DNA of 64,000 nt from Longimicrobiales bacterium. GTDB lineage: Bacteria > Gemmatimonadota > Gemmatimonadetes > Longimicrobiales > Gaopeijiaceae. Shown in pieces: positions 1 through 64,000 of this stretch. The notes below the pieces were generated by a model. It was given only the letters and a program-made list of their open reading frames with translations, did no database searches and was not told the DNA's origin. Within the stretch, counting starts at the first letter, position 1. Every line of letters begins with the position of its first letter. Location: assembly GCA_965219445.1 (NCBI GenBank), contig CBDCNQ010000004.1, positions 736,001-800,000 of the forward strand, read 5' to 3'. Both the position numbers and the translations under genes were made by a program.

Positions 1-2
1 CT

Positions 3-221
3 CCGATCGTTCAGATCGAGCGTGAGAGCGCGGGCCAGTGGGAATTTCTGGCCGACGACGCGAATCCAGAGGTGCAGGTGCAGGCGGTCGAAGAGAGCGG
101 CGCCGGCTACCTGTGGGAGGCACGCTGGGTGCCGAGGTCGGTCCCCACTGGGGGCTACCGACTCCGATTGCTCTCCCGTCAGGGGCTACCGGAGGTGGTG
201 GGTTCCGACTGTAGAGTCTAG
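3..221 (+). CDS. 3' end of a gene running in from the left edge; weak resemblance to the C-terminal domain of neutral/alkaline ceramidase
   Basis: Frame 3 is open from the edge (PIVQIERESAGQWEFLADD...WEARW...GGYRLRL) to TAG at 219-221; family guess by eye only. Confidence 0.4.
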   Translation, partial: PIVQIERESAGQWEFLADDANPEVQVQAVEESGAGYLWEARWVPRSVPTGGYRLRLLSRQGLPEVVGSDCRV

Positions 222-257
222 TGTGGTGTTGGCTCGCGAACTCTGGGACACCACACT
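220..257. terminator. Hairpin between convergent genes, possible bidirectional terminator
   Basis: AGTGTGGTGT (220-229) is the exact reverse complement of ACACCACACT (248-257); no clear U-tract. Confidence 0.5.
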
Positions 258-270
258 CGTACCTGAGCGC

Positions 271-1314
271 TCAGATCCTTTCCACCGAATAGAGGTGGAG
301 CGCCCCCACCCGTCCCCTGAGTTCCACGTCACCCACCGACCTAGCTTCCAGATGAGGCGGCAACTCGATCGCTCTGTAGACGAGCTCCGACACCAGGCAT
401 TCGACTTCCAGCGCTTTGCACGCCGCCTCAACGCGGGCCGCCGTGTTCATCGTATCCCCGTGGAACGCCAGATCCCTTCTCGCCTCTCCGACCCAGGTCG
501 TGACGACGTCGCCTCCGTGGATCCCCGCGCGGAGTCGAGGGACAGTATCGTACTTTCGGCGATATTCATCCTGCCGGCGCTCCAGCAGCTGGATCATGTC
601 GAAGAAACACTGCACACAGGCAGCGGAGCGTGCACCTCTATGCATCCTCCAGGTCACGAGCACTGAATCTCCCGCGTGCTGATACACTTCCCCCCGCCAC
701 GTGAGGATCGCCTCCGAGAGGTCGTAGAAACAGTCCCTCAGGAAACTGCTGTATGCCATATGACCCAGACGTTCGGCGATTCCGGTAGAGCCGATGACGT
801 CCGCAAACAGGAAGATGCGGCTTTCCTCCACCGGGTAGTGGTACCGCCCCGTGAGGAGACGGCGGATCTCCCCCGGGTTGTGGAGCTTTCGCACTTGGAG
901 GAACGAGGTCGTGATGGCTGCAGCGATGAAGGCGAAGATCAGATCTCTCCACAAACCGCCCTCGACAGCGTAAGCCGCGACGCTTTCTACAGGCCCCAGT
1001 TCGAGAACGATCGAACGATCGACCGCGTTCACGGTGATCAGCGCTGTGATCATCAGCAGCGTGTAGGCCCCGATGCGGACGACGCTGAGCCGCGGGAAGG
1101 CCATCGTGCGGCTCCAGCGTGGGAGGATGAACTCCTCCCCCACGCCGAGGCCGACACCGATAAGGATGCCGATCGCGACTCCCCGGAGAGCCGAAAAAAA
1201 GAGCTGCCGTTCGTCGAATTGGCCGATAACCGGTCCCAGGGCGGCGCCAATCACGGCCCCCCACAAAGTGAAGGCGGCGACCGTACGGAGCCGTTTTCTC
1301 GCCAGATTGTTCAT
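271..1314 (-). CDS. Membrane-anchored class III adenylate/guanylate cyclase domain protein
   Basis: Several N-terminal TM segments; motifs FADVIGST, AGD, RAGIHGG, GDTMNTAAR, LRGR; ATG at 1314 preceded by AGGA. Confidence 0.85.
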   Translation of the reverse strand: MNNLARKRLRTVAAFTLWGAVIGAALGPVIGQFDERQLFFSALRGVAIGILIGVGLGVGEEFILPRWSRTMAFPRLSVVRIGAYTLLMITALITVNAVDRSIVLELGPVESVAAYAVEGGLWRDLIFAFIAAAITTSFLQVRKLHNPGEIRRLLTGRYHYPVEESRIFLFADVIGSTGIAERLGHMAYSSFLRDCFYDLSEAILTWRGEVYQHAGDSVLVTWRMHRGARSAACVQCFFDMIQLLERRQDEYRRKYDTVPRLRAGIHGGDVVTTWVGEARRDLAFHGDTMNTAARVEAACKALEVECLVSELVYRAIELPPHLEARSVGDVELRGRVGALHLYSVERI

Positions 1315-1585
1315 ATTCCTCAATCAGCGGTCCGGCGGTGTATCCCCCAGCCTAGTTCGCGCCACCCGCCCCGACGAGCATGATGACATGTCGAGGCGTG
1401 GAAGTCACGCACGGCCTGAACACCGCTAATTCCCTGGGATTCCATGCATATCGTTGTGTGGGCAGCCACATCTATTTCGGGATGTGCCGTCTACAGTTGG
1501 AACCTACAACCCTTGCGACGGGTTTCGTACATCCTGATCCGGCCGTTAATTTTTGTTTTTGATTCACCCCCCGCGGACACGATCG

Positions 1586-3508
1586 ATGCGACAACTTTCG
1601 GCCATCATGTTTACGGACATGGTAGGCTTCACGGCCCTGATGCAGGATGACGAACATCGGGCAAAGAGCGTCCGCGATCGACATCGTGACACGCTCCGCC
1701 AGTCGATCGAGAAGCACGGTGGTGAGATCATTCAGTTCTACGGGGACGGGACCCTCAGCGTCTTCGGAAGCGCCATCGACGCAGTGTCATCCGCCGTCGC
1801 CGCCCAACAGGCACTCCAACAGGAACCCTCGATCCCCGTCCGGATTGGACTCCACATCGGCGACATCGACCGGGACGAGGACGGCGTTTACGGTGACGGG
1901 GTCAACGTCGCCGCCCGCATCGAAGGACTATCGGCACCCGGCGCGGTCATGATCTCGGGCAAGGTCTTCGACGAGATCAAGAACCACCCGCATCTGCCCG
2001 CGACCGCGCTCGGTGAATTCGACCTGAAGAACGTGCGTCGTCCGGTCCGGGTCTTCGCGATCACAGCGCCGGGGCTCGTCGTTCCCGATGCCGAGTCGAT
2101 GGTCGCACGGACCGGACCACCCCAGAAAACGATCGCGGTGCTCCCCTTCGTCAATATGAGCGCCGATCCGGACAACGAGTTCTTCAGCGACGGGATTTCC
2201 GAGGAGTTGATCAATGCCCTGACGCGGGTGGAGGGCCTCCAGGTGACGGCCAGAACGTCGTCCTTCGCCTTCAGAGACAAGAACAAGGACGTTCGTGAGA
2301 TCGGACGGAAACTCGGTGTGAGCGCTGTGCTGGAGGGGAGCGTCCGCAAGGCCGGCAATCGGGTCCGCATCACGGCTCAGCTGATCGACACGCGTGACGG
2401 TTACCACATTTTTTCGAGCGTTTACGACCGAGTCCTGGAAGATATCTTCGAGACCCAGGATGAGATCACCCTCAAGATCGTCGACAAACTTCGGGCCACG
2501 TTGCCAGAGAACGGAGAGAAGCCCTCCTTGGTCCGGCCAGTGACCGAACATTCCGAGGCGTACCAGGCCTACCTCAAGGGGATGTACTGCTGGAATCAGT
2601 GGACACCCGATTCGGCGCGCCAGTCCATAGACCACTTTCAGCGCGCGATCGAGTTGGACCCCGAGTTCGCGCGGGCGTGGGGGGCGATGGCTCGTAGCCA
2701 TACGTATCTGGGGGCGATGGGTCGCTCAGCCCGGTGCGGGGAAGCCTACGGCTGTGCGTACGCGGCCGCGGAGAAAGCCATCGAGCTCGACTCTGAGATC
2801 GAAGACTCCCACGTCGCTCTGGGGCTCGTCCGGCTCTTCCACGACTGGGATCGCCCAGCCGCGGAGGCGTCGTTCCTCCGAGCGATGGCCATCAACCCGG
2901 ATTCGGTCGACGTGCTCCACGGCTATTCCCTCTACCTCCAAGCGGATGGACGGGCCGAGGAGGCGGTCGCCGTCCTCGAACGCGCCGCCATGCTCGATCC
3001 CCTCAACCTCCCGGTCCTCGACCACCTCGGGAGGGCACATGCGACGTGCAGGCAGTACGACGAGGCGCTGGCCCAATTCGACCGTGTCTTGGAGCTGGAC
3101 CCGGAGTTCCGGTCGGCCCACGAAGGGAAGGGTTGGACGTGTTTGTACATGGGTCGCTTAGACGACGCCATCGACACGTTCGAGCGAGTCCGCGATCTGA
3201 CGCCCCACCCCAAAGGCGGCATTACGCCGCTCGCCTACGCCCTGGGCGTGGCAGGTCGGGAGGCCGAAGCGGAGGAGCTCGTGGCGCTCATCAAGGAGCG
3301 AGAGCAGGAGGAGCCGGACGTGTCTCTCGACCTGGATCTAGCCGTAATTTTCTCGGGGATGGGAAGAGAGGAGCAGGCGCTGGACCGGCTTCGTCGGGCC
3401 GCCGACAAACGCGTCGGATCTCTCATCTTTCTGCGTAACTGGCCTTTGTGGGAGCGTCTGAGGCAGATGAGCGGTGTCGAGGAGTTCATGGAGGAACAGG
3501 GGCTTTAG
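1586..3508 (+). CDS. Class III cyclase + TolB-like (adenylate cyclase-associated) domain + TPR repeats
   Basis: AIMFTDMVGFT, YGDG, GDGVNVAAR; IAVLPFVNMS..FSDGISEELINAL..LEGSVRKAGNRVRITAQLI; TPRs; start moved to ATG 1586. Confidence 0.88.
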   Translation: MRQLSAIMFTDMVGFTALMQDDEHRAKSVRDRHRDTLRQSIEKHGGEIIQFYGDGTLSVFGSAIDAVSSAVAAQQALQQEPSIPVRIGLHIGDIDRDEDGVYGDGVNVAARIEGLSAPGAVMISGKVFDEIKNHPHLPATALGEFDLKNVRRPVRVFAITAPGLVVPDAESMVARTGPPQKTIAVLPFVNMSADPDNEFFSDGISEELINALTRVEGLQVTARTSSFAFRDKNKDVREIGRKLGVSAVLEGSVRKAGNRVRITAQLIDTRDGYHIFSSVYDRVLEDIFETQDEITLKIVDKLRATLPENGEKPSLVRPVTEHSEAYQAYLKGMYCWNQWTPDSARQSIDHFQRAIELDPEFARAWGAMARSHTYLGAMGRSARCGEAYGCAYAAAEKAIELDSEIEDSHVALGLVRLFHDWDRPAAEASFLRAMAINPDSVDVLHGYSLYLQADGRAEEAVAVLERAAMLDPLNLPVLDHLGRAHATCRQYDEALAQFDRVLELDPEFRSAHEGKGWTCLYMGRLDDAIDTFERVRDLTPHPKGGITPLAYALGVAGREAEAEELVALIKEREQEEPDVSLDLDLAVIFSGMGREEQALDRLRRAADKRVGSLIFLRNWPLWERLRQMSGVEEFMEEQGL

Positions 3509-5476
3509 ACGCTCGGACCTATCTTTCGCAGGAGATCTTGAAAGCGCGGATCCTCGCGCAACCCCCCCCCATCCACGGACAGACGTACCCACAAAAAGCA
3601 GCGAACTGTCCCGCGCCTCGATGCCCTTGTCCAGGTGTCGAAACGCCTCGTCGAACTCCCCGAGACCGGCATGCACAAGCGCCAACTCGAAGCTCACATG
3701 CACCCCTCGACCGTCCGCCTGCCATTGTCGAAGTTCCTCCAAACACTCCCGTGCATCGTCGACGCGCCCCGCCACGCCATACGCGAATCCCAGGGACCCC
3801 AGAGCCTTCTCATGTCCGGGGTTCGCGATATGCAGAGAGCGGAACGTGTCTATGGCGGTGGGCAGATCGCCGCAGTGCAGCTGGAGCCACCCGCGGCCCT
3901 CTAACGCCCGGAAGAAGTCAGGGTCTAAGTCGAGCGTGCGTTCGAACTGATCGACCGCGTCGTCGAATCGGCCGACAGACGTGTAGTCGTTCGCGAGTGC
4001 GTTGCTGTAGAGAGAGGAAAGAGGGTCAAGTCTGGTTGCCGTCTCCAAGGCCGCGATCGCCCCATCCAAGTCACCGCCCGCACGTAGAATGAAGGCATGA
4101 TCATAGTGAAGCTGTGCGGACCCTGGATTTCGGGCGAGGGCCTTCCGCATAGCCACGTCCGCAGCCTCGATATCCCAGTCGATGATCAGTTTGATGTCGG
4201 CCAGGGCCGCAGGACCTTCGCTGCCCCCGGGATCCAATTCCTCGGCCCGGGCCGCGGCTTCACGGGCAGGTCCGACGCCTTTGTCTTTACTCATGTGTCC
4301 CAACACGAGGAGAAAGGCGTACGCGTACGCGAGACCTCCATAGGCCGCAGCGAAGTCCGGATCACGTGCTACTGCTCGCTCGAAATAATCCAGAGCTCGT
4401 TCGGCGCTGGGACGGCTCCATTGATTCATGAAGAACCGTCCACGCAGATAAAGGTTGTACGTCTCGGGGTCCTTGGTCCGCGATCGCTCGAGGGACCCCC
4501 CAGCCTTCCCTGGTAGGGAGGTCCGAAGTTTTTCGGTGATCTTCAGCGCGATCTCATCCTGGGTCTCGAAGACGTCCTCCAGGATCCGGTCGTATACATC
4601 GGAAAAGACGTGATAACCCGTGTCGGTATTGATGAGCTGAGCGGTGATCCGGACCCGCCCACCCGCCTTACGGACACTTCCCTCGAGGACGTGACCGACG
4701 TTCAGCATGGATCCAACCTGGCGGATGTCCGCCCCCTTCCCTTTGAAGGCGAACGAGGACGTGCGAGCCGTCACCTGAAGTCCCTCAACACGCGTCAGCG
4801 AATTGATGATCTCCTCGGCGATACCATCGCTGAAATATTCGTTTTCGGGGTCCGCACTCATGTTGATGAAAGGGAGTACCGCGATGCTCTTCGGCCCCGC
4901 AGCAGCGGCGGTGGCCGGTCCATCCGCGTGCCGGAGTCGTGTCGACTCGCCGAGTTGCGGTGAGGGAGGACCATCTTCACCAGCCACCTTGAACACCGCG
5001 ACGCGCGTACTCACGTTCTTGAGATCGAAGCGGCCGAGGGACTCGATGAACATCCCCGGCTGGTTCTTGACGTCGTCGAAAACCTTCCCGGAAATAAAGA
5101 CTTCCCCCGGCGGGCACAGATTTTGAACTCGGGAAGCTACGTTGACACCGTCTCCGTATACTCCCTGGTCCTCTCTCACGACGTCCCCGGTATGGATCCC
5201 GATCCGCAGGGGCAACACAGGAGGACCGGACAGGGTTTCTTGGATCTCGAGAGCGCAGCGCACGGCCTGGATAGCGCTGGTGAATATGCTCAGGCTGCCA
5301 TCGCCATAGTGCTCCAGCAACTCGCCCCCGTGGAGGCCCAAAGTGTCCGTCAACACGATGCGGTGCCGATCGCGGACCTCGCGTGCCTTCTGCTCATCAC
5401 GCTGCATCAGGGCCGTGTACCCGGCCACGTCGGTGAACATGATGGCAGCGAGGTGCCGTGTCTGCTTTTCGACCAT
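3505..5476 (-). CDS. Paralogous class III cyclase + TolB-like + TPR protein, with a frameshift near the C-terminus in a G9 run
   Basis: Same architecture as the convergent neighbour; removing one base from C9 at 3562-3570 gives the family-typical ending WGGLREDPRFQDLLRKIGPSV* with TAA at 3505-3507. Confidence 0.82.
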
Positions 5477-5667
5477 GGCGATCTTTTCGCTCGGGCCGGA
5501 GGGTCATGTCTCCGGCGTCCGGCACATCCGGTACGGCTAAGGCCTAGCTCGGCCGACCACCGATTGCGCTACAGCATTCCTGCACGCCAGACAATAGGGC
5601 ATACCGAATCGGTGGGCCAGATTTCAAGAACAGGCGAACTTCCCTTGGGTCCGAGGCGCGCCGGCCC

Positions 5668-6075
5668 CTACGGCCTGGCCCGCATGTACTTGACGAGTCG
5701 CTGCCGCCCCACCTCACCCGCGTAGATGTTGCCTTGGAAATCGACACCCAGAAACTCCACACCGGTTCCAGTCGGGGTCTCCGAGTCGGGGATGAACGAC
5801 GTCACCCAGCCGGACTCCGCATCTCCGATCCTGATTCCCCTCTCCCACCCGGGATTCCAGTTAGCGTCGGACATCCCGTAGCCGGCGTAGATGATGTCCT
5901 CGGTGTCCACGAACACCACGCTCGGCCGCCCGAACTGCGCCCACACCGACAGGAGGTTGCCATCCTGGTCGAAACTCTGGATCCGATTGTTCCCCCGATC
6001 CGCGACAATGACCCGACCTCGACTATCCATCGTGATATCGTGCGGATCGTTGAATTTGCCTGGATCTCCGCTACT
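5668..6075 (-). pseudogene. C-terminal remnant of an NHL-repeat beta-propeller protein
   Basis: GKFNDPHDITMDSRGRVIVADRGNNRIQSFDQDG NHL motif continues upstream of the called Met up to an in-frame TGA; N-terminal blades are missing. Confidence 0.65.
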
Positions 6076-6088
6076 TCACCGTCCCTCT

Positions 6089-6817
6089 CTAGATTCTCTC
6101 CAAGACCCAGCCCGGCGTAAACCTGGTAAGGTACGTGCTCAAAATCGTGAAGGAACCCGACATGAGGAGGAGACCCAGAACGATGAGCATGACTCCGGAT
6201 GCCTTCTCGACTGCTGGCAAAAACCGGCGGAACCGGGAGAATACGCCGAGAAACCAGTCCAGGGCAAGCGCGGAAATCAAGAATGGGATGGCCAGCCCCA
6301 AGGAGTAAACGCTCAAGAGGCTCACACCCGCCCATACCGTATCCTGAGTCCCGGCCAGAGTCAGGATCGCTCCCAGAACGGGGCCGATGCAGGGCGTCCA
6401 GCCGGCCCCGAAGGCCGCCCCCACTCCTACCGTTCCCAGATATCCGGCGGGCCTGTCGCTCAAATGGACTCTGCGCTCACGCATCAGCGGTGCGATCCTG
6501 AAGACTCCCGTGAGGTGAAGGCCGAGTACGACGATGAGGGCACCCCCGATCCGGGCGATCCAGACCTCGTAGTATCGCAGGAATGCGCCAAGAAAAGACG
6601 CCGAGGCGCCCAATGTGACAAAGATGATGCTGAAGCCCGTCACGAAGAGGAGCGAGTGCATGAGCGTCGCCTTGCGGTCGACACCCTCCTGGAGATCCTC
6701 CAGGCTCATCCCAGTAACAAACGACAGATAACTGGGCACCAGAGGTAGGACGCACGGCGACAGGAACGAGAGCACCCCTGCCGTCAATGCGACCAAGAGA
6801 CCGACAGACTCGTTCAT
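6089..6817 (-). CDS. ccdA: Cytochrome c biogenesis thiol-disulfide transporter CcdA
   Basis: AGVLSFLSPCVLPLVPSY and GWTPCIGPVLGAIL motifs; ATG 6817 after GGAGG. Confidence 0.9.
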   Translation of the reverse strand: MNESVGLLVALTAGVLSFLSPCVLPLVPSYLSFVTGMSLEDLQEGVDRKATLMHSLLFVTGFSIIFVTLGASASFLGAFLRYYEVWIARIGGALIVVLGLHLTGVFRIAPLMRERRVHLSDRPAGYLGTVGVGAAFGAGWTPCIGPVLGAILTLAGTQDTVWAGVSLLSVYSLGLAIPFLISALALDWFLGVFSRFRRFLPAVEKASGVMLIVLGLLLMSGSFTILSTYLTRFTPGWVLERI

Positions 6818-6824
6818 CCTCCAC

Positions 6825-8396
6825 TCAATTCCTTTCGTCTTTTGAGTCAGGTGGGTCCGGCTCCAGGGCACGAAAACGGTGCCACAGAGCTCGAAACCCC
6901 ATCACGATACCGAGCCAGGCAAGCACCAAAGCTAACGCCCAGCCGAACACGAAAGGAAAGAAGCCGACGACGACGGCGGCGGAGATCGCGATAATTGCGA
7001 CCGTCCCGAGGATCGCCCGATCCTCTCGGCCCAGCGTGCGGTGGCCGGCCAGGGCGTCGCTGAACGATACGCCCGCCCGCACCAACTGGGGGAGCCGCCA
7101 CGGTCTCGACACGGTCTCTCGGTCCATCATTGCTTCTAAGCGCTCCGTGAGCCTACCCTCGGGTTCCAGCGGCGTCGCCGGTAGTCCTTGAAGCGTGGGC
7201 AGCGGCTCCGCGGGTACAGCCGCATGTGTACGACGGCGTCCCGGAAGTACGATTTCTGAAGAGGATGCCAGGTCGGCCAGAAAGATCCCCTCCAGCTGCC
7301 CCGCTAACGACGCATCCAAAACGCCCACGTCCACCTCCCAGTTCCCTAGAAGACTCCACGCATTGAGGTTGCTCGATCCCACCCTGCTCCAGAGTCCATC
7401 TGCGACGGAGGTCTTGGCGTGAATCATCCCGCCTTGCCATTCGAAGAGTCGCACGCCTTGTTCGAGCAGGTATCGATAGCCTGCGCGCGAAAGCGTCCCG
7501 ACCAAGGGCCAATTGTTGTTGGCCGGGACGAGCACCCGGACGTCGACCCCGGACTGGGCCGCCTCGGCCATCGCCTCGGCCACCGCCCCGGGTGCAACGA
7601 AGTAGGGGTCCGTGATCCACAAGCGCTCCTGTACCATGGCCGCCACTAGCGCCACGGTCCGGAGGACACGGCTTCGCCCTGGCTCGCCTTCGATGAGCCA
7701 CACCGGCGTATCCCCCAGCGGACTCGCCTCCTCGTCCGCGAAGTCTCTCGGGAGGGGATCACCCATCACATCCCAGATTCGGCCGAATGCCCTGCTGGCC
7801 GCCGACACGGCGGGTCCCCGAATCTCGATGCCGGTGTCACGCCAAGGGGGGTTGTTTGCGGTGCCCGCCCACTCCTGGCCGATACAGAACCCCCCAGCGA
7901 ACGCAACCTCTCCGTCCACGACCACGAGCTTCCGGTGATCCCGCTGGAACACGCCATACGGATCTCGGAGGGAGGGTCGGTTGAAAGCGCGCACCTCAAC
8001 CCCCGCCCGGCGGAACGGCCGCCAATATCGTCGGGGTGTCGCCCAGCACCCCACCCAATCATATAGCAGCCGCACCTCAACCCCTTGCTGAGCCTTCTCT
8101 ACAAGAACATCCCTGAACGCCCGGCCCACCGCATCGTTCCGAAGGATGTAGTTCTCGAAATGGACGTATCGCTTTGCCCTCGCGATCGCCTCAAGCCATG
8201 CGTTGAGCGTGGCGGGTCCGTCGAACTGGAGGGAAATCAAGTTGCCCGGGATTTCAGGAGAGCCGGTCGCTCGCTCGAGCGCCTCCCTCGTCAGACCTCC
8301 GAGACCGCCCTCGCGAGCCGGAAGAAGCTCGGGGGAGGGCGACGGTGGGAGGCTGGCCCTCAGGGCCGAGATCGAGCGCTTCTCGGTGGAAGTCAT
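6825..8396 (-). CDS. Phospholipase D family, cardiolipin synthase (ClsB-like)
   Basis: Two HKD motifs (HRKLVVVD, HAKTSVAD), WRDT and GSSN; C-terminal TM pair. Confidence 0.85.
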   Translation of the reverse strand: MTSTEKRSISALRASLPPSPSPELLPAREGGLGGLTREALERATGSPEIPGNLISLQFDGPATLNAWLEAIARAKRYVHFENYILRNDAVGRAFRDVLVEKAQQGVEVRLLYDWVGCWATPRRYWRPFRRAGVEVRAFNRPSLRDPYGVFQRDHRKLVVVDGEVAFAGGFCIGQEWAGTANNPPWRDTGIEIRGPAVSAASRAFGRIWDVMGDPLPRDFADEEASPLGDTPVWLIEGEPGRSRVLRTVALVAAMVQERLWITDPYFVAPGAVAEAMAEAAQSGVDVRVLVPANNNWPLVGTLSRAGYRYLLEQGVRLFEWQGGMIHAKTSVADGLWSRVGSSNLNAWSLLGNWEVDVGVLDASLAGQLEGIFLADLASSSEIVLPGRRRTHAAVPAEPLPTLQGLPATPLEPEGRLTERLEAMMDRETVSRPWRLPQLVRAGVSFSDALAGHRTLGREDRAILGTVAIIAISAAVVVGFFPFVFGWALALVLAWLGIVMGFRALWHRFRALEPDPPDSKDERN

Positions 8397-8427
8397 CGCA
8401 ACACAGTTCGTGTCACCCGCCGGGCCC

Positions 8428-8928
8428 CTACACGGTCTCGATAGGGCAGGTGAGTCCTTGTGATGTAACTTCTACGCCGGCGGCGGTGCACTCCTGGCAG
8501 AGTCCGTAGATCTCGAGCTTGTGGCGCGTCGGCCGAAATCCGTGCCGGGCAGACACCATGGCCTCGATACGGTGCACTTCCGCACTCTGGAACTCGATGA
8601 CTGCGCCACAGTTCAGGCAGATGAGATGTTCATGGATCGGCTCCGCGGAGAGGCGGTGTTCATATCGTTTGAAGCCCTCACCGAAGTCGAGCTCCGCCAC
8701 GAGCTTACTCCGCACGAGCAGATCCAGAGCCCGATAGATCGTCGCCTTGCCAATCCGGTGGCCCTCGGATCTTAGCACACGCTCGATCTCGTCCACGGAG
8801 AGGTGCTCGCCCGATCCAAAGACCACACTCGCCACCGCCTCCCGTTGGTGGGTGACAGGCAATCCCAGCTCTCTCAGGTAGCGTCCGAAGAGCCGAACGA
8901 ACGGAGCCGAGTCCGGGCGGGCCTTCAC
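8428..8928 (-). CDS. fur: Fur family transcriptional regulator
   Basis: THQRE, IGKATIYRALDLL, HEHLICLNCG, GLCQEC; GTG start overlaps the upstream TGA (GTGA at 8925-8928). Confidence 0.88.
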   Translation of the reverse strand: MKARPDSAPFVRLFGRYLRELGLPVTHQREAVASVVFGSGEHLSVDEIERVLRSEGHRIGKATIYRALDLLVRSKLVAELDFGEGFKRYEHRLSAEPIHEHLICLNCGAVIEFQSAEVHRIEAMVSARHGFRPTRHKLEIYGLCQECTAAGVEVTSQGLTCPIETV

Positions 8929-9344
8929 GCCTCTACGGGCTCCAGCAAGTTGGCGTCGAATTCGTCCAACAGGACCCTGAGCTTCTCCGGGTCCCCGGTA
9001 ATCTCGACCGTGCGGGGCTCCCCGAGGTCGATATGACTCCTGCGCACGACCCCCTGCATCACTCGGGAGAGACGGTCCGGCGGAGCCTGGCCCTCCTCGG
9101 TGATACCGCTCTCGACCGAAAGGCTCGTTCCTGTCCGTTCGGCAGAGTAGGGAGCAGTGTACAACCGGCGAGCGCCATCTTCGGTGAAGCAACTTGCGGC
9201 CACCAGGCCTCGCTCCTTGCGTCCGACGATCAAGGGCGGGAACACCCACAGTCGATCGATCTCACTCTCCCCGAGGCGGCGGGCCATCATCTGAAGTGTC
9301 CTGGGAATGGCCTCCGGCACTCCTGGGTCCCCTTCATCCTTCAC
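8925..9344 (-). CDS. Hypothetical protein
   Basis: Fills the operon gap between nrnA and fur and is coupled to the fur start; start uncertain. Confidence 0.7.
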   Translation of the reverse strand: MKDEGDPGVPEAIPRTLQMMARRLGESEIDRLWVFPPLIVGRKERGLVAASCFTEDGARRLYTAPYSAERTGTSLSVESGITEEGQAPPDRLSRVMQGVVRRSHIDLGEPRTVEITGDPEKLRVLLDEFDANLLEPVEA

Positions 9345-9375
9345 GAGCTAATCTCCAAGTGGACACCGTTTCAAA

Positions 9376-10416
9376 TCAACCGGACGTATTGTACTGCCCC
9401 GACCGCGATAGCTCCACAGCTTCTCGGGTCGCGTGTGTCACGTTCTGGCGAACCTGCTCCATGGGGCCCTCGATCAGAGCCCCCGCAGCCCGTGTATGTC
9501 CGCCGCCCCCGAACTGGCGCGCCAAGGCGTTCACGTTCACGGCGCCGTTGGAGCGGAAGGAGACCTTGATGCCTTTCCGGGGGATCTGGCGAAAGAGGAG
9601 CCCGACCTCCACACCCTCGACCGAGCGGGGGTAATCGACCATCCCTTCGAGATCGTCTGCAACCGCGCCCAGCGCGTCGAACTGATCCGCCGGGACAGTC
9701 ATCCACGCGACCCCTGCTTCCTCGTCGACCTCCAAAAAAGCCAAGGCGCTCTCGAGTAGATGAAACCGTCGGCGCGGGACGGCGCCGTAGAGGCGACGGT
9801 AGGTTTCATCGGGGCTGACACCTCGGTCGACCAACTCGGCAGCGATGCGGAGGCTGGTCGGGGTCGTGTTGCTGAACCGAAACGAACCGGTGTCCGTCAC
9901 AATGGCGACGTACATCGCGAGGTCGGCGATCGCGGGCCACGGCCCGCCGGCCCTTTTGATAAGGTCGAATACGAGCTCGCCGGTCGCGCAGGCACTGGAG
10001 TCGCGGAAGCTCACGCCCTCGATGGGCCGGTCCCCTGTCGGATGATGGTCGATCACGACGGTGGGGAGACCGTTGATCAGCGGCCTCACTCGTCCGATCC
10101 GAGTCACCTCTCCAGTGTCGAGAACGATCGCGACATCCGCACCGTCACAGAGTTCCTGGGCCTCCACCGACGTCGAGTCCACAACCCACGATTCGTCGGG
10201 TAGGAGGAAGTCGAAGGACTGCGGAACCGGTGTCGGATTCACGATGAACGCTTCCGTACCCAGCTCCCGGAGCCACGCCGCCAAAGCGATCTCGGACCCA
10301 CAGCCGTCGCCGTCGGCGTTGATGTGCGTCGTCAGAACCGCCGTTTCCTTCTTTCGCAAAGCCGTGAGGACAGAGTCGATCGCCTCGAACCTGGTCTCAG
10401 CGGTTTGGTACGTCAT
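9376..10416 (-). CDS. nrnA: DHH/DHHA1 phosphoesterase, nano-RNase/pAp phosphatase NrnA
   Basis: HINADGD, IDHH, IVTDTGSFRFSNT, GGGGH motifs. Confidence 0.9.
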   Translation of the reverse strand: MTYQTAETRFEAIDSVLTALRKKETAVLTTHINADGDGCGSEIALAAWLRELGTEAFIVNPTPVPQSFDFLLPDESWVVDSTSVEAQELCDGADVAIVLDTGEVTRIGRVRPLINGLPTVVIDHHPTGDRPIEGVSFRDSSACATGELVFDLIKRAGGPWPAIADLAMYVAIVTDTGSFRFSNTTPTSLRIAAELVDRGVSPDETYRRLYGAVPRRRFHLLESALAFLEVDEEAGVAWMTVPADQFDALGAVADDLEGMVDYPRSVEGVEVGLLFRQIPRKGIKVSFRSNGAVNVNALARQFGGGGHTRAAGALIEGPMEQVRQNVTHATREAVELSRSGQYNTSG

Positions 10417-10440
10417 GGATCCCCTTCTTCAACAGCCTCT

Positions 10441-12333
10441 CTAGTTGGGTGCGCGCGGCAGACGCTTCCTTACCTTGGCCCACGTCGACGCGAGATGGAC
10501 CACCCATGGCGTTGTGACCCCACGGACCTGCGCATGTTCAAGCGCCTCGAGGAGGGCGGCAGGCTCGTTGGGGTGCTGGTCCACCTCCACCCAGGCACCC
10601 GCCACCTCACCCAACATGTGGGCATCGGAGCCGGCACCCCTCGGCTTGGACCAGCGAGCGGCCAGCTCCTCCCCGGGCTCATTTAGGTACGCTGGATGGA
10701 GCCTCGCGTTGAAGACCTCGATGATGTCCACCAGCGGCGCGAGCTCCTCCGCGTACCGGCCGGACCCTCCCTTCCCTCGAGCATAAGGGTGGGGCAAGTA
10801 GACGAGTCCTCCCTGGTCCTTCACCCTACGGCATACTTCCCTGGCAGGCGTTCCCTTCGGGATCTCCTCCTCGATGTAGAGGCCGATGACGTCGATACCC
10901 TCCTTCGTCTTCACCTCCTCACCGGGAATCACCGAATCCGGATACACTCCGGCCATCTCCAAGGCCGTGGAGGTGCGGTTGTGGTCTGTGATCGCGATGC
11001 GCTGGACTCCTCTGGCGGCTGCGGCCGCCATCACGCGGCGAGGGTCTGAAAGACAGTCGAAGGACGCCTGGGTATGCGTGTGCATGTCTATGCGCAGTCG
11101 ACCTTCCTTCGGCTGGGGGCGAGCCACCGCGCTCCTCCTTAGGTGCGTGAGCACCTCCATGGCCTGGTGCTCCAGTGCTTGAAGATCTCCCTCATTGACG
11201 AGTACATGCGTCGCCCGGTCTCGCTTCACTCCCGAATCCATCTGGACTTCCATGATGGCCCTCGCACTCTCGACGCTGAGGTCGCGCGTCTCCCGAAGGC
11301 GGTCGAGCCGAATTTTCTCAGACGCATCGACGACGACTGTGGCGTCGAAGTCACCTTCGAGCCCCACTTCGAACAGAAGCGGGATCTCCGATACACATAC
11401 CGTATCCTGGTTGGCAAAACGTTCGCGCATCCACCGGTCCCGGAGCGCCCGGACGCGGGGATGAACAATGGCCTCCAACCGGCGCCGAGCTCCTTCGTCC
11501 TGGAAGACGACAGACGCAAGGGCCGCTCGGTTCAAGGCACCATCGGCTTCCAGAATTTCTTCGCCGAAGACGTCGACCACTGCGGACAGACCGGGGGAGC
11601 CAGGCTCGACCGCCCGTCGTGCCAGGTCATCCGCACTGACAACCGGGACGCCGACGTCCTGCCAAAGAGTGGACACCGTCGACTTACCGGCAGCAATGTT
11701 CCCCGTCAATCCCACCGATAGAGTGTTTCCCGACTCCGGCGTCGCGAAGAGAAGCCCCTTGAGCACCAGAACGGCTGCGATAAGTCCTGCGGCTACGATC
11801 GTCGCCCACCCCACGCCCATCGAGCCGACTCCGATCTCCCAGCCACGGGCAGCGGCGTAGGCGATGCCCAATCCGACGAAGGCCCACCCTGCGACCCCGA
11901 GGAGATCGAAGGCCAGGAAGCGCCGGTACGCGACCGATGTAGACCCGGCGACGAGCGGCATGAGGGTTCGCACGAACGGAACCAGTCGAGCCAAGCTCAC
12001 CGAATATCCGGCGTGTCTGTCGAACAGGTCGAGAGCACGGTCCTGGTGCCTGCGGGCCATCCGGGCGAGTCGGCCGCTGCCAAGGAGTAGGCGGCGACCT
12101 CCCCAGCGCCCAATCATGAACCCGGCCGAATCGCCCAGCGCCGCTCCTAACACCGCCGCCCCAGCAACGGCTGCGAAGCTGAAGTGGCCCTGGAGGGCGA
12201 AGGCGGTCGCTACAATGAGGGTGGGCTCAGTGGGGAGGACCAGCCCTATGATCAGGGCTGTTTCAAACATCGCCATGCCACCAACCAGCCACAGCCCGTA
12301 CAGCTCAATGTTCGAGCCGATCCAGTCGATCAT
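10441..12333 (-). CDS. coaE: Fusion protein: DedA membrane domain + dephospho-CoA kinase + PHP phosphoesterase
   Basis: DedA (GAALGDSAGFMIGR, ARLVPFVRT); CoaE (GLTGNIAAGKST, IVHPRV, EIPLLFE); PHP (DMHTHT, AITDHN, HPY, EVFNAR, GSDAH) in one uninterrupted ORF. Confidence 0.85.
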   Translation of the reverse strand: MIDWIGSNIELYGLWLVGGMAMFETALIIGLVLPTEPTLIVATAFALQGHFSFAAVAGAAVLGAALGDSAGFMIGRWGGRRLLLGSGRLARMARRHQDRALDLFDRHAGYSVSLARLVPFVRTLMPLVAGSTSVAYRRFLAFDLLGVAGWAFVGLGIAYAAARGWEIGVGSMGVGWATIVAAGLIAAVLVLKGLLFATPESGNTLSVGLTGNIAAGKSTVSTLWQDVGVPVVSADDLARRAVEPGSPGLSAVVDVFGEEILEADGALNRAALASVVFQDEGARRRLEAIVHPRVRALRDRWMRERFANQDTVCVSEIPLLFEVGLEGDFDATVVVDASEKIRLDRLRETRDLSVESARAIMEVQMDSGVKRDRATHVLVNEGDLQALEHQAMEVLTHLRRSAVARPQPKEGRLRIDMHTHTQASFDCLSDPRRVMAAAAARGVQRIAITDHNRTSTALEMAGVYPDSVIPGEEVKTKEGIDVIGLYIEEEIPKGTPAREVCRRVKDQGGLVYLPHPYARGKGGSGRYAEELAPLVDIIEVFNARLHPAYLNEPGEELAARWSKPRGAGSDAHMLGEVAGAWVEVDQHPNEPAALLEALEHAQVRGVTTPWVVHLASTWAKVRKRLPRAPN

Positions 12334-12418
12334 TGTGCGGGCGCCGGCTCCCGGCTCAATCTGGAGGGCTGTTGAAGGAGTACAGTGGGCCGCGTTGCGG
12401 ATGCCACGGCCTCAGATC

Positions 12419-12793
12419 CTAGAAGGGGCGATGCCAAGCTACGCGGAGGTCGTCCTGGCTTCCAATCTCCCCATCCGGACCATTCGATCGAATCGCGAAG
12501 GAGTCAGGCCATGCCTGGTAGGAGTAGGTCGTGCCCCAGGGATCCATCGCTGCATCGCCCGTGAAGTTGGCCGCCAACCACGCATTCCATTGGCGGGTCT
12601 GAGGAAGCTGGAACGTCTCACGCGCTTCCCTTCTCACGGATCGAGACAACTCCTCAATCTCCCGCTCGGCCGACCAGATGAGCATGGGTTGAACCACGGG
12701 CATGGCCTTGTCGATCATCATCTGGCGGCTTTCGGGAAAATACAGCGAGGCCACAAAGCCGAGGATGATCAGCAGGATGAGCCTGGTTACCAC
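12419..12793 (-). CDS. Small membrane protein with a GspG-like (T2SS pseudopilin C-terminal) motif
   Basis: N-terminal TM; DPWGTTY...IRSNGPDGEIGSQDD. Confidence 0.65.
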   Translation of the reverse strand: MVTRLILLIILGFVASLYFPESRQMMIDKAMPVVQPMLIWSAEREIEELSRSVRREARETFQLPQTRQWNAWLAANFTGDAAMDPWGTTYSYQAWPDSFAIRSNGPDGEIGSQDDLRVAWHRPF

Positions 12794-13113
12794 GCTTTGC
12801 TCTCCTTCACGTGCTTACGCATGTAGGATCCCCAGCGGACATAACGCTCGAGATCCCCGGCCGGAACGACCGTCGTCCCTTCTCCGTAAGCAGTCTCCAT
12901 GCGCCATCTCATATAGGCCTTCGACGGTAACGGGAGAAAAGGCTGCTGCCGATACCATCGGTTCGCCCTAAAGGCCCACGCCGTCGCCAACATGGCGGGA
13001 ATGAGCCACGGTCGCCGGACGGCAAGCTTCGCCAGCCCTACGTAAACCGATCCCATACCGTTTCTCGCAGTCGGTTCCCGGGCGCACCACCCGGAAACAT
13101 ATGTATGGGCCAA
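12787..13113 (-). CDS. Hypothetical protein
   Basis: Overlaps the downstream gene start; motif PFLPLPSKAYMRWRMETAYG; true start may be the internal Met near 13056. Confidence 0.6.
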   Translation of the reverse strand: MAHTYVSGWCAREPTARNGMGSVYVGLAKLAVRRPWLIPAMLATAWAFRANRWYRQQPFLPLPSKAYMRWRMETAYGEGTTVVPAGDLERYVRWGSYMRKHVKESKAW

Positions 13114-13239
13114 ATTTAGTCCGCGCCCCGAGGCAATTCAATGATACGGGATCCACACCATGCCCGAGGGGCCTCCTCGATGGTCCCCACGATCCACCCG
13201 AGCTATGATACGTGATATTGAGAGCCAGGGAGAATTTGA

Positions 13240-15306
13240 GTGTCGAATCGTCTAGCCCAAGAGTCCAGTCCCTACCTTCTTCAGCACGCCCAAAACCCCG
13301 TTCACTGGTATGCCTGGGGCACCGAGGCGTTCGACGAGGCCCGGCGCAGGGACGTCCCGGTGCTCCTGTCGATCGGTTACTCCGCCTGCCACTGGTGCCA
13401 CGTCATGGAGCGAGAGTCCTTCGAAGACCCAACGACCGCAAAGCTCATGAACGAGTCCTTCGTCAACATCAAAGTGGACCGTGAGGAGCGTCCCGACATC
13501 GACTCCGTTTACATGAAGGCTGTCCAGACCCTGACCGGACAGGGGGGGTGGCCACTCACGGCATTCCTCACCTCGGATGGAGAGCCCTTTTTCGGAGGGA
13601 CGTACTTTCCGCCCGAGCCCCGGCACAATATACCCTCCTTTCGGCAAGTCCTTGAGTCGATCCGAGGTGCCTATGACGAGCGGAAGGAGGAGATCGTCCG
13701 AAACGCCGGTGAGTTGAAGGAGTTGCTGGAAAAGAGCTCGGCGGAACGCTCGGAAGGGCCGGTGGCGCCAGACGGGAACGCGATCGTCGGTCTGGCTCTG
13801 CTTGATCACGCGTTCCGCTTTCTTGCCTCGCGCTTCGACCCCAAGCACGGCGGTTTCGGTGGGGCGCCCAAGTTTCCACAACCGGTAACTCTGGAGTTCG
13901 CTCTCCGGGTGCACGCGCGCACCGGTGACCCGGATGCGCTGGGGATGGTCACGCAGACGCTTCGCGCCATGGCCCGCGGTGGAATCCACGATCACTTGGC
14001 CGGTGGCTTCCATCGATACTCCGTCGACGCCCGATGGCTGGTTCCCCACTTCGAAAAAATGCTATATGACAACGCCTTGCTCGGACGATTGTACCTGAAC
14101 GCCTATCAGGTCACCGGCGACCCGGAGCTCAGGCGGGTTGCGGAAGGCACGCTGGACCACCTTCTCACGGACATGCTCGCACCCGAAGGGGGGTTCTACT
14201 CCGCTTTGGACGCGGATTCGGAAGGAGAAGAGGGGACGTTCTATGTCTGGACTCCCATGGAAGTGCGTGAGGTGCTCGACGAGGAGGTGGCCGATCTGTT
14301 CATGCGCTGTTACGACGTGAGCGAGGATGGCAACTTCGAGAAGCGCAACATCCTCCACCTTCCCCATGACCTCGCGGCGGTCGCCAAGCGCGAGGACATG
14401 AGCCTCGAGTTCTTGCGAGAGCTGCTCCGGGATGCGAGGCATGTCCTGTTGGAGGCCCGAAACCTCCGAGAGCCGCCTTTCCGTGACGAGAAGATCCTCG
14501 CGAGCTGGAACGGGATGGCGATCCGAGCCCTGGCCGAGGCCGGTGGAGCGCTGAATGAGAGCCGTTTTCGAGTAGCAGCGGTACGTGGACTCGAATTTCT
14601 GCTTGGGAACATGCGGAAGGGTGACCGCCTCCGGCGATCATACAAGGACGGCACGGCACGGATCGATGCCTTCCTGGAAGACTACGCCGCCGTGGGTAAC
14701 GCGATTTTCAGCGTGTATGAAGCCACGCTCGAGCCTCGTTGGCTGGACGAGGCGGCGTGGATTACGGAGCTCGTCGTTGGGCTCTTCTGGGACGACACGG
14801 ACGGCGTGTTCCACGATGGTCCGAAAGATGGCGAGGCGCTGGCCGTCCGAGCACGGGACCTCATGGACAACGCTACACCGTCCGGAAATTCGCTGGCCGT
14901 TGAGCTTCTGATACGGAGCGCTCACCTATTCGGAGAGGAGCGCCATCGGGTCATCGCCCATCGAGTGCTCGACCGAGAGGCCGGCCTCATGGCACGCTTG
15001 CCCGCCGCGTTTGGCCGCCTACTCGGAGCGCTCGACCGCACGGTGGCTGACCCCGTGGAGATCGTCATCGTGGGCGCGCGCGACGATGTCCGCACACTGG
15101 AGCTGCTCGAAACAGCATTGAGCCGGTACATGCCGAACCGGACCATCGCGGGTTCCGCTCCAAGTGAGGACCTCTCCCACTCGCTACCCGTACTCGAAGG
15201 ACGCGATCGTGGAACGGAGCCGGCCGCCTACGTTTGCGAGCGTTATGCGTGCAAGGCACCGGTCTCCGACGCGATGGCATTGGCGGAGCAACTCGACAGA
15301 GGGTAG
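13240..15306 (+). CDS. Thioredoxin-domain + alpha/alpha barrel protein (YyaL/SSP411/DUF255 family)
   Basis: [43 protein letters not shown]. Confidence 0.93.
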
Positions 15307-15392
15307 TGCTCCTCGGACGGAAGGTTTTACTATCTTACAAGCCACGCCCTCTTAGAGGCTCCGCCCTCCGACTCCAAAGACGCCTGGAATAG

Positions 15393-17528
15393 ATGGTAAC
15401 CAAGGAGCAAGAGATCACCGAAACTCAGGACTTGGAGGACCCCTCCTCCGAGTGGCTCCTCGACGCGTACCAAACGATGGTCACCTCACGGCGCGTGGAT
15501 GACCGAGAAATCAGCCTAAAGCGCCAGAACAAGACTTTCTTCCAGATCGCCGGCGCCGGGCACGAAGCGGTGCAGGTGGCGATGGCCGAGCACTTGAGGC
15601 CGGGGTACGACTGGTTCCACCCGTACTACCGGGATCGCACGCTGGTTCTGGCGTTGGGACAGACCCCCTTGGACCACCTTCTCGGTGCGGTCGGGGCCGA
15701 CGACGATCCGAACAGCGGCGGTCGGCAGATGCCCTCCCACTTCTCGGATCCGGGGCTTCACATCGTGACGATGTCCTCCCCCACCGGTACCCAATTCCTC
15801 CAGGCCGTCGGTGCGGCGGAGGCGGGATACCGGGTCTCACTCATCCCCGAGCTACGAAGCAGGATCGAGGAATTCGAGGAGGATGAGGTAGTGCTGGTCT
15901 GTTCCGGGGAGGGAGCGACGTCGGAGGGTGAGTTCTGGGAGGCCCTCAATACGGCGTGCAGCCTCAAGCTTCCCGTAATCTTTCTCATCGAGGACAACGA
16001 ATATGCGATCTCGGTGCCGGTCGAGGTCAACACAGCGGGAGGAAGCATCTCCAAGCTTGTGTCCGGATTTCCCGATCTTTTCATCATCGAGTGCGACGGC
16101 ACCGACGTGCTGGACAGCCACCGGGCGACGGGCAAGGCGGTCCGTCACTGCCGGCTGAGAAGGGGACCGGCCCTCGTGCACGCTCATACCATACGTCCCT
16201 ATTCCCATTCGATGTCCGATGATGAGCGGACTTACCGGCCCGCCGCCGAGCTGAAAGAAGCCGCCGCCAGGGACCCGCTCGTCAAGACTCGGACCCTCCT
16301 GATCGAGCGGGGCATCGCAACGGCCGAGGAACTCGACAGCCTGGAAGAAGAGGCCGCGACCGAGGTCGCGGAGGCCGCCATTGAGGCAAGCAGCCACCCA
16401 CAGCCTGATCCTGAGAACGCTCTGCTCCACCTCTACTCCGAAGAAGTCGACCCGACTTCGCCATCCTTCGACACCGAGGACTCACAGGAATTCGGGGACG
16501 GACGCACGCTCACGATGGTCGATCTGCTCAACGCCTGTCTTGCTGACGAGATGGAGCGGGATCCCCGCATCATCCTCTTCGGGCAGGACATCGCCGACGC
16601 GTCTCGGGAGTCGGCGCTCTCAGAGGTGAAGGGAAAGGGGGGCGTGTTCAAGGTCACGCAAGGCCTCCAACGTCAATTCGGTGGAAGCCGAGTATTCAAC
16701 TCGCCTCTGGCCGAGGCCAACATCGTCGGGCGGGCCATCGGAATGGCGCAGCGGGGCCTACGGCCGGTGGTCGAAATCCAGTTCCTCGATTACATCTGGC
16801 CAGCGTTCATGCAAATTCGAGACGAGCTGGCCACCATCCGGTATCGCTCCCAGGGGGGGTATGCCGCACCGGTCGTGATCAGAGTCTCGTACGGCGGCTA
16901 CCTGAAGGGGGGCGGACCCTATCACTCTCAGACCGGGGAGACACTATTTACCCATACACCCGGCCTTCGAGTCGTGCTTCCGTCGAGTGCGTCCGACGCA
17001 AATGGACTCCTGAGAACGGCCATCCGATGTGAGGACCCGGTCATCTTCCTCGAGCACAAGCACCTGTATCGGCAAATTCACAACAAGGCCCTGTATCCGG
17101 GGAAGGACTTCATGATCCCCATGGGCAAGGCGAATAAGGTCAGGGAAGGATCCGATCTCACCGTCGTGACGTGCGGCGCGCTGGTCAAACGTTCTCTTGA
17201 CGCCGCGAAGATCGCATCGGAAGAGCATGGAATCGAGTGTGACGTCATCGACCTGAGGACGCTTTCGCCTCTCGATATGGACACCGTGGCGCACTCCGTC
17301 AAGAGAACGAACAAGGTCCTCATCACCCATGAAGACTCGCTGTCATGGGGGCTCGGCTCGGAGATCGCGGCCCGCATCGCGGACGAACTGTTTCCCTGGC
17401 TGGACGGGCCAGTGCGTCGGGTCGCGGCACTGGACACGTGGGTTGCGTATGCTCCGCAGCTGGAAGACGAAATTCTCCCCCAGCCATCCGACGTACTCGC
17501 GGCCATTCTCGACCTGGCTAGCTTCTAA
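15393..17528 (+). CDS. Fused 2-oxoacid dehydrogenase E1 alpha/beta (branched-chain type)
   Basis: [16 protein letters not shown] motif, [35 protein letters not shown]. Confidence 0.92.
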
Positions 17529-18853
17529 CCGATAGGGGGCTTGTCTGCAACGGGTTCACCGGTGGCACCCGGCAGAATCAAGCGCACCGCCCGCCGATAA
17601 AAGACGTAGTTCCAGGCCCAATTCACGAGCACGAGCGCCCGATTGCGAAAGCCGATGAGCTTGGTAACGTGAACGACAAGCCACAGAGACCAGGCCGCGA
17701 AACCTGTGAATGACCGCCCCCACAGATGGGCTACCGCCGCGTTTCGGCCGATTACCGCCAACATGCCGAGATCCTTGTAGGCAAAGTTCCCCGGTGCCTC
17801 CCCTCGGATCATCTGGACCACGTTTTCTGCCGCCTTGCTCCCCTGTTGAAGGGCGACCTGGGCAATCTGTGGAAGCGGCTGCCCGTCCTCCTCCACGTAT
17901 GTGAGGTCGCCCACGACGAACACCTCCGGGTGACCCGGCACCTGGAGCGTACTCTCCACCGGAACGCGCCCGGCCGGACCGACGGGCAGACCCCAACTGC
18001 CCACTGCGGGATCGCCCTGGACACCAGCGGCCCAGACCACCGTATGCGTGGCGGTGGTGTCCGAATCAACGTCAGCGTCAGCGTCAGTGTCGGTCCCAGT
18101 GTCGGTCTCGCGGCTCACCACGCGGTCGGACGCCACCTCCACGACCTGTGATCCGGTGAGCACGTGCACACCTCGACGTTCGAGACGGACCCGGGCGTAC
18201 TCCTGCAAGCGCGGGGGCATGCCCGCCAGGAGCCCTTCGCCGCCCTCCAGCAACCGTATGTCCACCTCGTTTCGTGCGATGCCCTGAAAATCCTGCAGGA
18301 GCGGCCCGTAGATGAGTTCCGCAAGCGCACCCGCATATTCGACACCCGTCGCTCCCCCGCCCACAATTACGAAGCGGAGCAGAGCTCCTCGCGCCGACGC
18401 ATCCGCCGTCTGAGCCGCGCGCTCGAAACAATCCAAGATGTGGTAGCGGAGTGGGATCGCGTCATCCATCGTGCGAAGAGGGAAAGCATGGCGCGCGGCA
18501 CCCTCCACCCCGAAGTAGTTCGGCACGCTCCCCAGCGCCATCACCACGTAGTCGTATGCGAGGCGGGACCCATCGACCTCGATAATCCGGGCCTCAAGAT
18601 CGATGCCATGGACCCTGGCCTTTCGGAACTCGACGAGGGGGTGCCTCCTGAAGAGACTGCGAACCGGATAGGCGATCTCGCTCGGTCCCAATTCGGCGGC
18701 GGCGACCTGATACAGGAGCGGCAAAAAAGTGTGGTAGTTGTTTCGGTCGATCAGGGTCACACCGAACCCAAGCGAGACGAGCTTGCGTACGGCCCAAAGC
18801 CCCCCGAAACCAGCCCCGATCACGACGATCCGAGGCCCCTTGGTGTCGATCAC
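17525..18853 (-). CDS. ndh: Type II NADH dehydrogenase-like FAD oxidoreductase
   Basis: [39 protein letters not shown]; start moved to GTG 18853. Confidence 0.85.
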
Positions 18854-18863
18854 ACTGGCTTGG

Positions 18864-20120
18864 TCAGTATTTCGGAAGGCTCTGGTCGATCTCGTCCACC
18901 CACGCGTGGATCCCTCCCACAAAGTTGAATACGCTGGAAAATCCCTCTTCCACCAACATCTGCGCCGCGCTCGCACTACGGGCTCCAGTTCGGCAGTACA
19001 CGACGATCTCCCGGTCCGTGGGAATCTCGTCCAGACGATCCGGGAGTTCGGCGAGCGGAATCATTATGGCACCGTCCGGCTCCAAATTTACGATATCCCA
19101 CTCGTGCGGTTGCCGAACATCTAACAGAAACGGAGGCTCCTCTGATGCCAAGCGCTCGTTGAGCTCAACGGCCCCCACCTCACCAAATGTGTTCACCATC
19201 CCCTCCTCCTTGCCCTCAATGGGCGCTTTCAGCCCACAAAAATCTTCATAGTCGATGAGCCCGGGTTGCGTCGGCTCATCCCCACAAACCGGACAACTCG
19301 GGTTCCTGCTGACGGCCATCTCCCTCCAACTCATTTCAAGCGCGTCGAAGATCAGCAACCGTCCGCTGAGCGTGTCTCCTTGCCCAAGAAGGAGCTTGAT
19401 CACTTCGAGGGCCTGAATCAATCCGATGATCCCCGGCAAGACACCGAGTACACCAGCCTCTGCACAGTTCGGGACTAGCCCCGGTGGTGGCGGCTCTCGA
19501 AAGAGGCACCGGTAGCACGGTCCTCCATCCCTCGCGAACACCGAGGCCTGACCCTCCCAGCGGAAGACAGATCCGTAGACATTCGGCTTTCCCAAGAGCA
19601 CACAGGCGTCGTTGACGAGGTAGCGCGTTGGGAAGTTGTCGGTCCCGTCAGCCACGATGTCGTACGCACCCAGAATCTCCAGCGCATTGCTCGAATCCAG
19701 CCGGACATCGTGCGTTACGACTGACACGTGCGGGTTCACGTCCGCAAGGCGTTCCCTAGCCGAATCTAGCTTGGGCCGGCCTAGGTCCTTGGTGCCGTGA
19801 AGAATCTGCCGTTGGAGGTTGGTGGCGTCGACCTCGTCGAAGTCGACGAGGCCCAGTGTGCCAACCCCAGCCGCGGCGAGATAGAGCGCGAGGGGCGAGC
19901 CGAGCCCTCCGGCACCCACCACGAGCACGCGCGAATCCTTGAGGAGCAACTGCCCCTTCTTGCCCACCTCCGGCAAGGACAAATGCCTCGCGTACCTACT
20001 GAGCTCGGCAGACTCCAAACTGAGTTCGGCAGACTCCGACTCGAGTTGTTCACGCTCGACCAACGTCGGGCCTCTCTGGGAAATGGGGCTCGTTTCCTCG
20101 ACCAAGTTCCACCCCCCCAC
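18864..20120 (-). CDS. moeB: Molybdopterin-synthase adenylyltransferase MoeB/MoeZ with C-terminal rhodanese
   Basis: RYARHL, GAGGLGSP, NLQRQ, PCYRCLF, CPVCG; rhodanese YCRTGARS; start uncertain. Confidence 0.9.
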   Translation of the reverse strand: MGGWNLVEETSPISQRGPTLVEREQLESESAELSLESAELSRYARHLSLPEVGKKGQLLLKDSRVLVVGAGGLGSPLALYLAAAGVGTLGLVDFDEVDATNLQRQILHGTKDLGRPKLDSARERLADVNPHVSVVTHDVRLDSSNALEILGAYDIVADGTDNFPTRYLVNDACVLLGKPNVYGSVFRWEGQASVFARDGGPCYRCLFREPPPPGLVPNCAEAGVLGVLPGIIGLIQALEVIKLLLGQGDTLSGRLLIFDALEMSWREMAVSRNPSCPVCGDEPTQPGLIDYEDFCGLKAPIEGKEEGMVNTFGEVGAVELNERLASEEPPFLLDVRQPHEWDIVNLEPDGAIMIPLAELPDRLDEIPTDREIVVYCRTGARSASAAQMLVEEGFSSVFNFVGGIHAWVDEIDQSLPKY

Positions 20121-20181
20121 CAGACCCGGGTTCCCCCGAAAGAGAAAAACCGAGGAGGCTCAGGGCCGCGAGCTACAGGTG

Positions 20182-22368
20182 TCAGGGCCGCTCGAGATGC
20201 CGGCGGCCTCCCAGCGCAGTCACCCGCATTGAGGCTGCGTCCGCGGCGAGTGCCGCGACCTCCTCGCTGGGCCACAGCTCGATCGCGGCGACATCCGCTA
20301 GCTGCACAAACAACAATTGAAACTGCGTCGGGATTCCGAGCGTGCTACGATCGGGCCAGAGCTCGCGGTCCTTGAGTCCCCGGTAACGATAAACGTCGCG
20401 CACCAACGTCATGGTCCGTCCGATATCGAACCACTCCGCCCCCATCTCGTTGCTCCCCTGGACCCAGCCATCCGGGGCATCCGCCTCGATGTCCCGCATT
20501 ACGAGCTTGGTCGCGATGCCATGTCGGACTCCCCAAGGGTTCAAACCGAGTGAGCGAATGAGGCCTTGAGAACTTGCGAAGTAGATCGGTCTCCGGCCGG
20601 CCGAGTCGTTGATTATGCTGAGGGCGATACTCAGACCACGATCCAAGTAGAACCCGGACGGGTAAGTGACCAGCACGTTATCGAGCGACAGGCTGAGATC
20701 CTCTTGGAGTGGGCCTGATCCTACGTAATTCATGACCTCATCCGTCGCCAGAGAGACCGATTGGTCCGGCGGCGGAGTGGTCGTCGAATAGATTTCCACA
20801 GCGAATTGCTCGTCGAACGGTCTCTGCCGCCCGGGCTCCGTCTGGTCCCTGACTTGGCGCGGGTACCAGTCGGTGCGGAGGTACTGGAGGACGATGACGG
20901 TCACATCCTTGCGAACCCCTTCAATCTCTTGCGCGTACCAGAGCGGAAACGTGTCGTTGTCTCCGTTCGTGAACAGGATCCCGTACGGCTCCACACTCAT
21001 GAGTAGGTCGTACGCCCAGTCGACTGTGGCGTAGTCGTCGGCCCGGCTCGCCCATTCCCAGTTGTATGCCATTGGAATGAAGGTGACCAAAAGAACCGGC
21101 ATCGCCTTACGATAGGCACCACTCCCCCCCCAGTGATCGGAAAGCGCCGACCAGAATCCAGCCAGACCGATTCCCGCCAGATTTCCCCAGAGAAAGAAAC
21201 TTGCCACGAAGAAATAATCCCTTTCACGAACCTCGTGGGCGGTACGGTCGACAACGTCTGGCGCCAGCGAAAACCCGTACTTGAAGTTGAGGTAGACGAC
21301 CAGGCCCACCGTGAGTGTGGCCGCCAGCACGACTAGATACGTGAAGATCATTCGGTCGGCACGCCACAAAACGAGGAAGCCCATGAAACCCATCGCCACG
21401 AACAGGATGGTCGCAGGCAGTCGCGCTCCGATGGGCAGTTCGCTCAAGTCGGCCCCACGAGCCCACTGCCAATCGAAGTACTGAAAATAGTTGAGAAATT
21501 GGTGTCCGAGCGGTGCCTGCCGTTCGGCGATCGAGGGTTTGGCATACTGCGCGCGGGAGAGAGCGTCAGCTAGTGCAGGGCACCCGGCCTTACCATTTGT
21601 ATAGACCGCGACAATAGCACCGGCCGCCGATTCGCAGACTGGGTTCCCTTCATTGATGATGGGTTCCTGAGCCGCACGGATCGGGAGGAAGAGATTGAAC
21701 GAGACTCCGATGATCACGAGGGGAATGGCTCGAACCCAAAAGCGCGCCGTCAGTAGGACCACAGGGCCCGCCAGCAACACGAGCAAGCCCAGAGCTGGAG
21801 CGGGAAGGACGGACATGAGGTGATTGCTCGCCCCCAATACCATGAGATAGATGGCGAGCAGAAGGGCTCTGAGCCCCGCCGGCTCTCCGCGTTGGTCGTA
21901 CCATCTCAGCGCGAGCCACGAGACTGCAGCGATCACCGCCACACTCACCGTGTAGACCTTTTCGTTCGCCGTGGATTGATTCCAAACCGTGTACGCGGTC
22001 GCCCCCATCACGGAGCCGCACGCGGCGCCGACCGTGAGCATCCACCGCTCCTCGATCACGGTGGACAGCACCCGATGCCCAATCAAGAAGAAGAAGAACG
22101 TTGCCAGCGAACTCGTGGCGGCGGCGAAGAGGTTGATTCGTACCGCAACAGGCAAGCCCAACGGAGCCAGCAGCACGCTCCATACCCGCGCGATGCTGAC
22201 GAAAAGAGGATTCCCCGGCGGGTGAGGAACACCCACGATATGTGCCGTCGTGATGTATTCGCTGGCGTCCCACCAGGCTGTAGTGGGCGATAACGTCACG
22301 ATATAAAGGCCGAAGATCGCCAGCCCCAGCAACGCCCCGTCCCGGTACGGCGGTCGGTATTCGGTCAT
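20182..22368 (-). CDS. DUF2723/TMEM260-like multi-pass membrane glycosyltransferase candidate
   Basis: WDASEYI..GVPHPPGNPLF, EVRERDYFF, FTNGDNDTFPLWYAQE. Confidence 0.8.
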   Translation of the reverse strand: MTEYRPPYRDGALLGLAIFGLYIVTLSPTTAWWDASEYITTAHIVGVPHPPGNPLFVSIARVWSVLLAPLGLPVAVRINLFAAATSSLATFFFFLIGHRVLSTVIEERWMLTVGAACGSVMGATAYTVWNQSTANEKVYTVSVAVIAAVSWLALRWYDQRGEPAGLRALLLAIYLMVLGASNHLMSVLPAPALGLLVLLAGPVVLLTARFWVRAIPLVIIGVSFNLFLPIRAAQEPIINEGNPVCESAAGAIVAVYTNGKAGCPALADALSRAQYAKPSIAERQAPLGHQFLNYFQYFDWQWARGADLSELPIGARLPATILFVAMGFMGFLVLWRADRMIFTYLVVLAATLTVGLVVYLNFKYGFSLAPDVVDRTAHEVRERDYFFVASFFLWGNLAGIGLAGFWSALSDHWGGSGAYRKAMPVLLVTFIPMAYNWEWASRADDYATVDWAYDLLMSVEPYGILFTNGDNDTFPLWYAQEIEGVRKDVTVIVLQYLRTDWYPRQVRDQTEPGRQRPFDEQFAVEIYSTTTPPPDQSVSLATDEVMNYVGSGPLQEDLSLSLDNVLVTYPSGFYLDRGLSIALSIINDSAGRRPIYFASSQGLIRSLGLNPWGVRHGIATKLVMRDIEADAPDGWVQGSNEMGAEWFDIGRTMTLVRDVYRYRGLKDRELWPDRSTLGIPTQFQLLFVQLADVAAIELWPSEEVAALAADAASMRVTALGGRRHLERP

Positions 22369-22543
22369 TGCTACCCTTATGAGAAGTTCCTTGCTGCTCA
22401 GGCGTCCGCCAGCAGTCCAACGGCGGCCTCCTCAGCAACTCCCGGATCCGCGCAGCCTGACCTAAGTACCTCTGAAGCGCCAGGGCACAGGCCCAAGATA
22501 ACTCCTAGCGGTCTTCGGCACCGCAACAATAGGTTCTTCCTCC

Positions 22544-23644
22544 ATGACCACAGTGTTGAGAACCACCCGAGCCCTCGGGAGTTGGATCACGGGCAGGTCG
22601 GCGGTGGAGGAGTACGAGACCGTCCTACCCAGGGGGGACCGTGAAATCCCGGCTTCGATCACAATCCCGAACGGAGGAGGCCGGAACCTGCCAGGATGGG
22701 TCGTTCTACATGGCATCACACGACCCGGGCGGTTCCATCCGACACTACTACGCTTCGTTCGCGCCCTCGCGTCTTCCAAGGCCGCCGTACTCGTGCCCCA
22801 GATTCCCGAGTGGGTCGACCTCCGGCTGGAGCCCGAACGGACGCTCCCGTCGGTTCGGGCCGCTCTCGATGGCCTCCGGTCTCTTCCAAACACGTCGGAT
22901 GGGCCCTATGGGCTGATCGGCTTTTCCTTCGGTGCACCGCAAGTGATGATCGCTGCCGCTCACCAAGACATCTCTGACCAGCTGGCGGGGGTCATCGGCT
23001 TCGGCGGTTATTGTGATATAGAGAGCATGGTCCGGTTTCAGATGACGGGCCGTTTCGACTGGGGTGACGCCACCCATCATCTCCGGCCCGACCCATACGG
23101 ACGGTGGATCATGGCGGGGAACCACCTCACTTCGATTCCAGACTATCGGAACGCCCAGGATGTCTCCGATGCCCTGTGGCGCCTCGCCGTCGAGGCTGGA
23201 GAACGAAGGATCCTGGCATGGGATCCCTCCTACGACACCCTTAAGGAGCAGCTGAGGGAACAGGTATCGAAGGACCGAAGAGAGATCTTCGATCTGTTCG
23301 CTCCTCCGTCGGACAGCGAGCCGGGGGAGACCGAAGCCGAACGGATTACGCCGTTGCTTACTCGCGCCGCCGTAGAGGACGCTCCCCTCTTGGACCCGCT
23401 CCCCTTCCTAGACCGGGTCGAGATTCCGGTCCAACTCCTCCACGGACGCAATGATCGCTTGATCCCATACACCGAAACGCTCCGGATGGAGGCCGCGTTC
23501 CGTGAGGAGAGGAGCGTCGACGTGACCATCACAGCACTCATGGAGCACTCTGACCAAGGGGGGCGGCTGGCCTCCATAGGGAAGGAGATCAATGAGGGCG
23601 CGAAGTTGCTGCGTTCGCTCGGGCGCCTACTGGGCACCGTCTAG
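22544..23644 (+). CDS. Alpha/beta hydrolase fold protein
   Basis: VVLHG, GFSFG nucleophile elbow, LLHGRNDRLIP, late His. Confidence 0.75.
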   Translation: MTTVLRTTRALGSWITGRSAVEEYETVLPRGDREIPASITIPNGGGRNLPGWVVLHGITRPGRFHPTLLRFVRALASSKAAVLVPQIPEWVDLRLEPERTLPSVRAALDGLRSLPNTSDGPYGLIGFSFGAPQVMIAAAHQDISDQLAGVIGFGGYCDIESMVRFQMTGRFDWGDATHHLRPDPYGRWIMAGNHLTSIPDYRNAQDVSDALWRLAVEAGERRILAWDPSYDTLKEQLREQVSKDRREIFDLFAPPSDSEPGETEAERITPLLTRAAVEDAPLLDPLPFLDRVEIPVQLLHGRNDRLIPYTETLRMEAAFREERSVDVTITALMEHSDQGGRLASIGKEINEGAKLLRSLGRLLGTV

Positions 23645-23687
23645 AGAAGCCTACTGAAGAAGGGAGGCGAGGCGTGTGAGGGAGCGC

Positions 23688-24550
23688 TCACCTTCCTGAG
23701 AGAAGCTGTGCGGCGGCCGAGCTGATCTCCGGATCCTTGTCGGCCCTGGCCTTCTTGACCAGGCTCACGGCATGAGGCATGCCTATGGAAGCGAGCGCCT
23801 TGAGGCCGGCCAGGCGTACTCCCTTCGGCGGACGTTGGAAGAGGGACCTCTTCACCCGCTTCTCGATCTCCGGCACCGCCGATGGGTCGCCCAACGCTCC
23901 CAGCGCCTGAAGAACCTGTTCCATCACTGATTCCTCGTCTCCGCCCTTGACGATCTCAATGAGCTGCTTATACGCCCGCTCCACCTTGAGCGCGGAAACC
24001 GCCCGGGCGGCCTCGGTCCGCACCTCGGAGTCGGAATCCCCTAGCATGCTCGATACCAACAAGCCGGCATTCTCACCGCCGATCTTGGCAAGTGACCGGA
24101 CCGTCTCCCGCCGGACCCCGGCGTGTGCATTCGCCAGGGTGGCAGTCAGAGGTTCGATCCCACTCTCTCCACCCACCGCACCGAGCACGGCAACGGCATT
24201 GCGGACGACAAACCAACTAGAGTCCCGCAGCATCCTCTCGACCGCTTGGGCACCCACCGAACCGAACCCCGCGAGAGCAGCCACATAGGTCTTACGAGCC
24301 AAGCGATCTTCGGTGATCGTGAGGGCGCCGGCGATCGCCTCGGCAACCGAGTCGCCCAACCTTACAAAGGCTCCGATGAGCGCCTCACGCTCTTCCTCGT
24401 CCCGAATGCTCCCGAGCGAGACCACCATCCGTGCGAGCAGGTCCTCATCCATCAACTCACCGGCTAAATTCTCGACCCCCACATCCCCGTCGGCTTGGAG
24501 AAGCAGGCGGTTTACGCTCGAGGCGATCTCACCCAAGGCGCCGGCGGCGG
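23688..24550 (-). pseudogene. HEAT-repeat protein, 5'-truncated at the IS3 right end
   Basis: HEAT repeats (WFVVRNAVAVLG, VRRETVRSLAKIGG, VRTEAARAV); reading frame runs directly into the IS terminus at 24551. Confidence 0.75.
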
Positions 24551-25378
24551 TGACGTACCCCCTCCTGCGGTACCACTTGCTATGTTAGACCTGAAGCCAT
24601 TGGCGGTCCCTGGAGCTGAGGCATTCTGAGGAACCAAGGTGATGGTTTCAATGCTTCCGGAGCGGGGGGTAGACCGCCGCAGGCGCTGTGGGGTCGAACG
24701 GTATTGTACACCCGCCGCCACTGCTCGACGAGTACGACGGCCTCGGGCAGTGTGTAAAAGATCTCTCCGTTCAAGAACTCGTTCCTCAGCTTGCCGTTGA
24801 AGCTCTCGTTGTAGCCGTTCTCCCACGGACTGCCCGGCGCGATGTAGAGGATCTGGACCCGCAGCCTGGCCAGCCATCTCCGCACCAGTTTCGCCGTGAA
24901 CTCTGGCCCGTTGTCCGAGCGCAGATGCTCGGGCGGACCGTGCCGAGCGAAGAGATCGGTGAGCACCTCGAGAACGTCGTGAGCTCGAGTCTTTCGACCG
25001 ACCTTGATCGCCAGACACTGCCGCGTGTACTCGTCGAGCACGGTCAGAAGCTTCAGCGCACGGCCGTCATGGGTCCTCGTGCTTACGAAGTCGTAGGACC
25101 ACACGTGATTCTTGTGCAGTGGCCTGAGCCGGATGCACGAGCCATCGTTGAGCCACAACCGACCCCGTTTCGGTTGCCGTCTGGGCACTTTCAGCCCCTC
25201 CTGCCTCCAGATACGCTCCACACGCTTGTGGTTCACCTCCCAGCCCTCGATGCGTAGCAGGTTCGTGATCTGTCGATACCCGTACCTGCCGAACCGGCTC
25301 GCCAACCGTATCACGTCCGTGCGTAGCGCCGACTCGTCGACCCGCACCTTCTTCACCCGACGCTGAGTCGAGCGCCGA
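24551..25378 (-). mobile_element. IS3-family (IS407-like) element remnant: right end plus OrfB; OrfA and left end missing
   Basis: Terminus TGACGTACCCCC at 24551 (reads ...GGGGGTACGTCA on the transposase strand); OrfB motifs [37 protein letters not shown]. Confidence 0.88.
24580..25378 (-). pseudogene. IS3-family transposase OrfB (DDE integrase core), lacking its native 5' part
   Basis: DDE motifs present; the called ORF's first residues (MRSVVRVY) come from tRNA-derived sequence. Confidence 0.85.
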
Positions 25379-25410
25379 TAGACTCGAACTACCGACCTCA
25401 CGCTTATCAG
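25379..25410 (-). repeat. 32-bp copy of the tRNA-Ile 3' half (att site copy 2)
   Basis: TAGACTCGAACTACCGACCTCACGCTTATCAG is identical to 30790-30821; begins at the anticodon loop CTGATAA. Confidence 0.92.
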
Positions 25411-25421
25411 ATATGAGTCGA

Positions 25422-25526
25422 GCGCTCGTGGGCGCTCGTGGGCGCTGGAAACAGGGGGATTTGGCCGATTCTGCGCTGGTGGGCGCTCGCCAGCGCTGGC
25501 CAGCGATGATACAGGTTTTGTTACAG
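25422..25526. repeat. Phased GCGCT repeats (10-bp period) and a TGNTACAG pair (12-bp period) next to the att copy
   Basis: GCGCT at 25422, 25432, 25442, 25473, 25483, 25493; TGATACAG 25507 and TGTTACAG 25519. Confidence 0.7.
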
Positions 25527-25692
25527 CTTTCTCAACACGCTAGGGGACGTTTCGTCCTCATCAGGTAGCCAAACCCAGCGAGTTCCTTCTGCAACAACAC
25601 CTTCTATCGATCTTGTGCCCAGCACTTCGGTTTCACCTAAGTCTGTCTTTTGTAGACGTCAAGTTGCCATATATTGACGTTCACTCGGAGTC

Positions 25693-26601
25693 CTACCCCG
25701 AGCAGTACTGAAACCGGATCAGTTGTTTGGGCTCTGAGTACCACCAGGACTGGAAGTGCGCTGAGGGGTCTGCAGGCCAATCAAGAATTCGAGCGGGCAC
25801 AACAACCGGTAAAGGGTCAACACCAAACGGGTACGGTTCGCAAATGATACGTCCTTCACTTGCCGGTTTCACCTTAATCGTCACTCGATCCTCCCAGCTC
25901 CTCCGGGGAACGTCGAGCAGGTCGAACTCGTCATCTCCAAATCCCTTGGCGGTACCTGTGCGAGGGGGAATGAGTGGTGAGCAGAGTGACAGCGACAGCC
26001 CATCTAGGAGTTGGAGCAATCGAGCATGCGGGTTCAAATGTTCCCTATCGATCCAGGCTGCGTAAGTTTGGTCCTTACGAAGCCGTGCAATAAATGCGTC
26101 CTGCATCTCTTTGATCTCGTCAACAAAACCACGAGCAATATCGAGTCCCTCCCCCATAAGGCTCGTTGACGAACCTTTCCAGAACAACGGATGAGCAAAA
26201 GCAGGGTCCGGGTCGGTTTGAATTCCATGGGCATAGAGCCAATACCCCTGAAAACTGATGAGCAGACTCGCATAGGGATGGTCTCGACTGAAGCGAGGAA
26301 TTCCGAGTCGCCACCGATTCATGGCTTCCTGCCGGTTCTTCGGCAAGTCCGTAAGATCCAACGGAAGCCCATCGACCTCTGAAAGTTCAGGAGTAGCTTC
26401 CCATTCCCACCAGCCGTTGTCGTGCTGGGCAATGGCCAACACGACCTCGGCCCGCAACTGCTCGGGATCATCTGCGCTGGCGAACTGTCCAGGACGAGCA
26501 AACTCGTCGTTTCCCCAATTGGCAGCAAGAAGCCCTGCCAGCTCAGCATGGTCTGGCTGGCTGACCAACCACATCTGTTTATCACGCAGAGTTTTCAGCA
26601 T
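25693..26601 (-). CDS. DUF3891-like protein
   Basis: LVSQPDHAELAGLLAANWGN, AIAQHDNGW, LDGLSL, PYPF; start moved to ATG 26601. Confidence 0.75.
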   Translation of the reverse strand: MLKTLRDKQMWLVSQPDHAELAGLLAANWGNDEFARPGQFASADDPEQLRAEVVLAIAQHDNGWWEWEATPELSEVDGLPLDLTDLPKNRQEAMNRWRLGIPRFSRDHPYASLLISFQGYWLYAHGIQTDPDPAFAHPLFWKGSSTSLMGEGLDIARGFVDEIKEMQDAFIARLRKDQTYAAWIDREHLNPHARLLQLLDGLSLSLCSPLIPPRTGTAKGFGDDEFDLLDVPRRSWEDRVTIKVKPASEGRIICEPYPFGVDPLPVVVPARILDWPADPSAHFQSWWYSEPKQLIRFQYCSG

Positions 26602-26641
26602 AGTATTTCCGTTGGGACAATTGTGAGCCTCTCTTGGAGAG

Positions 26642-26716
26642 GTGCTCCGCCAGTATCTGAATAGCCACACCCCGGTTGAGATTGGTATCGGTGGCACGGT
26701 AGACCTCGCCCATGCC
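26642..26716 (-). pseudogene. Short remnant of a Ser/Thr kinase N-lobe
   Basis: Translates to GMGEVYRATDTNLNRGVAIQILAEH (kinase subdomains I-II, catalytic K replaced by Q); not in the ORF track. Confidence 0.7.
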
Positions 26717-27044
26717 GCAGGGATAGGCGATTCAAAGGCCCTTGGCCGAGTTCAGCAGCCTCCTCGAGAGAGCTGAGGCACCCCAAGAACGTTGTGTTGG
26801 GAGGCCGTGTCCATGCCAAGGTGCCCTGTCACCGTTCACCCATGCAAGGATGTGACGATCGGATGCGTGGATGGGCAAGAGGTGTGGAACGGATCCGACC
26901 CCGCGTCGGGGACGGAGGGTCCGTGGTCCGTCGGGCAGGCCACGATGTGAATGGCAGAAGTGACGTTGGCCGGCCCCATCGCTTTGTAAGCACGACACCG
27001 ACCGACATCGCAGTGGCACCGCCCAATCCGGCGAATACGCCTAT

Positions 27045-27164
27045 TCAAAGATATTTGACTAAACCACCGCCAAATTTTTCTACCAGTGGCTTGGCGTGGT
27101 CAACATATTCCTGAAATTTTTGGCCATCTTTGATTGTAATATCGATCATATAAAACGCCTTCAT
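27045..27164 (-). pseudogene. N-terminal fragment of a DUF1330-like protein
   Basis: MKAFYMIDITIKDGQKFQEYVDHAKPLVEKFGG, then a premature stop. Confidence 0.55.
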
Positions 27165-27300
27165 TTTCTGTTCCTTTCTCTGTTTGATCCAACCGAAAAC
27201 TAAAATTCTAGACGCCGAATGTGTCCACAATAAACGTCTGCCCTTTTATTTGCTAAAAACAATCTCGCCGCATGGCATTGAGAAAACACGTTGAGTTGAC

Positions 27301-27360
27301 ATGGGACGACCGCTTGCATTTGACCGCAAAACAGCTATCGACGCCGCGCTAGCGGCTTGC
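27301..27360 (+). pseudogene. N-terminal fragment of a TetR-family regulator
   Basis: MGRPLAFDRKTAIDAAL resembles the TetR MGRPREFD start; divergent from the DUF1330-like fragment; similarity lost afterwards. Confidence 0.5.
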
Positions 27361-27665
27361 AATTCGCTCGACCGCATGGTTAGAAGTCGCGCTTTAGCAC
27401 CAGCGGAGACGGTTGTCCCCACTAAATCAAGGACCGACGTTGGGGGGGAGGCGCTGGTCCTCGCGCTGCGTCACTAAGCTAGAGCATGCCTAGGGTCGTA
27501 CGCCACCACATCGGCGTACAGAACCCCAGTCGCTTGCCCACCAAGTGCACCCGACGGCCCCCCTGAAAACGCCATCTTGCTACAGCCAGTGATATTGCCC
27601 TCACGCCTTTCTTGATACAGTAAAGCCCCGAAGTCCCTAAGGCCTTGCGGGGCTGCTACTTAAAA

Positions 27666-27712
27666 AATGGGCCTGGGTAGACTCGAACTACCGACCTCAC
27701 GCTTATCAGGCG
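27666..27712 (-). repeat. 47-bp copy of the tRNA-Ile 3' half (att site copy 1)
   Basis: Identical to 30778-30824 (AATGGGCCTGGG...CTTATCAGGCG). Confidence 0.95.
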
Positions 27713-27813
27713 CCTGAGTAGGGGTCGGAATCACGGCAGGATGCCGGAAAATCTAGATGGATCGCGCGATTTGCCGCTTTCGCGAGTCCTAGATGTCGTG
27801 ATCTGCCGGGTTC

Positions 27814-27837
27814 AATCGACAGGACAATCGACAGGAC
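27814..27837 (+). repeat. Tandem 12-bp repeat AATCGACAGGAC x2, candidate integrase arm-type site
   Basis: About 100 bp inside the att copy; the same doublet recurs at 30686-30708. Confidence 0.8.
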
Positions 27838-28232
27838 ACCCGACCGGAACCGTCCATGGATCGCCCGCCTAAGATCGACGAAGTCGCACCGACTGGATGC
27901 GACCTCAAATGGGCGACCCACTGAACCCCATTCATTATTCGGGGTGTTTTCCTGAGTTGGGCTGAGTCGGGTTCAGTGCCGTAAGTGTATTCTCCGTTAT
28001 CACTTACGTGGGGTTGTTCCTCCGATCAGTATTTCCCTCTTCTCCCCCGTTTGGCTGAGTTGGCACACAAAACGGAGGTCTGAATCGGCCCATTGGGACG
28101 GGGTTTCGGGGGGTCGAGCGGTCGCTAAGCACACTTTGGCCGGGGGGGGCCGTGAAGGAGGCCAGGCCCTCGACTACTCCCCATTAGGCAGATGCTTGCC
28201 GGGTCACACGCCCTAGACACATCTTGTCCGCC

Positions 28233-30470
28233 ATGTCCGACCCCATCACGCGTCTGAACGCAGCCCTCGAGGGCCACTACGCCATCGAGCGTGAGCTGGG
28301 CGAGGGCGGCATGGCCACGGTCTACCTGGCCGACGACCTCAAGCACAACCGGAAGGTGGCGCTCAAAGTTCTGAAGCCCGAGCTGGCAGCCGTTACGGGT
28401 GCCGACCGGTTCCTGGCAGAAATCCGCACCACCGCCAACCTCCAGCATCCCCACATTCTGCCGCTCTTCGACTCCGGCGAGGCCGACGGCTTCATGTACT
28501 ATGTGATGCCATACGTGGAGGGTAGGTCTCTCCGAGAAGAGCTCGACCGTGAAAAGCAGCTTTCCATCCATGACGCTCTCGCGATCGCGAATCAGGTCGC
28601 AGACGCGTTATGGTCTGCGCACAGGCAGGGGGTGGTCCACAGAGACATCAAGCCCGAGAACATTCTTCTCAGGGAAGATCACGCGGTCGTGGCCGACTTC
28701 GGGATTGCGCTGGCTCTGACCGCAGCTGGAGGTGAGCGTCTCACGGGGACCGGGCTTTCAGTCGGTACGCCGGACTACATGAGTCCCGAACAGGTGGTTG
28801 GTGATCGTGAAATCGATGGGCGGAGCGACATCTATTCGTTGTCGTGCGTCTTGTATGAAATGCTGGCCGGCGTCCCCCCCTTTGTGGCCTCGACTCCCCA
28901 GGCAGTCGTCGCGCGACACCTGACCGATCCGGCACCGCCCATTACTACCGTGCGACCGGGGGTGTCCTCGACCGTCGCGGGTGCCATCGCGAGAGCGCTC
29001 AACAAGGTCCCTGCCGACAGACATGAATCGGCCAAGGCCTTTCAGGAGGCATTGTCTGCGACGGCGGAAGAGGTTGAGGCAAGTAGAAAGTCGATTGCGG
29101 TGCTGCCGTTCGCGAACCTCAGCACCGATGCCGAGCAGGAGTACTTCTGCGACGGGATGACGGAAGAGATCATCAACGCTCTCAGCCACGTCGAGGATTT
29201 AAAGGTGATTGCCAGGACATCGGCGTTCGCGTTCAAGGGCCGCCATGAGGACGTCCGGGAAATCGGCAGAGCCCTCGACGTCAAACACCTGCTCGAGGGG
29301 AGCGTTAGGAGCGCCGGAAATCGACTCCGGATTACGGCCCAGCTCATCAAGACCGCCGATGGCAGCCACCTGTGGTCGGAGCGGTACGACCGCGACATGG
29401 ACGATATCTTCGCCGTACAGGACGAGATCGCCCTAGCCATTGTGGACATCCTGAAAGCGAGACTGGTTACGGCAGAAAGAGAGGCTCTCACCAAGCGTTA
29501 CACCGATGACTCGGAGCTCTACAATCTGTACCTCCTGGGTCGGCATCACTGGCACAGATTCACCCCGGAAGGCTTCGAGTTCAGTGAGCGCTACATGGAG
29601 CAGGCTATCGAGAAGGACCCGGATTTCGCTTTGGCGCACGTGGGAATCGCCGAAGTGGCCCACATGAAACCGTTCTTCGCGAATGCGCCACCGAAGGCCG
29701 TCATTCCCAAAGCCAAGGCCCACGTGGAAAGAGCTCTGGAGATCGACCCCAACCTGGCGGAAGCTCACGCCATTTTGGGCCGGTTCCACACCTTCTACGA
29801 CTGGGATTGGGAGAGAGCTGAGCGAGAATATCAACTCGCCTTGGCCCACAACCCCAATTCAGCGACCGCGCACAACTTCTATGCATCTCTGTTGTCCCTT
29901 ACGGGGCGGCATGACAAGGCCGTGGAGGAAGCGTCGCGAGCCCGGGAACTCGATCCGTTGGCCGTTTTCATCAACGCCATCAAAGGCGAGCGAACCTACC
30001 ATGCCGGTCGGTTTGAGGAAGCTATCGTCGACCTGAAAGAGACGATTGCCATGGACCCGGGGTACTTCTACGCCCATCTCCTTCTTGGCTGGACCTACTG
30101 GTCGGCTGAAAGCTGGGAGGAGGCGATATCGGAGTACGAGACCGCACTTTCCCTCTCAAACAGAGACCCCATGGTTGTGTTCAGCCTCGCGAACGCCTAC
30201 CGGCAAACCGATCGCGAAAGGGAAGCGGACGAGCTTCTGAACGAAGTCGAGGACGAGGCCAAACACAAATTCATACCGCCCCTATACCTGTTCTCCATGT
30301 ACAAGGTGCGGGGTGATCTTGATCGGGCGTTCGAGTGGTTCGAAAAGGCCGTCGAGGAGCGTGATTCCATGCTTCCGTTTTGTCTGACCTGGCCGGGCGA
30401 CGAGTTGAGAATCCCCGATGAGCCAAGGTTTCACCAGGCGTTGGACCGACTAAGAAGCCCCCAGACGTAG
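28233..30470 (+). CDS. Hanks-type Ser/Thr protein kinase + TolB-like domain + TPR repeats
   Basis: GEGGMATVY, VALKVL, HRDIKPEN, DFG, GTPDYMSPEQ; SIAVLPFANLS..LEGSVR; TPRs; ATG 28233. Confidence 0.93.
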   Translation: MSDPITRLNAALEGHYAIERELGEGGMATVYLADDLKHNRKVALKVLKPELAAVTGADRFLAEIRTTANLQHPHILPLFDSGEADGFMYYVMPYVEGRSLREELDREKQLSIHDALAIANQVADALWSAHRQGVVHRDIKPENILLREDHAVVADFGIALALTAAGGERLTGTGLSVGTPDYMSPEQVVGDREIDGRSDIYSLSCVLYEMLAGVPPFVASTPQAVVARHLTDPAPPITTVRPGVSSTVAGAIARALNKVPADRHESAKAFQEALSATAEEVEASRKSIAVLPFANLSTDAEQEYFCDGMTEEIINALSHVEDLKVIARTSAFAFKGRHEDVREIGRALDVKHLLEGSVRSAGNRLRITAQLIKTADGSHLWSERYDRDMDDIFAVQDEIALAIVDILKARLVTAEREALTKRYTDDSELYNLYLLGRHHWHRFTPEGFEFSERYMEQAIEKDPDFALAHVGIAEVAHMKPFFANAPPKAVIPKAKAHVERALEIDPNLAEAHAILGRFHTFYDWDWERAEREYQLALAHNPNSATAHNFYASLLSLTGRHDKAVEEASRARELDPLAVFINAIKGERTYHAGRFEEAIVDLKETIAMDPGYFYAHLLLGWTYWSAESWEEAISEYETALSLSNRDPMVVFSLANAYRQTDREREADELLNEVEDEAKHKFIPPLYLFSMYKVRGDLDRAFEWFEKAVEERDSMLPFCLTWPGDELRIPDEPRFHQALDRLRSPQT

Positions 30471-30685
30471 AGGTGGGGAACTGACCCCGCACCGACCCAC
30501 TGAAGCACCATCAGGTTCACTGATACCCCTAACATGACACGCCCTTGCTCATGCAGCATGAGGTCCTCGATGGCCGACGGACTAGAGCAGACCAGGTGGC
30601 TGAGGTTGACCAGCGTCACATCACATAACGCCTGACTCAGGCTCTCGCCTCTTGGGACGCCCGCGGGCAGCCGAACATCGCTGCG

Positions 30686-30708
30686 AATCGACAGGACAAT
30701 CGACAGGA
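30686..30708 (+). repeat. Tandem AATCGACAGGA(C) doublet, candidate arm-type site
   Basis: 23 bp identical to 27814-27836; about 70 bp from the tRNA 3' end. Confidence 0.8.
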
Positions 30709-30779
30709 AGGGCCGATCTACCGGAAGCAAGAACCCCGCCCGGCCACGTAAGACCAAGCGGGGCTTCGATTTCCATCAA

Positions 30780-30853
<74 letters not shown>

Positions 30854-31064
30854 CGCGACAACTTACAGATTCGGTGTGCGATGTTTTGTGCAAGAACGAA
30901 CCGTCTCATGCCCGCTTCTCCCTCCACTCACCACCGCTGAGAACGACAGATAAGATAGTGTCGGTGTCGGCCTGCTGGTAGGCACGTTTGAGGCTCCCAG
31001 TGTCCTTCCAGCCACCGGCGGCGGCCACGTCCCACCAGCCCACCGCCGAGATCGGTGGGACGGG

Positions 31065-31097
31065 AAAAGCCCCGGTGAGCTAGCTGCTCACCGGGGC
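31065..31097 (-). terminator. Rho-independent terminator
   Basis: Perfect 12-bp stem GCCCCGGTGAGC/GCTCACCGGGGC followed by TTTT on the minus strand. Confidence 0.8.
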
Positions 31098-31157
31098 CAC
31101 TGGAACGTCGCCAGATTCCTGGGCCGCCGCGCCTCGGACCAGGCGCGGGTCAGATGC

Positions 31158-31682
31158 CTAGCTTGAAACGATACGGGCCCCTGAGCGCGCCAGGGTTGCC
31201 TCCAGACGGAGCTCGATCACTTGATCCGATCGTATCGACAACCCCCGGGTCTTGATCCCGTCAGGCTCGAGCCAGGTTTGGCTGAGATGGTGTCTTGGCA
31301 GGACCGGATAGACCTTGATCTGAACCGTGTGGGTTCCCCAGACCAAGCCCGAGGGAATGTGCAGGTCCTTCGACTTGGAGGGGCCAACCATACCCAGCCA
31401 GTGACGGTGCTGGTCGGAATCGACCAGGTACACCCGCACCCAGCGGCGGTGGTTGTTCATGACGCGGACCGTCGGGTCTCCCTCAACGCTGGAGGCCACC
31501 CCCCGCGGGGCGACACGGTCGAATATATCGGCTTGCAGGGTCGTCGTCCCTGCCGTAGCTGCCAGCAGCGCCAACGCGAAAGCGACGCGTGAGATCATCT
31601 TCATCATCATCCTCCTCATTCCTGTCCAGAGTAATTTGAGCATCAGGACGCCTCGTCCCGTAGTTGGCAGTGAGTGCGCCAA
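31158..31682 (-). CDS. Hypothetical exported protein
   Basis: Signal-peptide-like segment (ISRVAFALALLAATA); followed by a terminator; real start probably near 31609. Confidence 0.6.
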   Translation of the reverse strand: MAHSLPTTGRGVLMLKLLWTGMRRMMMKMISRVAFALALLAATAGTTTLQADIFDRVAPRGVASSVEGDPTVRVMNNHRRWVRVYLVDSDQHRHWLGMVGPSKSKDLHIPSGLVWGTHTVQIKVYPVLPRHHLSQTWLEPDGIKTRGLSIRSDQVIELRLEATLARSGARIVSS

Positions 31683-31875
31683 GGACTCGATTTCTTACAC
31701 TCCCCACCCCTGGATTCGCGTCGACTGTGACGGGTCGTATATTTGTGTTCTAACGGCCTCGCGACTCTGCTGCGACAGCCAGAAGTGGGTAACATCTACA
31801 GCAACACCCTCGGCAGCTCCGATGCGAAGATCCCCCACGCGATGATCACGTCCGACATGGCAAGGAGAAGGTGAC

Positions 31876-32943
31876 ATGGCAAGGAAGAGAAGCCTCGTTG
31901 TCGGACGGTGGGCATGCGTCATGCTAGCGGCCGTGGTGTTTGGTCCGGCGTTGCATGCACAAGTGACCGTGCCGCAGTACGAGGTCGACCTGTCCTGGCC
32001 GAAACCCCTTCCAGATCGTTGGGTTCTTGGAGGGTTGGCGGACGTGTGCGTAGACGCGCAGGACCACGTGTTCATCCTCAATCGCCAAGATGTGCTCGAA
32101 GTGAATTTGAACGCCGGATCCCTAGCTCCGTCTATCATTGAGTTTGACCCGGCTGGCAACGTGGTCAACTCCTGGGGCGACCCGGAGCTACTGGACCCGC
32201 GCTTGCACGGCTGTCACGTCGACAAAGACAACAACGTGTGGATCGTCAGTGCACCGTCCGGTATGGTGCAGAAATACTCTCATGACGGCGATCTCCTGTT
32301 TCAGATCGGAACGAAGGGTGTGTTCGATACCTCGGACGGCACGGCCCGTGGGAGACCTCTGAATTCGGACGCGGCGCGGTTCTTAACGCCCGCGAGCGTC
32401 TACACGGATCCAGAAAACGGAGATGTCTACGTGGCCGACGGAGAAGCACGAGGGCGGAACAGACGCATCGCAGTGATGGATCGCGAGGGCCGGTTTCTCC
32501 GCCAGTGGCGGCCTGAGGGCATGGAAAACATCCACTGTATGACAGGAGCCAGGGATGGCTTGGTCTACGTGTGCAACCGCTACAACTCCAGGTTTCAAGT
32601 ATACGATCAACGTGGGAGGTTCATCAGGAACATCGAAGTGCCGTGGCGACCATACACGCCACCGGCAGATGGTGTAGCGAGGCAGACCGAGGGCTCGGCT
32701 GTGTCGCTGGCCCTTTCTCGAGATCCGAACGAGACGCGAATGTATGTCATCAATCAAGACAACGCCCGAGTTGAGATTATCGATAGGCAGACCGGACGGA
32801 TTCTGTCGAATTTTGGCGGCGGTATGGGGCATTTTCCGGGTCAGTTTGATCAGCCTCACGGCATCGCCGTGGACTCAGAGGGAAGCGTGTACGTCACCGA
32901 AAACCGGGGCAGGAGAATTCAGAGGTTCACTATTGTTCGATGA
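31876..32943 (+). CDS. Secreted NHL-repeat beta-propeller (peptidylamidoglycolate lyase-like)
   Basis: Signal peptide; YEVDLSWPKPLP, HGCHVD, VYVADG, GQFDQPHGIAVDSEG. Confidence 0.82.
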   Translation: MARKRSLVVGRWACVMLAAVVFGPALHAQVTVPQYEVDLSWPKPLPDRWVLGGLADVCVDAQDHVFILNRQDVLEVNLNAGSLAPSIIEFDPAGNVVNSWGDPELLDPRLHGCHVDKDNNVWIVSAPSGMVQKYSHDGDLLFQIGTKGVFDTSDGTARGRPLNSDAARFLTPASVYTDPENGDVYVADGEARGRNRRIAVMDREGRFLRQWRPEGMENIHCMTGARDGLVYVCNRYNSRFQVYDQRGRFIRNIEVPWRPYTPPADGVARQTEGSAVSLALSRDPNETRMYVINQDNARVEIIDRQTGRILSNFGGGMGHFPGQFDQPHGIAVDSEGSVYVTENRGRRIQRFTIVR

Positions 32944-32962
32944 CTGTGAACGGGAGGGTGAG

Positions 32963-34185
32963 CTACGTGGACATTCCCCGTGCAGCGATCCGCCAGACGG
33001 CCTCGACCCGGTCATTTCGAACCGCGTACATCTGGTCGTAGAGGTTCACCACCGGATCGCAGTGCGACACGATCAGCTCGAGCTTGTCTCCGACCCGGTG
33101 TGTCCTTGAGGGGTCGTCATAGCGGAGCGACCCGAACTCGTCCGAGCCGGACCGATAGGTCATCCCCGTCTCGCCTTTGACAATCGGCCATGGTTGATTG
33201 ATCGTGCACGCCTTGGCGCCTGCATCCGTCGTGACCCCTCCTACGTACTGGTCGTTGAGCACCGTCGTGAGGATGGTCAGAGAAGGCTGAAAGTCTGAAT
33301 ACACGACGGCGTCGGTCGCCCCGCCGATCGCCACATACTGGGCATCCATAAAGACGTAGCTGCCCACCTGGACGTCGGTGAGTCCCCGGGTCTCGTGGTC
33401 GATGTTGTAAGTACCGGTGCCGCCGCCACTGAAGATTTCCGTGTTCAGACCCGATCGCTGCATCAGGGCGTAGGTGTCGGTGGCTGGAACGAGTCGTTCG
33501 AGGGTCTGCGTCCTGCGGGCCTCGAACCCCTTCACATGTTGCGACCCTCCGTCGTAGCACAGCATCCCTCGCAGCCGGAGCCCGGGTAGCTGGTCAACCA
33601 GCCGGGCCAATTCGAGGGCCGGCTCCCCCGCGGTGATGCCGGTACGATGCCCCCCGAGTCGATATCGACCACGACATCGGCCACGATACCGGCGGCCTGC
33701 GCCGCCTCAGACAGATCGCGGGTGTTCCTGGGGGTGTCGGTGGCCTGGATGAACTCGGTGCACCATTTCCTCAGATTCATCGCCTGCGTGATCTTGAACG
33801 GTGTCACGTTGGTCGTCGTCATGAGAATCCGGTCGATGCCGTGCTCGTACATGCTTACCGCCTCGCTCACCTTGGCGGTGCATATGCCGACCGACCCGCT
33901 CTCTAGCTGCAGCCGAGCAATCGCTGGACACTTGTGGGTCTTCGCGTGAGGACGACTGGCGATGCCGTTCCGCGAGACCGTCTGCTGCATCGTGACCAAG
34001 TTGGCCTCGAGTGCATCGAGATCGACGCAGAGAGCCGGTGTGTCGAGCTCCCATTTCGAAATGTCCTGCTCCATCACACCGGCCGAGTCGAAGGAGCGCA
34101 CCTCTGCCGCCGTGTACCCCTTCACCGACGTCGGAACCCAAACGGCCGCCGCACCAGCTCCCTGCAAGAAGTGGCGGCGGGACAT
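32963..34185 (-). pseudogene. Tat-signal DSD1/D-threonine aldolase-family PLP enzyme, split by a homopolymer frameshift
   Basis: MSRRHFLQ Tat motif; LDTPALCVDLD, RPHAKTHKC; C-half SGGGTGT, QVGSYVFMD, SHCDPVVNL; one more C in C6 at 33650-33655 restores DSGGHRTGI. Confidence 0.82.
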
Positions 34186-34269
34186 GAACTCTCTGCTCAC
34201 GGGACCTCTCCACAAAGAAGGAATCGTACGGTTCGTCGGCTTACTCCCTTTCGAATCGAATGGTCTTGG

Positions 34270-35115
34270 CTATCTCCTCGCGAGCCCCTCGGTGAGCTCG
34301 ATGCGGGTCCCCACCGGATCGACGATGACGGCCCGTTTGACGCCGAGCCCTGACCGTTCCTGCAAGGGAACCTCAATCGTCGCGCCCTCACCCTCCAACC
34401 GCGCCAAGAGTCTCTCGAGTCCCTGAACCTCCAATCCGATGCGGTCGATCGCACGCCCATCGTTGGGAACGCGCCCCGTGCGCCCCGTCAGGAAGTCCAG
34501 TTCGGGGCCGGGGAATCCCGGACCACCGGGGAACTCGGCGGAGAAGAACTGCCGTCTCATGGAGGCCGTAGCCCCGAAGGTGTGTGCGTACCAAGCACGC
34601 AAGGCTTCGCCGTTTTCAACGAAGAAGTGAACGTGGTGAAGAGAAATCGGCATTCCGAGTTCGGGGGTGCCCGTAAACTCGATCTTCACCCCGTCCGGGA
34701 ACTCTACGGTGAGCTGCCTCAGCCGGTCGTTCTCCGATACGATGGCGATGTCCTCGTCGACGACGAGTCCCTTTACCGCGGCCAGATCGGGCACCAGGAA
34801 GCCGACGTGGTCCACGAACGCTCCGGCGGACCCGCCCGTAGGCTCTCCCTCGTTTACAACGAAGAGAAGGCCGGGGACCCCGATCACGTTCCTCAAGCCA
34901 AGGGATGTGGTCCGAGCACCGAACATCTCCCTCCAGAGTCTCTGGTGCTCGGCCGGTTCCCGTACCGTCAGGTGCACAGTCGCGAAAGAAATCCCGCTGT
35001 CGTTGGGTGCCGCGAGTTGAGCGGCAAGCGGCGTGAGGCCGGCCGCCGGCAGAAGGAGCAGCACAAGTGAGCTGAGAATCGCACGGGTTCCATTTTCTCT
35101 GAACGCTTCACGCAT
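34270..35115 (-). CDS. Exported VOC/glyoxalase-family protein
   Basis: Signal peptide; VHLTV, DHVGFLV, PDGVKIEF, HHVHFF, DPVGTRIELTE. Confidence 0.75.
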   Translation of the reverse strand: MREAFRENGTRAILSSLVLLLLPAAGLTPLAAQLAAPNDSGISFATVHLTVREPAEHQRLWREMFGARTTSLGLRNVIGVPGLLFVVNEGEPTGGSAGAFVDHVGFLVPDLAAVKGLVVDEDIAIVSENDRLRQLTVEFPDGVKIEFTGTPELGMPISLHHVHFFVENGEALRAWYAHTFGATASMRRQFFSAEFPGGPGFPGPELDFLTGRTGRVPNDGRAIDRIGLEVQGLERLLARLEGEGATIEVPLQERSGLGVKRAVIVDPVGTRIELTEGLARR

Positions 35116-35242
35116 TCCGACCTCCTGATCTCTACGGTTTCCCAACCGTGAGGAGAGCCCAAGGTGCGTTATCAGAGCGGGAGCGTCCACCCCCGCCCCG
35201 TTGGCCTCTTGGACCTTGGCAAGGTCTCCCTTCGGAACCGCC

Positions 35243-36511
35243 CTATTGTCGCTCCAGCGTCTCCGGCATACGCCAGGCCACTAGCAGGCCGGATAGACCC
35301 GTGAGAAGCGCCACCGTCACGATCGCTTCGCGCATCCCGAACGCATCCGCGAGCGTACCAGCCATCACACCGCCCACGGCATATCCGCTGTCCCGCCACA
35401 GCCGATAGACCCCGATGGCCGAGCCCCGCCAACTCGGGTGCGCGACATCCCCGACGGAGGCGAGGAGAGTGGGGTATACCATCGCCGAGCCGACCCCCAA
35501 CAGCGCAGCCGCTCCAAGCCACCCGGCGAATCCATCCGTCGTTGCGATGGCCCCCAGCGCCACCGCCTGGGTCAACATGCCCGCGGCGATCAACCGCTTG
35601 CGTCCCACGCGGTCGGACCAGGCGCCGGTCCACAACTGGAGAACACCCCAGGTGAAGGGATAGACAAAGCTCAGCAAACCGATGTCGGCCACACCGAGTC
35701 CCGAGGCCGCGAAAAACAACGGGAAGAGCCCCCAGGCAACTCCATCGTTCAGGTTGTTGACCAACCCGGCCTGGCTGGCGCTGGAGAGTGCGGGGTGCTT
35801 CCAGATCGTGAGCGCCAGAAGATCACGAGTGCTTAGCGCCGACTCCTGGTCGGGCCCGATCGGGCCGGCCTCGGTCCGAGCGTGTCCACGGGTTTCTCGC
35901 AGAAGGGCCGCGGACAGCCCCAGCCCAAGCGCGGCAAACGCGATCCCCAGGTAGAACGGCTCAGGCCGGAGCCCGAACGCCTGAGCGACATATCCGGTAG
36001 CCAGCGCCGACAGCGCGACCGCGGAATAACCGGCGAACTCGTTGAGGCCCATCGCCAGGCCCCGTTGCCTGGAGCCCGCGAGATCGATCATCATGATGAC
36101 AGTCATGGACCAGGCGAGTCCTTGATTGACGCCCAGCAAGACGTTCGCGGCAACGATCCAGCCCCACGACGGGGCCCACATGATCATGAACGGCACCGGA
36201 ATTCCCACGAGCCACCCGAGAACCAGGATGGGCTTTCGACCGTAGAGATCTCCCAACCGCCCCGCAAAGAAGTTCGTGGCGGCCTTGACCACCCCGAACG
36301 AAATCAGGAAAGAGAGCGTCGCACCGCGAGACGCCAGCCCGAACTCCTGCTCTGCGAGCAAGGGGAGAACCGTACGTTCCAGTCCTACCATGGCGCCCAC
36401 GAAGGCAACGATGGTCACCAGGAGCGAGGACTGCCCCCAGTTCAGGCCCAGCCCGAGCTCGACCGCACCCGATGGAGGCGCCGGCGATCCACGGGTGGGG
36501 TCGCGCGGCAT
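35243..36511 (-). CDS. MFS transporter
   Basis: About 12 TM segments; GRLGDLYGRK and SDRVGRKRL motif A. Confidence 0.9.
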   Translation of the reverse strand: MPRDPTRGSPAPPSGAVELGLGLNWGQSSLLVTIVAFVGAMVGLERTVLPLLAEQEFGLASRGATLSFLISFGVVKAATNFFAGRLGDLYGRKPILVLGWLVGIPVPFMIMWAPSWGWIVAANVLLGVNQGLAWSMTVIMMIDLAGSRQRGLAMGLNEFAGYSAVALSALATGYVAQAFGLRPEPFYLGIAFAALGLGLSAALLRETRGHARTEAGPIGPDQESALSTRDLLALTIWKHPALSSASQAGLVNNLNDGVAWGLFPLFFAASGLGVADIGLLSFVYPFTWGVLQLWTGAWSDRVGRKRLIAAGMLTQAVALGAIATTDGFAGWLGAAALLGVGSAMVYPTLLASVGDVAHPSWRGSAIGVYRLWRDSGYAVGGVMAGTLADAFGMREAIVTVALLTGLSGLLVAWRMPETLERQ

Positions 36512-36575
36512 TAAGGGCGAGCGGGATCCCGCCGAGCCTCGCTACGCCCGCCGCGGGAGAGACGGCCAGAACTCG

Positions 36576-37319
36576 TCATACCAGGGCAGGATCGAGCCCG
36601 AGGTTCGTCGCTCGGATTCGCGCAGCACCAGGCGGTGGAGCGGGGATCTCCTCGAGCATGAGCGCGACGAATTCCTCCTCGTTCTCGAGTGCGAACGCCC
36701 GGTTGTGCCGGCGCTCGAAGCCGATCGTCGAGCTGGGGTTCCCGCTGAGCCCACGACCGCACACCGACCCGGAGAACGCTCCGGGGAACACCCCGAGATG
36801 GTCGGGCAGTCTCCGTAGCTTCTCCGCACTTCGGAAGAGTGCCCTGGCCCCCTCTTGCGCCGAGGTCGCCAATTCCGTCCGACCCATGTCACTCACCATG
36901 AGTGTGTGACCCGTCAGCACCAGCCACGGCTCGTCGGCTCTAGCATGGTCGGTCACCACCAAGGAGATGTGCTCCGGCGTATGCCCCGGTGTATGGAGCA
37001 CCTCCACCTCGGTGTTTCCCATGTGCAGGACTTCGCCCTCCTCGACACCCCGGAATGCATAGGTGGCCTCCGTACCAGCGAAGACTACGTATTCGGCTCC
37101 AGCCGCCTCGGCAAGCTCACGGCCGTTCGAGACATGATCGGCGTGCATATGCGTGTCGATCACGTAACGAATTGGCACGTGCCCCTCCTCCGCCTCCTTC
37201 AGATAGCGCCCGATGTCTCCAAGGGGATCGACGACGGCCCCGATTTCCTCCGTCGGACATCCGAAGAGGTAGGACGCGGCGATCACCGGGTCCGTGTCCA
37301 GATATTGGCGAAAAAGCAT
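36576..37319 (-). CDS. MBL-fold metallo-hydrolase, persulfide dioxygenase-like
   Basis: SYLFGC, DTHMHADHVS, HTPGHTPEH, GSVCG, STIGFERRHN; start ATG 37319. Confidence 0.8.
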   Translation of the reverse strand: MLFRQYLDTDPVIAASYLFGCPTEEIGAVVDPLGDIGRYLKEAEEGHVPIRYVIDTHMHADHVSNGRELAEAAGAEYVVFAGTEATYAFRGVEEGEVLHMGNTEVEVLHTPGHTPEHISLVVTDHARADEPWLVLTGHTLMVSDMGRTELATSAQEGARALFRSAEKLRRLPDHLGVFPGAFSGSVCGRGLSGNPSSTIGFERRHNRAFALENEEEFVALMLEEIPAPPPGAARIRATNLGLDPALV

Positions 37320-37342
37320 GATTACCCCTTCTAAATCGTTGT

Positions 37343-38026
37343 CTAATCGTTGTTCTTGGGTGCGGAATCGACCGTAATCGGTAGGCCGCGTAGGGTCCAG
37401 TCCGGTATCCCGTCTTCCAGCCTCCGAGCCCGGAAGCCGCCCCTCCGGAGCACCTCGACCGCACGAACCGCGTAGATGCAGTACGGACCGCGGCAATAGG
37501 CTATGATCTCTCCGTCGTCGGGAAGCTCCGAGAAACGTTGCTCGATCTCCTCGTAGGGCATGGAGATCGCCCCAGGGATGTGTCCAGCGGCGTACTCATC
37601 CGGCGGGCGCACGTCGAGCACAATCACCTCTCCTGCACTCAACCTTTCGAGTAGCTCGGCGGAGTGAACGGCCTCGAGAACCTCGGGATCCCGGAAGTAC
37701 TCGTCGATGATCTCTCTCGCTTCGGCGAGTTGCCCCCCCGCGAGAGTCTGCAGGGAACGCACAAACTCATGGACATCCGAGCCGGCGAGCCGGTAAAAGA
37801 CGTGAGCCCCCTCCTTGCGACTGGACACCAGGGCCGCATGCCTGAGCCCCTTCAAGTGAGCACTCGTATTGCCAACCGTGAGGCCAGTCTGACGAGCGAG
37901 TCTCTCCACGGTCTTTTCCCCCTGCGCCAGGAGGTCCAGCAAGAGAAGCCGTGGCCGACTTCCAACCGCCTTTCCGACACGTGCGAAGTGCTCGAAAAGC
38001 TCGAGCTTGGCAGCTCTCAGTTCCAT
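37343..38026 (-). CDS. ArsR/SmtB regulator fused to a rhodanese domain
   Basis: RLLLLDLLAQGEKTVE..NTSAHL HTH; DVRPPDEYAAGHIPGA, YCRGPYC. Confidence 0.9.
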   Translation of the reverse strand: MELRAAKLELFEHFARVGKAVGSRPRLLLLDLLAQGEKTVERLARQTGLTVGNTSAHLKGLRHAALVSSRKEGAHVFYRLAGSDVHEFVRSLQTLAGGQLAEAREIIDEYFRDPEVLEAVHSAELLERLSAGEVIVLDVRPPDEYAAGHIPGAISMPYEEIEQRFSELPDDGEIIAYCRGPYCIYAVRAVEVLRRGGFRARRLEDGIPDWTLRGLPITVDSAPKNND

Positions 38027-38071
38027 GGCTCGTCGGGGCTCAGAAGTGAGTCCATAATCAGGATCTTCAGA

Positions 38072-38092
38072 ATTCTATAGAATATTAGAATA
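38072..38092. promoter_or_regulatory. AT-rich palindrome, candidate ArsR autoregulatory operator
   Basis: ATTCTATAGAAT perfect palindrome plus a further TAGAAT half-site, about 50 bp upstream of the ArsR start. Confidence 0.55.
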
Positions 38093-38139
38093 CTTCCTCG
38101 AGTCAACCCCTGCGAAGGTTCCTAACGATCTACGGGCGT

Positions 38140-39471
38140 CTAGTCGGTGGAGATGGGAAAGCCCCCCACAAGCCATCCGTGTGTGCCCCCGTTGATGCTG
38201 CGGACATCCCGGTACCCGAGGGAGGCCAGAAAGAGCGCGCCGGACAGAGACCGGTTTCCGGTCTGGCAGACCACCAGGATGGGTGCTTCATGATCTTCGG
38301 GAAGATGGGCAACGTAATCGCTCATCTGCTGGAGGGGCATGTTGACCGCCTCGGGAATGTGGCCCCCTCTGAACTCATCGAACTCACGCACGTCCACCAC
38401 GAGGGCGCTTCCATCCTCGGTCATTTCATATGCGGGCTCGACCTCGATGGTGAGCGCCGGCGCACCCCTCGTGTTCTCGATCAGGGTTTCCATCATGCGC
38501 TCATTCGGACTCGTGCCTCCGGCCACCCCCATTCCGGGAAAGTGCCTACCCATCGACGAGGCGTACTTGAAGGCGTTGTCGGGAAAGATCACTACTGCGA
38601 TCACTCCCGGCTCGTCCGGCACCAAGCGAAACGCACCGGCCAACGCCATGGCCGAGCTCGGACCCGCGATGATGCTCTCCTCCAGATTGAGGCGTTGGCA
38701 CAGCGCCCAGGCCTCTTCATCGGCGATCTCGACCAACTCGTCATACTCGTCAGGGCGAAACAGCTCCGTCTGTTGGAGCTGCCGAATGCTCCGCACGCCG
38801 GGAATGTCGTGTCCCTCCGCTGGGTGCACGCCCAGCACCTTGAGCTCCGGGTCTTGTTCCTTGAGGAAGCGCCCCGTGCCCGTGATGGTCCCACACGTGC
38901 CCAGACCGGCCACGAAGTGCGTGACCTTCCCCTCGGTCTGCTTCCAGATCTCCGGTCCCGTAGTCTTGTAGTGCGCCCCCGGGTTCGCCTCGTTCCGGTA
39001 CTGGTCCAGCATGTGAAAATCGGGCCGGTCGGCAAGTTCGTGTGCCTTGGCGATGGCCCCCTCCGGCGCGCCTGGCGCGGGGCACAAGTCGTCGTCCAGT
39101 TCGAGAACATCGGCCCCGAAGAACCGAAGCATGATCCGTTTCTCGAGGGGGATGGCCGAAGACAGGGGAGTAGTCAGCGAGTACCCCTTCGCATTGGAGA
39201 TCATGGCCAGGCCCATCCCAGTGTTTCCGGAGGTGGGCTCGACCAACTTCTGGCCAGGCTCGAGTATACCCCGCTCCTCGGCGTCCCCGATCAGATTCGC
39301 CGCAATCCGATCCTTTACGGCGCCGAACGGGTTGTACCACTCGAGCTTCCCGTAGACACGGGCATGTTCAAACGGAACCACGCGATTGATCCGGACCAGC
39401 GGTGTCGGATTATCCACATTGGAGAGAAGACCCTCCATCGAGTCATAGATTCTCAGTCGATGATCCGACAT
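38140..39471 (-). CDS. Cysteine synthase-family PLP enzyme fused to a C-terminal rhodanese
   Basis: KLEWYNPFGAVKDR, EPTSGNTG, GLGTCGT, GPSS; rhodanese DVRE..GHIP, VCQTGNRS. Confidence 0.88.
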   Translation of the reverse strand: MSDHRLRIYDSMEGLLSNVDNPTPLVRINRVVPFEHARVYGKLEWYNPFGAVKDRIAANLIGDAEERGILEPGQKLVEPTSGNTGMGLAMISNAKGYSLTTPLSSAIPLEKRIMLRFFGADVLELDDDLCPAPGAPEGAIAKAHELADRPDFHMLDQYRNEANPGAHYKTTGPEIWKQTEGKVTHFVAGLGTCGTITGTGRFLKEQDPELKVLGVHPAEGHDIPGVRSIRQLQQTELFRPDEYDELVEIADEEAWALCQRLNLEESIIAGPSSAMALAGAFRLVPDEPGVIAVVIFPDNAFKYASSMGRHFPGMGVAGGTSPNERMMETLIENTRGAPALTIEVEPAYEMTEDGSALVVDVREFDEFRGGHIPEAVNMPLQQMSDYVAHLPEDHEAPILVVCQTGNRSLSGALFLASLGYRDVRSINGGTHGWLVGGFPISTD

Positions 39472-39558
39472 GCGTCCTCCGTTCTCGATTCTCGCCCCCT
39501 AATTTCATTGATCGACCACGCGAGCGCCACTCTGCCGCCATCGTCGGGGATCGGGGCG

Positions 39559-40665
39559 TCAGGCTCGCCCAGAGACCTCGTGCACGCGATCGACCAGAAA
39601 CGCAACGGCGTCAGGTTCCGTCCTTCGCCCGATCCCATGGCCCAGGTTGAAGACGTGGCCAGGCGCCGCTCCAGCGTCTTCCAGCACTCGGTCGATCTGA
39701 CGGGCGAGTTCCTCCCGCGGTGCGAATAGTGCCGTCGGATCCAGGTTGCCCTGCACGGCGGTCTCGGGTCCCAGGATCCGGCGCGCGTCGGAGAGCGGTA
39801 GCCGCCAGTCGATCCCAACCACATCGGCACCGCACTCCCGTACGGTTTCCAGTAGTGTCGCCCCCTGGTTCGGAAAATAGATGAGGGGCACATCGAGGGA
39901 ACGAAGCGTGTCGATCACACGCCGTACAGCCGGGAAGGCAAACTCCCGGTACTGCTCCGGCCCGAGCAGCCCCGCCCACGAATCGAAGATCATCAGCGCC
40001 TTGGCCCCCGCAGCGGCCTGCGCCTCCAGATACCGAACCATCGTGTCGGCCAGCTTTCTGAGGAGCCGGTGGGATGCCTCGGGCTCTGCGAACAGAAAGG
40101 CCTTGGCTTCAGAGAAGGTCTTCGATCCCTCTCCCTGCACCAGATAGCAGAAGAGGGTGAACGGCGCTCCCGCAAAGCCGATGAGAGGGGCCGAGGCCGG
40201 AAGTGCCTCGCTGAGCAAGCGAACGGTCTCCAGCACGAAGGGCACGCCCTCTTCCGGATCGGGGACCCGAAGCGCCTCTACCTGTTCGAGGCTCCGGATG
40301 GGAGTCTCGATGATGGGCCCTGGCGCGAAGTCCAGCGTGACGCCCATCCCTTCCACCGGGGTCATGATGTCACTGAAGAGAATCGCCGCGTCCATCCCGA
40401 AGCGACGGACCGGCTGAAGTGTGACCTCTACCGCCAACTCGGGCGTTTTCGTGAGCGTGAGGAAGTCCACCTCTGCCCTGATCTTCCTATACTCCGGCAG
40501 ATAACGTCCGGCCTGACGCATGATCCACACCGGAGTGTACGCGACCGGCTCACACCGACATGCAGCCAGGAACGGGGACGCTTCGGACGAGGCCGACGGG
40601 GACGCTTCGGGCGAGGCCGACGGGTCCCCCTGGGCGGGCCGAGCCTCGCTGGCCTCACCCCTCAC
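39559..40665 (-). CDS. hemE: Uroporphyrinogen decarboxylase
   Basis: PVWIMRQAGRYLPEY, DAAILFSDI, IGFAGAPFT, FNLGHGI. Confidence 0.96.
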   Translation of the reverse strand: MRGEASEARPAQGDPSASPEASPSASSEASPFLAACRCEPVAYTPVWIMRQAGRYLPEYRKIRAEVDFLTLTKTPELAVEVTLQPVRRFGMDAAILFSDIMTPVEGMGVTLDFAPGPIIETPIRSLEQVEALRVPDPEEGVPFVLETVRLLSEALPASAPLIGFAGAPFTLFCYLVQGEGSKTFSEAKAFLFAEPEASHRLLRKLADTMVRYLEAQAAAGAKALMIFDSWAGLLGPEQYREFAFPAVRRVIDTLRSLDVPLIYFPNQGATLLETVRECGADVVGIDWRLPLSDARRILGPETAVQGNLDPTALFAPREELARQIDRVLEDAGAAPGHVFNLGHGIGRRTEPDAVAFLVDRVHEVSGRA

Positions 40666-40667
40666 AC

Positions 40668-41657
40668 TCAGGATGTCCCTCCGAGCACGCGCGCCGCGTC
40701 CTTCGCAAAGTACGTGAGAATGAGGTCGGCCCCCGCCCTTTTGATGGCGATCAGGCTCTCCATCATGACACCCTCTTCATCCACCCAGCCCTTATCGGCG
40801 GCCGCCTTGATCAGCGCGTACTCACCCGAGACCTGGTAGGCAGCGGTGGGCATTCCGAACGTTTCCTTTACGCGGAAAATGACATCGAGACAGGGCCCCG
40901 CGGGCTTGACCATGACCATGTCTGCCCCCTCTTCGATGTCCAACTCCACCTCGCGAAGCGCCTCGTCCGCGTTGGCCGGATCCATCTGGTATCCCTTCCG
41001 GTCGCCGAAGGCCGGAGCCGAGTGGGCGGCCTCGCGGAAGGGGCCGTAGAAGGCTGAAGCATACTTGGCGGCATACGAGACGATGGGCACGTTGCCAAGC
41101 CCCTCATCATCCAAGGCGGTCCGGATCGCCCCCACGCGGCCGTCCATCATATCGCTGGGTGCGACCGCATCGGCGCCCGCCTCGGCGTACGCCAGAGCGG
41201 CCCGGGCCAGGAGCGGAAGACTCGCGTCGCCATCCACCTCTCCATCCTCGGTGAGCAGCCCACAATGCCCGTGATCCGTGTATTCGCACAGGCACACGTC
41301 CGCCCACACCAACAGATCCGGAACGACCTCCTTGATCGCGCGGATCGCCGTCGGCACCAAGCCATCCGGGTCATATCCGGCAGAGCCATCCGCGTCCTTT
41401 TCACCCTCGTCCGGCACACCGAACAGGATCACCGCCGGGATACCGAACGTCTGGGCCGCCCGCGCCTCCTCCACGATCAGATCGACGGACAACTGGTCAA
41501 CGCCGGGCATGCTGGCCACCGGATTCCGTACGCCCTCCCCCCCGACGACGAATAGCGGATAGACCAAGTCGTCCACGGAGAGCGACGTCTCACGGACGGC
41601 GCGACGCCACGTCTCACCCCTCCGAAGACGGCGAAGCCGGAGCCTCGGAAAACTCAT
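40668..41657 (-). CDS. hemB: Porphobilinogen synthase
   Basis: [44 protein letters not shown]. Confidence 0.97.
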
Positions 41658-41720
41658 CGGGGGCTGAGCGACCCGATCGCGCTCATGTCGATCACCTTGA
41701 TGAACGCCGCGCGAAGGTAG

Positions 41721-42221
41721 TCATGCCCCCTTCCAGCCGTCGCTGGGGACATCGACGCGGTCGCCGCCCTCGGACTGCGCCTCCAAAAGAGTTTCCTTGA
41801 GCGCCATCAACATGTCACGTGCGGTCCCCTCGCCTTCCCCCCTGTGACTGGCCACGGCAGCAGTCACGGTCGTCTCCGTGCGCTTCTTGAAATCCGCGAG
41901 CGCATCCTGCATGCGATCCGTGAAAACCAGTCCTCCCTGGAGGTTACACAGGGGAAGCAGGCAAACGAACATGTCTTCACCGAAGCGGGCGATGACATCG
42001 CTGCTCCGCGTCACGCCTCTGAGCGTGGATCCCAAATCAGTCACGACCTGGTCCGGCTTCGGGTGGTCCACGGCCCAGGTCCCATCGTCGATTCGGAACA
42101 AGACCAGGGTCAAGGTCACGCCCCGGTGGGCGATTGGAAAAATGAAATCCAACACGATCTCGAAATGCCATTCACTGGAGAGGCCGGTCGCCGGATCTAC
42201 GAGCCGATCAACGTCTTGCAC
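41721..42221 (-). CDS. Degenerate stand-alone GGDEF-like domain protein
   Basis: DPATGL, RSSDVIARFGEDMF in place of GGDEF; GTG start after AGGAG. Confidence 0.65.
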   Translation of the reverse strand: MQDVDRLVDPATGLSSEWHFEIVLDFIFPIAHRGVTLTLVLFRIDDGTWAVDHPKPDQVVTDLGSTLRGVTRSSDVIARFGEDMFVCLLPLCNLQGGLVFTDRMQDALADFKKRTETTVTAAVASHRGEGEGTARDMLMALKETLLEAQSEGGDRVDVPSDGWKGA

Positions 42222-42339
42222 GAATGTCTCCTGTTCATGGTGCGCGTCTTCCGAAGGGGCACAACATGCTCTCTTTGCGGTGTTGGGGACAACCGTAGAG
42301 TGAGCCGAACCCGCGACGCAGGTAGAACACCTAGCAAAC

Positions 42340-43302
42340 TCAGCTGATCCCGTCCCCCGTTTGATCCGGACGCACGATCTGATGCAATCGCTCGGGTTCC
42401 AGTTGGAACGTGACATGCCCGATGCCGTGCAGCCTCATCCGGTCGCGGATCTCATCCAGAACCCGCTCGTGATGCGTCGGGTCGTCCAAAACGCCGTGTC
42501 CGCTGAGGGCCACGAAACCGCTCGTGAGCGTCCACACGTGTAGATCGTGGACGTTGTGTACGTTGGGGATCGATTGCAGATCCTCGAGTACGCCCTCCAT
42601 GTCCACATGGGGCGGCACCATCTCGAGAAGCACACTGGTCGCCTCCTTCACCAAACGCCAGGCACCCAGAAGGATCAGGCCGGCAATGACGACGGAGACG
42701 ATCGCGTCGATGGGAGTCCAACCCGTCAGGAGGATCAGCGCACCCGCCGCAAGGGCGCCTAGCGACCCGAGCAGATCTCCCAACACATGCAGGTAGGCGC
42801 CCCGCATGTTCAGGTTCTCGTCGGCGTGCGTGTGGAGCAGTCCGGCTCCGACCACGTTGACGATCAAGCCCACCCCCGCCACCACCATCATGAGTGGCCC
42901 ATCGACCTCCTGTGGGGCACCGAGCCGTCGCCAGGCCTCCCAGACGATCCATCCGCTGATGACAAGGAGCGTCGCCCCGTTTACCAGCGCCGCCAGGATC
43001 TCCATGCGGACATATCCGAACGTACGCTCGAAGCTGGGCGGGCGGAGCGCCAGCCGCATCGCGATCAAGGAAAGGGCCAAGGCGCCCACATCGGCGAGCA
43101 TGTGCCCCGAGTCGGCCAGAAGCGCCAATGAGTTAGCGAGAAGGCCACCGACCACCTCCGCCACCATGAATGCCGCCGTGAGGCCCAACACGATCCAAAG
43201 ACGTTTCGATTGGGGACCTCGCTCTAGCGCATCACCCGCATTCGGAGGCCCGTGCGTGTGGACCAGGCCCTGACCCACTAGTGATCCGTGTGGGTGCGCC
43301 AT
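42340..43302 (-). CDS. Cation diffusion facilitator (CzcD/ZitB-like)
   Basis: SLALLADSGHMLAD, TFGYVRMEILAA, NLNMRGAYLHVLGD, HDLHVW. Confidence 0.92.
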   Translation of the reverse strand: MAHPHGSLVGQGLVHTHGPPNAGDALERGPQSKRLWIVLGLTAAFMVAEVVGGLLANSLALLADSGHMLADVGALALSLIAMRLALRPPSFERTFGYVRMEILAALVNGATLLVISGWIVWEAWRRLGAPQEVDGPLMMVVAGVGLIVNVVGAGLLHTHADENLNMRGAYLHVLGDLLGSLGALAAGALILLTGWTPIDAIVSVVIAGLILLGAWRLVKEATSVLLEMVPPHVDMEGVLEDLQSIPNVHNVHDLHVWTLTSGFVALSGHGVLDDPTHHERVLDEIRDRMRLHGIGHVTFQLEPERLHQIVRPDQTGDGIS

Positions 43303-43305
43303 CGG

Positions 43306-44727
43306 TCAGGCGTCCCCGGCCCGGTGGTCGGGAGCCGGCGGCCGAGGTGGTGCCGGTTCCGGCTCTGGCTGTGGCTCTGGCTCCAGCTCCGGCCCTCGCT
43401 CTGGCTCCAGCTCCGGCCCTCGCTCTGGCTCCGCCTCTGGCTCTGGGAGCACCGGCACTGTAATCGCCCGCTTCAGCAATATGGGCCCTCCGAGGATGCT
43501 GCCGATGATCACCGCCATCCCGAGCGTCACGATGTCCGACCCAACGGCCGGGAACCTCTCCTCGATCAAGAGAACCAGCCCCAGGGTGACACCACCCTGA
43601 GAGATCAGACCCTGCCAGGTCTTCGCCCGAAGGTCCATACTCGCACCCGCGCGCTCCAGACCGATGAGCGCCCCCCGATGTGTGAGCCACGCCCGGCCCG
43701 AGAAGATAAGCAGAGCCGCCAGCCAGAACTCTCGGATCGCCCCCAACTCGAGTCGCGCACCCGCTACCGCGAAAAAGAATGCGAAGATCACTACGGAGAC
43801 GGACCGGATACCCCGGATCATGCGATCGCCCGCCAGGGAAAGATTCTCGATTACAAACCCGGCCGCCACGCCCATGAGCAGCAGCTCTACCTGAAGGCGC
43901 TCGGCAAGCACCACCATCACGTATGCGAAGAGGAACGTCGCCATGGGCGACCGCGAGCGATCTTGATCATCACCGAGATAGATCGAGAACACCCACCCCA
44001 GCCCAGCCCCCAGGACGAGCGCCCCTCCCACCTCCCGCCCCAACTCGACGAACGCGTGGCTGTCCAACTGTTCACCGGGGTTCAGGAGCGGTGCCACGAG
44101 GGCCATCGTGAGGGTGAACAGCACGATGACGACCACGTCCTTTACGATCGTGACCCCCAAGACCACGTCGGCGAGCGGACCCGACGCGTGCGTCTCCTCG
44201 ATGACCGCAACCGTGAGATCGGGTGAGGAGTTCGCGGCCCAGATCCCAAGGATCAGCGCAACGGCCAGAGTCCCCGGAAGTGGAAGCGCGGACAGGAACG
44301 GTACTCCAGGGCTGATCACCAGAATGAGCGCGGTCATTCCGCCCCAAACCACTGCGGTCACCGCCAACGTGACATACAGGATGTTCCGTGCTTGGGGCCT
44401 GAGGTGGGAGAGCTTCAACTCCCCGCCCGCCATGAGAGCGATCAGCGCGAGCGCGAAGCTGTCGATCAGGGCCAACTCCTCGACCGCCTCGACAGAAACC
44501 AAGCCTGAGACGGATGGCCCGGCAAGAATCCCTACGATCAGGTACCCCGTGAGGCGCGGCAGCCCCGCCGAGGCGGCCAGGCTTCCCGTGACGTTGGCGA
44601 TCAGGAGGATGAAGCCAATGAGAACCGCCACCTCGGCACCCGGGAACGCAGGAGTTCTGGCCGACATGGCGACGTATGTGATCCCGAACAGGAGGATCAA
44701 AGTCAGGATGAGGCCGATGATTCTCAA
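43306..44727 (-). CDS. Cation:proton antiporter (CPA2-like) with a Pro/Glu-rich tail
   Basis: Multi-TM; LPRLTGYLIVGILAGP, GGEL, TIVKD, QGGVTLGL. Confidence 0.8.
   Translation of the reverse strand: MRIIGLILTLILLFGITYVAMSARTPAFPGAEVAVLIGFILLIANVTGSLAASAGLPRLTGYLIVGILAGPSVSGLVSVEAVEELALIDSFALALIALMAGGELKLSHLRPQARNILYVTLAVTAVVWGGMTALILVISPGVPFLSALPLPGTLAVALILGIWAANSSPDLTVAVIEETHASGPLADVVLGVTIVKDVVVIVLFTLTMALVAPLLNPGEQLDSHAFVELGREVGGALVLGAGLGWVFSIYLGDDQDRSRSPMATFLFAYVMVVLAERLQVELLLMGVAAGFVIENLSLAGDRMIRGIRSVSVVIFAFFFAVAGARLELGAIREFWLAALLIFSGRAWLTHRGALIGLERAGASMDLRAKTWQGLISQGGVTLGLVLLIEERFPAVGSDIVTLGMAVIIGSILGGPILLKRAITVPVLPEPEAEPERGPELEPERGPELEPEPQPEPEPAPPRPPAPDHRAGDA
43375..43432. repeat. 24-bp tandem repeat, about 2.4 copies, in the antiporter tail
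   Basis: CTCTGGCTCCAGCTCCGGCCCTCG x2 plus a partial copy. Confidence 0.85.
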
Positions 44728-44894
44728 ACCGTCTCTGCCACCGTCTGGAGTGATCGAGGGGTACCCCGGGCGAGGGGTTGCGCTTGGCCGCCACTGCCGC
44801 TCTCGTGTCGGTCAACCTATCCAGGAAGCGACGCGAGTGCAGCCATCGCACCCATGATGCCCTTCACCCGCGTGCACGTTGGAGCCTTGGACGC

Positions 44895-46124
44895 ATGAAT
44901 CACCGTACCACCGCCCTGGGGCTGATCCTGGGCCTCGCGCTCGGACTCCTCGCCAGCGCCACGGACATCGGTCTGGTCGACCGCCTGGCTGCCGGCGTAG
45001 CGCCGCTGGGCACCCTCTTCATCAACGCCATCAGAATGGTGGTCATCCCGCTTGTGGTGACGACGATTTTCGTCGGTGTCGCCCGCATCGGGAATCCGAG
45101 GGCGGTGGGAAAGCTCGGGGGATCCGCGTTCGGCTTCTTCTGGGGAACGACCCTCCCCGCCATCGTGATCGGCATGGGGTTCATGACGATCGCGATGGCC
45201 ATCTGGCCCGTGGCCGTCGAGGTACCGACGACGGTGGAGGGTCCACAGGAGCTCCCCGGGCTCCTCGACCTCGTACTGAGCTTGATCCCGGCCAACCCGT
45301 TCGCCGCCGCGGCGGACGGAGCCCTGCTCCCGCTGATCGTATTCACGCTCCTCATGGCGGCGGCAGCCGGAGCCGTGGAAGAGGAACGTCGCCACCGGCT
45401 GATCGCTCTCGCCGAAGACTTCAGCGCGGTATTCATCCGCCTCGTCCACTGGATTCTGTGGACCGCGCCCGCCGGTGTGTTCGGACTCGCAGCGCCGGTC
45501 GTGGCACAGATGGGGCTCGGCTTGCTCGCTGGCCTGGCCGTGTTTGTGGGCACCGTGGTCGTCGGGCTGTTCGTGTTCATGGCGCTCCTCTACCTGCCGG
45601 CCGTGCGGTATGGGGGGAAAACGGGAGTGGGAGAGTTCGTTCGGGGAGTGACCGGCAGCTATGTGATCGGGTTCTCGACAACCAGCTCGGTGGCCTCCCT
45701 CCCGGTCATGTTCGAAGACGCCGAGGCACTGGGGGTGTCGCCGCCCGTGTCTTCGCTTGTCCTCTCTCTGGGGGCGGCCGTGAATCGGGCCGGGAGCGCA
45801 CTCTTCCAGGCCGGAGCCGTGGTGTTCCTCGCCACCCTCTACGGCGTGCCGCTCCCGTTCACGACTCTGGTGACTGCCGGATTCGTGGGCTTCGTGGTCG
45901 CCATGTCGGTGGCTCCGGTGCCCTCGGCAAGCATCGTGACGCTCGCCCCGATCCTCGAGGCCGCCGGCATACCCTTGGGTGGCCTGGGGCTCCTCCTCGG
46001 AATCGACCGGATTCCAGACATGTTTCGGAGCGCGACGAACGTCACCGGACACGTCGCCGCGGCCGTGACTGTCGAGGGGCTGGTGAAGACGGAGCCACAA
46101 GATGGGTTGAATAGGGTAGAATAG
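44895..46124 (+). CDS. Dicarboxylate/amino acid:cation symporter (DAACS)
   Basis: FINAIRMVVIPL, IPANPF, FSTTSSVASLP, IDRIPDMFRSATNVTG; ATG 44895. Confidence 0.9.
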   Translation: MNHRTTALGLILGLALGLLASATDIGLVDRLAAGVAPLGTLFINAIRMVVIPLVVTTIFVGVARIGNPRAVGKLGGSAFGFFWGTTLPAIVIGMGFMTIAMAIWPVAVEVPTTVEGPQELPGLLDLVLSLIPANPFAAAADGALLPLIVFTLLMAAAAGAVEEERRHRLIALAEDFSAVFIRLVHWILWTAPAGVFGLAAPVVAQMGLGLLAGLAVFVGTVVVGLFVFMALLYLPAVRYGGKTGVGEFVRGVTGSYVIGFSTTSSVASLPVMFEDAEALGVSPPVSSLVLSLGAAVNRAGSALFQAGAVVFLATLYGVPLPFTTLVTAGFVGFVVAMSVAPVPSASIVTLAPILEAAGIPLGGLGLLLGIDRIPDMFRSATNVTGHVAAAVTVEGLVKTEPQDGLNRVE

Positions 46125-46148
46125 TACCCTATATTCTACCATTCTACC
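46115..46148. promoter_or_regulatory. Inverted repeat upstream of vapB, candidate TA operator
   Basis: GGTAGAATA-N8-TATTCTACC plus an extra ATTCTACC direct copy. Confidence 0.65.
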
Positions 46149-46166
46149 TTCTCCGAAGGAAACGCC

Positions 46167-46421
46167 ATGTCGCTCAACATAAAGAACCCGGAGGCCCACC
46201 GTTTGGCTAAGGAACTGGCGGAGCACACGGGGGAGAGCCTGACCCAGGCGGTGACGATAGCGCTGCGGGAGCGGCTTTCCGACCTCCGAACACATGAGCA
46301 GCCGGGCGGCCTGGTGGCGGCCGTCGCCGAAATCCAGGAGTTCGTGGGAGCGCTCCCCGACCGCGATCGCCGATCCGCAGACGAGATTCTGGGATATGAC
46401 GACCACGGTCTGCCCAGCTAG
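46167..46421 (+). CDS. vapB: Type II antitoxin VapB (Rv0623-like)
   Basis: MSLNIKNPEAHRLAKELAEHTGESLTQAV..EILGYDDHGLP. Confidence 0.9.
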   Translation: MSLNIKNPEAHRLAKELAEHTGESLTQAVTIALRERLSDLRTHEQPGGLVAAVAEIQEFVGALPDRDRRSADEILGYDDHGLPS

Positions 46422-46433
46422 GAACCTGGAACC

Positions 46434-46829
46434 GTGGTCATAGACACGTCGGCCCTGGTGGCCATTCTCCTTTGTGAGCCAGAGGGGGACCGGCTCATCA
46501 CGGCAATCGTAGAGGCAGGGTCCCGTCTTGTAGGCACGCCCACACTGGTCGAGGCGGCTGCCGTGATGCATGCGCGGAAGGGGCCAGGTGGAGAGATCGC
46601 GCTCGATGCGCTGTTGGAGCGTCTCGATATCGGATTGTTGGCGCTTTCAACCGACGGGTCTAGGCTCGCGCGCCTGGGTTATGCCCGCTTCGGGAAGGGT
46701 GTCGGCTCGCCAGGTGTCCTGAACTACGGCGACTGTCTAGCGTACGGCGTGGCCATGGCGGCACGAGAGCCGCTCCTCTTCAAAGGAGACGATTTCGGGC
46801 AGACTGACGTGGGGGTGGCAGCTTACTGA
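46434..46829 (+). CDS. vapC: Type II toxin VapC (PIN domain)
   Basis: VIDTSALVAIL, LNYGDCLAY, PLLFKGDDF. Confidence 0.92.
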   Translation: MVIDTSALVAILLCEPEGDRLITAIVEAGSRLVGTPTLVEAAAVMHARKGPGGEIALDALLERLDIGLLALSTDGSRLARLGYARFGKGVGSPGVLNYGDCLAYGVAMAAREPLLFKGDDFGQTDVGVAAY

Positions 46830-46857
46830 GGGATTGTTCGTCGTCTGGCAGCAGCCG

Positions 46858-47361
46858 TCAGCCCGTCGTGCTAATCGGTGCCCCCTTGGTCACGGCCATC
46901 GCCCCGCTCCGTGCCAACGTCTCCATCTCGGCGAGCTCGGCGACCTCCGCCATAAAGCGGTCGATCTCTGTCCCTCCACTGATCAATTCGACCGTGAAGT
47001 GCCCGCCGGAGTCATCCAGAACCCGGCCACCGAAGACCTCTACGATGTCCGCCAGCCGCTCCTCCTCCGGTCCACCCTTCGGCAGGCGCAGCTTGAACAG
47101 CGCCAGCTCTCGCTCGATGTGATCCGTACCGGTCATGTCGACGATGTTGACCACGTCCACCAGCTTGCCGAGATGTTTCGAGATCTGTTCGATGACAGCG
47201 TCCGAGCCGGTCGAAACAACCGTCAGTCGCGAAACGGTCTCGTCGTCGGTGGGCGCCACGTTCAGGCTCTCGATGTTGAAGCCCCGTGTCGAGAACAGGT
47301 TGGTGACGCGAGAGAGCGCTCCCGCCTCGTTCTGTAACAACACCGATATGATATGCCGCAT
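46858..47361 (-). CDS. ilvN: Acetolactate synthase small (regulatory) subunit
   Basis: MRHIISVLLQNEAGALSRVTNLFSTRGFNIESL, IERELAL; ATG 47361. Confidence 0.92.
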   Translation of the reverse strand: MRHIISVLLQNEAGALSRVTNLFSTRGFNIESLNVAPTDDETVSRLTVVSTGSDAVIEQISKHLGKLVDVVNIVDMTGTDHIERELALFKLRLPKGGPEEERLADIVEVFGGRVLDDSGGHFTVELISGGTEIDRFMAEVAELAEMETLARSGAMAVTKGAPISTTG

Positions 47362-47537
47362 CTGAAGACGCCTAAGCGATATTAGTGTTCTGAGTGGAAG
47401 GGTATGGCGCGCGTCAGGCAACTTTCGCTGGGAACGGCTCCTCTTGCAATACGCGGCGCGTGATCCACCTTCCTGATACGACAAGGCAGACCTTCCGATC
47501 CCCAGAAGTTCGCGAGCCACCGAGACTAAATTCAAAG

Positions 47538-49382
47538 ATGGACGTGGAAACTAAAGCGAAGCCGGCACACGCCCTGGCGGGCACGGTCATGAGCGGCGCC
47601 GAGATCATCATGCAGGTGCTCGCCGACGAGGGCGTGCGGACGATCTTCGGCTACAGCGGAGGAGCGATCCTACCGACATACGACGCCGTGTTCCGGTACA
47701 ACGAGGCGCACTCAGAGGACGGCAAGGAGCCGATACCGCTCATCGTCCCGGCCAATGAACAGGGCGCCGGCTTCATGGCGGCCGGGTACGCACGCGCCAG
47801 CGGAGGGGTCGGAGTCGCCATCGTCACCTCCGGTCCAGGGGCCACCAACTGCGTGACGCCGGTGCGGGATTGCATGGCCGACTCCATTCCGATCGTGGTC
47901 ATCTGTGGGCAGGTTCCGAGGGCGGCCATCGGCACGGACGCGTTCCAGGAAGCGCCTGTCACAGCCGTCATGGGGTCGGTGGCCAAGCATGTCTTCCTGG
48001 TCACGGACCCCGAGGTTCTCGAGTCCACCGTCCGCACTGCCTTCGAGATCGCAAGGACCGGTAGGCCCGGCCCGGTCGTGGTGGACATCCCCAAGGACGT
48101 GCAGAACTGGGAGGGGCCGTTCGAGGGTGAGGGAGTTCTATCGGTCCCCGGTTATCGCCGCCGGCTGAACTCCGTAGAGTCCAGCACGCTGGACCAGGGC
48201 CAATGCGCGGAGTTTTTCTCCATGCTGGCCGAAAGCAAGCGCCCACTCATCTACGCCGGCGGCGGGGTGATCAATGGCAACGCGGCAGAGGAGTTGCGCC
48301 TGTTCTCGCGAACGTTCGCTATTCCCGGTGTCACCACGCTCATGGGACTCGGAGGCCTCGATACCACGGATCCGTTGTGCCTCCACATGTTGGGAATGCA
48401 CGGCACAGCGCAGGCGAATTACGCCGTCGACGACTGTGACCTACTCATCGCCGTCGGCGCGCGCTTCGATGATCGCGTCGCGGGAGATCCGCCGAAATTC
48501 GCGACCAACGCACGCCGCGTACTTCACTTCGACATCGACCCCGCGGAGATCCACAAGGTCAAGCACGCCGACTGGCATCACGTCGGCATTCTCACAGACG
48601 CCCTGGATACCTTGATCGAGTACGGGCGCAGGACCGACTTCAAGGGGGACTATTCGGGTTGGCACGCCGAAGTCGAGGAACTCAAGACCACGTACGCTCT
48701 CAACTACGACAGGGAGAGCGACCTCATCCAGCCCCACTACATCATCGAAACGATGAACCGCATCACTCAGGGTGAGGCGATCATCTCGACGGGAGTCGGC
48801 CAGCACCAGATGTGGGCCGCTCAGTATTGTGACTTCCGGGAGCCGCGCCTTTGGCTCACGTCCGGAAGCATGGGCACGATGGGATTCGGTTTGCCTGCCG
48901 CCATCGGCGCGCAGTTCGCTCGCCCGGATAAGCTCGTCATCGACGTGGACGGCGACGCGAGCATCCGAATGAACCTCGGGGAGTTCGAAACCGTCACCAC
49001 CTACGAGCTGCCGATCAAGATCATCGTGCTGAACAACTTCGGTGACGGGATGGTCATGCAGTGGCAGCGACTCTTCTTCAAGGGTCGACTCTCGGCGAGC
49101 GACAAGTCGCTGAGGAAGAAGAATTTCGTGAAGTCGGTGGAGGCCGATGGTTTCGAATTTGCAAAGCGCCTCGACCGTAAAGAGGACGTGCCCGCCGTCC
49201 TGGAGGAATTCCTGAGCTTCGGCGGCCCGGCCTTCCTCGAGGTCATCATCGACCCCGAAGCCCACGTCTATCCCATGGTGGGGCCCGGCCTCTCGTACCG
49301 GGACATGATCACCGGGGAGTTCATCCCAAACCGCTACGACACCGAGGACGCGCACGAGCCGGATCCGTCGGAGATGTTCTAG
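47538..49382 (+). CDS. ilvB: Acetolactate synthase large subunit
   Basis: FGYSGGAILP, TSGPGATN, GTDAFQE, GVGQHQMW, GTMGFGLPAA; start 47538 or a later Met. Confidence 0.93.
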   Translation: MDVETKAKPAHALAGTVMSGAEIIMQVLADEGVRTIFGYSGGAILPTYDAVFRYNEAHSEDGKEPIPLIVPANEQGAGFMAAGYARASGGVGVAIVTSGPGATNCVTPVRDCMADSIPIVVICGQVPRAAIGTDAFQEAPVTAVMGSVAKHVFLVTDPEVLESTVRTAFEIARTGRPGPVVVDIPKDVQNWEGPFEGEGVLSVPGYRRRLNSVESSTLDQGQCAEFFSMLAESKRPLIYAGGGVINGNAAEELRLFSRTFAIPGVTTLMGLGGLDTTDPLCLHMLGMHGTAQANYAVDDCDLLIAVGARFDDRVAGDPPKFATNARRVLHFDIDPAEIHKVKHADWHHVGILTDALDTLIEYGRRTDFKGDYSGWHAEVEELKTTYALNYDRESDLIQPHYIIETMNRITQGEAIISTGVGQHQMWAAQYCDFREPRLWLTSGSMGTMGFGLPAAIGAQFARPDKLVIDVDGDASIRMNLGEFETVTTYELPIKIIVLNNFGDGMVMQWQRLFFKGRLSASDKSLRKKNFVKSVEADGFEFAKRLDRKEDVPAVLEEFLSFGGPAFLEVIIDPEAHVYPMVGPGLSYRDMITGEFIPNRYDTEDAHEPDPSEMF

Positions 49383-49412
49383 GACGGGGACTTGCCGGCA
49401 CGCCCTCGGCCT

Positions 49413-49856
49413 TCAGCCGGCTATGATGGCGGCCGCGAACCAGGCGAGGAGGCCGTAGCGCGAGATCGTCCCGACGAGCCCTGCGAGCGCGAAAAGCGCG
49501 AAGGGCACGCGAAGCATGCCACAGGCCAACGTGACCAGGTAGAAGGGTGGAAGTGCGATGGCGGAGCCCGAGAAGACGGCCAGGACGAGGAGGCCTCGGC
49601 GCTCGCGGAACGCCTCGACCCTGGAGGCGAGCTGGCGCGCCCGAGCGGGCATCCGCTCCGGCACCCAACGGGTCACCCCGTAGAGAACGGCCTTCGCCGA
49701 CATCTGGGTGGCGGCGCACGCCAACACCAGTGCCGGAAGTCCGCTCTGTGGTGTCAGGAGTGCGGCTCCGGCGATAACGACTTCGCCATTTATCCACGGA
49801 AAAATCCCCCCGAGAGCGACCGTGGCCGCCGCTCCGATAAGTACGCTGGCGTCCAT
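49413..49856 (-). CDS. VTT/SNARE-associated (DedA-like) small membrane protein
   Basis: Hydrophobic; LPPFYLVTLACG..GTISRY; ATG overlaps the upstream TGA. Confidence 0.6.
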   Translation of the reverse strand: MDASVLIGAAATVALGGIFPWINGEVVIAGAALLTPQSGLPALVLACAATQMSAKAVLYGVTRWVPERMPARARQLASRVEAFRERRGLLVLAVFSGSAIALPPFYLVTLACGMLRVPFALFALAGLVGTISRYGLLAWFAAAIIAG

Positions 49857-50563
49857 CAGGCACCTCCTTCGGCTATCCGGTGCATGGGAGGCCACGCGAC
49901 TACACGCTCACGCGCAGTGATGACGCAAAGACGACATCCGCGCACTATCAGCCAGAAGCTCAAGCCCATCAGGAGGTGAGCGATGTCGATGTGGTTGAGC
50001 CAGGGCCCGATGGAGAGCCGTCCTACGTAAACGGCAGCCGTCAGTATGGAGAGGGAAAGCCCACCCGCGATCCAACTAGATCCGGGGTGTCCTCGGCGAA
50101 GCGCCAACGTCTCTACGCCGATCACCGGCAGTAGGCCGGCCGCCGTGTTCACCACCAGCAGGAGTATCTCCGGACCCAACACGACATTGCCAGCCAAGAA
50201 CACGCAGAGTTGGATCTGCAATAGCCGCTCGAAGCGGTGTCTGAGGTGCTCCGGCGCATGGGCGACCGCGGTCGCACTTTGGGCATAGTACGTGGAGATA
50301 CCGCTGGTGAGGTTCGATACCCAAAGCGCCAGTAGCAGGCCGGTCTCCGACAGCTCGTGCTGGAAGCCGTGCTTGAGAACCCCGACCATCGTCGCGATCG
50401 CCATCATCGCGAAGAACCCACCCCATAGCCTCGAGCGCGCCCCCGCCCCTACCCTGAGACTGCGGAAGTAGAGGGCGCACTGCACCGCGAGTGCGAGATT
50501 CGTTCCCGCCGTGACAGGAGCCCGAATCACGAATCCACCGATTTCGATCCAAGTCGTCTCCAT
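49856..50563 (-). CDS. Multi-TM membrane protein (DUF6962-like)
   Basis: PVTAGTN, KHGF, LNHIDIAH motifs; about 7 TM. Confidence 0.6.
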   Translation of the reverse strand: METTWIEIGGFVIRAPVTAGTNLALAVQCALYFRSLRVGAGARSRLWGGFFAMMAIATMVGVLKHGFQHELSETGLLLALWVSNLTSGISTYYAQSATAVAHAPEHLRHRFERLLQIQLCVFLAGNVVLGPEILLLVVNTAAGLLPVIGVETLALRRGHPGSSWIAGGLSLSILTAAVYVGRLSIGPWLNHIDIAHLLMGLSFWLIVRGCRLCVITARERVVAWPPMHRIAEGGA

Positions 50564-50566
50564 GGG

Positions 50567-51589
50567 TCATTCCTCCAGGGAGCGCGAGGATGAGCGTGCG
50601 GACTTCCAGAAGCGGAACGCCTCGGTGAGGCCGATGTCTGGCACGATCGAGGGGGACCAGCCGAGCTCGTTTCGAGCCCGATCGGACGTGAAGGGATTGT
50701 CCTTCGTGAGCATGTTGAGGGTGCCGGTGGCGTGACGTGCCAAGTCACTCCGACCGATGGCCTTCAGAAACCCCTGGAGGGCTACGAAACCGGCACGCCC
50801 GATCGGCATCGGCACGGCCGGCGCATAGATTCGCCTTCCAAGGCCCGCCTGTGCGCAGCGGATCAGGTCTGTGACGGTGACCGGGAAGTCGTTCGCCAGG
50901 AGGAACGCCTTCCCCCCGGCGTTTTCCGTCGTCGCCGCGAGTATTGCCCCCTCTGCCACGTGCCGAGCGTGGACGAGAGCAAGCGTCGTGCGCCCGCCCC
51001 TGATCCGGGGAAAAAGACCGCCCTCGAGCACCGGCGCCACCCGCGGCGCAAACTGCCGGTCCCGACAGCCGTACATGACTGGAGGACGGACGACCGCCCC
51101 CCAGGCACGTCCCGTCCGATGAGCGTCGAGGACGACCGCCTCGGCCTCCTGTTTGGAGCGCCCGTACACGTCGTAGGCGGGCAGCTCAGGAAGCGGGACA
51201 CGTTCGTCCGTGGGCTTGTCGTTGTACCGAGCGGTGCCGTAGACCGCGGTGCTGCTCACGTGCACGAGCCGGGCACCGGCCCCCGATGCCGCCTCGACGA
51301 CACTCCGCGTTCCTTCGACGTTCCCACGCCGGTACTCCTCCCAATCGCCACCCGCTCCCATGGCTGCGGCGGCGTGGAAGACGGCATCGCACGATTCGGC
51401 GGCCACCGTCAACGAGTCGACGTTCTCCAGAGAGCCGTCGACAAGCTCTGCACCGACCTCTTCGAGCCAAGCTCCCCGTTCGCGAGACCTTACCAATGCC
51501 CGCACCGACCAACCATCTTCTAGCAGACGTTCCGTGATGTACGAACCGAGCATCCCCGTAGCACCCGTGACCAGCGCCCGGCCGGTCAT
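50567..51589 (-). CDS. NAD-dependent epimerase/dehydratase (3-beta-HSD-like extended SDR)
   Basis: TGATGMLG, VFHAAA, HVSSTAVYG, YGRSK; ATG 51589 overlaps the upstream stop. Confidence 0.88.
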   Translation of the reverse strand: MTGRALVTGATGMLGSYITERLLEDGWSVRALVRSRERGAWLEEVGAELVDGSLENVDSLTVAAESCDAVFHAAAAMGAGGDWEEYRRGNVEGTRSVVEAASGAGARLVHVSSTAVYGTARYNDKPTDERVPLPELPAYDVYGRSKQEAEAVVLDAHRTGRAWGAVVRPPVMYGCRDRQFAPRVAPVLEGGLFPRIRGGRTTLALVHARHVAEGAILAATTENAGGKAFLLANDFPVTVTDLIRCAQAGLGRRIYAPAVPMPIGRAGFVALQGFLKAIGRSDLARHATGTLNMLTKDNPFTSDRARNELGWSPSIVPDIGLTEAFRFWKSARSSSRSLEE

Positions 51590-53601
51590 CGGACCACCTC
51601 CGGGTCCACGGTGCTCGGCAAGGCATAAGCGATCACGTGGTCGCCCAAACTCGACCCTACGCCGTCGTGGCCTCCCACGGTGATCACCACGAACTGGCGC
51701 GCGCCTGGCCACGCTCGGTAGGTCATCGGGGACGACTGGGCCGATGCAGGGAGTTTCGTCTTCCACACGACCTCCCCGGTCGTGAGGTCGAAGGCCCGGA
51801 AACGCCGATCCATCGTTGCGCCAATGAAGACGAGGCCGCCCGTGACCAGAGGTCCGCCGAGATTCGGAGATCCCCAGCGGCCGGGAGACGGCACCTTCGT
51901 GATGTCGGTCATCGTCCCGAGCGGGACTTCCCAGGCGACCTCACCCGAGTTCATGTCCACCGCGTGGAGTACGCCCCACGGCGGCGGCGTGCACGGAATC
52001 CCCAAGGGCGACAGGAGTGGTTCGCGCTTCGCGGCGTACGGTGTACCCATCTGCGGCGCGACGGAGAATTTTGCGTCCTCGCCTGGTGCGGAGCTGGAAT
52101 CCGCGACCTCGCGCGGAATCAGCGTGGCGACCATCGCGAGGCGGTTCGTGTTCGTGATCAGGAGGCCCGTGGTCGGGTCGAATCCGGCTCCACCCCACTC
52201 CATCCCGCCGATGAAGCCCGGATTGGCGATCGTGCCACGCAGGCTCGGCGGCGCATACATCCCGTCCGAACGGTGACCCTCGATCTTGGCTCTGCACGCG
52301 GCCCGATCGACGGGTGTGAGGCCCCACGCGTCCTCAGGCTTCAAGCCGTGAGGAGCCAGCGAGCGTGGTAGTGTCGGGACGGGCTGCGTGGGTGAGATGA
52401 CCTCCCCCGGCACATCCGAAGCGGGCACCGGGATCTCCTCGATCGGGAAGAGCGGCTCTCCCGTCTCCCGATGGAAGACGAAGACGTACCCCATCTTGGT
52501 CGTCTGGACCACGGCCGGGATGTCCTCGCCGTCGCGTTGCAGCGTGATCAGAGCTGCAGGACTGGGCAGGTCGTAGTCCCACAGGTCGTGGTGCACCATC
52601 TGGAAGTGCCAAACGACCTCACCGGTGAAGCCGCGAAGCGCGACCAGGGAGTTCGCGTACCGGTTGTCACCGGGCCGCAATCCACCGTAATGGTCCGGGC
52701 TGGGACTCCCCGTCGGGACGAAGAGCAGATCGCGCTCGGCATCCGCTGTGATGGTCGCCCACGTGTTGGCGGCTCCGAGCTTCACCGGCTCACCGTTCGG
52801 GAGCGTGTCGCCGACGCCGACGAGCGGCTCCCACGCCCACCGCGACGCACCGGTACGCGCGTCGAAGCCTCGGACGACCCCGGACGGGGCGTCCGCGTAG
52901 TTGCCGTCGAAGATCGTCGACCCGACCACGACCAGGTCGCCGATCACGGTCGGAGGTGCGGTGTGCTTGAGCTGAGTTCGGCGGCCCTCGATCCTGGCAA
53001 CGCCGACGCCGAGGTCCACGCCCCAGCCGCCAGCGAAGTCCGAGCAGGGCACGCCCGTCGAAGCGTCCAGAGAGAACAGGCGTGCATCGTACGCGGCAAG
53101 GAAGACCCGAACGGCACACTCCTCGCCGGAGGCGCGGGACTCGTCGGTCCAGACCGACAGGCCGCGCGAGGTCACCATGTTGTGGTGCTCGTCCGTTCGA
53201 TCTAGCTCGGGATCGAAGGTCCAGAGCTCGCTCCCCGTCTCGGCGTCGAGGGCGATGGCTCGGCTGAACGGGGTCATTATGTAAAGGACACCGTCGACCA
53301 TGACGGGGGTGGACTCGAACGCGGTCCCGGCGAGCCCGTCCTCGTGCTTCTGCACGTCGCCGGTCCGATACGACCAAGCGACGTCGAGATACGCGACGTT
53401 GTCGGCCGAGATGTCGGACAAGACCGAATAATGCGCGCCCCCGTTCCCATCCGACGTCGGCCAATCATGCGGTTCGAAGCCGGGAGTAAAGCTTGGTGAC
53501 GGGGCGGTCGTGGACACGAAACCCATCACGGTCAATAGGACGGCTACAATGGCAAAGCGCGGGGGTCCTGCCGCGCGGGAAAACCTTGAAATCCAAGACA
53601 T
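51586..53601 (-). CDS. PQQ-dependent dehydrogenase (glucose/quinate/shikimate type)
   Basis: FESTP, WHFQMVHHDLWDYD, GGMEWGG, PCTPPPWG; N-terminal signal/anchor. Confidence 0.9.
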   Translation of the reverse strand: MSWISRFSRAAGPPRFAIVAVLLTVMGFVSTTAPSPSFTPGFEPHDWPTSDGNGGAHYSVLSDISADNVAYLDVAWSYRTGDVQKHEDGLAGTAFESTPVMVDGVLYIMTPFSRAIALDAETGSELWTFDPELDRTDEHHNMVTSRGLSVWTDESRASGEECAVRVFLAAYDARLFSLDASTGVPCSDFAGGWGVDLGVGVARIEGRRTQLKHTAPPTVIGDLVVVGSTIFDGNYADAPSGVVRGFDARTGASRWAWEPLVGVGDTLPNGEPVKLGAANTWATITADAERDLLFVPTGSPSPDHYGGLRPGDNRYANSLVALRGFTGEVVWHFQMVHHDLWDYDLPSPAALITLQRDGEDIPAVVQTTKMGYVFVFHRETGEPLFPIEEIPVPASDVPGEVISPTQPVPTLPRSLAPHGLKPEDAWGLTPVDRAACRAKIEGHRSDGMYAPPSLRGTIANPGFIGGMEWGGAGFDPTTGLLITNTNRLAMVATLIPREVADSSSAPGEDAKFSVAPQMGTPYAAKREPLLSPLGIPCTPPPWGVLHAVDMNSGEVAWEVPLGTMTDITKVPSPGRWGSPNLGGPLVTGGLVFIGATMDRRFRAFDLTTGEVVWKTKLPASAQSSPMTYRAWPGARQFVVITVGGHDGVGSSLGDHVIAYALPSTVDPEVVR

Positions 53602-53902
53602 GTGAGCCTCCGGTATCGGTGTGCGTTACCATCGGTCTCACGTTGTCGAATTAGCTGCCGGCTCTCTCTACGCCATCGTACGTAGAGCAGAGTCCCATTA
53701 CACGTAGGCTGCGCAGCCCCATGACGTAGCGTCGGGCGGAGCATGACGTATCCCCTCCGGCCGACGGACAACGGTCATGGCGCAACCCGTCTACGTAATC
53801 AGCACGCACGTGGTACGTCACTTGGCGTAGGGAATCGCTGTCCCGATTGGACCATCCTTCCCGTACACACGAAGGACAACTACTCAAGGAAGGAGGGACA
53901 GC

Positions 53903-54655
53903 ATGTCACGCCACTTGGGGATCGCCCCTACACTTATTCTCATCCTGCTCCTGGCGGCCGGCAGAGCGGACACGCTCACGGCTCAGGAGTCGGGTCGCAC
54001 CATTCCCTGCGAATCATTGGATGACGATTCCGCCTACCCGCTCGGGTACGAGCAGACCTTGGACCTAGCGATCCAGGCCGTTCATATCGGGCGCGCAGAG
54101 CCTGAAAAGGATGATCGGAAGTGTTTCCTGCGAATGGCGGAAGCACTGGCACGGCACCTCGTCTTCGAAGATCCGAACGATCCCGAGGCGCGTTACTGGT
54201 ATTCGGCAGCGATGGGGCTTCGGGCAGCTGAGGAGGGAGGCCGCACTCAGGTTCGTCTCGCGGAACGTGCCCACGAGCAGTCCCGCCTCACCCTGACGAT
54301 CGCGCCGGATCATGCCGGTGCTCAGCACGTCCTGGGAAGGCTCCACGCCGCCGTGATGCGCCTGGGCGGTTTCAAGCGCTTCGTCGCAACCCAGATTCTG
54401 GGGGGGAAGGCCCTTTCCGAGGCATCCTGGGAGACCGCTGAATCCTTCCTGGCAGCGGCTGCCAAATTGCAGCCGGAGGTTCCAGACCATCACTACGAGC
54501 TGGGCATCCTCTACCTGGAAACAGATCGCCCCGCGTTGGCACTCGCGGCGTTCGAAGGCGTCTTGGCGTGCCCACCGACCCACCCCGCCGACCGGGCAGT
54601 GCAAGTAAGTGCCGGCGAGATGGTCGAGCGGTTGCGTCTTGAACTCGCGGCGTAG
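53903..54655 (+). CDS. Exported TPR-like protein
   Basis: AGGAGG RBS region; signal peptide; helical repeats (EARYWYSAAMG, HHYELGILY). Confidence 0.7.
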   Translation: MSRHLGIAPTLILILLLAAGRADTLTAQESGRTIPCESLDDDSAYPLGYEQTLDLAIQAVHIGRAEPEKDDRKCFLRMAEALARHLVFEDPNDPEARYWYSAAMGLRAAEEGGRTQVRLAERAHEQSRLTLTIAPDHAGAQHVLGRLHAAVMRLGGFKRFVATQILGGKALSEASWETAESFLAAAAKLQPEVPDHHYELGILYLETDRPALALAAFEGVLACPPTHPADRAVQVSAGEMVERLRLELAA

Positions 54656-54834
54656 GCGCCGGCGCCGGCGTGGGCTCGGCCCGGAGCCGAAGCCCGCGCC
54701 GCCCCTCTGCAGGGCCCTTCCCCTCCCTGGCAAGCTGGCCCGCCCAGTAGTACCGTGGGGCGTCCCGTCGCCACCGCCTGCGCCGATGGGCGGCTGGCAA
54801 GCCATGACCGGACAAACGAACTCGGGCTGGGGCT

Positions 54835-56190
54835 GTGATGAGAATGAACCTGGGACGACTCGATATCGCCGCCACCTTGACCGTCCTATGGGCTCAGGCG
54901 GTCTCTGGTCAGACCGCGGCAGGCACGCTTCTGAGCGCGACCCAGGCGGTGGCCGAGCTACCGGGCGCCCCGTCGATTGTCGCGGCGGCCGGGCTCACGA
55001 GGACCAACGAGCGCCTTCTCACCCTCGAGGAAGCCGGGGGGGTCTCAGATCGTGCAATGCGCCTAGTGATTGTAGGCGGACTCGACGGAACGGCCGAGAG
55101 CGCCGAGGCAGTGCTCGAAGCTCTCCACTGGTTCAAGACGGACGCCCCGGCTGCGCTCCGGCGCGCATGGTCGATCACCGCGCTGCCGTGCGCCGATCCC
55201 CAGCGCTGTTCGACCGTGTCCCCTGCCACCGGTCTTGCAGCCGGAGGCGCGCAGGTCTTCCCCCCAGAAGGCGGCTTCTACAACCACGATGCATCTCCCG
55301 AGTCGCGGTACCTGTGGCGTTGGGTTGCGTTTCAGGCGCCCGATCTGGTCCTGGAGGTTCGCTCTGGCCAGACTCTCTCCTGGGAGGTCTCGCAGGGTGC
55401 CGGCCCACTTCGCCTCGACGGCCCACGTCCCCCCAGCGGTACGCTCGCAGCTGCAATGTCGGCGGGTGCACCCTCGGGATTGGCTCCAGTCGCAGCGGTC
55501 CGTGTCTCGACAAGCATCGACGATGCGCCCCGCATGCTACGGTCCCTGCTCGAGGCAGCGATGTCACTCGGCCGGTCGCCGCTACACGACGCGCTATTCG
55601 CTAGAGTCAGCCGAACACCGGTTGAGATCGCAACGGTCCTGGCCGGCCGGTATCCGGCGTCACCGGCCGTGAGCTACATCCCCGCGGTGGCGTGGTCCAA
55701 CACTCTGCGATTGGCGGCCCGACTCGGGGACGCCGGACTCGTCGAAAACGTACGAAGCCAGATGGCACCGTTTCTTTCCGGAGAGATTGCGACGGTGACC
55801 GAGCCATACCGACTCACCAGCCTGGCCGGCCTCTTCGCGTTCCTGGACTTCTCGGTGCCCGGACGAAGCGACGGGGCGCTGAACGTCGCCATCACCGGCG
55901 CGGAGTTCATGTTCCCCCTATCCACCGAGGCGATCCTTCGGTCCCCGACCGGCTGGACCGACGACATGTTCATGGTGAGCAGCCTGCTGTCGCGTATCGG
56001 AGCCCATACCGGGGACGCTCGTTATGGCGCCACCGTGGGACGTCTCCTGGTCGATGTCTCCACCTCGACGGGAGCGGGCGAAACGAAGCAGTATTACCTC
56101 AATCGGACTGCCATATTCGGTGCCGACGATCGCGGTGGCGCGATGGCCCTGTGGGCGGCTGTGGAGATGGATGAGCTGCGCCGACAATGA
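54835..56190 (+). CDS. Degenerate M14-like domain + GH88/GH105-like domain, apparently with an in-frame internal deletion
   Basis: PESRYLWRW..PDLVLEV; WTDDMFM..TGDARY jumps to VDVSTSTG..DDRGGAMAL. Confidence 0.6.
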   Translation: MMRMNLGRLDIAATLTVLWAQAVSGQTAAGTLLSATQAVAELPGAPSIVAAAGLTRTNERLLTLEEAGGVSDRAMRLVIVGGLDGTAESAEAVLEALHWFKTDAPAALRRAWSITALPCADPQRCSTVSPATGLAAGGAQVFPPEGGFYNHDASPESRYLWRWVAFQAPDLVLEVRSGQTLSWEVSQGAGPLRLDGPRPPSGTLAAAMSAGAPSGLAPVAAVRVSTSIDDAPRMLRSLLEAAMSLGRSPLHDALFARVSRTPVEIATVLAGRYPASPAVSYIPAVAWSNTLRLAARLGDAGLVENVRSQMAPFLSGEIATVTEPYRLTSLAGLFAFLDFSVPGRSDGALNVAITGAEFMFPLSTEAILRSPTGWTDDMFMVSSLLSRIGAHTGDARYGATVGRLLVDVSTSTGAGETKQYYLNRTAIFGADDRGGAMALWAAVEMDELRRQ

Positions 56191-59100
56191 GACAATCCAA
56201 CAACCGTAACGACGCCAACGACGCCATGGCATGCCGACCCGTCCTGAAGCCGCTCCCTCTCTTCTCACTGGTGTTGTCCTTCATGCTCGCCACCCCTTGG
56301 GGTGCGTCCGCGCAAAACCCAGCCGATTCCATCGTCCCGCCAGGCGACATCCGAGACGTTTTCGCCACCGGCTACGTGCTCGAGGACCGGAACAGCGACG
56401 AGGTGGTGGACTTCGTGAACGCCCGGATCCTCCTTCCGGCCGCACCCGGGGAGGCCCACGTGACGGCCGCGGCCAACTTGGCGGCCCGTCTGGGCTACGA
56501 GACATCGGCGATGAACCTCGGATTGACGGAAACGGGTGGGGACGGCTCGAGCCGCTTCGATGTTCCGGTCATTCTGATCGGCGAGGGCGCCGGCGGCACT
56601 GACGAGCTGCTCGATGGCCCCACGGCGCGCCTCGCACCCGGCCAGGGCGCCATCTCCTTCTTGCCGGAGGGCGGGCGTTTCATCCGCGGTGGTATCCGGA
56701 TTACCGGCTACGACGCCACGGGACTCATCGCCGCCGCCGACTACGCCTCCGGACGTTACCCCAGCGTGTGGGGAATCGAAGGCGACAGCTACAGTGATGT
56801 GGCCGAGCGGATCTCGACTTTTCTGGAACAGCGGGACGTTCGAGTCGATCGGCTCACCCTCGACCGGATCGTCGTAGATGCGACTCGGCTCGGGGTGAGG
56901 CGTCTCGTGGCCACCATCAGCGTTCCAGACAGCACCTCCTTCGCCAGAGCGGAGGCCGCGCTCGAGCCGCCGGATTCGGTCTCGGCGGCGGCGGACTCGG
57001 CGGCGGACGGCGGCCCCCCACCCGATTCCGCGTCCGAAGGAGACGGAGGGGACCCAGACCGCCTCAGCCGGAGCGACCTCGAGTTCGCCGACCTCCACCG
57101 GATCGATGCCGTCCTGTCTGGACCCGATGCGACTCGGACACTGCGCCTGCTCCCCGACGAGCCGACCGAGACGCTAGCTGGAGCCGAATTTTCCCCGCCG
57201 ACCGCATCCGACTTCACCCTCTCCGACCTCTATACCACTCGGGGTCTCTTCAGTGATACGAACGAGGACCTCGTTGCCGATCGGGTCGATGCCTACATCT
57301 CACTCCACGGTGCCGACGCACCATCAGGGCCGGTCGATCTCGCCGCGCGCATCGGGCTGGAGTCAGCGGGGATCCGGCTTCCCCTGGTCCGAACGGCGGG
57401 CCAAGACGATTACCCGGAGACCCTGGGCCTCCCGATCCTGTACGGAATCGGCCATTACCAAACCGAGAGGCTTCGGGGGGATGGCCAACTGCACACGGCC
57501 CGGGGGGAGCCGACCGAGGGGTTCGTCGAGATGGTCCCAGAGGCGTTCGACGAAGAGCACGCTCTTGTCATCTCAGGATCGGACACCGCCGGACTTGCCG
57601 CGGTGTCCGCCTACGTATCGCGGAGGCTTCCCTACCTCTGGGACCATGGCAAAGGTGAGTACAGGCTAGACGATGTTGAAAACGAGGTCCGGCGCTTCTT
57701 CCAGGGACGGGGGGGGCCGGCCCAACTCAGCCTGGCGATCCAAAAGGTTCGGACCTGGCTGGACCGCCTGGATGCGTCCCCGGCGGATGACTCCGTGAAC
57801 GGCCAAGCGGAGGACTCGGCGAACGCCCAAGCGGACGGCCCGGTGAACGCCCAAGCCGACGCACCCGTGGAGGCGATTGATCTCGAGATCTCCGCAGAGC
57901 AGATGCCTGACGGACTCGACCGGTTCGTGCGGGATCTGGTGGAGGAGCGCTTCCCCGAGGCGGAGGCTTCGGTAGCGACCTACGCGACGGGGTTCGGCGT
58001 GGGTGACACCATCTTCCGGCAAGACCTCGACCTCCCGTGGGAGGTGGACACCTTCCGAGACGCGTTCGCGAGCGAGGTGCTTCCCCGGATCGACCCCGGC
58101 GACGAGGGGCGAATCGAGGTGCGCGTGAGCGAGCCCCCCGAGATCCGGCAGGCGCTGGAGGCGGAGATCACCGCCGCCCTGGAGTCAAACGGCGCATCCC
58201 CAAGTGACTTCGATATCGAAGTGCTGAGCGCATACAAGCAGGGATTTAGCTGGCTCAATGACTCCGTCCTGCCACGACTTCGGGGTATGGCGATCGCAAG
58301 CATCGAGATCGCCTACCATACGCTGAAGGAATCCGAGGAAGTCCGGTGGCAGAGAGTCGCCTCCCACACTCGATGGCTCCAGGAGCTGTATCCGATCGAC
58401 GCGGTGCTCGCGCGGGAGCTCGGGATTGCCGAGTCGGCCATTACGTTCGTCCCCCGAGTCAATGACGATCCCATCTACACGGTCACGGTTCGAGGTACCG
58501 GTGGGGAAACATTACTGCAGGATTCCTTCACACCGAAGTACGTCGTTCGGCCCTTTTTCGACCTGTTCCCAGAGTACGAGCAGGTACGGGTCACCACGGG
58601 CTGGGTGAGGGTCGAAGTCGATGGGCAAGCGGTCCTCGACCGCCGTATCGAGACCGACCCGGAGACCTTCTGGGACATCCTTCAGACCGAGACGTACCGC
58701 AGGATTGTCGACTACGTCATGGACGTTCAGCAGGGCCGGCCCTCGTCCGCTAATGCTCCGTACTACGACGAGTTCCGGATCGATCTCAGAATGAGCGAGC
58801 CGAACTACCGGATCGGCATCGACGAAGAGGTGATCTCCTCATTGGAGGCATTACACGAGGACCTCTACTTCGAGACCCTGACGCTCTTCAACCTGATCGG
58901 TGGACGCTACGGGGCTGGGCCAATGAGCTACGGGGGACGGATTCTCCCATACATCGATCCCAACGGGGCAGGGAGGCCGGGGCACGCTACGATCTCATTC
59001 ACGGGCAAAGACAGGGCGATCCCCGAAGTGGAGATGACCGTGACGCGGGCAGATTCGGAGCCCGTAACCGAGCGTTACCGGCTGAGCAGCCTCCCCGTGG

Positions 59101-60620
59101 ACGCTCCGAAGCTCAGAGGCATCGCGGTCCGTGCAGGAGAGGAGGGGCTTTCGCGGATGCATTTCGACGTGGTGGTGAGCGACTCGACAGACCGCTACGA
59201 GGAATTCCGGAGCCGGGGCTCCGAGGAGATCATCGACCGGAGCTTCCTGTCCGTCGAGTTGCTCTCCGGGATGGTCGACGCTCTGCGGGACCTTCACCAG
59301 GACGGGATGATCGAGGAGGCATTGAGCTTCGATCGAGTCGAGGAACTGGCATTCCGCTTCACGCTGGAGGACAGCACGGCGTTTACGCGGATGGCCTCCC
59401 TGGCCCGCAGCCAGGGGCCTGCCTCGACGGACAATCCCGTGCTCCTCGACGAGGGGTTCCGATACCAAGGCGAGCGGATGGTACAATGGGACGCGCCCAT
59501 CCCGCCCGCGGAGAACGATCAGATCCTTGCCAAGCTGAACACGTTCCCAGGCGTGGACGTCTATTACATGGCGGAGTCGTTCCTGGGCCAGAACGTATAT
59601 GCAGCGGACTTTCTTCCACCCGCGGACGCCGAGTTCGTCTCTCAGGCGAAGCTGAACGCGCTGAAACCCACGCTGCTCCTGTCGGGACGACAGCACGCCA
59701 ACGAGGTCTCGAGCACGAGCCACATCCTTCGCCTCGGAGAGCTCCTCGCGACGGATTCCGCCTACGCCGATCTCCTCAAGAAAGTGAACGTCGTGCTCCA
59801 CCCGATCACAAACGCCGACGGTGCTCGCCTCGCGGTAGAGATGCAGGAGATCAACCCCGACTTCATGTTGCACGCCGGGTACCTGGGAGCGTTGGGGGTC
59901 GATGTCGTCGCCGGTCAGAACTCGGACGATCCGATCTACCCGGAGTCCAAGGTACGCCCGCGGCTCTGGGAGACGTGGCTTCCGGACATCTACATCAACA
60001 TGCACGGGTATCCCACGCACGAGTGGGTCCAGTACTTCGCCGGGTACAGTGCCTGGGTGAGGAGCCGCGACGGCGGCCAACGTGACTGGTGGTCCCCTCG
60101 CGGCTGGTTCATCCCGGGTTTCAACTGGGTCGATGACGACGACCACGAGGACATCACGACCGCCCAGTTCGCCATCCTGGATTCGGTGGCCGCGTCCATC
60201 ACGGGAGAGCCGGCAGTCGAGGAGATGAACCAACGCCTCTACACACGATATCGGAAGTACGGCGCGCAGGACGTTGAGAACTTTCGCGAATACTTCCACA
60301 ACGGCATGCTGATATCGCTCGCGCTCACGGGCCAAGAGGTGAGCGGCGACGGGCCCACGAACCCGCGCATCATGTACTTCGCGACAACGACCGAAGCACC
60401 CGACGAGACCGCTAGGGGAGAGTGGCTGCAGCTGGTAGCCACCGCCGGGTTGGCGCACAGCTCAGCGCTACTGCGCTACCTGGCCACCGGCGAGAATCGC
60501 ATTGAGAGGGATTCAAGCGAGTACGAGGGCTTCGTCACCCGAAGTGTGTTCCGGAAGAAGCCGATATTGCCCGCAACCTCCACTGAGGCGGAGGCGCCGG
60601 AGGACTCCGGTGTTCCTTAG
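56187..60620 (+). CDS. Very large secreted protein with a C-terminal M14 zinc carboxypeptidase domain
   Basis: Signal peptide; GRQHANE (HxxE), NADG, NMHGY; ATGA-coupled to the upstream gene. Confidence 0.82.
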   Translation: MRQSNNRNDANDAMACRPVLKPLPLFSLVLSFMLATPWGASAQNPADSIVPPGDIRDVFATGYVLEDRNSDEVVDFVNARILLPAAPGEAHVTAAANLAARLGYETSAMNLGLTETGGDGSSRFDVPVILIGEGAGGTDELLDGPTARLAPGQGAISFLPEGGRFIRGGIRITGYDATGLIAAADYASGRYPSVWGIEGDSYSDVAERISTFLEQRDVRVDRLTLDRIVVDATRLGVRRLVATISVPDSTSFARAEAALEPPDSVSAAADSAADGGPPPDSASEGDGGDPDRLSRSDLEFADLHRIDAVLSGPDATRTLRLLPDEPTETLAGAEFSPPTASDFTLSDLYTTRGLFSDTNEDLVADRVDAYISLHGADAPSGPVDLAARIGLESAGIRLPLVRTAGQDDYPETLGLPILYGIGHYQTERLRGDGQLHTARGEPTEGFVEMVPEAFDEEHALVISGSDTAGLAAVSAYVSRRLPYLWDHGKGEYRLDDVENEVRRFFQGRGGPAQLSLAIQKVRTWLDRLDASPADDSVNGQAEDSANAQADGPVNAQADAPVEAIDLEISAEQMPDGLDRFVRDLVEERFPEAEASVATYATGFGVGDTIFRQDLDLPWEVDTFRDAFASEVLPRIDPGDEGRIEVRVSEPPEIRQALEAEITAALESNGASPSDFDIEVLSAYKQGFSWLNDSVLPRLRGMAIASIEIAYHTLKESEEVRWQRVASHTRWLQELYPIDAVLARELGIAESAITFVPRVNDDPIYTVTVRGTGGETLLQDSFTPKYVVRPFFDLFPEYEQVRVTTGWVRVEVDGQAVLDRRIETDPETFWDILQTETYRRIVDYVMDVQQGRPSSANAPYYDEFRIDLRMSEPNYRIGIDEEVISSLEALHEDLYFETLTLFNLIGGRYGAGPMSYGGRILPYIDPNGAGRPGHATISFTGKDRAIPEVEMTVTRADSEPVTERYRLSSLPVDAPKLRGIAVRAGEEGLSRMHFDVVVSDSTDRYEEFRSRGSEEIIDRSFLSVELLSGMVDALRDLHQDGMIEEALSFDRVEELAFRFTLEDSTAFTRMASLARSQGPASTDNPVLLDEGFRYQGERMVQWDAPIPPAENDQILAKLNTFPGVDVYYMAESFLGQNVYAADFLPPADAEFVSQAKLNALKPTLLLSGRQHANEVSSTSHILRLGELLATDSAYADLLKKVNVVLHPITNADGARLAVEMQEINPDFMLHAGYLGALGVDVVAGQNSDDPIYPESKVRPRLWETWLPDIYINMHGYPTHEWVQYFAGYSAWVRSRDGGQRDWWSPRGWFIPGFNWVDDDDHEDITTAQFAILDSVAASITGEPAVEEMNQRLYTRYRKYGAQDVENFREYFHNGMLISLALTGQEVSGDGPTNPRIMYFATTTEAPDETARGEWLQLVATAGLAHSSALLRYLATGENRIERDSSEYEGFVTRSVFRKKPILPATSTEAEAPEDSGVP

Positions 60621-60797
60621 CGAGGAAAGGCTCCGGTCGGTGATCGTCCCGAAGGACTCCAGCCTGCCATAGGCTAGTACGAGTCCGCCCGTGCCCGGGA
60701 ACGGACGGGCGGCGCACAAGGTACACTTTCTAGCGCGGTGTTCCTTCTGCAACACTACGCCAGATCGTTACCTCGGCACCATCCGCCCTGAGGACTC

Positions 60798-61808
60798 ATG
60801 CGCCAGGCCCGCACAATCGTCACCACCGGACTGCTAGCCTGTGGTCTGGCGGCGTGCGGTGAAATTCCGAGGGCCTGGGGCGAGGTGAACAGCATTATCG
60901 TGGCGGCGTCCGACGAGCAGTGGGCGGCCGTCGGCTCGATGGTGGAAACTGCGCTCGAGACGAGGGTTCTCACGGTGCGGGCCGAGAAGACCTTCCGCGT
61001 CACACATCAGGTACCCGCGGGCCGGGAGTGGGGCCTGCTTCAGCGCTTCCGCCAACTCCTCCTCATCGGCACGCCCGAGTCTCCATGGATGGCCGAAGCG
61101 CTGGCGTACACCGAACGTGAGGGCTTCAACCCACCGGAGATCCTTCAGGTCGGGGACGTTTGGGCGCGGGGACAAAACGTCACCATCCTTCTCTTGCCCT
61201 CTTCGGGAGCAGACGGTGCGGAGGAACTCATGGACCCCCTCCACGAGCTCCTGGACGGCCAATACCGCCAGTGGGTACGCGGCCAGATGTTCCAGAGCGG
61301 ACGTGATTCCCTACTTGCCGACACGCTCTGGAACGAGGCGGGATTCACCATGCTCCTCCCGGAGGTGTACCGACGCAGGACGGTGGATTCGATCTATATC
61401 TTCAGGAATGACAATCCCAACCCCACCGAGCTGATCCGCCAGATCGCCGTCACCTGGAGAAATCCGGTTCCTGAGGAGTTGGGTCAAGAAGAGTTGCTGG
61501 CGTGGCGGACGGCCCTCACCGATCAGTACTACATCTATCCGCAGGTCATCGACACGGCGCTGGCCCAGACTCGCCGGCTCCAAATGGGCGACCTGGTCCT
61601 CGAGGAGTTCCGTGCAACATGGGCTAACCCGCCGGAGGACCAGTTTCCAGCCGGGGGACCCCTGATCGTCTGGTCCGTCCCCTGCCCGGCGCAGGATCGA
61701 CACTACCTGGTCGACGCCTGGCTATATGCCCCGGGAAGGGACAAGTACCGGTACGTGCTGCAGCTCGAGAACATTCTCAACACGTTCCGGTGCCGGGGGG
61801 CGGTGTAG
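60798..61808 (+). CDS. Lipoprotein, DUF4837-like
   Basis: Lipobox LAAC; DVWARGQ, GGP..YAPGRDK motifs. Confidence 0.7.
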   Translation: MRQARTIVTTGLLACGLAACGEIPRAWGEVNSIIVAASDEQWAAVGSMVETALETRVLTVRAEKTFRVTHQVPAGREWGLLQRFRQLLLIGTPESPWMAEALAYTEREGFNPPEILQVGDVWARGQNVTILLLPSSGADGAEELMDPLHELLDGQYRQWVRGQMFQSGRDSLLADTLWNEAGFTMLLPEVYRRRTVDSIYIFRNDNPNPTELIRQIAVTWRNPVPEELGQEELLAWRTALTDQYYIYPQVIDTALAQTRRLQMGDLVLEEFRATWANPPEDQFPAGGPLIVWSVPCPAQDRHYLVDAWLYAPGRDKYRYVLQLENILNTFRCRGAV

Positions 61809-61838
61809 CCCTCCCACGCTGACGCCAGCACTTTCATA

Positions 61839-64000
61839 TTAGTTCCCCACCTGCTCCCTCAACTCCTCGGCGCAGTTGTCGACGAGGATGAGTTCGGTGG
61901 CCGATTCCCCCTCGTCGATCCGCAGCATCACGATCCGCTGATCGTCGGGACTCACGTCGTACTGAGGGTGGCCGTTACTAGAGATGTAGTCGGCCATCGA
62001 GAACAGTACTTCCTGCTGACCTAGCGGATCCGTGGGACTTCCAGTGACCTCGACGGACACGAGTTCGTTGGCCCCATTCCGGTAGAACAGTTCTCGGCCA
62101 CCGTGTGCCCAGACAGGCGCCTGGCCCCCGGCTGTGGATACCTGCCACCGGGGCGACGTTGCGTCTGGGAAGAGGCGAACGTAGACCTCGGCTCGCCCCG
62201 AAGCGTTCGAGACGTAGGCCAGCCAGCGATCGTCGGGTGAAAGGGCCGGGGAGTATTCCTGGAATTCGGTCGCCGCGAGCGGCACCGGCGGACCGTCCAT
62301 CCCGGGCCGCATGGCATAGAGGTCACCCAAACCCGCGCCGACTCCTCCCTCACGGAAGACGAGCCACTGACCGTCCGATGAGTAGAACGCCTCATAGATG
62401 TCGAGCTCCCGGTCCAGAAGCAGTTCAGCCGTGCTACTCCCGTCTGCTTGGGTGCTCCACAGGTCGTTACCGCCAGCACGATTCGACACGAACGTCAACG
62501 CGCCCCCCTGCGGCGACCATTCTGCACTGCTGTTCAACCCGCTTGCGAACGTCAGCCGCGACAGCGGGCCCGTGTCCAGCTGTTTGATCCACAAGTCCGT
62601 TGTCCCACCGTCCGTTGTCGGGATTGATATCGCGAGGCGGGTGCCATCTGGCGAGAGCGAGGGCCTCGAGTAGACCGTATTTCCCCTCGCTCTCCATGTC
62701 GGATCGATCTCTCTGGCAGTTCCCTCTTGGTCCACCCATACAGGAGTGACCAGTCCTTCAGAATTGCTTGCCAGATAGACAAGCCCACCGGTCTGGGATA
62801 CGGCGTAGGATGCCGCTCCGACTTCGGTCCCGCCAGCGATCAAACCGTCGGCTACGGGAAGGGCGGCACCTGTGATTTCCCGCTGTTCCGCGTCAAAGGA
62901 TGCAGCCAGGAGCGTTGCTTCGGTCGCGTCCTGGAACAGTAGATGTCCGGTGACACTGTAAATGGGCGCTCGGCCGGGTATGAGGTCTCTGATTTCTCCC
63001 GATTCGACATCTACCGCGTGGATTCTGGGGTCCGCGTTCCCCCCCCGGCTGACCTCGAAGACCGCGCTCATTCCGTTGGGGAGGATGTCCGGGTACCTGT
63101 GGCGCACATCTCCGGCGGCCGTATCCACCCGCGTGACGATCTCCGGTGTCCCGCCCGCCGCTGGCACGCGGCTTAGGCCTCCGGCGAGGTTCGTGTAATA
63201 GACCCAGGCACCGTCCGGACTCCACGTTGGACAGCACGACACCGAGTCCGTGAGCGTCCGTCCGCCCCCTCCCAAGAGCGGGACGACCCGAATCAAGCCG
63301 ACGGCGCGGAAGGCCACCTCTTGGCCGTCCGGCGAAATCGACGGGCGCAAAGCGCTTTCCGTATCGGGGATCGGCGCGGCCTCCAGCTCATCCCACCGTC
63401 TCAGCCAAAGCCGCTGTTGCTCGGCATCACCGGCACCCACGTAGACCAACAGCGATCCGTCTCGCGATAGGTCGAGGTCCGGGAAGTCCGGATTGATCGC
63501 TTGTTCCTCGGGAATGCGCACGGAAAAGCGGGTCACCGGTTCCGGAGGCTCACGGCTCAGAAACGACAAGAGCGTCGTTGTCGCGAAGACGACAGTGGTT
63601 GCGGCTAAAGTGGTCGTCAGCCAGTTCCACAGCCCCGACCGCGCGCCGGCTCCAACAGCCGTCCCCTCCCCGTGCCGGAAGTGCTCATCCCCCAACGCCC
63701 GCACGAAGTCCTGCGCCGACGTGAACCGATCCGCCGGCAGCTTCTCCAGGGCACAACGGAGAGCGGCATCCACGTTCTCTGGTACCGATGCACGCTTCTT
63801 CGTGGCCGACGCGGTCTCGCCCGCGATGATCTGCCCGAGCACCGCCTGCGCTGTGCTCCCCATGTACGGAGGGTCACCGGTCAGCATCTCGTACAACACT
63901 GCGCCCAGTGCGTAGGTGTCGGTCGAAGGGCCGACGTGTTGGTCGCCTGTCGCCTGCTCGGGGCTCATGTAGTACGGAGTTCCCATACTCAGGCCCGTCT
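61839..64000 (-). CDS. Ser/Thr kinase + TM + TolB/PD40 beta-propeller (5' part outside the window)
   Basis: GTPYYMSPEQ, DTYALGAVLYEMLTG; TM; repeated SPDG/WSPDG blades. Confidence 0.9.
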   Translation of the reverse strand, partial: TGLSMGTPYYMSPEQATGDQHVGPSTDTYALGAVLYEMLTGDPPYMGSTAQAVLGQIIAGETASATKKRASVPENVDAALRCALEKLPADRFTSAQDFVRALGDEHFRHGEGTAVGAGARSGLWNWLTTTLAATTVVFATTTLLSFLSREPPEPVTRFSVRIPEEQAINPDFPDLDLSRDGSLLVYVGAGDAEQQRLWLRRWDELEAAPIPDTESALRPSISPDGQEVAFRAVGLIRVVPLLGGGGRTLTDSVSCCPTWSPDGAWVYYTNLAGGLSRVPAAGGTPEIVTRVDTAAGDVRHRYPDILPNGMSAVFEVSRGGNADPRIHAVDVESGEIRDLIPGRAPIYSVTGHLLFQDATEATLLAASFDAEQREITGAALPVADGLIAGGTEVGAASYAVSQTGGLVYLASNSEGLVTPVWVDQEGTAREIDPTWRARGNTVYSRPSLSPDGTRLAISIPTTDGGTTDLWIKQLDTGPLSRLTFASGLNSSAEWSPQGGALTFVSNRAGGNDLWSTQADGSSTAELLLDRELDIYEAFYSSDGQWLVFREGGVGAGLGDLYAMRPGMDGPPVPLAATEFQEYSPALSPDDRWLAYVSNASGRAEVYVRLFPDATSPRWQVSTAGGQAPVWAHGGRELFYRNGANELVSVEVTGSPTDPLGQQEVLFSMADYISSNGHPQYDVSPDDQRIVMLRIDEGESATELILVDNCAEELREQVGN

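Follow-up and report, generated by a model that had tools for sequence, protein, structure and literature searches.

The islet is a cassette of about 3 kb that adjoins a tRNA-Ile gene and carries a single kinase gene between both attachment ends. Our preferred reading, to which we give a probability of roughly 0.6, is that it is an integrase-deleted remnant at the anticodon loop of tRNA-Ile that kept both arms together with the kinase and would be moved only with a helper. Dozens of similarly reduced gene packets exist in Gemmatimonadota, and their movement likely depends on the enzyme of a rare relative that is still intact. What is new here is that most distal ends lie dispersed far from tRNA and that there is a conserved third site, P.

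Islet Borders and the tRNA Target

The islet sits in a 64-kb window, by which we mean the whole stretch of 64,000 nucleotides that was analyzed, and its edges are a 47-bp direct repeat in which positions 27666-27712 are identical to 30778-30824. The repeat is the 3′ half of tRNA-Ile(GAT) and begins three bases ahead of its anticodon loop. The tRNA gene (30780-30853, minus strand) is the sole copy in the genome and the integration target. It contributes the tRNA-side att core (30778-30824), where the anticodon loop at 30815-30821 is the putative 7-bp crossover spacer; the distal att core (27666-27712) is the displaced tRNA 3′ half, with its spacer at 27703-27709. Identity with the end of a neighboring element family ceases exactly at the edge of the anticodon loop, and thus fits the anticodon-centered site class in the accessible part of the Islander report (PMC4383910).

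Next to the distal core lies the 124-bp distal arm, or X end (27713-27836, plus strand), which has five copies in the genome. An arm-type doublet at 27814-27836 (plus strand) forms the inner edge of this conserved end, and the tRNA-side arm carries its doublet at 30686-30708 (plus strand), inside an integrase C-terminal coding tail. The initial annotation had reported this 23-mer at both ends, and we find it exact at 27814 and 30686, in direct orientation and 102 and 70 bp inside the cores; a comparable match arose in 0 of 100 shuffles of the window. The doublet is not unique to the islet, as the genome holds six sites with at most one mismatch. Five of the six exact matches in GTDB are named Longimicrobiales (Gemmatimonadota), the probable group of the host; the remaining one falls within a coding repeat that lacks the flanks. 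The viral collections returned neither the doublet nor a relative of the integrase.

A GC hairpin at 30734-30764 (minus strand), also pointed out previously, is borne out by folding (z of -2.55, with an equally good structure in 2 of 200 shuffles). It lies between the converging tRNA and integrase, contains the integrase stop codon, and is likely a terminator. A long stem is also predicted for RNA of the distal arm, but an RNA structure there was rejected: two-sided change was seen in only 1 of 39 pairs and the arm has no Rfam match, the tRNA being the sole match in the Rfam scan.

An Integrase Stub Connects the Islet to Its Parent Element

The islet had been described as having no recombinase, which is correct insofar as no intact gene is present, but the 3′ stub of a tyrosine integrase, 31 codons plus the stop (30656-30751, plus strand), reads across the right doublet. 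This stub shares 93.5% identity with residues 340-370 of the protein P0001, and a search for longer relatives places its full-length counterparts at 363-392 aa. A full integrase stands directly against the doublet and core in 3 of the 75 doublet-holding metagenome loci (L165, L198, and L226). In L165, these also adjoin tRNA-Ile, and the further genes encode HTH proteins, an HUH Rep (PF23343; RepSA falls below the cut-off), and a MerR-type protein, with an Xis-like gene among them; the contig ends before the far end of the element, and conjugation genes are absent from the 4.3 kb seen. The tRNA-side end of the islet is identical to that of the autonomous L198 at 160 of 169 bases. The suggestion that the islet is a non-autonomous element is upheld by this parent integrase, whose C-terminus overlaps the doublet, and by the close match of the end to an autonomous copy. 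Taken together, the alignments support the islet being a deletion derivative of a tyrosine-integrase element, with matched arm ends. Integrase stubs occur in seven distinct lengths, from 8 to 455 bp, so the integrase deletion happened repeatedly.

Sister integrase clades have different doublets at the same place after the stop codon. The presence of clade-specific doublets at one position supports, by covariation, the reading of the doublet as an arm site. By analogy with the lambda and IntDOT models, the latter as given in the available portion of PMC2817482, the doublets are putative arm-binding sites for the N-terminal domain of the integrase.

These features can be arranged into a sequence of events. 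The parent would integrate by crossover in the 7-nt anticodon loop, restoring the tRNA, and repeated internal deletions would then remove the int/xis/rep module and halt at sites required in cis. Inside, a kinase promoter would accumulate along with relic ends left by other elements that target tRNA genes. Excision and reintegration would need an intact member of the family, which would provide integrase and excisionase either in trans or by integrating next door.

Tandem Arrays, Dispersal, and Conservation of the Ends

The islet is the first unit of a tandem behind tRNA-Ile. It is followed by a second integrase-less cassette of another arm family (25411-27665), whose cargo is a DUF3891 gene at 25693-26697 (minus strand), and by a third, truncated core (25379-25410) fused with the 3′ portion of an IS3 copy (24551-25375). 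Two congeners, G005 and G006, have six cores each behind tRNA-Ile, and the DUF3891 cassette recurs in the G005 array at another rank with 93% identity. Four of the five distal arms in the islet genome, and also those of G005-G007, lie far from tRNA-Ile, and the outer flanks of such dispersed distal ends are often arms of other families or IS ends. The doublet had been expected to keep to tRNA islands; it is mostly away from the tRNA gene, but within Gemmatimonadota it lies inside the same att arms. The two end types of the islet were seen as a matched pair only here, and elsewhere the tRNA-side end often pairs with the distal end of another family.

When distal ends were collected without using the doublet (23 ends, one duplicate row dropped and the islet included), 22 were found to keep it, and 11 stop no more than one base from where it ends. 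Of 39 distal ends, 33 retain the loop and stem on their outer side, and the other six are cut inside the half-site or arm. Column identity across 27 ends is 0.79-0.92 over the core and arm and 0.49 beyond the doublet; in the same ends the doublet is not conserved above the rest of the arm (0.92 vs 0.91). We note that several ends share continuations, so that the number of copies exceeds that of independent events.

Nested Relics and the P Site

Three further features lie inside the islet. The first, W (27914-28075, plus strand), is the nested distal end left by an element that targets tRNA-Pro(GGG), composed of a tRNA fragment (27914-27934) and an arm in which the doublet is down to one copy. 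The second, W2 (30493-30515, plus strand), is a core-like relic with half-sites of the tRNA-Pro(GGG) family around another spacer. W and W2 were considered as a general nested pair and rejected as such, being seen only in the islet and one related unit. The third is the P site (30542-30564, plus strand), an inverted repeat that is shaped like the core but has a 7-bp spacer not taken from the tRNA (30549-30555), and its right half equals the tRNA core half-site. An origin of P from a host tRNA or tmRNA fragment was discarded for want of an 11-base match, and its occurrence in other phyla looks like chance, since 67 of the 77 GTDB matches fall outside Gemmatimonadota without these ends nearby.

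There are three occurrences of P in the islet genome. Of 44 distinct units for which 3 kb or more of sequence is available, 20 have P after the distal arm, never inverted, at 2286-5340 bp from the arm save in one empty unit of 88 bp. P ranked first among the shared k-mer sets in an unbiased count, and over 32 sites its borders are sharp and its half-site positions conserved. Of 120 family genomes, 10 contain P, 9 the arm, and 6 both, with the two positionally paired in 4 and the reversed control pattern in 0; in G005-G008, 7 of 12 P sites are paired with an arm. P may serve as a second end, bind an accessory protein, or act as an origin or operator. Neither P nor the far-off distal ends are accounted for by the remnant model.

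If P were a second end, as an armless core whose foreign spacer is tolerated in the manner of IntDOT or Tn916, or a required cis site, the mobile unit could be smaller than the islet, consisting of the core, the distal arm, one to a few genes, and then P, and packets of 2-5 kb would travel without the tRNA-side arm and spread round the chromosome. We regard this as unlikely, although it would draw on the oriented pairing and sharp borders of P, on cargo genes that are intact and adjoin both the arm and the P border, and on the sister integrases of the islet genome, which occupy many non-tRNA sites. Recombination of mismatched overlaps is also on record for IntDOT in the sections of PMC2817482 at hand. 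On the other hand, the predicted core-P excision scar, in which two inverted half-sites would flank one or the other spacer, was absent from the 121 genomes searched (three genomes matched with unrelated spacers), no distal end carries the P spacer, and target duplication is not evident in the flanks displayed. Moreover, 24 of the 44 units, which are not independent of one another, have no P within the available sequence, and in the autonomous L198 a P site precedes the int operon, so that P may be a backbone site inherited by descent. It is likewise doubtful, though conceivable, that in Longimicrobiales integrase-less cassettes of 2-5 kb, each with one att arm and a fixed P core, are moved hit-and-run by a rare, visiting integrase element into any tRNA-Ile fragment, including those on other elements, and gather the ends of several integrase families as extra tickets. 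If true, lambda-type att parts would here make up a route that resembles integrons or MITEs and that would contribute to the growth of the kinase and MacB/FtsX permease families in this lineage.

Helper Integrase and Evidence on Activity

The integrase-deleted remnant that we favor would depend on a helper from elsewhere. The genome has 66 PF00589 matches, and the one closest to the cognate integrase is 51% identical and has a different doublet; we rejected a resident helper on these grounds and because genomes with sister integrases do not track those with the arms. A full-length cognate integrase was not found in 12 genomes of the genus, which hold stubs only (the assembly of the islet genome is ∼92% complete), or in 60 genomes of the family, where the best match was 54%. 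Nor was the L165 Rep found in the genus sample. Since no intact cognate integrase was found in these genus or family genomes, mobilization must be rare or past.

Among the joints listed, which come from contigs of four runs at low depth and show presence rather than absence, none crossed the islet and there was neither an excision joint nor an empty site, and no RNA run holding the islet was among the matches listed. Recent mobility is neither shown nor excluded by this junction search. The initial annotation had called the element recent or still excisable; the non-autonomous character with matched ends stands, but conservation of the ends is family-wide and is no mark of recency. In run X4, from another study, pieces of the kinase are 99.5-100% alike and pieces of the backbone ∼90-98% alike among the matches listed, a contrast that, coming from selected rows, is only a hint of transfer.

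The missing helper and Rep would equally suit an immobile relic, in which decaying ends are kept only because a kinase with its own promoter and terminator is useful and have been scattered by IS rearrangement and other insertions. There are signs of decay: IS3 and IS5 copies interrupt cores and cargo, the nested W has lost one copy of its doublet, six of 39 distal ends are cut in the half-site or arm, and the abundance of kinase 5′ fragments in the genome suggests that the process continues. We nevertheless hold this explanation to be improbable, as breakpoints on both sides cluster immediately beyond the functional sites (loop and stem kept in 33 of 39; the doublet in 22 of 23), the same cassette stands at different array ranks in two species, and autonomous copies ∼95% identical at the end still exist.

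The Kinase and Other Cargo

The sole cargo is a gene for a 745-aa protein (28233-30470, plus strand) made up of a Ser/Thr kinase, a TolB-N-like region, and TPR. As originally described, it is one intact open reading frame with Pkinase and TPR domains; the kinase domain is Hanks-type with all kinase motifs intact, the match to the TolB N-terminal domain is weak (NCBIfam E value of 1.3e-4), and the protein has no hydrophobic or transmembrane segment. Upstream is a leader/promoter-like motif (28190-28232, plus strand) common to many kinase paralogues, while a sigma-70 promoter scan of 27500-28300 gave nothing. The genome has 41 kinase starts, with the islet kinase one of 14 full-length paralogues, and many kinase 5′ fragments, and the TolB-N/TPR module is also fused to cyclases and other heads. 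The possibility that the kinase is syntenic at this site in relatives lacking the repeat did not hold, since 11 congeners have no orthologue (best 43%, in the sensor part); two close relatives exist elsewhere. The kinase is likely a cytoplasmic one-component signaling protein whose family has expanded in this lineage and which travels as accessory cargo of an ordinary kind. At the kinase 5′ ends, synonymous identity is 0.66 in codons 1-30 vs 0.40-0.52 further on, which is suggestive of gene conversion, with selection on the translation start as an alternative account.

In 77 distal ends of two arm families, the first open reading frames inside encode MacB/FtsX permeases, kinases, HTH-IrrE proteins, sulfatases, dehydrogenases, transposases, and unknowns. 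An inward-facing kinase start occurs within 1.5 kb of 8 of the 63 distal arms of the islet's family vs ∼0.7% expected from the genome kinase density, an excess that is inflated by shared arm-plus-promoter ancestors. Kinases were dismissed as general cassette cargo in this genome, with 1 of 41 kinase starts within 3.5 kb of islet-family ends. A kinase-recombinase link (5 of 41 starts within 5 kb of a tyrosine recombinase vs 13% of random points) and doublets upstream of kinases (9 of 41 vs 117 of 800 random ORFs) fared no better.

Stk2 is a kinase that triggers abortive infection upon phage attack. That the islet is an anti-phage module of the Stk2 or PD-T4-6 kind seems very improbable: it is single-gene cargo at a tRNA hotspot, PADLOC PD-T4-6 models match at an E value of 1e-92, and the TPR region could conceivably sense a foreign protein, but the PADLOC and NCBIfam kinase matches span the catalytic domain only (approximately residues 7-300), with the best NCBIfam match below its cut-offs, the kinase belongs to a genome-wide family whose sensor module recurs on other heads, and other cargo at these ends is mostly for transport, regulation, and metabolism. 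PD-T4-6, MADS6, and PglW gave no full-length match, and none of their partner genes lies beside the islet kinase. The diversity of cargo and the restriction of defense-library matches to the generic kinase domain also speak against the earlier idea of a defense-like or kinase-specific system.

Relation to Known Systems

In the accessible part of PMC5704250, CIMEs (cis-mobilizable elements) are elements that lost integration and transfer genes, kept attL and attR, and accreted in tandem behind a tRNA 3′ end. The islet similarly keeps both 47-bp cores and their arms, is stacked with other decayed elements, and is down to a 31-codon integrase stub and one kinase ORF. It differs in that the 4.3 kb seen of its parent include a rolling-circle Rep of the HUH type but no conjugation genes, the majority of ends lie away from tRNA, P closes the cargo, and there is no resident helper. 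Judged on sequence, the islet would fit the CIME-like elements of the tandem accretion class, with ICE/IME descent and cis-mobilization not part of the match.

As set out in the available text of PMC4383910, Islander takes a tRNA and its displaced 3′ fragment as marks of the island ends, describes anticodon-loop crossover, and requires an integrase gene. The islet has the tRNA and the displaced 3′ fragment in the same orientation but no integrase of its own; because Islander, so described, needs an on-island integrase, it would discard the islet together with its arrays. Tycheposons of Prochlorococcus, in the portion of the preprint at hand, are small tRNA-integrating cargo elements with their own integrase and primase/helicase-type genes, whose degenerate copies build islands and for which tandem accretion is described (bioRxiv 10.1101/2020.12.28.424599). 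The islet, in contrast, has neither an integrase nor a replication module, and the parent L165 has them in different form. Integron arrays have IntI with attI, and an attC site at the close of every cassette; the islet array lacks an integrase, its only Rfam match is tRNA, and its borders are tRNA-derived cores.

Mobile insertion cassettes and MITE-type units carry passenger genes between conserved ends formed by transposase inverted repeats, the enzyme being supplied in trans. The islet resembles them in having a passenger gene between conserved ends, but its ends are att cores and arm sites. Tn916-type integrases tolerate non-identical overlap regions. The CTnDOT integrase is likewise an arm-binding tyrosine recombinase that tolerates spacer mismatch, with coupling sequences that vary by site, as far as the available sections of PMC2817482 describe it. 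By analogy, these enzymes would offer a precedent for P as a partner site, although both spacers are fixed in the islet family. We found no paper on such elements in Gemmatimonadota in a search that covered literature other than paywalled texts and supplements, and the accessible part of PMC11316326 leaves integrases unmentioned.

Implications

As a CIME-like cassette, the islet is ordinary, and it is of a kind that island finders demanding an integrase miss. A full set of parts is available in the L198 integrase and its HTH partner, the matched islet substrate, the P site, and dozens of natural deletion variants from which the minimal ends can be mapped. Should P prove to be a genuine second end, these would be single-gene mobile cassettes made from lambda-type att sites without a canonical second arm, and they would provide a mechanism for the turnover of accessory genes in a mostly uncultured phylum.

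Structure of the Islet Ends and Related Junctions

The distal arm of the kinase islet contains nested inverted repeats (window 27719-27812), which, judged from the sequence, could fold as single-stranded DNA; two-sided changes within these repeats are almost absent. At L006, L210, and L217, three loci with ends of this kind, the distal arm is followed directly inside the doublet (the 23-mer arm-type repeat) by a stretch resembling a tRNA-Arg(CCT) 5′ half, by a further doublet, and then by the kinase promoter. The tRNA-Arg(CCT)-like piece, taken with its doublet, would be a second nested end type. At a locus elsewhere in the islet's own genome, G000 (L242, contig C4, 1195281-1195697), a variant tRNA-side arm, the core, and the distal arm adjoin one another in a junction that is preceded by a tRNA-Pro fragment and whose order of parts resembles an attP.

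Cargo and Kinase Relics

The most frequent cargo is a pair comprising a PadR-like gene and a MacB/FtsX permease (L075, L175, L196, L200, L219, and L238); G000 yielded only two such ORFs. Kinase N-termini number 41 across this whole genome, with 27 of them short or truncated, and their synonymous identity peaks in codons 1-30. At L231, a β-propeller gene is fused to the kinase promoter and ∼20 kinase codons, and the second cassette, with DUF3891 cargo, retains a brief remnant of the 5′ end of a kinase gene (window 26664-26718, minus strand). In the congener G005, the element proximal to the tRNA (L065, 4828-9539) carries a kinase-TolB-TPR gene as cargo, along with a divergent 405-aa integrase and its own doublet.

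Other Tyrosine Recombinases

The whole G000 genome yields 66 tyrosine-recombinase matches. One clade of ∼19 copies has its own doublet and occupies numerous non-tRNA sites; in this scatter, and in that some members are near-identical multi-kb copies, it is similar to transposons. On the 5′ side of tRNA-Ile, a separate tyrosine integrase persists as a C-terminal stub only (window 30912-31031, minus strand). Because longer stretches of this integrase are present in L080, L214, L218, and L235, the sequence comparison suggests that the 5′ side of tRNA-Ile is the target of a second integrating family.
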